In this document: in pieces, positions 1 to 64,000 of the stretch
How the letters are laid out: each line of letters opens with the position of its first letter
Numbering within the stretch: position 1 is the stretch's first letter
Origin: Schmidtea nova
Lineage: Eukaryota
Assembly: GCA_044892505.1 (NCBI GenBank)
Contig: CM097882.1
Span: 153,078,001-153,142,000 of the forward strand
Length of the DNA stretch: 64,000 bases
Reading direction: 5' to 3'
The notes under the pieces: model-generated
Database searches by the model: none
What the model was told of the DNA's origin: nothing
The model's input: only the letters and a program-made list of their open reading frames with translations
Made by a program: the position numbers and the translations under genes

Positions 1-913
1 GTTTTTTAGGATCAAAATTTTCTTTCACGTGAGCTGTTGTGACAGAACGATGCATGAGACTAACACGATGAATTGAAGATCGATTTATGTTAAATTCAGC
101 TACATCTCCTGCAGATGCTTGGACAGCTGCTGACAGATTTTGAACAGCCGAACGGATGCTGGTTTTAGTGCGATCAAGAGATGACAAAACTTCAGGCCTC
201 AACAAAGTTCGCATGCCTCTTTTACACTTCCGAGGGGTTTGATTTCCATTCCCATTTCCAAATATGGAATATGAAGTGTCTTCATCATTGGATTTAGTCT
301 CGCTTGAAGAAATAGCTGCCTTGAGCTGTGATGAATTACATTCTTCTTTCTGTTTTCTTTCAAATTGTAATCGTTTCTTTTGTTGTGCAGTAGCTTTCTT
401 TTCTTTCCGCGCTAGAGACGTATCCACACCAGCCATTGAACTAATTCGTCCTTTTTCTCTTTGAGCTAACAGAAACTGTCGATCTTCTTCAATTTTAATT
501 AATACCTGTGCGTCTTCATGAGCAATATCAAAGAAATCAGTGAAAGTCTGATTCAGCCCGTTTTCATTTGCAGTTTGTGTTGTAGATTGGCGTCCTTTGC
601 TTTACTTGAGATTTTCCCACCTCGTCATTTTCTTTTCAAGCTGTTTAACGGCTTGGTGACGTGGTCTCACTGGAATCCATGCTCTATTCGAAAACTCCTC
701 CACTTCAATTATTGTTTGTAACGCAGCATCATGTTTACTTTCAGCACAGGTCTGCAGTTTGTGCAGGTAGATACCCGTTACATCACCAATAGAAGGCAAT
801 TTAGCTCCAGCAAGAGTTTCCTTAATTGATCCAAGTAGATAAACATTTGCATTACTTCTCGTAATACAATTCATACTAAAGCAATAAGGAAATATAAATA
901 ATTCAATTAACAT
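1..913 (-). pseudogene. 5' part of disrupted hAT-type transposase
   Basis: Same as the N-terminal part of 4559-6797 (LAGAKLPS, FDIAHEDA, IEEDRQFLLAQR), with an in-frame stop at 602-604. Confidence 0.8.
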
Positions 914-963
914 GGTTTGATAATTAAAAATGAACTGTAAGCACTTATACCTACTCCGTATTA

Positions 964-1397
964 GAAAATAGATAGCTCTCAGTGTATTTAAATTTGCACA
1001 AAATTTATAAAAAATTAAAACAAAATAATAATAATAGGGTTCATTCCAAATTAAATTACTGCATTGTTCTATTTTCTGTCTTTTATCAATAACTTTTGAA
1101 AGACATAAGACAAATTCGTTCTATTTTTTAATTTAATCATAAGAACTTTATTTTATTAGTGAAATTAATTTGGTATTAAAATGTATGAAGTTGACTTGTT
1201 TAAATGCTGTATTATTTGGCGGTTTTAAAAAACACGCATCTTCACCTTCTGTACCATCGTTGACAGTAACCATGTCACACTTAATTTTTCTAAAATTTTT
1301 ATTAATTTCTGTTCTGTAAGGTATTTTAAATGCTGAAGAAAATATATAGCTTTGAGAGTATTTAAATTTGCACAATATTTATAAAAACTTAAAACAA
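964..1397. repeat. Two ~60-bp imperfect direct repeats (964-1023, 1338-1397) in the upstream/subterminal region of the hAT element; present in every copy
   Basis: GAAAATAGATAGCTCTCAGTGTATTTAAATTTGCACAAAATTTATAAAAAATTAAAACAA vs GAAAATATATAGCTTTGAGAGTATTTAAATTTGCACAATATTTATAAAAACTTAAAACAA. Confidence 0.85.
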
Positions 1398-1533
1398 CTT
1401 GCGCATACCCTGAATCAACAGTGATCAATTAAATATTTTCCCAAACTTAGTTTCTTATATGGGAGCACTTTCTAAAGGGTGAGGACAATGATTTTGTGAT
1501 TTTAAAATTTTTTGTCTTTTAAGGGACACCCTA

Positions 1534-1762
1534 CTGTACACGAGTTAAAAAGCATACAAGAAAGAGCTGAAAGAGTAACATTATGGAGCATAATGAGACT
1601 TGCAAGAAAAGCATTGAGAATTTCCAATTTCAAAATACTTTCTACGGGTTCTAAAAATTATTATGAACGTGTAAATTGTGAGGGTTTGATGATAAAAGCA
1701 TTTAATTAAAATAAACATACAAAATGCAATATCTACATGCATTTTGAGAGTTTTTAATTAAT
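1534..1762 (+). pseudogene. Penelope-like element GIY-YIG endonuclease C-terminal fragment (repeated at the end of every unit)
   Basis: Translates, with a stop and a frameshift, to TRVKKH..KSNIMEHNETC..NFKILSTGSKNYYERVNCEGLMIKAFN*NKH. This resembles the R..EH / H / F.IL / R..E.L.IK / N pattern of PLE GIY-YIG domains. In the last copy it leads directly into a PLE-type hammerhead. Confidence 0.6.
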
Positions 1763-3388
1763 GTAAATGTAAAAGCTATGAAATGCACCATTAGTTATTG
1801 TAGCAAAGAAAGACGGAAACGTTAGAATATGCATGGATTACAGAGGCTTAAATTCAATTATGAATGCTTGATAGGCAATATTTGTAAGACTATTTAGCAG
1901 ATTCAAAATAAAGCTCGTCAATCAACTTGGGACAGGCATACTATCAAGTCGGTGTAGCGCCAGAAATTCAAGAATTAACTCTTTAAGTACTAAAGAAGGG
2001 AAATTTTTAATTTCACCAGATTAGCATTTGTATTAGCAACGGCCCCAGCAACATTTCAAAGGCTAATGCATACATTACTAGATAGCATTATCTTTAAATG
2101 AGTTATTGTGTACTTAGACGATATTTTACTTTATTGGTAAACTAAAGCTGGACACGATAAAATGCTAGAAACAGTTCTCAATAGAATTCAAGATGCAGGT
2201 TTAAAGATCAGCTACGATTATATAAAAAAGAGTTAATTTTCTTGGACATGCTGTAAGCGCAAATGGAATCCAGATGAATGATAAAAGAATTGAAGAAATC
2301 CAAAATGCAAATATACCACAATGTGCCAAGCAGTTACGATCATTCTTGTGCATGACAAATTATTATAGAAGATTCATTAAAGATTTCGCAAAGATTGCAG
2401 CTCCGCTTTATCAGGCAAAAACGGGATGCGAGAAGAAAATTTCATATACAAAAGAATGCGAAGATGCTTCTCAAACTCTCAAGGACAAATTGTGTGAAGC
2501 TCCAATATTGGACTATCCGAGTAAAAACCGAAACTTTATGCTAGATACATATGCCAGTTTCTGGGCTATTGGAGCAGTTTTAAGATAGTAGAAAGAGAAT
2601 GGGTTAAGGTTACTGTGTCACAAGAAAAGAACTACTTGCTAAACACAAAAATGTGAGTTATTTTTATCAATACATGTATGAGAAAGATTTGTAGTGCGAA
2701 TAGATCAAAGAGCGTTAATATTTATGAATACAATAAAGCAAGCAAATTTTCCTCAATTTCAAACCTGGATGGCAAATTTATCAGAATATTACTTTGAATT
2801 AAGATATCATAAGGGAGAAGATCATTCAAATGCCGATGGATTATCCAGGATAAAAAGAATAGTATATGCACAATGTCAAACGAGACACGAGAATGCTAAG
2901 GAATGTTATTCACAGAGTTAGACACATCTGCATAATCCAGAAAACAGAGACAATGAAACAAATAATAGAAGCGCAAGAAAAAGATGCCAAGTTTTACAAA
3001 ATGAAGGAATAACTCGATGAACTCAGTTTAAATATGACAATATTCGATCCAAAAGATTATCTTTACAAACTAAGGAATGACTTGAAAGTAGAGAACTTTC
3101 TGAAGATCAAAAATGAAGGACTGGATTTAGTACTCGTTAAAAAAATTAACGAAGAACTTTGTCACATTGGAGTAAAAAAATTAGTACATTACTTAAAAAA
3201 CTTTTTCAATGGCCAAGCATGCACATTACAATCAGAGAATGCCTACAAAAATGTGTGAAATAGGAAAAGCAGAAAATAAACTCAGAGCAGACTAAAGAGA
3301 TTCTAATAACGCGAACAAGTACAGAGTCTTATGGATCAAATAATTATCGAAATTGCTTATATGAAACCACTAGCAACGAAAGGGTATG
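1763..3388 (+). pseudogene. Ty3/Gypsy LTR-retrotransposon pol fragment (RT-RNase H-integrase N-terminus), heavily disrupted; no gag, protease or LTR
   Basis: *NAPLVIVAKKDGNVRICMDYRGLN, LATAPATFQRLM, VIVYLDDIL, QLRSFLCMTNYYRRFIKDFAKIAAPL, PILDYP..FMLDTYASFWAIGAVL, RIDQRAL, YHKGEDHSNADGLSR, EELCHIGVKKL, DQIIIEIAYMKP; many stops and frameshifts. Domain order RT-RH-IN indicates Gypsy. Confidence 0.92.
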
Positions 3389-3415
3389 AAGGTCGATTTA
3401 ACGGCCACCTCGAAA

Positions 3416-3555
3416 NNNNNNNNNNNNNNNNNNNNNNNNNNNNNNNNNNNNNNNNNNNNNNNNNNNNNNNNNNNNNNNNNNNNNNNNNNNNNNNNNNNNN
3501 NNNNNNNNNNNNNNNNNNNNNNNNNNNNNNNNNNNNNNNNNNNNNNNNNNNNNNN
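3416..3555. repeat. Masked (AT)n tract, inferred (AT)51
   Basis: The 140 N replace exactly CATGATGGCAATCAATCA(AT)nCAATCATATGATTTTACAAA of the unmasked units (38 fixed bp). Confidence 0.85.
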
Positions 3556-3569
3556 CAAGTTTCTAAAGA

Positions 3570-3935
3570 TCAAATATTTAATCCTTTTTTCCTCATAGAT
3601 ATGTAAAGTTTTAAATATCTCTTGAATATTGGAACTGAAGTACAACCTATTTTAAATAAACTATTAAATAAAAATGGCAATTTATTCAAATAAATAAAAT
3701 TATATATAAAATTAGAATAGCTTCTGGCAATGTATACAAATCAGTAACTTTTTTTCCTATAAATTTCGGTTTCAAAATGTTTATCTTTCTTTTCAATCAA
3801 ACAATCAAGAAATGATAATTTAGAATTAATTTCTTCTTCAAAAATAAATTTAATATTTTTATGCTAATTAGTATTATAAAAGAAATATGATAAGGGATTG
3901 GTTTATCGTTCATGGACATTGCCGTCAACTTATTG
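3570..3935 (-). pseudogene. Penelope-like element reverse transcriptase C-terminal (thumb) fragment; present in all 8 complete units (offsets +5836, +11708, +17555, +23419, +29251, +35127, +41021)
   Basis: The minus strand 3869-3750 reads N*HKNIKFIFEEEINSKLSFLDCLIEKKDKHFETEIYRKK, then after a frameshift TDLYT. This matches the PLE RT motif H.NIKFT.E.E..L.FLD..I...F.T..YRK..TGLY. Upstream Q*VDG/MSM resembles QxDGxxMG. Not shown in the ORF track. Confidence 0.7.
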
Positions 3936-4231
3936 TAAATGTATAACTATTATTGATAAATTACTTAATATACTACAGAATAACGCATGGTGAGTGAAAC
4001 TGTTGATTAGTGTAATAATAAATTGAATGTGATTGATGACAAAATGTCTCCTGGTGTTCATCGTTTAATTTCCTTGATATTATATCTTTGATTGAAACAG
4101 TTGATGTTGTTATAGGAATGAATGATGGTGTTGATGGTAATAATAATGAAATAAATAAAATTTATTTGAAGGATAGCATTGGTTTTGTTATAGTTTTACC
4201 TTTTTCTGAGGATTTTGTAAATTTTAGAAAT

Positions 4232-4302
4232 TCTATTATAAAAAATATTGGATTCATCTCTGTACAGTGTCAAGAGATGAATACAATATTTTTTATAATA
4301 GA
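4232..4302. repeat. 71-bp inverted repeat (30-bp arms, 1 mismatch, 11-nt loop); copies at 10068, 15940, 21787, 27651, 33483, 39359, 45253
   Basis: TCTATTATAAAAAATATTGGATTCATCTCT-gtacagtgtca-AGAGATGAATACAATATTTTTTATAATAGA. Confidence 0.92.
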
Positions 4303-4403
4303 TTATTTTTCAAGTTTCGACTATCTACTCTCTCACCCTTTCAGTGTAGTCCCTCTATGAAAATAAAACTGTATGCAAAATATTTGCCACAAAAAACGAT
4401 TTT

Positions 4404-7400
4404 AAGGGTATGCACAAACGAATTGAAAATTTCAATATGTTAAATGCGGTCTGAGCAGCCAATAATCTAACAAAAAACTGAACTGTTCCTTTTACATTTT
4501 TTATTTTGCTTTATATTTTCGACTGAATAGCAACGAACATAGGAAAAACATCGTGTTATTATAATTTGGGCATATTTTGCAAAATAGTGTTCTTGCTGCA
4601 CTTGGGAAACTTCTTGCGATGCTCACGTACGACCTGTAATGCAAACTGAGTCTGTTCATCGTCCTTTGTCAGCAAGCCGCTGAATTCTTGAATCATAGCA
4701 ATTCCTCTCTCTGCTGTGTCATTTGTGACTCTTAATTGTCGCACAATTTCTTCGCCATATAAATAATCTTCTCTTATGATCCATGTGATTGGATCAGCTT
4801 CCATGAATGCCTCAGATAATGATAGCAATTCAAAGAATTGCTGGTGACAAAATTGTGCAACTGTAGTTCAAGGATGTATTCTTTCTTAACCGTGATTCGT
4901 TTCTTGGGATTAGGTTTAGCTTTCTTTTGCAGTTCATTCAGCATGCTCTTCTTTTTTTCGACACACACTTCTCGATCAAATAACGCAAGAGCCACTAAAT
5001 CTTCACTCAAGTACCAAAGATGTCCGAGAATTTATTGAGAGTACATTTTGATGCTACGGAATTGAGAATAGCCAGCTTCTTAAGCAGTTGTAAGTCGTTA
5101 GAGGGAGCCATTGAAGGAACTAAACACAGCAACCACGATTTGACATACGCTTGCACCCCAAATAAGCACACTTCGGCCAATCCTTTCCTTTCGCATTCCG
5201 TAAGCTTGAAATTTGTGTCTCGGAACAGGAATATATTGTAGGAATACAACAGCTTCGCCATAAACCGTGCGCGATGCAAAGCTCCAGGTTTGAGAAAATG
5301 AACTCCACGTGGTGGAACGCCACCCAGGAAGATGATCACTAATTCAAGGAGTTCCATGCAGTCATAACGTGGCTGCACGTTTTGTAGTTGATTGGTGCCG
5401 AATTGAATCATCTCAGCTATGTCTTCTTGCAGCGCTATATGAACGCTTTGATCAGCAATGCCGTACTTGTAGGAGTTAACTTCGATGTTGGGCCAGAATG
5501 ATTGAAATCGCTTAAAGAGAGGGATGTTGGGACCACTTGATGGACCCATTGATTGAAGGAATATCTCTTCAAGCATTATCTCATGAATATGATGCCGACA
5601 TGCGAGGTGAAGGATGCTTTAAAACAGAACACAAGCTTCACTTTTCAGTCCAGTATTGCTCGCAGTCGTATAAAAACTTAGACCTTTGATGCGTTCTTGT
5701 AGACCCCATGAAGTCACTGATTCTACTAGAGCATTGGCAATTTCTTTACCTGTACCATTTGAAAGTTTGGGAATAGCAAGGAGCTGCTCACTTCCTGAGC
5801 CTGAAACGATTATGGCAAGTCGGTCCACATTCCGCTCTCCTGTCACATCTTTCAATATTTTGCCATCGAAATGAAGAATCAGTGGTTTTTTAGGATCAAA
5901 ATTTTCTTTCACGTGAGCTGTTGTGACAGAACGATGCATGAGACTAACACGATGAATTGAAGATCGATTTATGTTAAATTCAGCTACATCTCCTGCAGAT
6001 GCTTGGACAGCTGCTGACAGATTTTGAACAGCCGAACGGATGCTGGTTTTAGTGCGATCAAGAGATGACAAAACTTCAGGCCTCAACAAAGTTCGCATGC
6101 CTCTTTTACACTTCCGAGGGGTTTGATTTCCATTCCCATTTCCAAATATGGAATATGAAGTGTCTTCATCATTGGATTTAGTCTCGCTTGAAGAAATAGC
6201 TGCCTTGAGCTGTGATGAATTACATTCTTCTTTCTGTTTTCTTTCAAATTGTAATCGTTTCTTTTGTTGTGCAGTAGCTTTCTTTTCTTTCCGCGCTAGA
6301 GACGTATCCACACCAGCCATTGAACTAATTCGTCCTTTTTCTCTTTGAGCTAACAGAAACTGTCGATCTTCTTCAATTTTAATTAATACCTGTGCGTCTT
6401 CATGAGCAATATCAAAGAAATCAGTGAAAGTCTGATTCAGCCCGTTTTCATTTGCAGTTTGTGTTGTAGATTGGCGTCCTTTGCTTTACTTGAGATTTTC
6501 CCACCTCGTCATTTTCTTTTCAAGCTGTTTAACGGCTTGGTGACGTGGTCTCACTGGAATCCATGCTCTATTCGAAAACTCCTCCACTTCAATTATTGTT
6601 TGTAACGCAGCATCATGTTTACTTTCAGCACAGGTCTGCAGTTTGTGCAGGTAGATACCCGTTACATCACCAATAGAAGGCAATTTAGCTCCAGCAAGAG
6701 TTTCCTTAATTGATCCAAGTAGATAAACATTTGCATTACTTCTCGTAATACAATTCATACTAAAGCAATAAGGAAATATAAATAATTCAATTAACATGGT
6801 TTGATAATTAAAAATGAACTGTAAGCACTTATACCTACTCCGTATTAGAAAATAGATAGCTCTCAGTGTATTTAAATTTGCACAAAATTTATAAAAAATT
6901 AAAACAAAATAATAATAATAGGGTTCATTCCAAATTAAATTACTGCATTGTTCTATTTTCTGTCTTTTATCAATAACTTTTGAAAGACATAAGACAAATT
7001 CGTTCTATTTTTTAATTTAATCATAAGAACTTTATTTTATTAGTGAAATTAATTTGGTATTAAAATGTATGAAGTTGACTTGTTTAAATGCTGTATTATT
7101 TGGCGGTTTTAAAAAACACGCATCTTCACCTTCTGTACCATCGTTGACAGTAACCATGTCACACTTAATTTTTCTAAAATTTTTATTAATTTCTGTTCTG
7201 TAAGGTATTTTAAATGCTGAAGAAAATATATAGCTTTGAGAGTATTTAAATTTGCACAATATTTATAAAAACTTAAAACAACTTGCGCATACCCTGAATC
7301 AACAGTGATCAATTAAATATTTTCCCAAACTTAGTTTCTTATATGGGAGCACTTTCTAAAGGGTGAGGACAATGATTTTGTGATTTTAAAATTTTTTGTC

Positions 7401-7417
7401 TTTTAAGGGACACCCTA
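4404..7417 (-). mobile_element. 3014-bp hAT-superfamily DNA transposon (hATm-like), both termini present, no TSD
   Basis: The termini read TAGGGTGTCC (minus strand from 7417) and AAGGGTATGC (plus strand from 4404) and enclose a single transposase relic. TAGGG termini and the protein motifs fit the hATm group as I recall it; the subgroup call is less certain than the superfamily. Confidence 0.78.
4559..6797 (-). pseudogene. Disrupted DDE transposase (hAT/hATm-like)
   Basis: Four ORF-track pieces join into one protein: LILHFDGK (first D), SFYTTASNTG (expected FDTT, so D>Y), LHLACRHHIHE (CxxH), GHLWYLSEDLVALALFD, LRVTNDTAERG (catalytic E). Lesions: in-frame TAA at 6486-6488 and 5619-5621, frameshifts near 5030 and 4830. 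Confidence 0.88.
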
Positions 7418-7646
7418 CTGTACACGAGTTAAAAAGCATACAAGAAAGAGCTGAAAGAGTAACATTATGGAGCATAATGAGACTTGCAAGAAAAGCATTG
7501 AGAATTTCCAATTTCAAAATACTTTCTACGGGTTCTAAAAATTATTATGAACGTGTAAATTGTGAGGGTTTGATGATAAAAGCATTTAATTAAAATAAAC
7601 ATACAAAATGCAATATCTACATGCATTTTGAGAGTTTTTAATTAAT

Positions 7647-9272
7647 GTAAATGTAAAAGCTATGAAATGCACCATTAGTTATTGTAGCAAAGAAAGACGG
7701 AAACGTTAGAATATGCATGGATTACAGAGGCTTAAATTCAATTATGAATGCTTGATAGGCAATATTTGTAAGACTATTTAGCAGATTCAAAATAAAGCTC
7801 GTCAATCAACTTGGGACAGGCATACTATCAAGTCGGTGTAGCGCCAGAAATTCAAGAATTAACTCTTTAAGTACTAAAGAAGGGAAATTTTTAATTTCAC
7901 CAGATTAGCATTTGTATTAGCAACGGCCCCAGCAACATTTCAAAGGCTAATGCATACATTACTAGATAGCATTATCTTTAAATGAGTTATTGTGTACTTA
8001 GACGATATTTTACTTTATTGGTAAACTAAAGCTGGACACGATAAAATGCTAGAAACAGTTCTCAATAGAATTCAAGATGCAGGTTTAAAGATCAGCTACG
8101 ATTATATAAAAAAGAGTTAATTTTCTTGGACATGCTGTAAGCGCAAATGGAATCCAGATGAATGATAAAAGAATTGAAGAAATCCAAAATGCAAATATAC
8201 CACAATGTGCCAAGCAGTTACGATCATTCTTGTGCATGACAAATTATTATAGAAGATTCATTAAAGATTTCGCAAAGATTGCAGCTCCGCTTTATCAGGC
8301 AAAAACGGGATGCGAGAAGAAAATTTCATATACAAAAGAATGCGAAGATGCTTCTCAAACTCTCAAGGACAAATTGTGTGAAGCTCCAATATTGGACTAT
8401 CCGAGTAAAAACCGAAACTTTATGCTAGATACATATGCCAGTTTCTGGGCTATTGGAGCAGTTTTAAGATAGTAGAAAGAGAATGGGTTAAGGTTACTGT
8501 GTCACAAGAAAAGAACTACTTGCTAAACACAAAAATGTGAGTTATTTTTATCAATACATGTATGAGAAAGATTTGTAGTGCGAATAGATCAAAGAGCGTT
8601 AATATTTATGAATACAATAAAGCAAGCAAATTTTCCTCAATTTCAAACCTGGATGGCAAATTTATCAGAATATTACTTTGAATTAAGATATCATAAGGGA
8701 GAAGATCATTCAAATGCCGATGGATTATCCAGGATAAAAAGAATAGTATATGCACAATGTCAAACGAGACACGAGAATGCTAAGGAATGTTATTCACAGA
8801 GTTAGACACATCTGCATAATCCAGAAAACAGAGACAATGAAACAAATAATAGAAGCGCAAGAAAAAGATGCCAAGTTTTACAAAATGAAGGAATAACTCG
8901 ATGAACTCAGTTTAAATATGACAATATTCGATCCAAAAGATTATCTTTACAAACTAAGGAATGACTTGAAAGTAGAGAACTTTCTGAAGATCAAAAATGA
9001 AGGACTGGATTTAGTACTCGTTAAAAAAATTAACGAAGAACTTTGTCACATTGGAGTAAAAAAATTAGTACATTACTTAAAAAACTTTTTCAATGGCCAA
9101 GCATGCACATTACAATCAGAGAATGCCTACAAAAATGTGTGAAATAGGAAAAGCAGAAAATAAACTCAGAGCAGACTAAAGAGATTCTAATAACGCGAAC
9201 AAGTACAGAGTCTTATGGATCAAATAATTATCGAAATTGCTTATATGAAACCACTAGCAACGAAAGGGTATG
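7647..9272 (+). pseudogene. Ty3/Gypsy pol fragment, copy 2
   Basis: Copy of 1763-3388 (identical ORF-track peptides). Confidence 0.9.
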
Positions 9273-9315
9273 AAGGTCGATTTAACGGCCACCTCGAAAC
9301 ATGATGGCAATCAAT

Positions 9316-9317
<2 letters not shown>

Positions 9318-9371
<54 letters not shown>
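9318..9371. repeat. (AT)27 microsatellite
   Basis: Counted directly. Confidence 0.95.
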
Positions 9372-9373
<2 letters not shown>

Positions 9374-10239
9374 ATCATATGATTTTACAAACAAGTTTCT
9401 AAAGATCAAATATTTAATCCTTTTTTCCTCATAGATATGTAAAGTTTTAAATATCTCTTGAATATTGGAACTGAAGTACAACCTATTTTAAATAAACTAT
9501 TAAATAAAAATGGCAATTTATTCAAATAAATAAAATTATATATAAAATTAGAATAGCTTCTGGCAATGTATACAAATCAGTAACTTTTTTTCCTATAAAT
9601 TTCGGTTTCAAAATGTTTATCTTTCTTTTCAATCAAACAATCAAGAAATGATAATTTAGAATTAATTTCTTCTTCAAAAATAAATTTAATATTTTTATGC
9701 TAATTAGTATTATAAAAGAAATATGATAAGGGATTGGTTTATCGTTCATGGACATTGCCGTCAACTTATTGTAAATGTATAACTATTATTGATAAATTAC
9801 TTAATATACTACAGAATAACGCATGGTGAGTGAAACTGTTGATTAGTGTAATAATAAATTGAATGTGATTGATGACAAAATGTCTCCTGGTGTTCATCGT
9901 TTAATTTCCTTGATATTATATCTTTGATTGAAACAGTTGATGTTGTTATAGGAATGAATGATGGTGTTGATGGTAATAATAATGAAATAAATAAAATTTA
10001 TTTGAAGGATAGCATTGGTTTTGTTATAGTTTTACCTTTTTCTGAGGATTTTGTAAATTTTAGAAATTCTATTATAAAAAATATTGGATTCATCTCTGTA
10101 CAGTGTCAAGAGATGAATACAATATTTTTTATAATAGATTATTTTTCAAGTTTCGACTATCTACTCTCTCACCCTTTCAGTGTAGTCCCTCTATGAAAAT
10201 AAAACTGTATGCAAAATATTTGCCACAAAAAACGATTTT

Positions 10240-13200
10240 AAGGGTATGCACAAACGAATTGAAAATTTCAATATGTTAAATGCGGTCTGAGCAGCCAATA
10301 ATCTAACAAAAAACTGAACTGTTCCTTTTACATTTTTTATTTTGCTTTATATTTTCGACTGAATAGCAACGAACATAGGAAAAACATCGTGTTATTATAA
10401 TTTGGGCATATTTTGCAAAATAGTGTTCTTGCTGCACTTGGGAAACTTCTTGCGATGCTCACGTACGACCTGTAATGCAAACTGAGTCTGTTCATCGTCC
10501 TTTGTCAGCAAGCCGCTGAATTCTTGAATCATAGCAATTCCTCTCTCTGCTGTGTCATTTGTGACTCTTAATTGTCGCACAATTTCTTCGCCATATAAAT
10601 AATCTTCTCTTATGATCCATGTGATTGGATCAGCTTCCATGAATGCCTCAGATAATGATAGCAATTCAAAGAATTGCTGGTGACAAAATTGTGCAACTGT
10701 AGTTCAAGGATGTATTCTTTCTTAACCGTGATTCGTTTCTTGGGATTAGGTTTAGCTTTCTTTTGCAGTTCATTCAGCATGCTCTTCTTTTTTTCGACAC
10801 ACACTTCTCGATCAAATAACGCAAGAGCCACTAAATCTTCACTCAAGTACCAAAGATGTCCGAGAATTTATTGAGAGTACATTTTGATGCTACGGAATTG
10901 AGAATAGCCAGCTTCTTAAGCAGTTGTAAGTCGTTAGAGGGAGCCATTGAAGGAACTAAACACAGCAACCACGATTTGACATACGCTTGCACCCCAAATA
11001 AGCACACTTCGGCCAATCCTTTCCTTTCGCATTCCGTAAGCTTGAAATTTGTGTCTCGGAACAGGAATATATTGTAGGAATACAACAGCTTCGCCATAAA
11101 CCGTGCGCGATGCAAAGCTCCAGGTTTGAGAAAATGAACTCCACGTGGTGGAACGCCACCCAGGAAGATGATCACTAATTCAAGGAGTTCCATGCAGTCA
11201 TAACGTGGCTGCACGTTTTGTAGTTGATTGGTGCCGAATTGAATCATCTCAGCTATGTCTTCTTGCAGCGCTATATGAACGCTTTGATCAGCAATGCCGT
11301 ACTTGTAGGAGTTAACTTCGATGTTGGGCCAGAATGATTGAAATCGCTTAAAGAGAGGGATGTTGGGACCACTTGATGGACCCATTGATTGAAGGAATAT
11401 CTCTTCAAGCATTATCTCATGAATATGATGCCGACATGCGAGGTGAAGGATGCTTTAAAACAGAACACAAGCTTCACTTTTCAGTCCAGTATTGCTCGCA
11501 GTCGTATAAAAACTTAGACCTTTGATGCGTTCTTGTAGACCCCATGAAGTCACTGATTCTACTAGAGCATTGGCAATTTCTTTACCTGTACCATTTGAAA
11601 GTTTGGGAATAGCAAGGAGCTGCTCACTTCCTGAGCCTGAAACGATTATGGCAAGTCGGTCCACATTCCGCTCTCCTGTCACATCTTTCAATATTTTGCC
11701 ATCGAAATGAAGAATCAGTGGTTTTTTAGGATCAAAATTTTCTTTCACGTGAGCTGTTGTGACAGAACGATGCATGAGACTAACACGATGAATTGAAGAT
11801 CGATTTATGTTAAATTCAGCTACATCTCCTGCAGATGCTTGGACAGCTGCTGACAGATTTTGAACAGCCGAACGGATGCTGGTTTTAGTGCGATCAAGAG
11901 ATGACAAAACTTCAGGCCTCAACAAAGTTCGCATGCCTCTTTTACACTTCCGAGGGGTTTGATTTCCATTCCCATTTCCAAATATGGAATATGAAGTGTC
12001 TTCATCATTGGATTTAGTCTCGCTTGAAGAAATAGCTGCCTTGAGCTGTGATGAATTACATTCTTCTTTCTGTTTTCTTTCAAATTGTAATCGTTTCTTT
12101 TGTTGTGCAGTAGCTTTCTTTTCTTTCCGCGCTAGAGACGTATCCACACCAGCCATTGAACTAATTCGTCCTTTTTCTCTTTGAGCTAACAGAAACTGTC
12201 GATCTTCTTCAATTTTAATTAATACCTGTGCGTCTTCATGAGCAATATCAAAGAAATCAGTGAAAGTCTGATTCAGCCCGTTTTCATTTGCAGTTTGTGT
12301 TGTAGATTGGCGTCCTTTGCTTTACTTGAGATTTTCCCACCTCGTCATTTTCTTTTCAAGCTGTTTAACGGCTTGGTGACGTGGTCTCACTGGAATCCAT
12401 GCTCTATTCGAAAACTCCTCCACTTCAATTATTGTTTGTAACGCAGCATCATGTTTACTTTCAGCACAGGTCTGCAGTTTGTGCAGGTAGATACCCGTTA
12501 CATCACCAATAGAAGGCAATTTAGCTCCAGCAAGAGTTTCCTTAATTGATCCAAGTAGATAAACATTTGCATTACTTCTCGTAATACAATTCATACTAAA
12601 GCAATAAGGAAATATAAATAATTCAATTAACATGGTTTGATAATTAAAAATGAACTGTAAGCACTTATACCTACTCCGTATTAGAAAATAGATAGCTCTC
12701 AGTGTATTTAAATTTGCACAAAATTTATAAAAAATTAAAACAAAATAATAATAATAGGGTTCATTCCAAATTAAATTACTGCATTGTTCTATTTTCTGTC
12801 TTTTATCAATAACTTTTGAAAGACATAAGACAAATTCGTTCTATTTTTTAATTTAATCATAAGAACTTTATTTTATTAGTGAAATTAATTTGGTATTAAA
12901 ATGTATGAAGTTGACTTGTTTAAATGCTGTATTATTTGGCGGTTTTAAAAAACACGCATCTTCACCTTCTGTACCATCGTTGACAGTAACCATGTCACAC
13001 TTAATTTTTCTAAAATTTTTATTAATTTCTGTTCTGTAAGGTATTTTAAATGCTGAAGAAAATATATAGCTTTGAGAGTATTTAAATTTGCACAATATTT
13101 ATAAAAACTTAAAACAACTTGCGCATACCCTGAATCAACAGTGATCAATTAAATATTTTCCCAAACTTAGTTTCTTATATGGGAGCACTTTCTAAAGGGT

Positions 13201-13253
13201 GAGGACAATGATTTTGTGATTTTAAAATTTTTTGTCTTTTAAGGGACACCCTA
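10240..13253 (-). mobile_element. hATm-like transposon, copy 2 (transposase relic 10395-12633)
   Basis: Copy of 4404-7417. Confidence 0.78.
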
Positions 13254-13482
13254 CTGTACACGAGTTAAAAAGCATACAAGAAAGAGCTGAAAGAGTAACA
13301 TTATGGAGCATAATGAGACTTGCAAGAAAAGCATTGAGAATTTCCAATTTCAAAATACTTTCTACGGGTTCTAAAAATTATTATGAACGTGTAAATTGTG
13401 AGGGTTTGATGATAAAAGCATTTAATTAAAATAAACATACAAAATGCAATATCTACATGCATTTTGAGAGTTTTTAATTAAT

Positions 13483-15108
13483 GTAAATGTAAAAGCTATG
13501 AAATGCACCATTAGTTATTGTAGCAAAGAAAGACGGAAACGTTAGAATATGCATGGATTACAGAGGCTTAAATTCAATTATGAATGCTTGATAGGCAATA
13601 TTTGTAAGACTATTTAGCAGATTCAAAATAAAGCTCGTCAATCAACTTGGGACAGGCATACTATCAAGTCGGTGTAGCGCCAGAAATTCAAGAATTAACT
13701 CTTTAAGTACTAAAGAAGGGAAATTTTTAATTTCACCAGATTAGCATTTGTATTAGCAACGGCCCCAGCAACATTTCAAAGGCTAATGCATACATTACTA
13801 GATAGCATTATCTTTAAATGAGTTATTGTGTACTTAGACGATATTTTACTTTATTGGTAAACTAAAGCTGGACACGATAAAATGCTAGAAACAGTTCTCA
13901 ATAGAATTCAAGATGCAGGTTTAAAGATCAGCTACGATTATATAAAAAAGAGTTAATTTTCTTGGACATGCTGTAAGCGCAAATGGAATCCAGATGAATG
14001 ATAAAAGAATTGAAGAAATCCAAAATGCAAATATACCACAATGTGCCAAGCAGTTACGATCATTCTTGTGCATGACAAATTATTATAGAAGATTCATTAA
14101 AGATTTCGCAAAGATTGCAGCTCCGCTTTATCAGGCAAAAACGGGATGCGAGAAGAAAATTTCATATACAAAAGAATGCGAAGATGCTTCTCAAACTCTC
14201 AAGGACAAATTGTGTGAAGCTCCAATATTGGACTATCCGAGTAAAAACCGAAACTTTATGCTAGATACATATGCCAGTTTCTGGGCTATTGGAGCAGTTT
14301 TAAGATAGTAGAAAGAGAATGGGTTAAGGTTACTGTGTCACAAGAAAAGAACTACTTGCTAAACACAAAAATGTGAGTTATTTTTATCAATACATGTATG
14401 AGAAAGATTTGTAGTGCGAATAGATCAAAGAGCGTTAATATTTATGAATACAATAAAGCAAGCAAATTTTCCTCAATTTCAAACCTGGATGGCAAATTTA
14501 TCAGAATATTACTTTGAATTAAGATATCATAAGGGAGAAGATCATTCAAATGCCGATGGATTATCCAGGATAAAAAGAATAGTATATGCACAATGTCAAA
14601 CGAGACACGAGAATGCTAAGGAATGTTATTCACAGAGTTAGACACATCTGCATAATCCAGAAAACAGAGACAATGAAACAAATAATAGAAGCGCAAGAAA
14701 AAGATGCCAAGTTTTACAAAATGAAGGAATAACTCGATGAACTCAGTTTAAATATGACAATATTCGATCCAAAAGATTATCTTTACAAACTAAGGAATGA
14801 CTTGAAAGTAGAGAACTTTCTGAAGATCAAAAATGAAGGACTGGATTTAGTACTCGTTAAAAAAATTAACGAAGAACTTTGTCACATTGGAGTAAAAAAA
14901 TTAGTACATTACTTAAAAAACTTTTTCAATGGCCAAGCATGCACATTACAATCAGAGAATGCCTACAAAAATGTGTGAAATAGGAAAAGCAGAAAATAAA
15001 CTCAGAGCAGACTAAAGAGATTCTAATAACGCGAACAAGTACAGAGTCTTATGGATCAAATAATTATCGAAATTGCTTATATGAAACCACTAGCAACGAA
15101 AGGGTATG
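13483..15108 (+). pseudogene. Ty3/Gypsy pol fragment, copy 3
   Basis: Copy of 1763-3388. Confidence 0.9.
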
Positions 15109-15135
15109 AAGGTCGATTTAACGGCCACCTCGAAA

Positions 15136-15263
15136 NNNNNNNNNNNNNNNNNNNNNNNNNNNNNNNNNNNNNNNNNNNNNNNNNNNNNNNNNNNNNNNNN
15201 NNNNNNNNNNNNNNNNNNNNNNNNNNNNNNNNNNNNNNNNNNNNNNNNNNNNNNNNNNNNNNN
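15136..15263. repeat. Masked (AT)n tract, inferred (AT)45
   Basis: 128 N minus 38 fixed bp. Confidence 0.85.
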
Positions 15264-16110
15264 CAAGTTTCTAAAGATCAAATATTTAATCCTTTTTTCC
15301 TCATAGATATGTAAAGTTTTAAATATCTCTTGAATATTGGAACTGAAGTACAACCTATTTTAAATAAACTATTAAATAAAAATGGCAATTTATTCAAATA
15401 AATAAAATTATATATAAAATTAGAATAGCTTCTGGCAATGTATACAAATCAGTAACTTTTTTTCCTATAAATTTCGGTTTCAAAATGTTTATCTTTCTTT
15501 TCAATCAAACAATCAAGAAATGATAATTTAGAATTAATTTCTTCTTCAAAAATAAATTTAATATTTTTATGCTAATTAGTATTATAAAAGAAATATGATA
15601 AGGGATTGGTTTATCGTTCATGGACATTGCCGTCAACTTATTGTAAATGTATAACTATTATTGATAAATTACTTAATATACTACAGAATAACGCATGGTG
15701 AGTGAAACTGTTGATTAGTGTAATAATAAATTGAATGTGATTGATGACAAAATGTCTCCTGGTGTTCATCGTTTAATTTCCTTGATATTATATCTTTGAT
15801 TGAAACAGTTGATGTTGTTATAGGAATGAATGATGGTGTTGATGGTAATAATAATGAAATAAATAAAATTTATTTGAAGGATAGCATTGGTTTTGTTATA
15901 GTTTTACCTTTTTCTGAGGATTTTGTAAATTTTAGAAATTCTATTATAAAAAATATTGGATTCATCTCTGTACAGTGTCAAGAGATGAATACAATATTTT
16001 TTATAATAGATTATTTTTCAAGTTTCGACTATCTACTCTCTCACCCTTTCAGTGTAGTCCCTCTATGAAAATAAAACTGTATGCAAATATTTGCCACAAA
16101 AAACGATTTT

Positions 16111-19100
16111 AAGGGTATGCACAAACGAATTGAAAATTTCAATATGTTAAATGCGGTCTGAGCAGCCAATAATCTAACAAAAAACTGAACTGTTCCTTTT
16201 ACATTTTTTATTTTGCTTTATATTTTCGACTGAATAGCAACGAACATAGGAAAAACATCGTGTTATTATAATTTGGGCATATTTTGCAAAATAGTGTTCT
16301 TGCTGCACTTGGGAAACTTCTTGCGATGCTCACGTACGACCTGTAATGCAAACTGAGTCTGTTCATCGTCCTTTGTCAGCAAGCCGCTGAATTCTTGAAT
16401 CATAGCAATTCCTCTCTCTGCTGTGTCATTTGTGACTCTTAATTGTCGCACAATTTCTTCGCCATATAAATAATCTTCTCTTATGATCCATGTGATTGGA
16501 TCAGCTTCCATGAATGCCTCAGATAATGATAGCAATTCAAAGAATTGCTGGTGACAAAATTGTGCAACTGTAGTTCAAGGATGTATTCTTTCTTAACCGT
16601 GATTCGTTTCTTGGGATTAGGTTTAGCTTTCTTTTGCAGTTCATTCAGCATGCTCTTCTTTTTTTCGACACACACTTCTCGATCAAATAACGCAAGAGCC
16701 ACTAAATCTTCACTCAAGTACCAAAGATGTCCGAGAATTTATTGAGAGTACATTTTGATGCTACGGAATTGAGAATAGCCAGCTTCTTAAGCAGTTGTAA
16801 GTCGTTAGAGGGAGCCATTGAAGGAACTAAACACAGCAACCACGATTTGACATACGCTTGCACCCCAAATAAGCACACTTCGGCCAATCCTTTCCTTTCG
16901 CATTCCGTAAGCTTGAAATTTGTGTCTCGGAACAGGAATATATTGTAGGAATACAACAGCTTCGCCATAAACCGTGCGCGATGCAAAGCTCCAGGTTTGA
17001 GAAAATGAACTCCACGTGGTGGAACGCCACCCAGGAAGATGATCACTAATTCAAGGAGTTCCATGCAGTCATAACGTGGCTGCACGTTTTGTAGTTGATT
17101 GGTGCCGAATTGAATCATCTCAGCTATGTCTTCTTGCAGCGCTATATGAACGCTTTGATCAGCAATGCCGTACTTGTAGGAGTTAACTTCGATGTTGGGC
17201 CAGAATGATTGAAATCGCTTAAAGAGAGGGATGTTGGGACCACTTGATGGACCCATTGATTGAAGGAATATCTCTTCAAGCATTATCTCATGAATATGAT
17301 GCCGACATGCGAGGTGAAGGATGCTTTAAAACAGAACACAAGCTTCACTTTTCAGTCCAGTATTGCTCGCAGTCGTATAAAAACTTAGACCTTTGATGCG
17401 TTCTTGTAGACCCCATGAAGTCACTGATTCTACTAGAGCATTGGCAATTTCTTTACCTGTACCATTTGAAAGTTTGGGAATAGCAAGGAGCTGCTCACTT
17501 CCTGAGCCTGAAACGATTATGGCAAGTCGGTCCACATTCCGCTCTCCTGTCACATCTTTCAATATTTTGCCATCGAAATGAAGAATCAGTGGTTTTTTAG
17601 GATCAAAATTTTCTTTCACGTGAGCTGTTGTGACAGAACGATGCATGAGACTAACACGATGAATTGAAGATCGATTTATGTTAAATTCAGCTACATCTCC
17701 TGCAGATGCTTGGACAGCTGCTGACAGATTTTGAACAGCCGAACGGATGCTGGTTTTAGTGCGATCAAGAGATGACAAAACTTCAGGCCTCAACAAAGTT
17801 CGCATGCCTCTTTTACACTTCCGAGGGGTTTGATTTCCATTCCCATTTCCAAATATGGAATATGAAGTGTCTTCATCATTGGATTTAGTCTCGCTTGAAG
17901 AAATAGCTGCCTTGAGCTGTGATGAATTACATTCTTCTTTCTGTTTTCTTTCAAATTGTAATCGTTTCTTTTGTTGTGCAGTAGCTTTCTTTTCTTTCCG
18001 CGCTAGAGACGTATCCACACCAGCCATTGAACTAATTCGTCCTTTTTCTCTTTGAGCTAACAGAAACTGTCGATCTTCTTCAATTTTAATTAATACCTGT
18101 GCGTCTTCATGAGCAATATCAAAGAAATCAGTGAAAGTCTGATTCAGCCCGTTTTCATTTGCAGTTTGTGTTGTAGATTGGCGTCCTTTGCTTTACTTGA
18201 GATTTTCCCACCTCGTCATTTTCTTTTCAAGCTGTTTAACGGCTTGGTGACGTGGTCTCACTGGAATCCATGCTCTATTCGAAAACTCCTCCACTTCAAT
18301 TATTGTTTGTAACGCAGCATCATGTTTACTTTCAGCACAGGTCTGCAGTTTGTGCAGGTAGATACCCGTTACATCACCAATAGAAGGCAATTTAGCTCCA
18401 GCAAGAGTTTCCTTAATTGATCCAAGTAGATAAACATTTGCATTACTTCTCGTAATACAATTCATACTAAAGCAATAAGGAAATATAAATAATTCAATTA
18501 ACATGGTTTGATAATTAAAAATGAACTGTAAGCACTTATACCTACTCCGTATTAGAAAATAGATAGCTCTCAGTGTATTTAAATTTGCACAAAATTTATA
18601 AAAAATTAAAACAAAATAATAATAATAGGGTTCATTCCAAATTAAATTACTGCATTGTTCTATTTTCTGTCTTTTATCAATAACTTTTGAAAGACATAAG
18701 ACAAATTCGTTCTATTTTTTAATTTAATCATAAGAACTTTATTTTATTAGTGAAATTAATTTGGTATTAAAATGTATGAAGTTGACTTGTTTAAATGCTG
18801 TATTATTTGGCGGTTTTAAAAAACACGCATCTTCACCTTCTGTACCATCGTTGACAGTAACCATGTCACACTTAATTTTTCTAAAATTTTTATTAATTTC
18901 TGTTCTGTAAGGTATTTTAAATGCTGAAGAAAATATATAGCTTTGAGAGTATTTAAATTTGCACAATATTTATAAAAACTTAAAACAACTTGCGCATACC
19001 CTGAATCAACAGTGATCAATTAAATATTTTCCCAAACTTAGTTTCTTATATGGGAGCACTTTCTAAAGGGTGAGGACAATGATTTTGTGATTTTAAAATT

Positions 19101-19124
19101 TTTTGTCTTTTAAGGGACACCCTA
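16111..19124 (-). mobile_element. hATm-like transposon, copy 3 (transposase relic 16266-18504)
   Basis: Copy of 4404-7417. Confidence 0.78.
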
Positions 19125-19353
19125 CTGTACACGAGTTAAAAAGCATACAAGAAAGAGCTGAAAGAGTAACATTATGGAGCATAATGAGACTTGCAAGAAA
19201 AGCATTGAGAATTTCCAATTTCAAAATACTTTCTACGGGTTCTAAAAATTATTATGAACGTGTAAATTGTGAGGGTTTGATGATAAAAGCATTTAATTAA
19301 AATAAACATACAAAATGCAATATCTACATGCATTTTGAGAGTTTTTAATTAAT

Positions 19354-20967
19354 GTAAATGTAAAAGCTATGAAATGCACCATTAGTTATTGTAGCAAAGA
19401 AAGACGGAAACGTTAGAATATGCATGGATTACAGAGGCTTAAATTCAATTATGAATGCTTGATAGGCAATATTTGTAAGACTATTTAGCAGATTCAAAAT
19501 AAAGCTCGTCAATCAACTTGGGACAGGCATACTATCAAGTCGGTGTAGCGCCAGAAATTCAAGAATTAACTCTTTAAGTACTAAAGAAGGGAAATTTTTA
19601 ATTTCACCAGATTAGCATTTGTATTAGCAACATTTCAAAGGCTAATGCATACATTACTAGATAGCATTATCTTTAAATGAGTTATTGTGTACTTAGACGA
19701 TATTTTACTTTATTGGTAAACTAAAGCTGGACACGATAAAATGCTAGAAACAGTTCTCAATAGAATTCAAGATGCAGGTTTAAAGATCAGCTACGATTAT
19801 ATAAAAAAGAGTTAATTTTCTTGGACATGCTGTAAGCGCAAATGGAATCCAGATGAATGATAAAAGAATTGAAGAAATCCAAAATGCAAATATACCACAA
19901 TGTGCCAAGCAGTTACGATCATTCTTGTGCATGACAAATTATTATAGAAGATTCATTAAAGATTTCGCAAAGATTGCAGCTCCGCTTTATCAGGCAAAAA
20001 CGGGATGCGAGAAGAAAATTTCATATACAAAAGAATGCGAAGATGCTTCTCAAACTCTCAAGGACAAATTGTGTGAAGCTCCAATATTGGACTATCCGAG
20101 TAAAAACCGAAACTTTATGCTAGATACATATGCCAGTTTCTGGGCTATTGGAGCAGTTTTAAGATAGTAGAAAGAGAATGGGTTAAGGTTACTGTGTCAC
20201 AAGAAAAGAACTACTTGCTAAACACAAAAATGTGAGTTATTTTTATCAATACATGTATGAGAAAGATTTGTAGTGCGAATAGATCAAAGAGCGTTAATAT
20301 TTATGAATACAATAAAGCAAGCAAATTTTCCTCAATTTCAAACCTGGATGGCAAATTTATCAGAATATTACTTTGAATTAAGATATCATAAGGGAGAAGA
20401 TCATTCAAATGCCGATGGATTATCCAGGATAAAAAGAATAGTATATGCACAATGTCAAACGAGACACGAGAATGCTAAGGAATGTTATTCACAGAGTTAG
20501 ACACATCTGCATAATCCAGAAAACAGAGACAATGAAACAAATAATAGAAGCGCAAGAAAAAGATGCCAAGTTTTACAAAATGAAGGAATAACTCGATGAA
20601 CTCAGTTTAAATATGACAATATTCGATCCAAAAGATTATCTTTACAAACTAAGGAATGACTTGAAAGTAGAGAACTTTCTGAAGATCAAAAATGAAGGAC
20701 TGGATTTAGTACTCGTTAAAAAAATTAACGAAGAACTTTGTCACATTGGAGTAAAAAAATTAGTACATTACTTAAAAAACTTTTTCAATGGCCAAGCATG
20801 CACATTACAATCAGAGAATGCCTACAAAAATGTGTGAAATAGGAAAAGCAGAAAATAAACTCAGAGCAGACTAAAGAGATTCTAATAACGCGAACAAGTA
20901 CAGAGTCTTATGGATCAAATAATTATCGAAATTGCTTATATGAAACCACTAGCAACGAAAGGGTATG
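19354..20967 (+). pseudogene. Ty3/Gypsy pol fragment, copy 4, with a private 12-bp deletion
   Basis: Copy of 1763-3388 lacking GGCCCCAGCAAC at 19631. Confidence 0.9.
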
Positions 20968-21010
20968 AAGGTCGATTTAACGGCCACCTCGAAACATGAT
21001 GGCAATCAAT

Positions 21011-21012
<2 letters not shown>

Positions 21013-21090
<78 letters not shown>
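21013..21090. repeat. (AT)39 microsatellite
   Basis: Counted directly. Confidence 0.95.
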
Positions 21091-21092
<2 letters not shown>

Positions 21093-21958
21093 ATCATATG
21101 ATTTTACAAACAAGTTTCTAAAGATCAAATATTTAATCCTTTTTTCCTCATAGATATGTAAAGTTTTAAATATCTCTTGAATATTGGAACTGAAGTACAA
21201 CCTATTTTAAATAAACTATTAAATAAAAATGGCAATTTATTCAAATAAATAAAATTATATATAAAATTAGAATAGCTTCTGGCAATGTATACAAATCAGT
21301 AACTTTTTTTCCTATAAATTTCGGTTTCAAAATGTTTATCTTTCTTTTCAATCAAACAATCAAGAAATGATAATTTAGAATTAATTTCTTCTTCAAAAAT
21401 AAATTTAATATTTTTATGCTAATTAGTATTATAAAAGAAATATGATAAGGGATTGGTTTATCGTTCATGGACATTGCCGTCAACTTATTGTAAATGTATA
21501 ACTATTATTGATAAATTACTTAATATACTACAGAATAACGCATGGTGAGTGAAACTGTTGATTAGTGTAATAATAAATTGAATGTGATTGATGACAAAAT
21601 GTCTCCTGGTGTTCATCGTTTAATTTCCTTGATATTATATCTTTGATTGAAACAGTTGATGTTGTTATAGGAATGAATGATGGTGTTGATGGTAATAATA
21701 ATGAAATAAATAAAATTTATTTGAAGGATAGCATTGGTTTTGTTATAGTTTTACCTTTTTCTGAGGATTTTGTAAATTTTAGAAATTCTATTATAAAAAA
21801 TATTGGATTCATCTCTGTACAGTGTCAAGAGATGAATACAATATTTTTTATAATAGATTATTTTTCAAGTTTCGACTATCTACTCTCTCACCCTTTCAGT
21901 GTAGTCCCTCTATGAAAATAAAACTGTATGCAAAATATTTGCCACAAAAAACGATTTT

Positions 21959-24900
21959 AAGGGTATGCACAAACGAATTGAAAATTTCAATATGTTAAAT
22001 GCGGTCTGAGCAGCCAATAATCTAACAAAAAACTGAACTGTTCCTTTTACATTTTTTATTTTGCTTTATATTTTCGACTGAATAGCAACGAACATAGGAA
22101 AAACATCGTGTTATTATAATTTGGGCATATTTTGCAAAATAGTGTTCTTGCTGCACTTGGGAAACTTCTTGCGATGCTCACGTACGACCTGTAATGCAAA
22201 CTGAGTCTGTTCATCGTCCTTTGTCAGCAAGCCGCTGAATTCTTGAATCATAGCAATTCCTCTCTCTGCTGTGTCATTTGTGACTCTTAATTGTCGCACA
22301 ATTTCTTCGCCATATAAATAATCTTCTCTTATGATCCATGTGATTGGATCAGCTTCCATGAATGCCTCAGATAATGATAGCAATTCAAAGAATTGCTGGT
22401 GACAAAATTGTGCAACTGTAGTTCAAGGATGTATTCTTTCTTAACCGTGATTCGTTTCTTGGGATTAGGTTTAGCTTTCTTTTGCAGTTCATTCAGCATG
22501 CTCTTCTTTTTTTCGACACACACTTCTCGATCAAATAACGCAAGAGCCACTAAATCTTCACTCAAGTACCAAAGATGTCCGAGAATTTATTGAGAGTACA
22601 TTTTGATGCTACGGAATTGAGAATAGCCAGCTTCTTAAGCAGTTGTAAGTCGTTAGAGGGAGCCATTGAAGGAACTAAACACAGCAACCACGATTTGACA
22701 TACGCTTGCACCCCAAATAAGCACACTTCGGCCAATCCTTTCCTTTCGCATTCCGTAAGCTTGAAATTTGTGTCTCGGAACAGGAATATATTGTAGGAAT
22801 ACAACAGCTTCGCCATAAACCGTGCGCGATGCAAAGCTCCAGGTTTGAGAAAATGAACTCCACGTGGTGGAACGCCACCCAGGAAGATGATCACTAATTC
22901 AAGGAGTTCCATGCAGTCATAACGTGGCTGCACGTTTTGTAGTTGATTGGTGCCGAATTGAATCATCTCAGCTATGTCTTCTTGCAGCGCTATATGAACG
23001 CTTTGATCAGCAATGCCGTACTTGTAGGAGTTAACTTCGATGTTGGGCCAGAATGATTGAAATCGCTTAAAGAGAGGGATGTTGGGACCACTTGATGGAC
23101 CCATTGATTGAAGGAATATCTCTTCAAGCATTATCTCATGAATATGATGCCGACATGCGAGGTGAAGGATGCTTTAAAACAGAACACAAGCTTCACTTTT
23201 CAGTCCAGTATTGCTCGCAGTCGTATAAAAACTTAGACCTTTGATGCGTTCTTGTAGACCCCATGAAGTCACTGATTCTACTAGAGCATTGGCAATTTCT
23301 TTACCTGTACCATTTGAAAGTTTGGGAATAGCAAGGAGCTGCTCACTTCCTGAGCCTGAAACGATTATGGCAAGTCGGTCCACATTCCGCTCTCCTGTCA
23401 CATCTTTCAATATTTTGCCATCGAAATGAAGAATCAGTGGTTTTTTAGGATCAAAATTTTCTTTCACGTGAGCTGTTGTGACAGAACGATGCATGAGACT
23501 AACACGATGAATTGAAGATCGATTTATGTTAAATTCAGCTACATCTCCTGCAGATGCTTGGACAGCTGCTGACAGATTTTGAACAGCCGAACGGATGCTG
23601 GTTTTAGTGCGATCAAGAGATGACAAAACTTCAGGCCTCAACAAAGTTCGCATGCCTCTTTTACACTTCCGAGGGGTTTGATTTCCATTCCCATTTCCAA
23701 ATATGGAATATGAAGTGTCTTCATCATTGGATTTAGTCTCGCTTGAAGAAATAGCTGCCTTGAGCTGTGATGAATTACATTCTTCTTTCTGTTTTCTTTC
23801 AAATTGTAATCGTTTCTTTTGTTGTGCAGTAGCTTTCTTTTCTTTCCGCGCTAGAGACGTATCCACACCAGCCATTGAACTAATTCGTCCTTTTTCTCTT
23901 TGAGCTAACAGAAACTGTCGATCTTCTTCAATTTTAATTAATACCTGTGCGTCTTCATGAGCAATATCAAAGAAATCAGTGAAAGTCTGATTCAGCCCGT
24001 TTTCATTTGCAGTTTGTGTTGTAGATTGGCGTCCTTTGCTTTACTTGAGATTTTCCCACCTCGTCATTTTCTTTTCAAGCTGTTTAACGGCTTGGTGACG
24101 TGGTCTCACTGGAATCCATGCTCTATTCGAAAACTCCTCCACTTCAATTATTGTTTGTAACGCAGCATCATGTTTACTTTCAGCACAGGTCTGCAGTTTG
24201 TGCAGGTAGATACCCGTTACATCACCAATAGAAGGCAATTTAGCTCCAGCAAGAGTTTCCTTAATTGATCCAAGTAGATAAACATTTGCATTACTTCTCG
24301 TAATACAATTCATACTAAAGCAATAAGGAAATATAAATAATTCAATTAACATGGTTTGATAATTAAAAATGAACTGTAAGCACTTATACCTACTCCGTAT
24401 TAGAAAATAGATAGCTCTCAGTGTATTTAAATTTGCACAAAATTTATAAAAAATTAAAACAAAATAATAATAATAGGGTTCATTCCAAATTAAATTACTG
24501 CATTGTTCTATTTTCTGTCTTTTATCAATAACTTTTGAAAGACATAAGACAAATTCGTTCTATTTTTTAATTTAATCATAAGAACTTTATTTTATTAGTG
24601 AAATTAATTTGGTATTAAAATGTATGAAGTTGACTTGTTTAAATGCTGTATTATTTGGCGGTTTTAAAAAACACGCATCTTCACCTTCTGTACCATCGTT
24701 GACAGTAACCATGTCACACTTAATTTTTCTAAAATTTTTATTAATTTCTGTTCTGTAAGGTATTTTAAATGCTGAAGAAAATATATAGCTTTGAGAGTAT
24801 TTAAATTTGCACAATATTTATAAAAACTTAAAACAACTTGCGCATACCCTGAATCAACAGTGATCAATTAAATATTTTCCCAAACTTAGTTTCTTATATG

Positions 24901-24972
24901 GGAGCACTTTCTAAAGGGTGAGGACAATGATTTTGTGATTTTAAAATTTTTTGTCTTTTAAGGGACACCCTA
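21959..24972 (-). mobile_element. hATm-like transposon, copy 4 (transposase relic 22114-24352)
   Basis: Copy of 4404-7417. Confidence 0.78.
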
Positions 24973-25201
24973 CTGTACACGAGTTAAAAAGCATACAAGA
25001 AAGAGCTGAAAGAGTAACATTATGGAGCATAATGAGACTTGCAAGAAAAGCATTGAGAATTTCCAATTTCAAAATACTTTCTACGGGTTCTAAAAATTAT
25101 TATGAACGTGTAAATTGTGAGGGTTTGATGATAAAAGCATTTAATTAAAATAAACATACAAAATGCAATATCTACATGCATTTTGAGAGTTTTTAATTAA
25201 T

Positions 25202-26827
25202 GTAAATGTAAAAGCTATGAAATGCACCATTAGTTATTGTAGCAAAGAAAGACGGAAACGTTAGAATATGCATGGATTACAGAGGCTTAAATTCAATTAT
25301 GAATGCTTGATAGGCAATATTTGTAAGACTATTTAGCAGATTCAAAATAAAGCTCGTCAATCAACTTGGGACAGGCATACTATCAAGTCGGTGTAGCGCC
25401 AGAAATTCAAGAATTAACTCTTTAAGTACTAAAGAAGGGAAATTTTTAATTTCACCAGATTAGCATTTGTATTAGCAACGGCCCCAGCAACATTTCAAAG
25501 GCTAATGCATACATTACTAGATAGCATTATCTTTAAATGAGTTATTGTGTACTTAGACGATATTTTACTTTATTGGTAAACTAAAGCTGGACACGATAAA
25601 ATGCTAGAAACAGTTCTCAATAGAATTCAAGATGCAGGTTTAAAGATCAGCTACGATTATATAAAAAAGAGTTAATTTTCTTGGACATGCTGTAAGCGCA
25701 AATGGAATCCAGATGAATGATAAAAGAATTGAAGAAATCCAAAATGCAAATATACCACAATGTGCCAAGCAGTTACGATCATTCTTGTGCATGACAAATT
25801 ATTATAGAAGATTCATTAAAGATTTCGCAAAGATTGCAGCTCCGCTTTATCAGGCAAAAACGGGATGCGAGAAGAAAATTTCATATACAAAAGAATGCGA
25901 AGATGCTTCTCAAACTCTCAAGGACAAATTGTGTGAAGCTCCAATATTGGACTATCCGAGTAAAAACCGAAACTTTATGCTAGATACATATGCCAGTTTC
26001 TGGGCTATTGGAGCAGTTTTAAGATAGTAGAAAGAGAATGGGTTAAGGTTACTGTGTCACAAGAAAAGAACTACTTGCTAAACACAAAAATGTGAGTTAT
26101 TTTTATCAATACATGTATGAGAAAGATTTGTAGTGCGAATAGATCAAAGAGCGTTAATATTTATGAATACAATAAAGCAAGCAAATTTTCCTCAATTTCA
26201 AACCTGGATGGCAAATTTATCAGAATATTACTTTGAATTAAGATATCATAAGGGAGAAGATCATTCAAATGCCGATGGATTATCCAGGATAAAAAGAATA
26301 GTATATGCACAATGTCAAACGAGACACGAGAATGCTAAGGAATGTTATTCACAGAGTTAGACACATCTGCATAATCCAGAAAACAGAGACAATGAAACAA
26401 ATAATAGAAGCGCAAGAAAAAGATGCCAAGTTTTACAAAATGAAGGAATAACTCGATGAACTCAGTTTAAATATGACAATATTCGATCCAAAAGATTATC
26501 TTTACAAACTAAGGAATGACTTGAAAGTAGAGAACTTTCTGAAGATCAAAAATGAAGGACTGGATTTAGTACTCGTTAAAAAAATTAACGAAGAACTTTG
26601 TCACATTGGAGTAAAAAAATTAGTACATTACTTAAAAAACTTTTTCAATGGCCAAGCATGCACATTACAATCAGAGAATGCCTACAAAAATGTGTGAAAT
26701 AGGAAAAGCAGAAAATAAACTCAGAGCAGACTAAAGAGATTCTAATAACGCGAACAAGTACAGAGTCTTATGGATCAAATAATTATCGAAATTGCTTATA
26801 TGAAACCACTAGCAACGAAAGGGTATG
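25202..26827 (+). pseudogene. Ty3/Gypsy pol fragment, copy 5
   Basis: Copy of 1763-3388. Confidence 0.9.
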
Positions 26828-26870
26828 AAGGTCGATTTAACGGCCACCTCGAAACATGATGGCAATCAAT

Positions 26871-26872
<2 letters not shown>

Positions 26873-26954
<82 letters not shown>
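26873..26954. repeat. (AT)41 microsatellite
   Basis: Counted directly. Confidence 0.95.
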
Positions 26955-26956
<2 letters not shown>

Positions 26957-27822
26957 ATCATATGATTTTACAAACAAGTTTCTAAAGATCAAATATTTAA
27001 TCCTTTTTTCCTCATAGATATGTAAAGTTTTAAATATCTCTTGAATATTGGAACTGAAGTACAACCTATTTTAAATAAACTATTAAATAAAAATGGCAAT
27101 TTATTCAAATAAATAAAATTATATATAAAATTAGAATAGCTTCTGGCAATGTATACAAATCAGTAACTTTTTTTCCTATAAATTTCGGTTTCAAAATGTT
27201 TATCTTTCTTTTCAATCAAACAATCAAGAAATGATAATTTAGAATTAATTTCTTCTTCAAAAATAAATTTAATATTTTTATGCTAATTAGTATTATAAAA
27301 GAAATATGATAAGGGATTGGTTTATCGTTCATGGACATTGCCGTCAACTTATTGTAAATGTATAACTATTATTGATAAATTACTTAATATACTACAGAAT
27401 AACGCATGGTGAGTGAAACTGTTGATTAGTGTAATAATAAATTGAATGTGATTGATGACAAAATGTCTCCTGGTGTTCATCGTTTAATTTCCTTGATATT
27501 ATATCTTTGATTGAAACAGTTGATGTTGTTATAGGAATGAATGATGGTGTTGATGGTAATAATAATGAAATAAATAAAATTTATTTGAAGGATAGCATTG
27601 GTTTTGTTATAGTTTTACCTTTTTCTGAGGATTTTGTAAATTTTAGAAATTCTATTATAAAAAATATTGGATTCATCTCTGTACAGTGTCAAGAGATGAA
27701 TACAATATTTTTTATAATAGATTATTTTTCAAGTTTCGACTATCTACTCTCTCACCCTTTCAGTGTAGTCCCTCTATGAAAATAAAACTGTATGCAAAAT
27801 ATTTGCCACAAAAAACGATTTT

Positions 27823-30800
27823 AAGGGTATGCACAAACGAATTGAAAATTTCAATATGTTAAATGCGGTCTGAGCAGCCAATAATCTAACAAAAAACTGA
27901 ACTGTTCCTTTTACATTTTTTATTTTGCTTTATATTTTCGACTGAATAGCAACGAACATAGGAAAAACATCGTGTTATTATAATTTGGGCATATTTTGCA
28001 AAATAGTGTTCTTGCTGCACTTGGGAAACTTCTTGCGATGCTCACGTACGACCTGTAATGCAAACTGAGTCTGTTCATCGTCCTTTGTCAGCAAGCCGCT
28101 GAATTCTTGAATCATAGCAATTCCTCTCTCTGCTGTGTCATTTGTGACTCTTAATTGTCGCACAATTTCTTCGCCATATAAATAATCTTCTCTTATGATC
28201 CATGTGATTGGATCAGCTTCCATGAATGCCTCAGATAATGATAGCAATTCAAAGAATTGCTGGTGACAAAATTGTGCAACTGTAGTTCAAGGATGTATTC
28301 TTTCTTAACCGTGATTCGTTTCTTGGGATTAGGTTTAGCTTTCTTTTGCAGTTCATTCAGCATGCTCTTCTTTTTTTCGACACACACTTCTCGATCAAAT
28401 AACGCAAGAGCCACTAAATCTTCACTCAAGTACCAAAGATGTCCGAGAATTTATTGAGAGTACATTTTGATGCTACGGAATTGAGAATAGCCAGCTTCTT
28501 AAGCAGTTGTAAGTCGTTAGAGGGAGCCATTGAAGGAACTAAACACAGCAACCACGATTTGACATACGCTTGCACCCCAAATAAGCACACTTCGGCCAAT
28601 CCTTTCCTTTCGCATTCCGTAAGCTTGAAATTTGTGTCTCGGAACAGGAATATATTGTAGGAATACAACAGCTTCGCCATAAACCGTGCGCGATGCAAAG
28701 CTCCAGGTTTGAGAAAATGAACTCCACGTGGTGGAACGCCACCCAGGAAGATGATCACTAATTCAAGGAGTTCCATGCAGTCATAACGTGGCTGCACGTT
28801 TTGTAGTTGATTGGTGCCGAATTGAATCATCTCAGCTATGTCTTCTTGCAGCGCTATATGAACGCTTTGATCAGCAATGCCGTACTTGTAGGAGTTAACT
28901 TCGATGTTGGGCCAGAATGATTGAAATCGCTTAAAGAGAGGGATGTTGGGACCACTTGATGGACCCATTGATTGAAGGAATATCTCTTCAAGCATTATCT
29001 CATGAATATGATGCCGACATGCGAGGTGAAGGATGCTTTAAAACAGAACACAAGCTTCACTTTTCAGTCCAGTATTGCTCGCAGTCGTATAAAAACTTAG
29101 ACCTTTGATGCGTTCTTGTAGACCCCATGAAGTCACTGATTCTACTAGAGCATTGGCAATTTCTTTACCTGTACCATTTGAAAGTTTGGGAATAGCAAGG
29201 AGCTGCTCACTTCCTGAGCCTGAAACGATTATGGCAAGTCGGTCCACATTCCGCTCTCCTGTCACATCTTTCAATATTTTGCCATCGAAATGAAGAATCA
29301 GTGGTTTTTTAGGATCAAAATTTTCTTTCACGTGAGCTGTTGTGACAGAACGATGCATGAGACTAACACGATGAATTGAAGATCGATTTATGTTAAATTC
29401 AGCTACATCTCCTGCAGATGCTTGGACAGCTGCTGACAGATTTTGAACAGCCGAACGGATGCTGGTTTTAGTGCGATCAAGAGATGACAAAACTTCAGGC
29501 CTCAACAAAGTTCGCATGCCTCTTTTACACTTCCGAGGGGTTTGATTTCCATTCCCATTTCCAAATATGGAATATGAAGTGTCTTCATCATTGGATTTAG
29601 TCTCGCTTGAAGAAATAGCTGCCTTGAGCTGTGATGAATTACATTCTTCTTTCTGTTTTCTTTCAAATTGTAATCGTTTCTTTTGTTGTGCAGTAGCTTT
29701 CTTTTCTTTCCGCGCTAGAGACGTATCCACACCAGCCATTGAACTAATTCGTCCTTTTTCTCTTTGAGCTAACAGAAACTGTCGATCTTCTTCAATTTTA
29801 ATTAATACCTGTGCGTCTTCATGAGCAATATCAAAGAAATCAGTGAAAGTCTGATTCAGCCCGTTTTCATTTGCAGTTTGTGTTGTAGATTGGCGTCCTT
29901 TGCTTTACTTGAGATTTTCCCACCTCGTCATTTTCTTTTCAAGCTGTTTAACGGCTTGGTGACGTGGTCTCACTGGAATCCATGCTCTATTCGAAAACTC
30001 CTCCACTTCAATTATTGTTTGTAACGCAGCATCATGTTTACTTTCAGCACAGGTCTGCAGTTTGTGCAGGTAGATACCCGTTACATCACCAATAGAAGGC
30101 AATTTAGCTCCAGCAAGAGTTTCCTTAATTGATCCAAGTAGATAAACATTTGCATTACTTCTCGTAATACAATTCATACTAAAGCAATAAGGAAATATAA
30201 ATAATTCAATTAACATGGTTTGATAATTAAAAATGAACTGTAAGCACTTATACCTACTCCGTATTAGAAAATAGATAGCTCTCAGTGTATTTAAATTTGC
30301 ACAAAATTTATAAAAAATTAAAACAAAATAATAATAATAGGGTTCATTCCAAATTAAATTACTGCATTGTTCTATTTTCTGTCTTTTATCAATAACTTTT
30401 GAAAGACATAAGACAAATTCGTTCTATTTTTTAATTTAATCATAAGAACTTTATTTTATTAGTGAAATTAATTTGGTATTAAAATGTATGAAGTTGACTT
30501 GTTTAAATGCTGTATTATTTGGCGGTTTTAAAAAACACGCATCTTCACCTTCTGTACCATCGTTGACAGTAACCATGTCACACTTAATTTTTCTAAAATT
30601 TTTATTAATTTCTGTTCTGTAAGGTATTTTAAATGCTGAAGAAAATATATAGCTTTGAGAGTATTTAAATTTGCACAATATTTATAAAAACTTAAAACAA
30701 CTTGCGCATACCCTGAATCAACAGTGATCAATTAAATATTTTCCCAAACTTAGTTTCTTATATGGGAGCACTTTCTAAAGGGTGAGGACAATGATTTTGT

Positions 30801-30836
30801 GATTTTAAAATTTTTTGTCTTTTAAGGGACACCCTA
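27823..30836 (-). mobile_element. hATm-like transposon, copy 5 (transposase relic 27978-30216)
   Basis: Copy of 4404-7417. Confidence 0.78.
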
Positions 30837-31065
30837 CTGTACACGAGTTAAAAAGCATACAAGAAAGAGCTGAAAGAGTAACATTATGGAGCATAATGAG
30901 ACTTGCAAGAAAAGCATTGAGAATTTCCAATTTCAAAATACTTTCTACGGGTTCTAAAAATTATTATGAACGTGTAAATTGTGAGGGTTTGATGATAAAA
31001 GCATTTAATTAAAATAAACATACAAAATGCAATATCTACATGCATTTTGAGAGTTTTTAATTAAT

Positions 31066-32691
31066 GTAAATGTAAAAGCTATGAAATGCACCATTAGTTA
31101 TTGTAGCAAAGAAAGACGGAAACGTTAGAATATGCATGGATTACAGAGGCTTAAATTCAATTATGAATGCTTGATAGGCAATATTTGTAAGACTATTTAG
31201 CAGATTCAAAATAAAGCTCGTCAATCAACTTGGGACAGGCATACTATCAAGTCGGTGTAGCGCCAGAAATTCAAGAATTAACTCTTTAAGTACTAAAGAA
31301 GGGAAATTTTTAATTTCACCAGATTAGCATTTGTATTAGCAACGGCCCCAGCAACATTTCAAAGGCTAATGCATACATTACTAGATAGCATTATCTTTAA
31401 ATGAGTTATTGTGTACTTAGACGATATTTTACTTTATTGGTAAACTAAAGCTGGACACGATAAAATGCTAGAAACAGTTCTCAATAGAATTCAAGATGCA
31501 GGTTTAAAGATCAGCTACGATTATATAAAAAAGAGTTAATTTTCTTGGACATGCTGTAAGCGCAAATGGAATCCAGATGAATGATAAAAGAATTGAAGAA
31601 ATCCAAAATGCAAATATACCACAATGTGCCAAGCAGTTACGATCATTCTTGTGCATGACAAATTATTATAGAAGATTCATTAAAGATTTCGCAAAGATTG
31701 CAGCTCCGCTTTATCAGGCAAAAACGGGATGCGAGAAGAAAATTTCATATACAAAAGAATGCGAAGATGCTTCTCAAACTCTCAAGGACAAATTGTGTGA
31801 AGCTCCAATATTGGACTATCCGAGTAAAAACCGAAACTTTATGCTAGATACATATGCCAGTTTCTGGGCTATTGGAGCAGTTTTAAGATAGTAGAAAGAG
31901 AATGGGTTAAGGTTACTGTGTCACAAGAAAAGAACTACTTGCTAAACACAAAAATGTGAGTTATTTTTATCAATACATGTATGAGAAAGATTTGTAGTGC
32001 GAATAGATCAAAGAGCGTTAATATTTATGAATACAATAAAGCAAGCAAATTTTCCTCAATTTCAAACCTGGATGGCAAATTTATCAGAATATTACTTTGA
32101 ATTAAGATATCATAAGGGAGAAGATCATTCAAATGCCGATGGATTATCCAGGATAAAAAGAATAGTATATGCACAATGTCAAACGAGACACGAGAATGCT
32201 AAGGAATGTTATTCACAGAGTTAGACACATCTGCATAATCCAGAAAACAGAGACAATGAAACAAATAATAGAAGCGCAAGAAAAAGATGCCAAGTTTTAC
32301 AAAATGAAGGAATAACTCGATGAACTCAGTTTAAATATGACAATATTCGATCCAAAAGATTATCTTTACAAACTAAGGAATGACTTGAAAGTAGAGAACT
32401 TTCTGAAGATCAAAAATGAAGGACTGGATTTAGTACTCGTTAAAAAAATTAACGAAGAACTTTGTCACATTGGAGTAAAAAAATTAGTACATTACTTAAA
32501 AAACTTTTTCAATGGCCAAGCATGCACATTACAATCAGAGAATGCCTACAAAAATGTGTGAAATAGGAAAAGCAGAAAATAAACTCAGAGCAGACTAAAG
32601 AGATTCTAATAACGCGAACAAGTACAGAGTCTTATGGATCAAATAATTATCGAAATTGCTTATATGAAACCACTAGCAACGAAAGGGTATG
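31066..32691 (+). pseudogene. Ty3/Gypsy pol fragment, copy 6
   Basis: Copy of 1763-3388. Confidence 0.9.
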
Positions 32692-32734
32692 AAGGTCGAT
32701 TTAACGGCCACCTCGAAACATGATGGCAATCAAT

Positions 32735-32736
<2 letters not shown>

Positions 32737-32786
<50 letters not shown>
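32737..32786. repeat. (AT)25 microsatellite
   Basis: Counted directly. Confidence 0.95.
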
Positions 32787-32788
<2 letters not shown>

Positions 32789-33654
32789 ATCATATGATTT
32801 TACAAACAAGTTTCTAAAGATCAAATATTTAATCCTTTTTTCCTCATAGATATGTAAAGTTTTAAATATCTCTTGAATATTGGAACTGAAGTACAACCTA
32901 TTTTAAATAAACTATTAAATAAAAATGGCAATTTATTCAAATAAATAAAATTATATATAAAATTAGAATAGCTTCTGGCAATGTATACAAATCAGTAACT
33001 TTTTTTCCTATAAATTTCGGTTTCAAAATGTTTATCTTTCTTTTCAATCAAACAATCAAGAAATGATAATTTAGAATTAATTTCTTCTTCAAAAATAAAT
33101 TTAATATTTTTATGCTAATTAGTATTATAAAAGAAATATGATAAGGGATTGGTTTATCGTTCATGGACATTGCCGTCAACTTATTGTAAATGTATAACTA
33201 TTATTGATAAATTACTTAATATACTACAGAATAACGCATGGTGAGTGAAACTGTTGATTAGTGTAATAATAAATTGAATGTGATTGATGACAAAATGTCT
33301 CCTGGTGTTCATCGTTTAATTTCCTTGATATTATATCTTTGATTGAAACAGTTGATGTTGTTATAGGAATGAATGATGGTGTTGATGGTAATAATAATGA
33401 AATAAATAAAATTTATTTGAAGGATAGCATTGGTTTTGTTATAGTTTTACCTTTTTCTGAGGATTTTGTAAATTTTAGAAATTCTATTATAAAAAATATT
33501 GGATTCATCTCTGTACAGTGTCAAGAGATGAATACAATATTTTTTATAATAGATTATTTTTCAAGTTTCGACTATCTACTCTCTCACCCTTTCAGTGTAG
33601 TCCCTCTATGAAAATAAAACTGTATGCAAAATATTTGCCACAAAAAACGATTTT

Positions 33655-36600
33655 AAGGGTATGCACAAACGAATTGAAAATTTCAATATGTTAAATGCGG
33701 TCTGAGCAGCCAATAATCTAACAAAAAACTGAACTGTTCCTTTTACATTTTTTATTTTGCTTTATATTTTCGACTGAATAGCAACGAACATAGGAAAAAC
33801 ATCGTGTTATTATAATTTGGGCATATTTTGCAAAATAGTGTTCTTGCTGCACTTGGGAAACTTCTTGCGATGCTCACGTACGACCTGTAATGCAAACTGA
33901 GTCTGTTCATCGTCCTTTGTCAGCAAGCCGCTGAATTCTTGAATCATAGCAATTCCTCTCTCTGCTGTGTCATTTGTGACTCTTAATTGTCGCACAATTT
34001 CTTCGCCATATAAATAATCTTCTCTTATGATCCATGTGATTGGATCAGCTTCCATGAATGCCTCAGATAATGATAGCAATTCAAAGAATTGCTGGTGACA
34101 AAATTGTGCAACTGTAGTTCAAGGATGTATTCTTTCTTAACCGTGATTCGTTTCTTGGGATTAGGTTTAGCTTTCTTTTGCAGTTCATTCAGCATGCTCT
34201 TCTTTTTTTCGACACACACTTCTCGATCAAATAACGCAAGAGCCACTAAATCTTCACTCAAGTACCAAAGATGTCCGAGAATTTATTGAGAGTACATTTT
34301 GATGCTACGGAATTGAGAATAGCCAGCTTCTTAAGCAGTTGTAAGTCGTTAGAGGGAGCCATTGAAGGAACTAAACACAGCAACCACGATTTGACATACG
34401 CTTGCACCCCAAATAAGCACACTTCGGCCAATCCTTTCCTTTCGCATTCCGTAAGCTTGAAATTTGTGTCTCGGAACAGGAATATATTGTAGGAATACAA
34501 CAGCTTCGCCATAAACCGTGCGCGATGCAAAGCTCCAGGTTTGAGAAAATGAACTCCACGTGGTGGAACGCCACCCAGGAAGATGATCACTAATTCAAGG
34601 AGTTCCATGCAGTCATAACGTGGCTGCACGTTTTGTAGTTGATTGGTGCCGAATTGAATCATCTCAGCTATGTCTTCTTGCAGCGCTATATGAACGCTTT
34701 GATCAGCAATGCCGTACTTGTAGGAGTTAACTTCGATGTTGGGCCAGAATGATTGAAATCGCTTAAAGAGAGGGATGTTGGGACCACTTGATGGACCCAT
34801 TGATTGAAGGAATATCTCTTCAAGCATTATCTCATGAATATGATGCCGACATGCGAGGTGAAGGATGCTTTAAAACAGAACACAAGCTTCACTTTTCAGT
34901 CCAGTATTGCTCGCAGTCGTATAAAAACTTAGACCTTTGATGCGTTCTTGTAGACCCCATGAAGTCACTGATTCTACTAGAGCATTGGCAATTTCTTTAC
35001 CTGTACCATTTGAAAGTTTGGGAATAGCAAGGAGCTGCTCACTTCCTGAGCCTGAAACGATTATGGCAAGTCGGTCCACATTCCGCTCTCCTGTCACATC
35101 TTTCAATATTTTGCCATCGAAATGAAGAATCAGTGGTTTTTTAGGATCAAAATTTTCTTTCACGTGAGCTGTTGTGACAGAACGATGCATGAGACTAACA
35201 CGATGAATTGAAGATCGATTTATGTTAAATTCAGCTACATCTCCTGCAGATGCTTGGACAGCTGCTGACAGATTTTGAACAGCCGAACGGATGCTGGTTT
35301 TAGTGCGATCAAGAGATGACAAAACTTCAGGCCTCAACAAAGTTCGCATGCCTCTTTTACACTTCCGAGGGGTTTGATTTCCATTCCCATTTCCAAATAT
35401 GGAATATGAAGTGTCTTCATCATTGGATTTAGTCTCGCTTGAAGAAATAGCTGCCTTGAGCTGTGATGAATTACATTCTTCTTTCTGTTTTCTTTCAAAT
35501 TGTAATCGTTTCTTTTGTTGTGCAGTAGCTTTCTTTTCTTTCCGCGCTAGAGACGTATCCACACCAGCCATTGAACTAATTCGTCCTTTTTCTCTTTGAG
35601 CTAACAGAAACTGTCGATCTTCTTCAATTTTAATTAATACCTGTGCGTCTTCATGAGCAATATCAAAGAAATCAGTGAAAGTCTGATTCAGCCCGTTTTC
35701 ATTTGCAGTTTGTGTTGTAGATTGGCGTCCTTTGCTTTACTTGAGATTTTCCCACCTCGTCATTTTCTTTTCAAGCTGTTTAACGGCTTGGTGACGTGGT
35801 CTCACTGGAATCCATGCTCTATTCGAAAACTCCTCCACTTCAATTATTGTTTGTAACGCAGCATCATGTTTACTTTCAGCACAGGTCTGCAGTTTGTGCA
35901 GGTAGATACCCGTTACATCACCAATAGAAGGCAATTTAGCTCCAGCAAGAGTTTCCTTAATTGATCCAAGTAGATAAACATTTGCATTACTTCTCGTAAT
36001 ACAATTCATACTAAAGCAATAAGGAAATATAAATAATTCAATTAACATGGTTTGATAATTAAAAATGAACTGTAAGCACTTATACCTACTCCGTATTAGA
36101 AAATAGATAGCTCTCAGTGTATTTAAATTTGCACAAAATTTATAAAAAATTAAAACAAAATAATAATAATAGGGTTCATTCCAAATTAAATTACTGCATT
36201 GTTCTATTTTCTGTCTTTTATCAATAACTTTTGAAAGACATAAGACAAATTCGTTCTATTTTTTAATTTAATCATAAGAACTTTATTTTATTAGTGAAAT
36301 TAATTTGGTATTAAAATGTATGAAGTTGACTTGTTTAAATGCTGTATTATTTGGCGGTTTTAAAAAACACGCATCTTCACCTTCTGTACCATCGTTGACA
36401 GTAACCATGTCACACTTAATTTTTCTAAAATTTTTATTAATTTCTGTTCTGTAAGGTATTTTAAATGCTGAAGAAAATATATAGCTTTGAGAGTATTTAA
36501 ATTTGCACAATATTTATAAAAACTTAAAACAACTTGCGCATACCCTGAATCAACAGTGATCAATTAAATATTTTCCCAAACTTAGTTTCTTATATGGGAG

Positions 36601-36668
36601 CACTTTCTAAAGGGTGAGGACAATGATTTTGTGATTTTAAAATTTTTTGTCTTTTAAGGGACACCCTA
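33655..36668 (-). mobile_element. hATm-like transposon, copy 6 (transposase relic 33810-36048)
   Basis: Copy of 4404-7417. Confidence 0.78.
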
Positions 36669-36897
36669 CTGTACACGAGTTAAAAAGCATACAAGAAAGA
36701 GCTGAAAGAGTAACATTATGGAGCATAATGAGACTTGCAAGAAAAGCATTGAGAATTTCCAATTTCAAAATACTTTCTACGGGTTCTAAAAATTATTATG
36801 AACGTGTAAATTGTGAGGGTTTGATGATAAAAGCATTTAATTAAAATAAACATACAAAATGCAATATCTACATGCATTTTGAGAGTTTTTAATTAAT

Positions 36898-38523
36898 GTA
36901 AATGTAAAAGCTATGAAATGCACCATTAGTTATTGTAGCAAAGAAAGACGGAAACGTTAGAATATGCATGGATTACAGAGGCTTAAATTCAATTATGAAT
37001 GCTTGATAGGCAATATTTGTAAGACTATTTAGCAGATTCAAAATAAAGCTCGTCAATCAACTTGGGACAGGCATACTATCAAGTCGGTGTAGCGCCAGAA
37101 ATTCAAGAATTAACTCTTTAAGTACTAAAGAAGGGAAATTTTTAATTTCACCAGATTAGCATTTGTATTAGCAACGGCCCCAGCAACATTTCAAAGGCTA
37201 ATGCATACATTACTAGATAGCATTATCTTTAAATGAGTTATTGTGTACTTAGACGATATTTTACTTTATTGGTAAACTAAAGCTGGACACGATAAAATGC
37301 TAGAAACAGTTCTCAATAGAATTCAAGATGCAGGTTTAAAGATCAGCTACGATTATATAAAAAAGAGTTAATTTTCTTGGACATGCTGTAAGCGCAAATG
37401 GAATCCAGATGAATGATAAAAGAATTGAAGAAATCCAAAATGCAAATATACCACAATGTGCCAAGCAGTTACGATCATTCTTGTGCATGACAAATTATTA
37501 TAGAAGATTCATTAAAGATTTCGCAAAGATTGCAGCTCCGCTTTATCAGGCAAAAACGGGATGCGAGAAGAAAATTTCATATACAAAAGAATGCGAAGAT
37601 GCTTCTCAAACTCTCAAGGACAAATTGTGTGAAGCTCCAATATTGGACTATCCGAGTAAAAACCGAAACTTTATGCTAGATACATATGCCAGTTTCTGGG
37701 CTATTGGAGCAGTTTTAAGATAGTAGAAAGAGAATGGGTTAAGGTTACTGTGTCACAAGAAAAGAACTACTTGCTAAACACAAAAATGTGAGTTATTTTT
37801 ATCAATACATGTATGAGAAAGATTTGTAGTGCGAATAGATCAAAGAGCGTTAATATTTATGAATACAATAAAGCAAGCAAATTTTCCTCAATTTCAAACC
37901 TGGATGGCAAATTTATCAGAATATTACTTTGAATTAAGATATCATAAGGGAGAAGATCATTCAAATGCCGATGGATTATCCAGGATAAAAAGAATAGTAT
38001 ATGCACAATGTCAAACGAGACACGAGAATGCTAAGGAATGTTATTCACAGAGTTAGACACATCTGCATAATCCAGAAAACAGAGACAATGAAACAAATAA
38101 TAGAAGCGCAAGAAAAAGATGCCAAGTTTTACAAAATGAAGGAATAACTCGATGAACTCAGTTTAAATATGACAATATTCGATCCAAAAGATTATCTTTA
38201 CAAACTAAGGAATGACTTGAAAGTAGAGAACTTTCTGAAGATCAAAAATGAAGGACTGGATTTAGTACTCGTTAAAAAAATTAACGAAGAACTTTGTCAC
38301 ATTGGAGTAAAAAAATTAGTACATTACTTAAAAAACTTTTTCAATGGCCAAGCATGCACATTACAATCAGAGAATGCCTACAAAAATGTGTGAAATAGGA
38401 AAAGCAGAAAATAAACTCAGAGCAGACTAAAGAGATTCTAATAACGCGAACAAGTACAGAGTCTTATGGATCAAATAATTATCGAAATTGCTTATATGAA
38501 ACCACTAGCAACGAAAGGGTATG
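36898..38523 (+). pseudogene. Ty3/Gypsy pol fragment, copy 7
   Basis: Copy of 1763-3388. Confidence 0.9.
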
Positions 38524-38550
38524 AAGGTCGATTTAACGGCCACCTCGAAA

Positions 38551-38682
38551 NNNNNNNNNNNNNNNNNNNNNNNNNNNNNNNNNNNNNNNNNNNNNNNNNN
38601 NNNNNNNNNNNNNNNNNNNNNNNNNNNNNNNNNNNNNNNNNNNNNNNNNNNNNNNNNNNNNNNNNNNNNNNNNNNNNNNNNN
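38551..38682. repeat. Masked (AT)n tract, inferred (AT)47
   Basis: 132 N minus 38 fixed bp. Confidence 0.85.
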
Positions 38683-39530
38683 CAAGTTTCTAAAGATCAA
38701 ATATTTAATCCTTTTTTCCTCATAGATATGTAAAGTTTTAAATATCTCTTGAATATTGGAACTGAAGTACAACCTATTTTAAATAAACTATTAAATAAAA
38801 ATGGCAATTTATTCAAATAAATAAAATTATATATAAAATTAGAATAGCTTCTGGCAATGTATACAAATCAGTAACTTTTTTTCCTATAAATTTCGGTTTC
38901 AAAATGTTTATCTTTCTTTTCAATCAAACAATCAAGAAATGATAATTTAGAATTAATTTCTTCTTCAAAAACAAATTTAATATTTTTATGCTAATTAGTA
39001 TTATAAAAGAAATATGATAAGGGATTGGTTTATCGTTCATGGACATTGCCGTCAACTTATTGTAAATGTATAACTATTATTGATAAATTACTTAATATAC
39101 TACAGAATAACGCATGGTGAGTGAAACTGTTGATTAGTGTAATAATAAATTGAATGTGATTGATGACAAAATGTCTCCTGGTGTTCATCGTTTAATTTCC
39201 TTGATATTATATCTTTGATTGAAACAGTTGATGTTGTTATAGGAATGAATGATGGTGTTGATGGTAATAATAATGAAATAAATAAAATTTATTTGAAGGA
39301 TAGCATTGGTTTTGTTATAGTTTTACCTTTTTCTGAGGATTTTGTAAATTTTAGAAATTCTATTATAAAAAATATTGGATTCATCTCTCTACAGTGTCAA
39401 GAGATGAATACAATATTTTTTATAATAGATTATTTTTCAAGTTTCGACTATCTACTCTCTCACCCTTTCAGTGTAGTCCCTCTATGAAAATAAAACTGTA
39501 TGCAAAATATTTGCCACAAAAAACGATTTT

Positions 39531-42500
39531 AAGGGTATGCACAAACGAATTGAAAATTTCAATATGTTAAATGCGGTCTGAGCAGCCAATAATCTAACAA
39601 AAAACTGAACTGTTCCTTTTACATTTTTTATTTTGCTTTATATTTTCGACTGAATAGCAACGAACATAGGAAAAACATCGTGTTATTATAATTTGGGCAT
39701 ATTTTGCAAAATAGTGTTCTTGCTGCACTTGGGAAACTTCTTGCGATGCTCACGTACGACCTGTAATGCAAACTGAGTCTGTTCATCGTCCTTTGTCAGC
39801 AAGCCGCTGAATTCTTGAATCATAGCAATTCCTCTCTCTGCTGTGTCATTTGTGACTCTTAATTGTCGCACAATTTCTTCGCCATATAAATAATCTTCTC
39901 TTATGATCCATGTGATTGGATCAGCTTCCATGAATGCCTCAGATAATGATAGCAATTCAAAGAATTGCTGGTGACAAAATTGTGCAACTGTAGTTCAAGG
40001 ATGTATTCTTTCTTAACCGTGATTCGTTTCTTGGGATTAGGTTTAGCTTTCTTTTGCAGTTCATTCAGCATGCTCTTCTTTTTTTCGACACACACTTCTC
40101 GATCAAATAACGCAAGAGCCACTAAATCTTCACTCAAGTACCAAAGATGTCCGAGAATTTATTGAGAGTACATTTTGATGCTACGGAATTGAGAATAGCC
40201 AGCTTCTTAAGCAGTTGTAAGTCGTTAGAGGGAGCCATTGAAGGAACTAAACACAGCAACCACGATTTGACATACGCTTGCACCCCAAATAAGCACACTT
40301 CGGCCAATCCTTTCCTTTCGCATTCCGTAAGCTTGAAATTTGTGTCTCGGAACAGGAATATATTGTAGGAATACAACAGCTTCGCCATAAACCGTGCGCG
40401 ATGCAAAGCTCCAGGTTTGAGAAAATGAACTCCACGTGGTGGAACGCCACCCAGGAAGATGATCACTAATTCAAGGAGTTCCATGCAGTCATAACGTGGC
40501 TGCACGTTTTGTAGTTGATTGGTGCCGAATTGAATCATCTCAGCTATGTCTTCTTGCAGCGCTATATGAACGCTTTGATCAGCAATGCCGTACTTGTAGG
40601 AGTTAACTTCGATGTTGGGCCAGAATGATTGAAATCGCTTAAAGAGAGGGATGTTGGGACCACTTGATGGACCCATTGATTGAAGGAATATCTCTTCAAG
40701 CATTATCTCATGAATATGATGCCGACATGCGAGGTGAAGGATGCTTTAAAACAGAACACAAGCTTCACTTTTCAGTCCAGTATTGCTCGCAGTCGTATAA
40801 AAACTTAGACCTTTGATGCGTTCTTGTAGACCCCATGAAGTCACTGATTCTACTAGAGCATTGGCAATTTCTTTACCTGTACCATTTGAAAGTTTGGGAA
40901 TAGCAAGGAGCTGCTCACTTCCTGAGCCTGAAACGATTATGGCAAGTCGGTCCACATTCCGCTCTCCTGTCACATCTTTCAATATTTTGCCATCGAAATG
41001 AAGAATCAGTGGTTTTTTAGGATCAAAATTTTCTTTCACGTGAGCTGTTGTGACAGAACGATGCATGAGACTAACACGATGAATTGAAGATCGATTTATG
41101 TTAAATTCAGCTACATCTCCTGCAGATGCTTGGACAGCTGCTGACAGATTTTGAACAGCCGAACGGATGCTGGTTTTAGTGCGATCAAGAGATGACAAAA
41201 CTTCAGGCCTCAACAAAGTTCGCATGCCTCTTTTACACTTCCGAGGGGTTTGATTTCCATTCCCATTTCCAAATATGGAATATGAAGTGTCTTCATCATT
41301 GGATTTAGTCTCGCTTGAAGAAATAGCTGCCTTGAGCTGTGATGAATTACATTCTTCTTTCTGTTTTCTTTCAAATTGTAATCGTTTCTTTTGTTGTGCA
41401 GTAGCTTTCTTTTCTTTCCGCGCTAGAGACGTATCCACACCAGCCATTGAACTAATTCGTCCTTTTTCTCTTTGAGCTAACAGAAACTGTCGATCTTCTT
41501 CAATTTTAATTAATACCTGTGCGTCTTCATGAGCAATATCAAAGAAATCAGTGAAAGTCTGATTCAGCCCGTTTTCATTTGCAGTTTGTGTTGTAGATTG
41601 GCGTCCTTTGCTTTACTTGAGATTTTCCCACCTCGTCATTTTCTTTTCAAGCTGTTTAACGGCTTGGTGACGTGGTCTCACTGGAATCCATGCTCTATTC
41701 GAAAACTCCTCCACTTCAATTATTGTTTGTAACGCAGCATCATGTTTACTTTCAGCACAGGTCTGCAGTTTGTGCAGGTAGATACCCGTTACATCACCAA
41801 TAGAAGGCAATTTAGCTCCAGCAAGAGTTTCCTTAATTGATCCAAGTAGATAAACATTTGCATTACTTCTCGTAATACAATTCATACTAAAGCAATAAGG
41901 AAATATAAATAATTCAATTAACATGGTTTGATAATTAAAAATGAACTGTAAGCACTTATACCTACTCCGTATTAGAAAATAGATAGCTCTCAGTGTATTT
42001 AAATTTGCACAAAATTTATAAAAAATTAAAACAAAATAATAATAATAGGGTTCATTCCAAATTAAATTACTGCATTGTTCTATTTTCTGTCTTTTATCAA
42101 TAACTTTTGAAAGACATAAGACAAATTCGTTCTATTTTTTAATTTAATCATAAGAACTTTATTTTATTAGTGAAATTAATTTGGTATTAAAATGTATGAA
42201 GTTGACTTGTTTAAATGCTGTATTATTTGGCGGTTTTAAAAAACACGCATCTTCACCTTCTGTACCATCGTTGACAGTAACCATGTCACACTTAATTTTT
42301 CTAAAATTTTTATTAATTTCTGTTCTGTAAGGTATTTTAAATGCTGAAGAAAATATATAGCTTTGAGAGTATTTAAATTTGCACAATATTTATAAAAACT
42401 TAAAACAACTTGCGCATACCCTGAATCAACAGTGATCAATTAAATATTTTCCCAAACTTAGTTTCTTATATGGGAGCACTTTCTAAAGGGTGAGGACAAT

Positions 42501-42544
42501 GATTTTGTGATTTTAAAATTTTTTGTCTTTTAAGGGACACCCTA
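39531..42544 (-). mobile_element. hATm-like transposon, copy 7 (transposase relic 39686-41924)
   Basis: Copy of 4404-7417. Confidence 0.78.
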
Positions 42545-42773
42545 CTGTACACGAGTTAAAAAGCATACAAGAAAGAGCTGAAAGAGTAACATTATGGAGC
42601 ATAATGAGACTTGCAAGAAAAGCATTGAGAATTTCCAATTTCAAAATACTTTCTACGGGTTCTAAAAATTATTATGAACGTGTAAATTGTGAGGGTTTGA
42701 TGATAAAAGCATTTAATTAAAATAAACATACAAAATGCAATATCTACATGCATTTTGAGAGTTTTTAATTAAT

Positions 42774-44399
42774 GTAAATGTAAAAGCTATGAAATGCACC
42801 ATTAGTTATTGTAGCAAAGAAAGACGGAAACGTTAGAATATGCATGGATTACAGAGGCTTAAATTCAATTATGAATGCTTGATAGGCAATATTTGTAAGA
42901 CTATTTAGCAGATTCAAAATAAAGCTCGTCAATCAACTTGGGACAGGCATACTATCAAGTCGGTGTAGCGCCAGAAATTCAAGAATTAACTCTTTAAGTA
43001 CTAAAGAAGGGAAATTTTTAATTTCACCAGATTAGCATTTGTATTAGCAACGGCCCCAGCAACATTTCAAAGGCTAATGCATACATTACTAGATAGCATT
43101 ATCTTTAAATGAGTTATTGTGTACTTAGACGATATTTTACTTTATTGGTAAACTAAAGCTGGACACGATAAAATGCTAGAAACAGTTCTCAATAGAATTC
43201 AAGATGCAGGTTTAAAGATCAGCTACGATTATATAAAAAAGAGTTAATTTTCTTGGACATGCTGTAAGCGCAAATGGAATCCAGATGAATGATAAAAGAA
43301 TTGAAGAAATCCAAAATGCAAATATACCACAATGTGCCAAGCAGTTACGATCATTCTTGTGCATGACAAATTATTATAGAAGATTCATTAAAGATTTCGC
43401 AAAGATTGCAGCTCCGCTTTATCAGGCAAAAACGGGATGCGAGAAGAAAATTTCATATACAAAAGAATGCGAAGATGCTTCTCAAACTCTCAAGGACAAA
43501 TTGTGTGAAGCTCCAATATTGGACTATCCGAGTAAAAACCGAAACTTTATGCTAGATACATATGCCAGTTTCTGGGCTATTGGAGCAGTTTTAAGATAGT
43601 AGAAAGAGAATGGGTTAAGGTTACTGTGTCACAAGAAAAGAACTACTTGCTAAACACAAAAATGTGAGTTATTTTTATCAATACATGTATGAGAAAGATT
43701 TGTAGTGCGAATAGATCAAAGAGCGTTAATATTTATGAATACAATAAAGCAAGCAAATTTTCCTCAATTTCAAACCTGGATGGCAAATTTATCAGAATAT
43801 TACTTTGAATTAAGATATCATAAGGGAGAAGATCATTCAAATGCCGATGGATTATCCAGGATAAAAAGAATAGTATATGCACAATGTCAAACGAGACACG
43901 AGAATGCTAAGGAATGTTATTCACAGAGTTAGACACATCTGCATAATCCAGAAAACAGAGACAATGAAACAAATAATAGAAGCGCAAGAAAAAGATGCCA
44001 AGTTTTACAAAATGAAGGAATAACTCGATGAACTCAGTTTAAATATGACAATATTCGATCCAAAAGATTATCTTTACAAACTAAGGAATGACTTGAAAGT
44101 AGAGAACTTTCTGAAGATCAAAAATGAAGGACTGGATTTAGTACTCGTTAAAAAAATTAACGAAGAACTTTGTCACATTGGAGTAAAAAAATTAGTACAT
44201 TACTTAAAAAACTTTTTCAATGGCCAAGCATGCACATTACAATCAGAGAATGCCTACAAAAATGTGTGAAATAGGAAAAGCAGAAAATAAACTCAGAGCA
44301 GACTAAAGAGATTCTAATAACGCGAACAAGTACAGAGTCTTATGGATCAAATAATTATCGAAATTGCTTATATGAAACCACTAGCAACGAAAGGGTATG
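42774..44399 (+). pseudogene. Ty3/Gypsy pol fragment, copy 8
   Basis: Copy of 1763-3388. Confidence 0.9.
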
Positions 44400-44426
44400 A
44401 AGGTCGATTTAACGGCCACCTCGAAA

Positions 44427-44576
44427 NNNNNNNNNNNNNNNNNNNNNNNNNNNNNNNNNNNNNNNNNNNNNNNNNNNNNNNNNNNNNNNNNNNNNNNNNN
44501 NNNNNNNNNNNNNNNNNNNNNNNNNNNNNNNNNNNNNNNNNNNNNNNNNNNNNNNNNNNNNNNNNNNNNNNNNNNN
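44427..44576. repeat. Masked (AT)n tract, inferred (AT)56
   Basis: 150 N minus 38 fixed bp. Confidence 0.85.
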
Positions 44577-45424
44577 CAAGTTTCTAAAGATCAAATATTT
44601 AATCCTTTTTTCCTCATAGATATGTAAAGTTTTAAATATCTCTTGAATATTGGAACTGAAGTACAACCTATTTTAAATAAACTATTAAATAAAAATGGCA
44701 ATTTATTCAAATAAATAAAATTATATATAAAATTAGAATAGCTTCTGGCAATGTATACAAATCAGTAACTTTTTTTCCTATAAATTTCGGTTTCAAAATG
44801 TTTATCTTTCTTTTCAATCAAACAATCAAGAAATGATAATTTAGAATTAATTTCTTCTTCAAAAATAAATTTAATATTTTTATGCTAATTAGTATTATAA
44901 AAGAAATATGATAAGGGATTGGTTTATCGTTCATGGACATTGCCGTCAACTTATTGTAAATGTATAACTATTATTGATAAATTACTTAATATACTACAGA
45001 ATAACGCATGGTGAGTGAAACTGTTGATTAGTGTAATAATAAATTGAATGTGATTGATGACAAAATGTCTCCTGGTGTTCATCGTTTAATTTCCTTGATA
45101 TTATATCTTTGATTGAAACAGTTGATGTTGTTATAGGAATGAATGATGGTGTTGATGGTAATAATAATGAAATAAATAAAATTTATTTGAAGGATAGCAT
45201 TGGTTTTGTTATAGTTTTACCTTTTTCTGAGGATTTTGTAAATTTTAGAAATTCTATTATAAAAAATATTGGATTCATCTCTGTACAGTGTCAAGAGATG
45301 AATACAATATTTTTTATAATAGATTATTTTTCAAGTTTCGACTATCTACTCTCTCACCCTTTCAGTGTAGTCCCTCTATGAAAATAAAACTGTATGCAAA
45401 ATATTTGCCACAAAAAACGATTTT

Positions 45425-48400
45425 AAGGGTATGCACAAACGAATTGAAAATTTCAATATGTTAAATGCGGTCTGAGCAGCCAATAATCTAACAAAAAACT
45501 GAACTGTTCCTTTTACATTTTTTATTTTGCTTTATATTTTCGACTGAATAGCAACGAACATAGGAAAAACATCGTGTTATTATAATTTGGGCATATTTTG
45601 CAAAATAGTGTTCTTGCTGCACTTGGGAAACTTCTTGCGATGCTCACGTACGACCTGTAATGCAAACTGAGTCTGTTCATCGTCCTTTGTCAGCAAGCCG
45701 CTGAATTCTTGAATCATAGCAATTCCTCTCTCTGCTGTGTCATTTGTGACTCTTAATTGTCGCACAATTTCTTCGCCATATAAATAATCTTCTCTTATGA
45801 TCCATGTGATTGGATCAGCTTCCATGAATGCCTCAGATAATGATAGCAATTCAAAGAATTGCTGGTGACAAAATTGTGCAACTGTAGTTCAAGGATGTAT
45901 TCTTTCTTAACCGTGATTCGTTTCTTGGGATTAGGTTTAGCTTTCTTTTGCAGTTCATTCAGCATGCTCTTCTTTTTTTCGACACACACTTCTCGATCAA
46001 ATAACGCAAGAGCCACTAAATCTTCACTCAAGTACCAAAGATGTCCGAGAATTTATTGAGAGTACATTTTGATGCTACGGAATTGAGAATAGCCAGCTTC
46101 TTAAGCAGTTGTAAGTCGTTAGAGGGAGCCATTGAAGGAACTAAACACAGCAACCACGATTTGACATACGCTTGCACCCCAAATAAGCACACTTCGGCCA
46201 ATCCTTTCCTTTCGCATTCCGTAAGCTTGAAATTTGTGTCTCGGAACAGGAATATATTGTAGGAATACAACAGCTTCGCCATAAACCGTGCGCGATGCAA
46301 AGCTCCAGGTTTGAGAAAATGAACTCCACGTGGTGGAACGCCACCCAGGAAGATGATCACTAATTCAAGGAGTTCCATGCAGTCATAACGTGGCTGCACG
46401 TTTTGTAGTTGATTGGTGCCGAATTGAATCATCTCAGCTATGTCTTCTTGCAGCGCTATATGAACGCTTTGATCAGCAATGCCGTACTTGTAGGAGTTAA
46501 CTTCGATGTTGGGCCAGAATGATTGAAATCGCTTAAAGAGAGGGATGTTGGGACCACTTGATGGACCCATTGATTGAAGGAATATCTCTTCAAGCATTAT
46601 CTCATGAATATGATGCCGACATGCGAGGTGAAGGATGCTTTAAAACAGAACACAAGCTTCACTTTTCAGTCCAGTATTGCTCGCAGTCGTATAAAAACTT
46701 AGACCTTTGATGCGTTCTTGTAGACCCCATGAAGTCACTGATTCTACTAGAGCATTGGCAATTTCTTTACCTGTACCATTTGAAAGTTTGGGAATAGCAA
46801 GGAGCTGCTCACTTCCTGAGCCTGAAACGATTATGGCAAGTCGGTCCACATTCCGCTCTCCTGTCACATCTTTCAATATTTTGCCATCGAAATGAAGAAT
46901 CAGTGGTTTTTTAGGATCAAAATTTTCTTTCACGTGAGCTGTTGTGACAGAACGATGCATGAGACTAACACGATGAATTGAAGATCGATTTATGTTAAAT
47001 TCAGCTACATCTCCTGCAGATGCTTGGACAGCTGCTGACAGATTTTGAACAGCCGAACGGATGCTGGTTTTAGTGCGATCAAGAGATGACAAAACTTCAG
47101 GCCTCAACAAAGTTCGCATGCCTCTTTTACACTTCCGAGGGGTTTGATTTCCATTCCCATTTCCAAATATGGAATATGAAGTGTCTTCATCATTGGATTT
47201 AGTCTCGCTTGAAGAAATAGCTGCCTTGAGCTGTGATGAATTACATTCTTCTTTCTGTTTTCTTTCAAATTGTAATCGTTTCTTTTGTTGTGCAGTAGCT
47301 TTCTTTTCTTTCCGCGCTAGAGACGTATCCACACCAGCCATTGAACTAATTCGTCCTTTTTCTCTTTGAGCTAACAGAAACTGTCGATCTTCTTCAATTT
47401 TAATTAATACCTGTGCGTCTTCATGAGCAATATCAAAGAAATCAGTGAAAGTCTGATTCAGCCCGTTTTCATTTGCAGTTTGTGTTGTAGATTGGCGTCC
47501 TTTGCTTTACTTGAGATTTTCCCACCTCGTCATTTTCTTTTCAAGCTGTTTAACGGCTTGGTGACGTGGTCTCACTGGAATCCATGCTCTATTCGAAAAC
47601 TCCTCCACTTCAATTATTGTTTGTAACGCAGCATCATGTTTACTTTCAGCACAGGTCTGCAGTTTGTGCAGGTAGATACCCGTTACATCACCAATAGAAG
47701 GCAATTTAGCTCCAGCAAGAGTTTCCTTAATTGATCCAAGTAGATAAACATTTGCATTACTTCTCGTAATACAATTCATACTAAAGCAATAAGGAAATAT
47801 AAATAATTCAATTAACATGGTTTGATAATTAAAAATGAACTGTAAGCACTTATACCTACTCCGTATTAGAAAATAGATAGCTCTCAGTGTATTTAAATTT
47901 GCACAAAATTTATAAAAAATTAAAACAAAATAATAATAATAGGGTTCATTCCAAATTAAATTACTGCATTGTTCTATTTTCTGTCTTTTATCAATAACTT
48001 TTGAAAGACATAAGACAAATTCGTTCTATTTTTTAATTTAATCATAAGAACTTTATTTTATTAGTGAAATTAATTTGGTATTAAAATGTATGAAGTTGAC
48101 TTGTTTAAATGCTGTATTATTTGGCGGTTTTAAAAAACACGCATCTTCACCTTCTGTACCATCGTTGACAGTAACCATGTCACACTTAATTTTTCTAAAA
48201 TTTTTATTAATTTCTGTTCTGTAAGGTATTTTAAATGCTGAAGAAAATATATAGCTTTGAGAGTATTTAAATTTGCACAATATTTATAAAAACTTAAAAC
48301 AACTTGCGCATACCCTGAATCAACAGTGATCAATTAAATATTTTCCCAAACTTAGTTTCTTATATGGGAGCACTTTCTAAAGGGTGAGGACAATGATTTT

Positions 48401-48438
48401 GTGATTTTAAAATTTTTTGTCTTTTAAGGGACACCCTA
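45425..48438 (-). mobile_element. hATm-like transposon, copy 8 (transposase relic 45580-47818)
   Basis: Copy of 4404-7417; termini checked at 45425 (AAGGGT) and 48438 (ACACCCTA). Confidence 0.78.
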
Positions 48439-48840
48439 CTGTACACGAGTTAAAAAGCATACAAGAAAGAGCTGAAAGAGTAACATTATGGAGCATAATG
48501 AGACTTGCAAGAAAAGCATTGAGAATTTCCAATTTCAAAATACTTTCTACGGGTTCTAAAAATTATTATGAACGTGTAAATTGTGAGGGTTTGATGATAA
48601 AAGCATTTAATTAAAATAAACATACAAAATGCAATATCTACATGCATTTTGAGAGTTTTTAATTAATTTTTCTAGGAGTTTTATTGGATTGTGCACATGT
48701 GATTATGTAATCACTAATAATCGTGTAAATAAGATCAATTTTTATTTTATTGAAATTGTGTAAAGCCTGATGATGACAGCTAAGCTGTTGAAATATATTG
48801 CATTAAATAAGTTGTTGTTTGAATAATTATTTTTCTTGGT
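48439..48840 (+). mobile_element. 3' remnant of a Penelope-like element: GIY-YIG C-terminus plus 3' UTR/pLTR with hammerhead; spans the array boundary; right end approximate
   Basis: The GIY-YIG-like peptide (48439-~48640) is followed by ~120 bp and a minimal type I hammerhead, the usual PLE 3' layout. Confidence 0.6.
48761..48805 (+). ncRNA. Minimal type I hammerhead ribozyme motif (PLE-type)
   Basis: UAAAGC-CUGAUGA-U-GACAGC uaa GCUGUU-GAA-AUAUAU-U-GCAUUA. Canonical core, 6-bp stem II, palindromic AUAUAU stem III, stem I 5/6 paired, predicted cleavage after AUU at 48799. Confidence 0.7.
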
Positions 48841-49281
48841 GAACAAATATTTAAATTTGAAGTTAGGTTGTTTTTGATATAATGATAAATTATTTAGAAA
48901 ACTCTATAAATCTTTTTCTGTTAAACTGGAAATTAAGTAAAACAAATCCCATATATAAATTTGTAATATAAATTTATTTAAAATTCATTACATAATGCTA
49001 ATTTTATTCATTTTTTCCGATAATAGTGAAATATAATCAAAGTCACTGACTTCTTCAAGTGTAATTTCTGGTGTTATTTAAAATAGTGTTATTATTATGT
49101 TTAAGTTATTAGGAAATTAAAATAAAATTTTCATCGTATTGTTAAAACATAAAAATATTTTCTTCTAAAAATTAAAATTTAATTTAAATAATTTATTATA
49201 TTTTCTATTCATCTACATTTATTATTATTATCAATAATTCTCATAATGACTATAGATCAAAATTTTTTTTTATAAACAATA

Positions 49282-49314
49282 ACACAATATTTCGGCACAG
49301 CCTTTATCAAGTGT
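49282..49314 (-). ncRNA. Variant minimal hammerhead motif (U3-A8 core, extra A after A9)
   Basis: The minus strand reads ACAC-UUGAUAA-A-GGC ugu GCC-GAA-AUAU-U-GUGU: stem I ACAC/GUGU, stem II GGC/GCC, palindromic AUAU stem III. Confidence 0.55.
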
Positions 49315-49501
49315 GTATAATTAAATTTGCACAAAATTTATAAAAACTTAATAAAGGCTGTGCCGAAATATTGTGTTATTGTTTATAAAAAAAAATTTGA
49401 TCTATAGTCATTATGAGAATTATTGATAATAATATTATTATTATTATTATCAATAATTCTCATAATGACTATAGATCAAAAATTTTTTTTTATAAACAAT
49501 A

Positions 49502-49534
49502 ACACAATATTTCGGCACAGCCTTTATCAAGTGT
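49502..49534 (-). ncRNA. Variant minimal hammerhead motif, copy 2
   Basis: Identical to 49282-49314. Confidence 0.55.
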
Positions 49535-49720
49535 GTATAATTAAATTTGCACAAAATTTATAAAAACTTAATAAAGGCTGTGCCGAAATATTGTGTTATT
49601 GTTTATAAAAAAAATTTGATCTATAGTCATTATGAGAATTATTGATAATAATATTATTATTATTATTATCAATAATTCTCATAATGACTATAGATCAAAG
49701 ATTTTTTTTTATAAACAATA

Positions 49721-49753
49721 ACACAATATTTCGGCACAGCCTTTATCAAGTGT
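49721..49753 (-). ncRNA. Variant minimal hammerhead motif, copy 3
   Basis: Identical to 49282-49314. Confidence 0.55.
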
Positions 49754-49940
49754 GTATAATTAAATTTGCACAAAATTTATAAAAACTTAATAAAGGCTGT
49801 GCCGAAATATTGTGTTATTGTTTATAAAAAAAAATTTTGATCTATAGTCATTATGAGAATTATTGATAATAATAATAAAAAAAGATCAAAGGTGAAAAAA
49901 GATAATTATGATCTACATTTATGTTTATTTAAATTTTTAG

Positions 49941-50096
49941 TGGATATCGGGGATTATTGTGACGATAATAAAGATGTTTGCCGCTCAAAAAAAGCAATTT
50001 GTGCTGAAAAGTCAATGAATAATCAAATCAAGATTTGTATTTGTCCGAAAGGTTATATAAAGTTATATCAGTCAAATCTTCACTACCATGAGTGCT
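49941..50096 (+). CDS. Internal exon (phase 1-1, 156 bp) of a host gene encoding a cysteine-rich EGF-like module
   Basis: TTTTTAG acceptor and GTGAGT donor; DIGDYCDDNKDVCRSKKAICAEKSMNNQIKICICPKGYIKLYQSNLHYHEC with EGF-like CxC spacing. Confidence 0.75.
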
Positions 50097-50148
50097 GTGA
50101 GTTCTTTGTGTGGATTTCAATAGTTTTGTGAAATAAAACTTATTTTAG

Positions 50149-50325
50149 TTCCAATTTTGAATGAAAATTCACCATTATGCTCATTGTGTACCGCATCTAA
50201 GGGTACATGTTATGATATCAATGACGATGATGTTGGAGATGGATGTATATGTCCCTCCATGTATTCAACAGCTGAAACTCATGTTGAATTTAAGCATCAA
50301 AATCAATTCTGTTCATTATCACATT
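50149..50325 (+). CDS. Next internal exon (phase 1-1, 177 bp), EGF-like module, after a 52-bp intron
   Basis: TATTTTAG acceptor and GTTAGT donor; frame preserved: FPILNENSPLCSLCTASKGTCYDINDDDVGDGCICPSMYSTAETHVEFKHQNQFCSLSH. Confidence 0.75.
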
Positions 50326-50690
50326 GTTAGTAATGTAGTTTTATTATTATATTATCATTAATCTTTAATTTTAGTCATTTTTGATCTTGTTTCAATTTAT
50401 TTATTTTTTAGACAATTGACAGAATATTTGTTTAAAAATAAGCATTTCAACAATTATCTAAAAAATGAACATAATATTTTTATATCATTTTAGTATTACA
50501 TTTTTATTAGTTAAATTTAAAATTAATTACTAGTTAAATAGTGATGTACACTAAGCGCTTGTTTATCGCGGTTAATCCGTTTGACATTCTACAGCGATAA
50601 TTTAATTTCCGCGAAGTAGGATTCTTTATTAATAAATTGAATATTTTCATAGTCAGAGCATAGAAAACCTATTTATGACTATTTATGACA

Positions 50691-52040
50691 CAGGCAGTTA
50701 TTTAGATATTGCAGTTTATAATGAACGTCTGCAGAGCAAATATGAACAGCAATGGGAACAAAGATCACAAATACCTTTAACATGCTGCATGCGCACATCT
50801 ACACACGCACTCACTCACACACACATAAAGACACACATAATATGACTACTCACACCAGACACACAACAGTGATAACAATGAGTCATGTTAATGAAGAATT
50901 GTCATTTTCTTAGAATATGGCTACTCGGAAAGAGCTTACAGACTTTCATCAAAGCATTATTTACGGATTTTATCTTTGAGGAAAAAGTCAAAGTGAAACT
51001 GCTGCATTGACTGACAATTCCAAAGAAACTATTAACTATCTGATAAAGTACCATCGGGAGCAGACACATATCAACACGCAACGTTCAGGCCGCCCTAAAC
51101 TTCTGAGCATCCGTACACAACGGCAGCTAAAACAACTTGTGGTGGCTTATCGTTGGTTCCCCCTTTCCATGTTAGTGTCCACATTTAACACTGTCCCTGT
51201 GCATGCTAACATGTCCACCATTCGTGGCGCATTACATTTTCATGGTTTCTATGGCAGATACTACACAAGGAATCCTTTAATTACAAAAACAATACTTCGT
51301 CGTGGCTTGAAATGGTGACGGGAGAGAAGGAGTTGGACAGTAAAAAAATGACGCTCAATCATTTGGAGTGGTAAATTGCGTTTCACTTTTTTCAAATCTG
51401 ATGGACATCAATTCTGCTGAAGTCGCGTAGAAGAAAGATTTCACCCTGACTAAACTCAACCAAATGTGAAATATGGAGGAGGCTCTATTATGTTTTGGAG
51501 TCTTGTCTCAGCTCGTGAAACTGACTCTCTAGTGAAGTGCAGCAATCACATGACATCAGTGGAATACCGCCCCATTCTGGAAAATGAGCTTGTTCCCTTT
51601 CTCCCAGAAATTGAAGGGCTCATTTTCCAACAGGAATGCACCAACCCATACTTCGTACATTATGAAGGAATTCTTTCTGCAGCACAGCATCAACGTTTTG
51701 GAATTGGCTCCATAAAGCCCTGATCTGAATCCTATTGATTTTCTGTGGGACGTCCTTAGTAGACGAGTTCGCAAAAGGATTCCCATTGCCCATACCGCTT
51801 CCGAACTGGAAACGCATCTGCATTAGGAATGGTCACACATCTATCCTGATTTTCTGGCAGAAGTATTCGATACAATGCCTAAACGAGTGCGTCTTTTTAT
51901 ATAGATAAAAGGTAATATAACGAAGTACTAACTCTAAGCACTACAGACATTCAGTATTCGTGTGTGTTTATGACATTTGTTCCCATTGCTGTTCATTATA
52001 AACTGTTCATTATAAACTGCAATATGTAAATAACTGCCTG
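50691..52040 (+). mobile_element. Tc1-like (Tc1/mariner) DNA transposon, 1350 bp, defective
   Basis: TIR CAGGCAGTTATTTAGATATTGCAGTTTATAATGAAC matches the reverse complement of the right end at 35/36; the inner IR ATGAACAGCAATGGGAACAAA is also mirrored. TA TSD not preserved. Confidence 0.9.
50917..51931 (+). pseudogene. Tc1 DD34E-type transposase pseudogene
   Basis: MATRKELTDF..RSGRPKLLS..IIWSGKLRF (first D lost)..VKYGGGSIMFW..FQQ (frameshift at DNAP)..SPDLNPIDFLW; multiple stops and frameshifts. Confidence 0.9.
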
Positions 52041-52670
52041 ACTGGAGACTTTTGGTAGGTCGGGGTATATATACATATATATATATGTTAATTATTATCT
52101 ATATATAATAAATTATATTTTATATTTTTATGTAGTATGTATCTACACACATAATTGTCACAAGCACTGTGTTGATTATATACTGTTATTGGAATATATA
52201 TTTGAAAATAAATCGCGAGAGTAAGGCTGCAAAATTCCGAGAGTGAAGTGTCGACGGATTACTGTATTATATAATAAATTAGATATTGAAAATTATCGCT
52301 CATTATTTTATTATTTATTGCAAATTTGATTACTGTTATTACTATTGGTTTATACTAATTATGCGAAATATGGTTTCATAATTACATAGTAAATACAAAT
52401 ATTTTCTAACATTTGAATTTTCTCTAAATTAAATATTTACCTACCTGATATTTAAAATGTATCATAGTTTTTACAATAATAAATATTGTTAAAATAGCAA
52501 CTATTTAACTATGGAAATTTATATCATCAAAATTTTACAGATCACATTAGACTATAATATCTGATTTAAAGTTAGCCAAATGTTTATGTAAATTCAAAAT
52601 AAATTGTATAAATTTCTTATAAATTTTATGATTAACGGTACATTTAAATTTTTTTTTAAAAGTTGGTATT

Positions 52671-52966
52671 NNNNNNNNNNNNNNNNNNNNNNNNNNNNNN
52701 NNNNNNNNNNNNNNNNNNNNNNNNNNNNNNNNNNNNNNNNNNNNNNNNNNNNNNNNNNNNNNNNNNNNNNNNNNNNNNNNNNNNNNNNNNNNNNNNNNNN
52801 NNNNNNNNNNNNNNNNNNNNNNNNNNNNNNNNNNNNNNNNNNNNNNNNNNNNNNNNNNNNNNNNNNNNNNNNNNNNNNNNNNNNNNNNNNNNNNNNNNNN
52901 NNNNNNNNNNNNNNNNNNNNNNNNNNNNNNNNNNNNNNNNNNNNNNNNNNNNNNNNNNNNNNNNNN
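52671..52966. other. 296-bp N-run (masked or unresolved sequence)
   Basis: Seen directly; by analogy with the array N-runs it is probably masked low-complexity sequence. Confidence 0.9.
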
Positions 52967-54569
52967 TTTTTTCTTATTTTCTGTAAAAATGAAGAAGATT
53001 AGTGATTGTAAAGATAAATAATTTAAAATTATTCGTTTAAATGGAAAAAGTATTAAATTGCAATGTTTGATAAATAAAAGTGTATTGAAAAGATTTGCTA
53101 AAATATACTTACATAAAAAAGAAAAGAAACTTAGAAGACTTTCGATTGAATGAAGAAAACTTAAAAATATTTTTAATGCTCACAAAATAAAATAAATCTT
53201 TTGTGATTTTCAGCTCAAATATTTATTGGAAATAAACCGATTAATTTAAACAAATAAACTAAAATTGATTCCATTAAAAGTAATCGCATATAATATAATT
53301 TTATGATTTTTTTCAAAAGATTGTAATGCTATTCTTTTTTTTCTATTTTTCAATATTAATTTGAAACTCCCCGTGATGAAATTTTAATTAAATTATCAAA
53401 TCGGAAAATTTCTTTTCCATGAAATATAACTTTAATGGTAATCTGAAATATCTGAACTTTTTTATTGGTTATGCAACATTCAACGCCAAATTTTCAGTTT
53501 TAAGAAAATTTTTCAAAAATCTGATAACCTGATGCATAAATAGATAAATATCCGTCAGTTCCAACTTGATAAAGTCGACCTATGACATGGTCAACATTTC
53601 TAAATATTTTTAAATAAACATTATTATTATTTATATAATAATTGATATAAACAATCATTATTATTATAATAATTAAAACAATTAATATTACTAGAAAAAT
53701 AGTTAAATTTATCTATTATCAGTTTAAAATTATAAATTAAATACAATTTTCTTTTTAACTGCTTAGTTTTATTTAAACTTCCTGGAATAATTTGTTTTTC
53801 TATAATCATAATTCATTATTATATTTTTTTAAAAAATAATATTATTTTAAATTTTAAATTTAGTAGTTTAAAATTTCTGAATGCTATAATGCCATCATCC
53901 ATTATTTTGAAAAGAATAAATCTCGTATATTTTGGATCTGTATTCCAGCAGACTGGAAATATCATTTCCAAGCCGAATATCCAATTTCCTATAATAAAAA
54001 TTTTTTTTAAATTCAAAATTTTTATACCAGTTGCCTTTTCATAATTATTTCGTAAAATATAAAGTTGCTCAATTTTATACAGTGAAATATATTAAAATTA
54101 TCTCATTTAAAGAGAAATTCGGATATCTCAACACTTATAAAAGGTAAGGTGAACTTCTAACACATTTTCATAAACAAGGAAGCCTTTTTGAAGGTTGTCT
54201 CATCCTTCTTTTTCTTCTCACTATATTTTAATATTTTTCGTCATTCATATTTGGATGTGGACTTATTGTGTTATTAGTAGCAAAACGCAATTTAATCAGT
54301 TTGATAATATATTTTTTTCAAAATATCAAAACAAATAAGAAAATCTCTGAGTCACATTTCCTTACTTTAATACAACTTTGTTTTGTGGATTGTGACATCT
54401 CATCAATTTGAAAAACACTGAATTGTTTTGTCAAAGAGGTATTTTTGAAATATAGTTTGTTACTTATCGGTTATTAGGTCTACTTTGTATTTTGTCTCTA
54501 AAATTATTTAACAGTATATTTCAAAATAATTCCAAGCGCAAGAACAATGTCGGAATAGTCCTGCCACTA

Positions 54570-55415
54570 CAATGGGTTTTCGGAAGGGATTTGTCACGAG
54601 ACTAGAAATAGCATACTGAAGAAAGTGCCGGACCGCTGAATGAAGACGATGTTGAATTGAATTGAGAAACACATTGCTGATGAATCTATTATCATTTCGG
54701 ATTGCTAAAAAGGCGACAAGACCAAGGAGCTAAAGAAATTGGCTGCAAGCATCTCAATGTTAATTATTCCCTTAACTTCTTCAATCCCGATGACTCTGAG
54801 GTGCACACTCAAACGGCGGACAGGGTGTAGGGCATGGGTATTCAACTAAATATTATGAAGGGCCAAATTTATCTTATAACGGCAATCGAGGGCCGTATCA
54901 ATTAAAAAGTTGTTAGTTTTGTAGCGGATTACACTTTAACAAAATATAAACGTGTTTTAGTGATTGTTATTCTATTACCAAGTATTATAATGTTTACCAT
55001 ATATTTTTATATTATTATGTAATTTTCCAGACGCATTTTAAATTAATAACTTTATTACCATTATTTCATTTATTTTTTTAAATTTTAACGCATTTTCCAT
55101 GGAATTTGAATGATCGCAGCCGCTTATACACATATTTAATTTATTAAATATTAAATAATTATTATTAAATAATTAAATATTAAATATTAAATAATTAAAT
55201 ATTAAATAATACCTGAGCGTTTTTATGCATATATCATCCAAATATTTTTATATATGTGTAATATTCGAAGATATTGAAAGGGCCATTTTCAAATTTCGGC
55301 GGGCCGGATCTGGCCCACGGGCCGCCAGTTGAATATTCCTGGTGTAGGGCTCATTGACGTGAAGAAATAAGAAGCCTAGATGTATGGCTCGCCATAATCT
55401 TGACTTGCAGAGAGG
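54570..55415 (+). pseudogene. Merlin (IS1595/ISXO2-like) transposase relic interrupted by a hAT MITE
   Basis: QWVFG/GICHETR..KVPDR..IEKHIADESIIISDC*..HLNVNYSLNFFNPDDSEVHTQTADRV*GSLT*RNKKPR; the frame is restored when the MITE and one TSD copy are removed. Confidence 0.75.
54833..55341. mobile_element. 509-bp hAT (Charlie-like) MITE with 8-bp TSD GTGTAGGG
   Basis: TSD at 54825-54832 and 55342-55349; ends CATGGGTATTCAACT / AGTTGAATATTCCTG; internal GGGCC motifs. Confidence 0.88.
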
Positions 55416-55417
55416 TA

Positions 55418-55591
55418 CAGGTAACCCTTGTTGAACGCGGTTGTTAAACTAAAATTATTTTAAATGTTATAATTAAACTTTTAACTTCTTTTCTTATTAT
55501 AATTTTTTTATTACATGAAAATTTTTAGTTTTATTTAACTTGGTTTTAGATAACACGGAACCAGTAATCCGCGTTAAACGAGGGTTGCCTG
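55418..55591. mobile_element. 174-bp pogo/Tigger-like (Tc1/mariner) MITE with TA TSD
   Basis: TA-CAGGTAACCCTTGTTGAACGCGG ... CCGCGTTAAACGAGGGTTGCCTG-TA; TIR 20/23. Confidence 0.85.
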
Positions 55592-57465
55592 TACTCTCTA
55601 GTTGAGCGAATTCTACTTTACCACAGTATATTCTTATTTTAACTCGTTTGTTGTCATTTTATTTGAAAGAGTAATTTAGAGGTAATCCAGGTTTGATAAG
55701 TATCTATAGTTTATTATCACTTGTGCATCATTTAAAAATATCTGCACGTCTTTTATAAATTGACTACGATTTCACTTTTGACCTGCTCATTGAATGTCAA
55801 ATCATTAAAAACCTTTCTGAACACGTTAAAATGAAATATCTATCATCACAACTGATCACAACACTACAAACTGGCCCAGAGTGATTTGTAAAAAATATTT
55901 CATGTTTTTACTTATCTTTATCAATTTAATATTAAAATTATAACTTTGTGCCTTGAATTTTGTTTTAGCGTTTATTCAGTTGCATTTCATTCACATAGCT
56001 AGTATAACTAATAACTGCATGTCCGTTTGCTGATTGGTTGACAGTTAAAAAAATTTTAATACGAGTTTTGATATGATAAATATTCTTTAATTTCATTTGT
56101 TGACATCGAACAAAACTTTATCCATAATTTAATTTATTTTAAATTTCCGATAAAATTAATTATTTTTTTCCCTTTAGTGTTTAATGTAACAGTCAATTGC
56201 CATATTCTATACAAATCATCCATTTTAAAACTTAACTTATAAATTTGCAAATTTTTAACTAAAGTACCTTAAGTCCATAAACTGCTCTTTTTTAACAAAA
56301 CCTCCATGGATACGAATAAAACAAAAGAAATTGAAAATAACTAAAAAACATTTTTCTATTTACTATTATTTTAAAGTTGACAAATCAAAAAAACTTTTAT
56401 ACTTTTATAATTAATAATAAATAATAATAAATAATCGTTTAAGGATTTAAAAATTTAAATAATTTTTTCGGAAATTTATCTGACTATAAAATTGAAAATT
56501 CGTGCTATTTTAGTCATAAAACAGCTCAATTAGTTGAAAATTATGAAAATAACATTTATAGATAATAAATTTATTTTTAAAAATAAATTAAAATTTAGAA
56601 AATATATCAAATAATTAAAAAAATTATTATTGCAAAACTGATTTTTTTATTAAATATTCCAAATGTCCACAATTAAAAAATTAAATTATTTCCCCATATT
56701 TATCAAGTCTCAAAAAAATTTTGATAATTATTTGTTTAATATTTTAACAACCTCTTTAATAAACTACGCATTTTTTAATTTTAAATTTAAAAATTATAAT
56801 TAATAAAAATAAATATAATATAAATAACCGCTTTGAAATTGCTTTTTTCAACATTTTCTTTTTCAAGTGATCTTGGAAAATAATAACAATTTGAAATTTT
56901 AGCAATTTAATCAAGATTTATGTATAAATTTCTCAGATCTTGTTTTGCAATAATTATTCGAGTATTTTATCGTTTGCTTTCAAACTGACATGAGCATTTG
57001 AAATAGCTTTCTTGAAAACTACTTAGGGGATAATTTTCCATAAAAGTGAAATAATTGACTCGATTTCTTTTTTAAAAAAAAAACTGATAAAATGGGCAAA
57101 TCTTATCTCTGAAGACTTGATGTGAATAAAAGGTGATTAATTTCAACTGATTGATATTTTACTGATAGAGATTTGTATTCTTTCAATTTACAGATAAATT
57201 TTTATTTTGCCTAATAAGATACGAATTGATCACTTTTAGACAATTTATTTTTTTGGTTGCTAGCAAAAAATGATCATTAAATTATTCGAGAAAATTAAAA
57301 TTTGTTTTAAGATATCAATATTTATTTTGTTTAATTGTGAAAGGATCAATTTTCAAATAATTTCAGTCTATATATCGTCGATAATAAATAGTAATAATTT
57401 TTTTATTTGATTATTGATAAGAAGAAGAATAAAAAATAATGATGACGATAATAATAATAAAAATA

Positions 57466-57844
57466 ATCATAATTATTTTTTTTCACCTTTGATCTATTTT
57501 AATATATTAATCAACGATTCCCATAATGGTAAGAGTATAAATCAAAATTTCTTTAAATAAGTACTCAATATTTCGACACAGCCTTTATCAATCTTTATAT
57601 TAACTTAATCCTAAATACTAACCTTAATTATTTATTTTATATTTTATAATGAATTTATTGGATGAAAATAATGAGCACACTAAACACACTAAAAACAAAA
57701 CCAGTAATATTATTCACACCTGATAAAGGCTGTGCCGAAATATTGTGTACTTGTTTAAAGAAATATTGATAGTCTTACCATTATGGGAATTATTGATATT
57801 AATATTAAAAAATATCAAAGGTGAAACAAAAAGATAATTATGAT
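57466..57844. repeat. Second member of the hammerhead-arm inverted-repeat family: ~125-bp imperfect arms around a 130-bp unrelated spacer
   Basis: Arms share ATCATAATTAT..CACCTTTGAT..CATAATG..CAATATTTCG(G/A)CACAGCCTTTATCA with 49223-49910. Confidence 0.85.
57716..57748 (+). ncRNA. Hammerhead-like motif with C3.A8 mismatch (probably inactive)
   Basis: ACAC-CUGAUAA-A-GGC ugu GCC-GAA-AUAU-U-GUGU. Confidence 0.45.
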
Positions 57845-58354
57845 AACAATATAAATAATCAAAAAACGTGGCAATGATTTAATAATAGAAAAACGCCAAC
57901 TAAGTAAATTCAACATAAACGCAATATATTTCGATTGTATAACCATCCTCTTCAAGCAGCAATCAGGAAATCAATGATAGATAGAAAATATGCAATATCT
58001 AAACAAATTAATCAATAATAATCATCCTCAAAATTTAATTTAATTTTAAAATAAAAATTAATTTTTTACATAAAATTTCACTTTGATTATGTTTCCCTTA
58101 GCAATTTAACTTCAACATTATACTAATGGGGCATTCAAAGTACAACAATACAAGCATTTAGATTTTTTTAAATTGTATATGAGCATTGGAATAGAAGTTG
58201 AGCATTAGTTGTTACCTTGCAGATCTGAATTTGGAGTGAGAATTTTCAATTAAATATTGTCAAATCAAAAAGAGTACGGTTCAGTCAGATCTAGATAGCT
58301 GCAGCACATAAATAAAATTATAAACGGCTAGTAAAACAATTGATTCTTATATGT

Positions 58355-58820
58355 TTATTCCATTCAACCCATTCCTGCTCCATTCGGCTTGTGGAGGTTA
58401 CCACAAGCAGAGAAGATTTAGTGGGAACGATGTCCCGTTTGGCTACATTCACGTTCAATTCTTGATGATCCAGCAGCCACCACGAATTAGTTCATTTTGT
58501 TCTAGGATCAGGATCGGATACCCCAGTGGTTGATTTATTTTCAAGAAATTCCGGTCTGCAAATTAAATGCACTAGGAATGATCCTTTTAGGCAATCCTAG
58601 AAATATTTACACCGGTGAGAAACTACAATTAAGGAACCTCCATTTCCCGTTTGATGAAACATGGTGGCAGGAAACCACGTGGAGTTCCAATATTCAGATT
58701 TGTGAAATATTCGCCTTCAGATTCTAGTTGTCTTGGAGGCCTGATCCGAAAGTCTACTCATTACATGGAGTTCGAATGCTGCCGGATGACAATACCCAAG
58801 ATTTCATCACCAAGGGCTAA
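58355..58820 (+). pseudogene. Degenerate ~150-codon reading frame of unknown family
   Basis: One frame continues through a few stops: SIQPIPAPFGLWRLPQAEKI*WERCPVWLHSRSILDDP..PQWLIYFQEIPVCKLNALGMILLGNPRNIYTGEKLQLRNLHFPFDETWWQETTW..LSWRPDPKVYSLHGVRMLPDDNTQDFITKG*. GC is clearly above the flanks. Confidence 0.35.
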
Positions 58821-59227
58821 CCCCTCTAACAAAATTATCTTCATTTTGTGTTGTTGTTGTTGTTTTGTGGAAATTAATGGCATATTACTAGTAGTTTCGT
58901 TTTAAGTTATTAATACCTTTGTATTTTATTGTGTAAATGATAAATTATGTTGAGAGAATACTTTGATTATATAAATTCAGTTCAGGAAAGGTGTTAGTAT
59001 ACGACCTTACCAACTTAGAGTACGATTATTATTAATGGATAACATGAACCGAAACTCAAAGATTTTCATTACTCAAATAGAAAAGCCTAGTTATTTCGCT
59101 GGAATTAAGATCATTATTTGAGACCCAAGAGAAAGGCATCCATGAAGGAACGGGAACCACCACCTACCTATTTTTCGGAGATGAATAGCAATTTATTGCA
59201 TATGAATATTTCTATTTTTGTAGAATG

Positions 59228-59626
59228 AGTAAAGAAAAGAAAGAGTTAAAGAAAGCCTAACAGATGCTCCACGAACTGAGGCGCGAAAATCAATCATTGA
59301 AAAGAAAGATCTCTCAGCTAGCTCGTGTAAATGAAGAGATACACTATACCCGGGTCACTACGGCCAGTATGAAAATGGCACTTAAACGGATCGACAGATT
59401 GAATCAGGCGCTTAGTGATCAAGAAACCGAACTCTCGACTACCAAACTCGAGTTCAATTGATGCCTCCTGTCAACAACAGCAGATTTCGTGTTACTGCAT
59501 CTACAAGACCAGATCCGGCCCATCACACTGCACAAATGGAAAGCACAACAATCATCCACGAGGGAAACACAGACTGATTTCTCTGCATCAGTTGAATTAC
59601 CAAAGTCGATATCAGTGCTCGCATAA
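59228..59626 (+). pseudogene. Degenerate coiled-coil protein ORF of unknown family
   Basis: MSKEKKELKKA*QMLHELRRENQSLKRKISQLARVNEE..LKRIDRLNQALSDQETELSTTKLEFN*CLL..STRETQTDFSASVELPKSISVLA*; two in-frame stops. Confidence 0.4.
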
Positions 59627-61165
59627 CATCCATCGAACAAAGGAATCCTGTAACCGAAACGTCAGAACCGGATGGGTGCAAAGCATTGACGCAAACGCCG
59701 TTCCTTTGCAGAGAGGTTAGCCATACAGGTCGATCTATCGAGTAGATTGAGCGAAAGACAATTAATCGAATTTATAAACCCCGATGTGTTATGTAAATAA
59801 ATGTATTGTTTTATTATTGAGTTTTTTGTTTGATTTTAGTAAATTACCAGATATAAATGAGAGTGTTTTTGTATTATAGTGTTCAAATTAAATAAAAGGA
59901 CCGAAGGTCTTCTATCGACTAGTGAACCCTAGTATGTGAAAGAGGGGAATAGTAATCACCTAGATTGCTCACCCGCACCATTGACATACACCAGTTGATG
60001 CAGTACCAACGTGAGATAGAACTATGGTTGTCTCACGGTCATTATTGCGGAGGACAATTATGTTTATGTTAGTGGAGCTATCCTAGTAACAATCAAGCTT
60101 AATTTATAACATCCACCCAACACCAGTACCATTTATATTAATATTTTAAAACTAATTTAATTATATAGAAAATCTTACTGTGAAATGACTATATATTTTC
60201 AATACTTTAATGTTTTTCCCTTTCTTTTTCTCTTTCTCCTTTGTAGAACGGAAATGATTTTTTCCAACAAGGTAGTAAATGGGTGATTTTATTTGGATTT
60301 TAAGTGCTTGACTCTACAAAGAATAGCTACATTAAGTTTGAGACTTTTTCATTGTTTTCGCTTGTTAATATTCTCACGAATATTAGATTTTCTTTTATTA
60401 TCTGAATTACATTAGTGAAGATTTATATATAAAATAATTTTCCATTTAGATCAAGATGATCTTTAAATCTTTAAATCTTTAAACATATCAATTTGATTGA
60501 AACCAGTAAATTATCAAATTTGTTATGTTGTATTTTTTACATTTATCAAGGCATTGTTTTTGAAATAATATTTAAATTAAATTAATAATTAAATAATACA
60601 TTATTTGATATTAACATAATAAAAAGAACTTAAATTACATGATATTTAACGTTTGTCTAAATAAATCTTTCACAAATTTATATAATTTTTTTTTATTTTT
60701 TATTTATTATTAATTCTAATAATTATTAAAAATAAAAAAAAATTAATATCCATGCCAAATTATTTTGTATTTAAGTACACGTTTCGAAATCGAAAGTGAA
60801 ATATTAAATTAAATTTATATTTAAATTGATTTTTTTATAATAATTATTGCATATGTTACTCAAATATTCAATCAGAAATTATAAAAAATTATATAATTTT
60901 ATAAAATGAATTGCCTTACTAAAATATCATTATTTCAAGCATAAATAATGTAATTAATTATCACTGTCCAAGAAGGATTAACTATAAACAAAATAAAGCA
61001 CATTACTCTTGAGAAATACTGAAAACTTTATATAGAAAACATAATTTTGTTATCATATCTATAAGAAACAATAAATTCTTTTCAACATTCTATTTTTTTA
61101 TTGTATTATTTTTATATTGTATTATTAAATTAAAATCTTAATTATTTTGCATGATCAAATATTTA

Positions 61166-61197
<32 letters not shown>

Positions 61198-61454
61198 AAT
61201 ATATAAATTTACAGCACGGTTAACACAATACATCATTGGGGTAAATAAAAAGAATTACCAAGCAAACACGCAAGTATTTATAAATAAAAACTTTTATTTT
61301 CATTTTTAAAAGACTATAGATCATGAAAATTTTGTGTATTTATAAAAAAATAACTTCGATAGTCTTTGAAAAAATAAAATTTCTAAAAAAGAAACGAAAA
61401 GATCAAAAATAGAAATAAGGCATCATTAAAAATGATAATTTTTTACATGATCTT

Positions 61455-61635
61455 TAATTAATAAAATAATTAATAAATTAATAAATTAATATAATTAATA
61501 AAATTAATAAAATAATTAATAAATTAATAAATTAATATAATTAATATAATTAATAAATAAATCAATAAATCAATATAATTAATAAATCAATAAATTAATC
61601 AATATAATTAATAAATTAATAAATTAATATGCATA
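61455..61635. repeat. Low-complexity AATAAATT/AATTAAT minisatellite
   Basis: Degenerate tandem 7-9-mers seen directly. Confidence 0.8.
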
Positions 61636-61659
61636 TTAAAGAATTAATATCATCAATTT

Positions 61660-62451
61660 CAAATTTTAACGAAACTGAACTACTTCATCATCTCGTTGCT
61701 AAGCAACTTATTCGAAAATCAATTTGCTGCAGTCATTGCGGGGATACTTTAAAGCTCATCAAAAATAAACGAAGTTGGTGCGGTTTTATATGACAATGTA
61801 TTACCTACACTTGTTCGAAATTAAAACAACAAAAAGCATAGCTTCGGGTTTAAAATTCGAAAAACTGAAAGTAGATATTAAAAAATTCTTAAAATCATAA
61901 TATATTGGAGCCAAAATTTAAACCAAACATAAATTTAGGACTTGTTAATATTTCAAGATCAACTTTATCTGCTATTCGTTTGATCTTACTATTATATTTA
62001 AGGAAGTTTTTTAAGTCGAATCATATAAAATTAGGAGGACCCGGTGTCATCATTCATAGTGGCGAAACAATGCTTAATTTTATAGTAAAACGTCACCATG
62101 GCCGAGGACCAAGACAACAAATCTGGGCGATTGTTTTTGTTGACATGTCAACTATATCTTCACTTGGATTTGCTAAAATTATTCTAAATTCAAATAAAGA
62201 GACGCTGCTAAGTGTTATTAATATGGTAATGCGATATGGTTCTATAATCTACACTGATTAATTTGCTTCATACAGGGCCCTTTGAACATAAAACCGTTAC
62301 ACTTAAATACAATCTTGTTTGTCCTTTGACATGGACAATTACACAGAATGTGGAAAGCTATAATAATAAGCTAAATTTGGAAATTAAAGAGGCAAGAGGA
62401 TTTACTGATGAAAGCACGTTTGTCTTTTTTGGAAGAATTTTTATTTATTGA
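61660..62451 (+). pseudogene. Merlin (IS1595/ISXO2-like) transposase relic
   Basis: N-terminal CSHC..C..C zinc ribbon; KLGGPGVIIHSGETMLN (first D lost), HHGRGP, NKETLLSVI, GSIIYTD*, HKTV, TQNVESYNNKL. Confidence 0.8.
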
Positions 62452-62966
62452 TACATTTAAAGAAATAAGTCTTGATATAATATTTAGTCTACTACGGTAT
62501 AATACTGATTATTTTAATTATAATTTTTATTATAATACTGAATTTGTGGATTTAATTTTTTTGATAGTGAAATGAATGATAAGTTAAAGATTTTTTCTAA
62601 AGAAAATGTTAGATTTGTGATTTTGAAGAGTGGTGGAAGAAAGAAAACAATTACAATTAATAAATATTAAAATATTTAATTATAAGAATTAGAGAATAAT
62701 AAAAATTAATAAAAATATTATATATTATTAATAAAAATTTTGTAATAACATATAATAAATATGAGGTGTTGCCCAAGAACCCTGAATTACCCAAATAACC
62801 ACGACACATTTATAGTTGAAATTTAAAAGAGAATTTTTTTTATTTTCTTAATATAAATATTTAATTTAAACTTCTAAATTTAAATTTAAAATATTTTTAT
62901 ATATTTCCCTTAAAATAAAAATATTTCAACTTTTGTTTAAAATCCAAAGTTAATTTCAGTCTTTAA

Positions 62967-63204
62967 CCCTTTCAATACTGTAGAGACATATTGTCCCAGA
63001 GAATTTCTAATAATTACTAAAATAATTTAAATGCCAAGTAAGCTATTTATAATTTTATTTTACTTATTAAGTGTGCAGCAATAGTTTTTTATGAGTTTTT
63101 TTTAATTTGAAAAATAAAAATGGGACTTATATGTTTTATTATATGAATGTTAATTATCGGAATATTACATGAATTATTAAAATAAAAAAATCGTATTGAA
63201 AGGG
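62967..63204. mobile_element. 238-bp piggyBac-like MITE with TTAA TSD
   Basis: TTAA-CCCTTTCAATAC ... GTATTGAAAGGG-TTAA; perfect 12-bp TIR. Confidence 0.9.
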
Positions 63205-64000
63205 TTAATATTTGAGATTTATTACAATAACATGAATATTTACAGATAAAATTAGTTTTATTTAAGCAAATTAAAGTTAAGAAACTTTTTAAAAATAATT
63301 ATCCATGTGAGTTATTTAATTTATTATTTATTATGTAATAACTACAAAAAAAGTAAAAATTAAATTAAATAATTAACTAATTTCGTTTACCCTTGAATTT
63401 GAAAATAATTTTAAATTTATAAATATATTTAAAATATTATTTTAAGCATTTTTTATTGCCAAATTATTTTTGGTTTCAAATTGAAAGCAGTTACTGTCTG
63501 TTCGTGTAGACATTCATAGATAAGTTTCAGTGAAATTTATAGAAAAACTAAATTAATATATGTTAAAGATTATAGATTGCCCGAAGGGTTTTTTAAAGTT
63601 AATAAAAATTATTTTGAAGTAAGCTGTTATGAAATAAATAATAATATATTTAATAAATATATTTAAATATATTTAAACACGACAATATTTAAAACTAATA
63701 AATATTAATATTATATATGTAATATTAAATAACAGATCAATGATGTCTTCTCTCTGAATCTCTACTACTATAAGTTTTCATTCTATTGACTTTCTTCCTA
63801 ACCAATGTATAGTATATTTAAGATGGATAGAAGTGTATAGAGTTACCAAATCGAGGGTAAAGAGGTAATAAAATTTTGCGTGGGTGGTTTTTTCTGTTTT
63901 ATTACATTTTTCATGAGACAGTCACTGCTTTGAAGATGGTGTGGTCAAACAGTGGTTTTAGAATCTTGGAGAGAAACCAACTAACCTTGGTTGTTGGACG

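What the first reader, a model, noticed from the sequence alone, without database searches (positions are those of the whole stretch)
49211..49922. Triple-palindrome insertion with hammerhead motifs in both polarities: candidate rod-folding retrozyme-like element
Seen: three tandem ~220-bp monomers. Each is a near-perfect palindrome (arms ~85-90 bp, 33-nt loop), the monomers are joined by palindromic (AAT)n/(ATT)n linkers, and an exact 12-bp direct repeat flanks the whole block like a TSD. Each monomer has an intact-looking minimal hammerhead on the minus strand and a broken one on the plus strand (UUAAUAA, no stem I). Established: minimal type I hammerheads with palindromic stem III occur in Penelope pLTRs and in tandem metazoan retrozymes, where monomers are excised and circularised. 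Inference: this is a PLE-mobilised non-autonomous element whose excised ~220-nt monomer would fold as a viroid-like rod or long dsRNA. I do not know of a retrozyme with a fully palindromic monomer. Caveat: on either strand the hammerhead is transcribed after its own antisense arm, so the long hairpin could block cleavage.
Basis: partly seen in the sequence, partly recalled or inferred. Interest (0 to 1): 0.8.

Follow-up and report, generated by a model that had tools for sequence, protein, structure and literature searches.

The report
Tripled hairpin stump of Penelope retrotransposon
The three palindromes are copies of one stump-sized insertion of an abundant Penelope-like jumping gene, likely folded into a mirror image in DNA as it landed and likely tripled on the spot, so this is likely not a new circular RNA, though its roughly ten thousand sibling hairpins likely record where the element's RNA begins and where its ribozyme cuts.

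Summary
The triple palindrome, the 12-bp flanking repeat and the minus-strand hammerhead motifs are real. The retrozyme reading is not supported. Each arm is the end repeat (pLTR) of an autonomous 2,767-bp Penelope-like element (PLE) in the same genome. The 36-nt 'tail' on the last arm completes the first 20 codons of that element's reverse transcriptase gene.

The genome holds 34,358 exact copies of the hammerhead and 10,648 short head-to-head hairpins. Loops differ from locus to locus (67 kinds in 74), and both arms of one insertion share rare variants. This locus's loop matches DNA 1.4 kb upstream. The hairpin was therefore likely built at insertion and is not a conserved RNA monomer. Same-loop multimers are rare (2 of 48 other junctions), so the triple is likely a local duplication; an assembly error is not excluded.

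This is the published PLE 'inverted pLTR + tail + TSD' pattern, and the scan noted such stumps before in other genomes. The added value is that fold points pile up just upstream of the hammerhead and, in a minor class, at its predicted cut site. That is possible fossil evidence of cleavage in vivo.

The parts
49211..49222 (.). Left target-site duplication ATCTACATTTAT
   Evidence: 12-16-nt duplications at 5 other loci with non-simple flanks
49223..49318 (-). Monomer 1, inverted tail-less pLTR copy; its 5' end lies 11 nt upstream of ATAAAGG
   Evidence: 99-100% identical to the pLTR of full-length elements in L081-L083; extent
49282..49314 (-). Minimal type I hammerhead motif (U3-A8 core, extra A after A9, 3-bp stem II, AUAU stem III); predicted cut between 49,286 and 49,285
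   Evidence: same motif class in PMC4209133. Activity untested
49319..49350 (+). Locus-specific loop, templated insert; identical in all three monomers (also at about 49,539-49,570 and 49,758-49,789)
   Evidence: 26-nt exact match to 47,893-47,918; 30 of 31 to 48,267-48,297 (read); the 26-mer has 96 genome copies
49346..49433 (+). Monomer 1, sense pLTR copy with damaged hammerhead start (UUAAUAA), no tail
49425..49451 (.). Junction 1: GATAATAAT|ATTATTATTATTATTATC, without target duplication or tail
49434..49652 (.). Monomer 2 (inverted pLTR, loop, sense pLTR); hammerhead motif 49,502-49,534 on the minus strand
49644..49670 (.). Junction 2, identical to junction 1
49653..49874 (.). Monomer 3; hammerhead motif 49,721-49,753 on the minus strand
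49853..49912 (+). First 20 codons of the parent PLE ORF (MRIIDNNNKKRSKVKKDNYD)
   Evidence: Same letters open the 865-aa ORF in L082
49875..49912 (+). PLE 'tail', on the last arm only
   Evidence: 100% match to the parent; exactly one tail in 37 of 38 census hairpins
49911..49922 (.). Right target-site duplication; its first 2 letters overlap the end of the tail
47893..47918 (+). Nearest exact source of the loop, in the last unit of the neighbouring 5.8-kb tandem array

Best explanation
The block is a minimal insertion of an autonomous Penelope-like retrotransposon (one pLTR with its tail plus an inverted tail-less copy, between 12-bp duplications) whose hairpin was likely built in DNA during integration and then likely tandem-duplicated twice at this locus.

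Shown: the identity of arm and tail with the parent, the one-tail asymmetry, locus-specific loops, and shared variants between the two arms.

Inferred mechanism: the element's endonuclease makes a staggered break in AT-rich DNA. Reverse transcription starts inside the ORF start, at the two ends of the tail, as measured in vitro for the Anolis element. On a transcript that begins at about GAAAUACAC, just upstream of the hammerhead, it runs off after only about 95 and 130 nt. The two cDNA ends are joined head to head by microhomology repair, which here copied about 30 nt of neighbouring DNA into the loop and destroyed the start of the plus-strand hammerhead. I favour two primings on one RNA over simple snap-back of one cDNA.

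The palindrome then likely expanded by hairpin-assisted slippage between its (AAT)n and (ATT)n ends, which keeps all loops in one orientation. The hammerhead is a passenger here and is predicted to be blocked in the hairpin.
For: Parent: arm and tail match full-length 2,767-bp tandem units at 99-100%. The ORF is 865 aa with RVT_1 at E 1.4e-07. Its relatives carry PF00078 and some PF01541, and the C-terminal YxL..YIG motif, Cys/His residues and a cysteine linker align.

Scale: 34,358 hammerhead 32-mers; 10,648 hairpins with spacer up to 60 nt; 10,728 arms with upstream parent sequence; 906 read-throughs into the ORF.

Fixed 5' end: of 124 census arms, 93 stop 0-16 nt upstream of ATAAAGG (53 at 11-13), none at 17-24, and 31 run 25 or more.

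Built at insertion: 67 distinct loops in 74 hairpins. 9 of 97 inverted pairs share a non-major haplotype on both arms, against 0.22 expected and at most 3 in 5,000 shuffles. One tail in 37 of 38. This loop matches a 26-mer 1.4 kb away that has 96 genome copies, 12 of them in the adjacent array.

Two primings: in this window the tail-less arm reaches further 5' than the tailed arm, and 7 of 74 centres are perfect palindromes.

Triple: of 48 other tail-to-tail junctions, one same-loop direct dimer and one same-loop inverted dimer.

The same anatomy is described in PMC3846280 and PMC8557442. Two start sites flanking the tail are shown in PMC11167929.
Against: No RNA data, so the transcript's 5' end is inferred from junctions only; a 3' splice site (TAG|AAAT), as in D. 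virilis Penelope, fits the same place.

Shared variants between arms could also come from later gene conversion or cruciform repair. In 39 of 97 pairs the arms differ, a few strongly (L121, L122).

Loops templated from flanks are not general: in 112 hairpins (this locus's three included), matches to own flanks were no better than to shuffled flanks once this locus is set aside.

The count 'tail-less arm longer' (23 of 74) is inflated, because a point change next to the core sets an extent to zero.

No record spans the triple. The monomers differ only at the A/T run, where long-read errors fall.
Confidence: 0.8

Rival explanations
1. Retrozyme-like element: a transcript of the trimer self-cleaves at successive minus-strand hammerheads, and the 219-nt monomer circularises into a rod and is re-inserted as multimers.
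For: Three same-sense hammerhead motifs 219-220 nt apart. The cut-to-cut monomer would fold as a rod if circular (-118 kcal/mol, 89% paired). Unit size is in the retrozyme range (PMC7229834). A search that only asks for two consecutive units with a complete motif (bioRxiv 10.64898/2026.07.22.740005) might list it.
Against: The loop 26-mer occurs in no other hairpin seen: its other genome copies were not inspected one by one, but the best 86 matches to the monomer include only this locus at 99-100%. Multimers are rare (65 junctions against 10,648 hairpins). The ends are PLE tail and TSD, not a cut-site permutation. Forming stems I and II costs 42-44 kcal/mol in the hairpin against about 1 in a lone arm. 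The exon-like frames next door lie on the plus strand, which carries only the damaged motif.
Confidence: 0.04
2. Same PLE origin, but the hairpin comes from snap-back of a single cDNA that primes its own second strand, resolved by an endonuclease nick at the start of the tail.
For: Explains shared arm variants and long inverted pairs that fold at nearly the same internal point (1912/1912, 2563/2566, 1584/1570, 2230/2215). Self-priming was proposed in PMC3846280.
Against: It cannot easily give a tail-less arm longer than the tailed arm (this window; L086, 120 against 1982) or zero-spacer palindromes. A broken RNA copied twice also explains symmetric fold points.
Confidence: 0.3
3. The single hairpin insertion is real but the triplication is an assembly or consensus artefact.
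For: Palindromes trouble long-read assembly. The monomers differ only at the homopolymer run. No contig spans the block. A nearly identical 5.8-kb array lies beside it.
Against: Fold-back chimeras would flip alternate loops, and all three are direct. Both flanks with the TSD are intact, and run X2 has contigs joining each flank to the element. A same-loop dimer exists elsewhere (L131).
Confidence: 0.12
4. A fold-back DNA transposon or MITE.
For: Short, AT-rich, palindromic, thousands of copies.
Against: The arms are the pLTR of a reverse-transcriptase element. The ends are asymmetric. Duplications are about 12-16 nt and variable. Many copies extend into the RT gene by variable lengths.
Confidence: 0.01

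Closest known systems
Canonical EN+ PLE insertion with inverted pLTR and tail (Adineta vaga Pen2a, PMC3846280; general scheme in PMC8557442)
   Same: Inverted pLTR about 37 bp shorter than the direct one, 30-40-bp tail on one end, pLTR and tail encode the first ~20 residues, variable TSD, AT-rich or microsatellite targets, head-to-head palindromic junction.
   Different: Here the insertion is reduced to the pLTR alone, such stumps number about 10,600, the fold point is sharply fixed, and this copy is tripled.
Poseidon of Anolis (PAc) in vitro, PMC11167929
   Same: Hammerhead near the ORF start; tail inside the ORF start; AT-rich targets.
   Different: PAc is Penelope/Poseidon clade. This parent has a cysteine linker before the endonuclease (Neptune/Nematis-like by motif; not placed on a tree). 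That paper found no reads ending at the hammerhead cut, while here a minor class of insertions appears to end there.
Minimal hammerheads of metazoan PLEs (PMC4209133)
   Same: U3-A8 core variant, extra base between positions 9 and 10.1, palindromic 15.2-16.2, pairs of motifs on opposite strands 100-700 bp apart.
   Different: Stem II is only 3 bp here (7-8 bp in the Schistosoma motifs); the opposite-strand pairs are closer.
Metazoan non-LTR retrozymes (PMC7229834)
   Same: Tandem units of about 220 bp, low GC, one same-sense type I motif per unit.
   Different: Retrozymes have canonical hammerheads and conserved monomers that give circular RNA. Here the motif is minimal, the monomer is unique to the locus and self-complementary, and no RNA is known.

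Membership tests
EN+ Penelope-like element | Single ORF with reverse transcriptase | tested here: met
   Parent ORF of 865 aa, RVT_1 E 1.4e-07 above cut-off; the window holds only its first 20 codons
EN+ Penelope-like element | C-terminal GIY-YIG endonuclease with CCHH | tested here: met
   Motif VYKLSCQKCDATYIGET..H..H aligned with relatives, two of which carry PF01541. Pfam itself gave no GIY-YIG hit on the parent
EN+ Penelope-like element | Tandem or partial-tandem units forming pLTRs with a hammerhead motif | tested here: met
   2,767-bp spacing in L081-L083
EN+ Penelope-like element | Inverted 5'-truncated copy and 30-40-bp tail on one end | tested here: met
   37 of 38 census hairpins have one tail; long inverted pairs
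EN+ Penelope-like element | Variable TSD, AT-rich or microsatellite targets | tested here: met
   63 of 74 hairpins have a simple repeat on at least one flank. Of 11 rows with non-simple flanks, 5 show 12-16-nt duplications; the rest are low-complexity, mismatched or this locus's own junction
EN+ Penelope-like element | Clade (Penelope/Poseidon, Neptune, Nematis, Hydra) | not tested
   No reference set on hand; the cysteine linker suggests Neptune/Nematis-like
Non-LTR retrozyme | Two or more head-to-tail units each with a type I motif | tested here: met
   At this locus, on the minus strand only
Non-LTR retrozyme | A family of conserved monomers, commonly multimeric | tested here: not met
   67 loops in 74 hairpins; 2 same-loop dimers in 48 other junctions
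Non-LTR retrozyme | Hammerhead able to fold in the monomer | tested here: not met
   Predicted only: 42-44 kcal/mol penalty, stem probabilities 0.0
Non-LTR retrozyme | Linear and circular monomer RNA in vivo | not testable with these tools
   No RNA holder listed
MITE or fold-back DNA transposon | Symmetric terminal inverted repeats and fixed short TSD | tested here: not met
   One-sided tail and 12-16-nt variable duplications

The most novel reading that the evidence does not exclude
The ten thousand hairpins are a fossil map of the element's RNA ends. Most fold at the transcript's start. A minority (several hundred) fold exactly at the hammerhead's predicted cut, with both arms stopping there, which would show that a minimal U3-A8 PLE hammerhead cleaves in vivo, that the cut RNA is still retrotransposed, and that PLE inverted repeats arise from two primings on one RNA.
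Probability: 0.5. Interest if true: 0.62.

Novelty: new member of a known kind. Interest (0 to 1): 0.38.

Why it matters
As a retrozyme candidate it should be dropped: it shows how an ordinary PLE stump can imitate one. As a PLE family it is useful. The papers read call the origin of PLE tandem and inverted structures and the role of the hammerhead unresolved (PMC8557442, PMC11167929). Here a young family with 34,000 near-identical ends and intact parents lets both questions be addressed by counting junctions, and then by simple RNA 5'-end mapping.

Tried and rejected
Rfam: no hammerhead family hit.

RNA evidence: no RNA holder listed. Only contigs could be laid; none spans the block, and no empty-site joint was among the 15 of 280 joints shown. 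Neither tells anything about expression or copy number.

General flank-templating of loops: not seen beyond this locus within 900 nt.

A conserved 'broken' plus-strand hammerhead: rejected as a 0.6% variant.

Rolling-hairpin or fold-back chimera origin of the triple: rejected because the loops do not alternate in direction.

Independent nested insertions: they fit most other tail-to-tail junctions (different centres) but not this one.

An alternative hammerhead fold cutting at AUA^G at the fixed 5' end: considered by eye and dropped, since no stem I forms.

A spliced or trans-spliced leader upstream of AAAUACAC: no shared upstream letters beyond one G in the loops, by eye.

The Terminon paper PMC5850863 was not held. 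Earlier findings by place and by sequence: none. The organism was not identified.

Full report
OBSERVATION. The block at 49,211-49,922 is as described. It has three 219-221-nt units, 98% alike, each a palindrome with arms of about 90 nt around a 33-nt spacer, between two copies of ATCTACATTTAT. Monomer 1 folds far better than shuffles (z -28). The minus strand has three motifs ACAC UUGAUAA A GGC UGU GCC GAAA UAUU^GUGU. Rfam does not recognise them, but the U3-A8 core, the extra base after A9 and the palindromic AUAU are the features reported for minimal PLE hammerheads (PMC4209133; parts 1-2 of 4 read). After the third unit, and only there, come 36-38 further bases before the right duplication.

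THE PARENT. A 32-nt hammerhead pattern has 34,358 exact matches in the window's genome, with 0 for the reversed control. Some pairs lie 2,767 bp apart in the same direction. Fetching them showed the arm and the extra bases at 99-100% identity in front of a long ORF. The ORF is 865 aa and begins MRIIDNNNKKRSKVKKDNYD; those 20 codons are window 49,853-49,912. It has a reverse transcriptase domain and 233 relatives, many with PF00078 and PF26215 and some with the GIY-YIG family PF01541. In an alignment with 7 of them the C-terminal endonuclease motif, its Cys/His residues and a cysteine linker are conserved. The arm is therefore the pLTR of an autonomous endonuclease-bearing PLE, and the extra bases are its 'tail'. 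10,728 arms keep upstream parent sequence and 906 read on into the ORF. I did not place the clade on a tree.

THE STUMPS. 10,648 places hold two hammerhead halves head to head within 60 nt. I took a census around the first 100 pattern matches on contig C1, which gave 124 arms, including a few segmental duplicates. 76 arms sit in 38 short hairpins, and 37 of the 38 have exactly one tail. 93 of the 124 arms stop 0-16 nt upstream of ATAAAGG, 53 of them at 11-13; none stops at 17-24; 31 continue into the parent. Solo arms stop at the same place. I infer an RNA 5' end at about GAAAUACAC. PMC11167929 (parts 1-2 of 4 read) shows for the Anolis element that reverse transcription starts at two internal sites flanking the tail and that both target strands are cut and extended. 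On a transcript that starts in the pLTR this yields stumps of just this size. Longer inverted pairs reaching into the ORF show that the stumps are the short end of a continuum. 63 of 74 hairpins have a simple repeat on a flank, and duplications of 12-16 nt are visible at 5 of the 11 rows with non-simple flanks. The whole anatomy is described for rotifer Penelopes (PMC3846280, passages) and for PLEs generally (PMC8557442, passages).

THE HAIRPIN IS LIKELY MADE AT INSERTION. 74 hairpins have 67 different centres (the set is partly chosen by likeness to this monomer). In 97 inverted pairs, 9 share a non-major haplotype on both arms; 0.22 are expected and at most 3 occur in 5,000 shuffles. In 39 pairs the arms differ, mostly by private changes. 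The loop here contains 26 bases identical to 47,893-47,918. That 26-mer occurs 96 times in the genome, 3 in this block and 12 in the adjacent array, so a chance neighbour within 1.5 kb is unlikely (about 1 in 5,000-10,000 by my rough estimate). The insert replaced the start of the plus-strand hammerhead; the UUAAUAA variant has only 204 copies. Templated inserts at microhomology joints are a known repair signature (recalled; papers seen only as a search listing). The same test on 112 hairpins found no general templating from flanks within 900 nt. Two primings on one RNA fit better than snap-back, because the tail-less arm can be the longer one (this window; L086) and 7 of 74 centres are perfect palindromes. 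This choice is inference.

THE TRIPLE. Tail-to-tail junctions like the two here occur 65 times. I examined 50. My script found both neighbouring centres in 20 cases, including this locus's two. Among the 48 others, one was a same-loop direct dimer (L131) and one a same-loop inverted dimer (L228); the rest look like separate insertions into the (AAT)n end of an older one. Three identical locus-specific loops in one direction point to duplication after the hairpin existed, likely by slippage. Contigs of run X2 join both flanks to the element, but nothing spans the block, so an assembly error stays possible.

RETROZYME READING. A cut-to-cut circle would be a rod, but forming the hammerhead costs 42-44 kcal/mol inside the hairpin against about 1 in a lone arm or in the parent's 5' end. 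Described retrozymes have canonical hammerheads and conserved monomers that give circular RNA (PMC7229834, passages; bioRxiv 10.64898/2026.07.22.740005, part 1 of 5). No RNA run was listed, so expression is untested.

A POSSIBLE RECORD OF CLEAVAGE. Some junctions lie at unit position 2,667, the base after the predicted cut (L125, L126). A pattern for hairpins lacking the hammerhead found 107. Counting by eye in the first 50 (one dropped for a mutation), the longer arm ends within one base of the cut in 25 of 49, ends 2 nt upstream in none, further upstream in 8, and shorter in 16; the 30-nt gap limit biases this against long arms. Arms with a foreign base directly before the cut number 479, against 238 and 269 for the positions 2 and 4 nt upstream. 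Inspection of the first 30 of each gave about 383, 190 and 143 true truncations. Where an inverted partner exists, it also stops short of the hammerhead in 16 of 17 cases at the cut against 11 of 29 at the control positions (Fisher p 0.0002). This fits a second template end made by self-cleavage, in roughly 1-3% of insertions. It is a sample, not a census, and sequence-dependent joining could contribute. Five searches listed no paper that reports this from its title or abstract; I read only the six papers named, and no supplements.

EARLIER SCAN NOTES. Three notes from other genomes describe similar PLE stumps, two of them saying the fold is built anew at each insertion. I read them after reaching this view (my reading is stated). 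One says the fold is beside, not at, the cut; that agrees with the main class here, and the minor class adds to it.

VERDICT. A real feature, made by a new family of a known kind of element. The retrozyme interpretation is unlikely. The family is a good natural data set for an open mechanistic question. Interest 0.38.

Noticed in passing
window 1-48,667 and upstream in G000:C1: Tandem array of a 5.8-5.9-kb unit, 99.6-100% identical, at least 12 copies by the spacing of one 26-mer. It holds fragmented transposase-like frames without a Pfam hit, a retroelement RNase H-like piece and an (AT)n run.
   Followed up: partly
window 48,767-48,799 (+): A different minimal hammerhead-like motif, CTGATGA TGACAGC TAA GCTGTT GAAA TATATT, likely the end of another PLE family (read).
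   Followed up: no
window 57,468-57,844: Older inverted pair of a related subfamily (78-85% alike) with a tail at both ends and a long spacer.
   Followed up: partly
window 49,941-50,096 and from about 50,150 (+): Cysteine-rich exon-like frames (weak EB/EGF-like match, E 0.014) separated by a 53-nt GT-AG gap. The insertion ends about 17 nt before the first acceptor; upstream exons were not found.
   Followed up: partly
window 50,980-51,318 (+): Tc1/mariner-type transposase remnant.
   Followed up: no
L131; L228: L131 is a same-loop direct dimer with the target duplication inside the junction; L228 is a same-loop inverted dimer with a long re-primed loop.
   Followed up: partly
L121, L122: Hairpins whose two arms look like different subfamilies, which would need two RNAs or later conversion.
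   Followed up: no
L082:2300-5400: The parent's words are held at 0.82-0.89 by runs under two organism labels and by one soil metagenome. Laid on the window, that metagenome covers only the element.
   Followed up: partly
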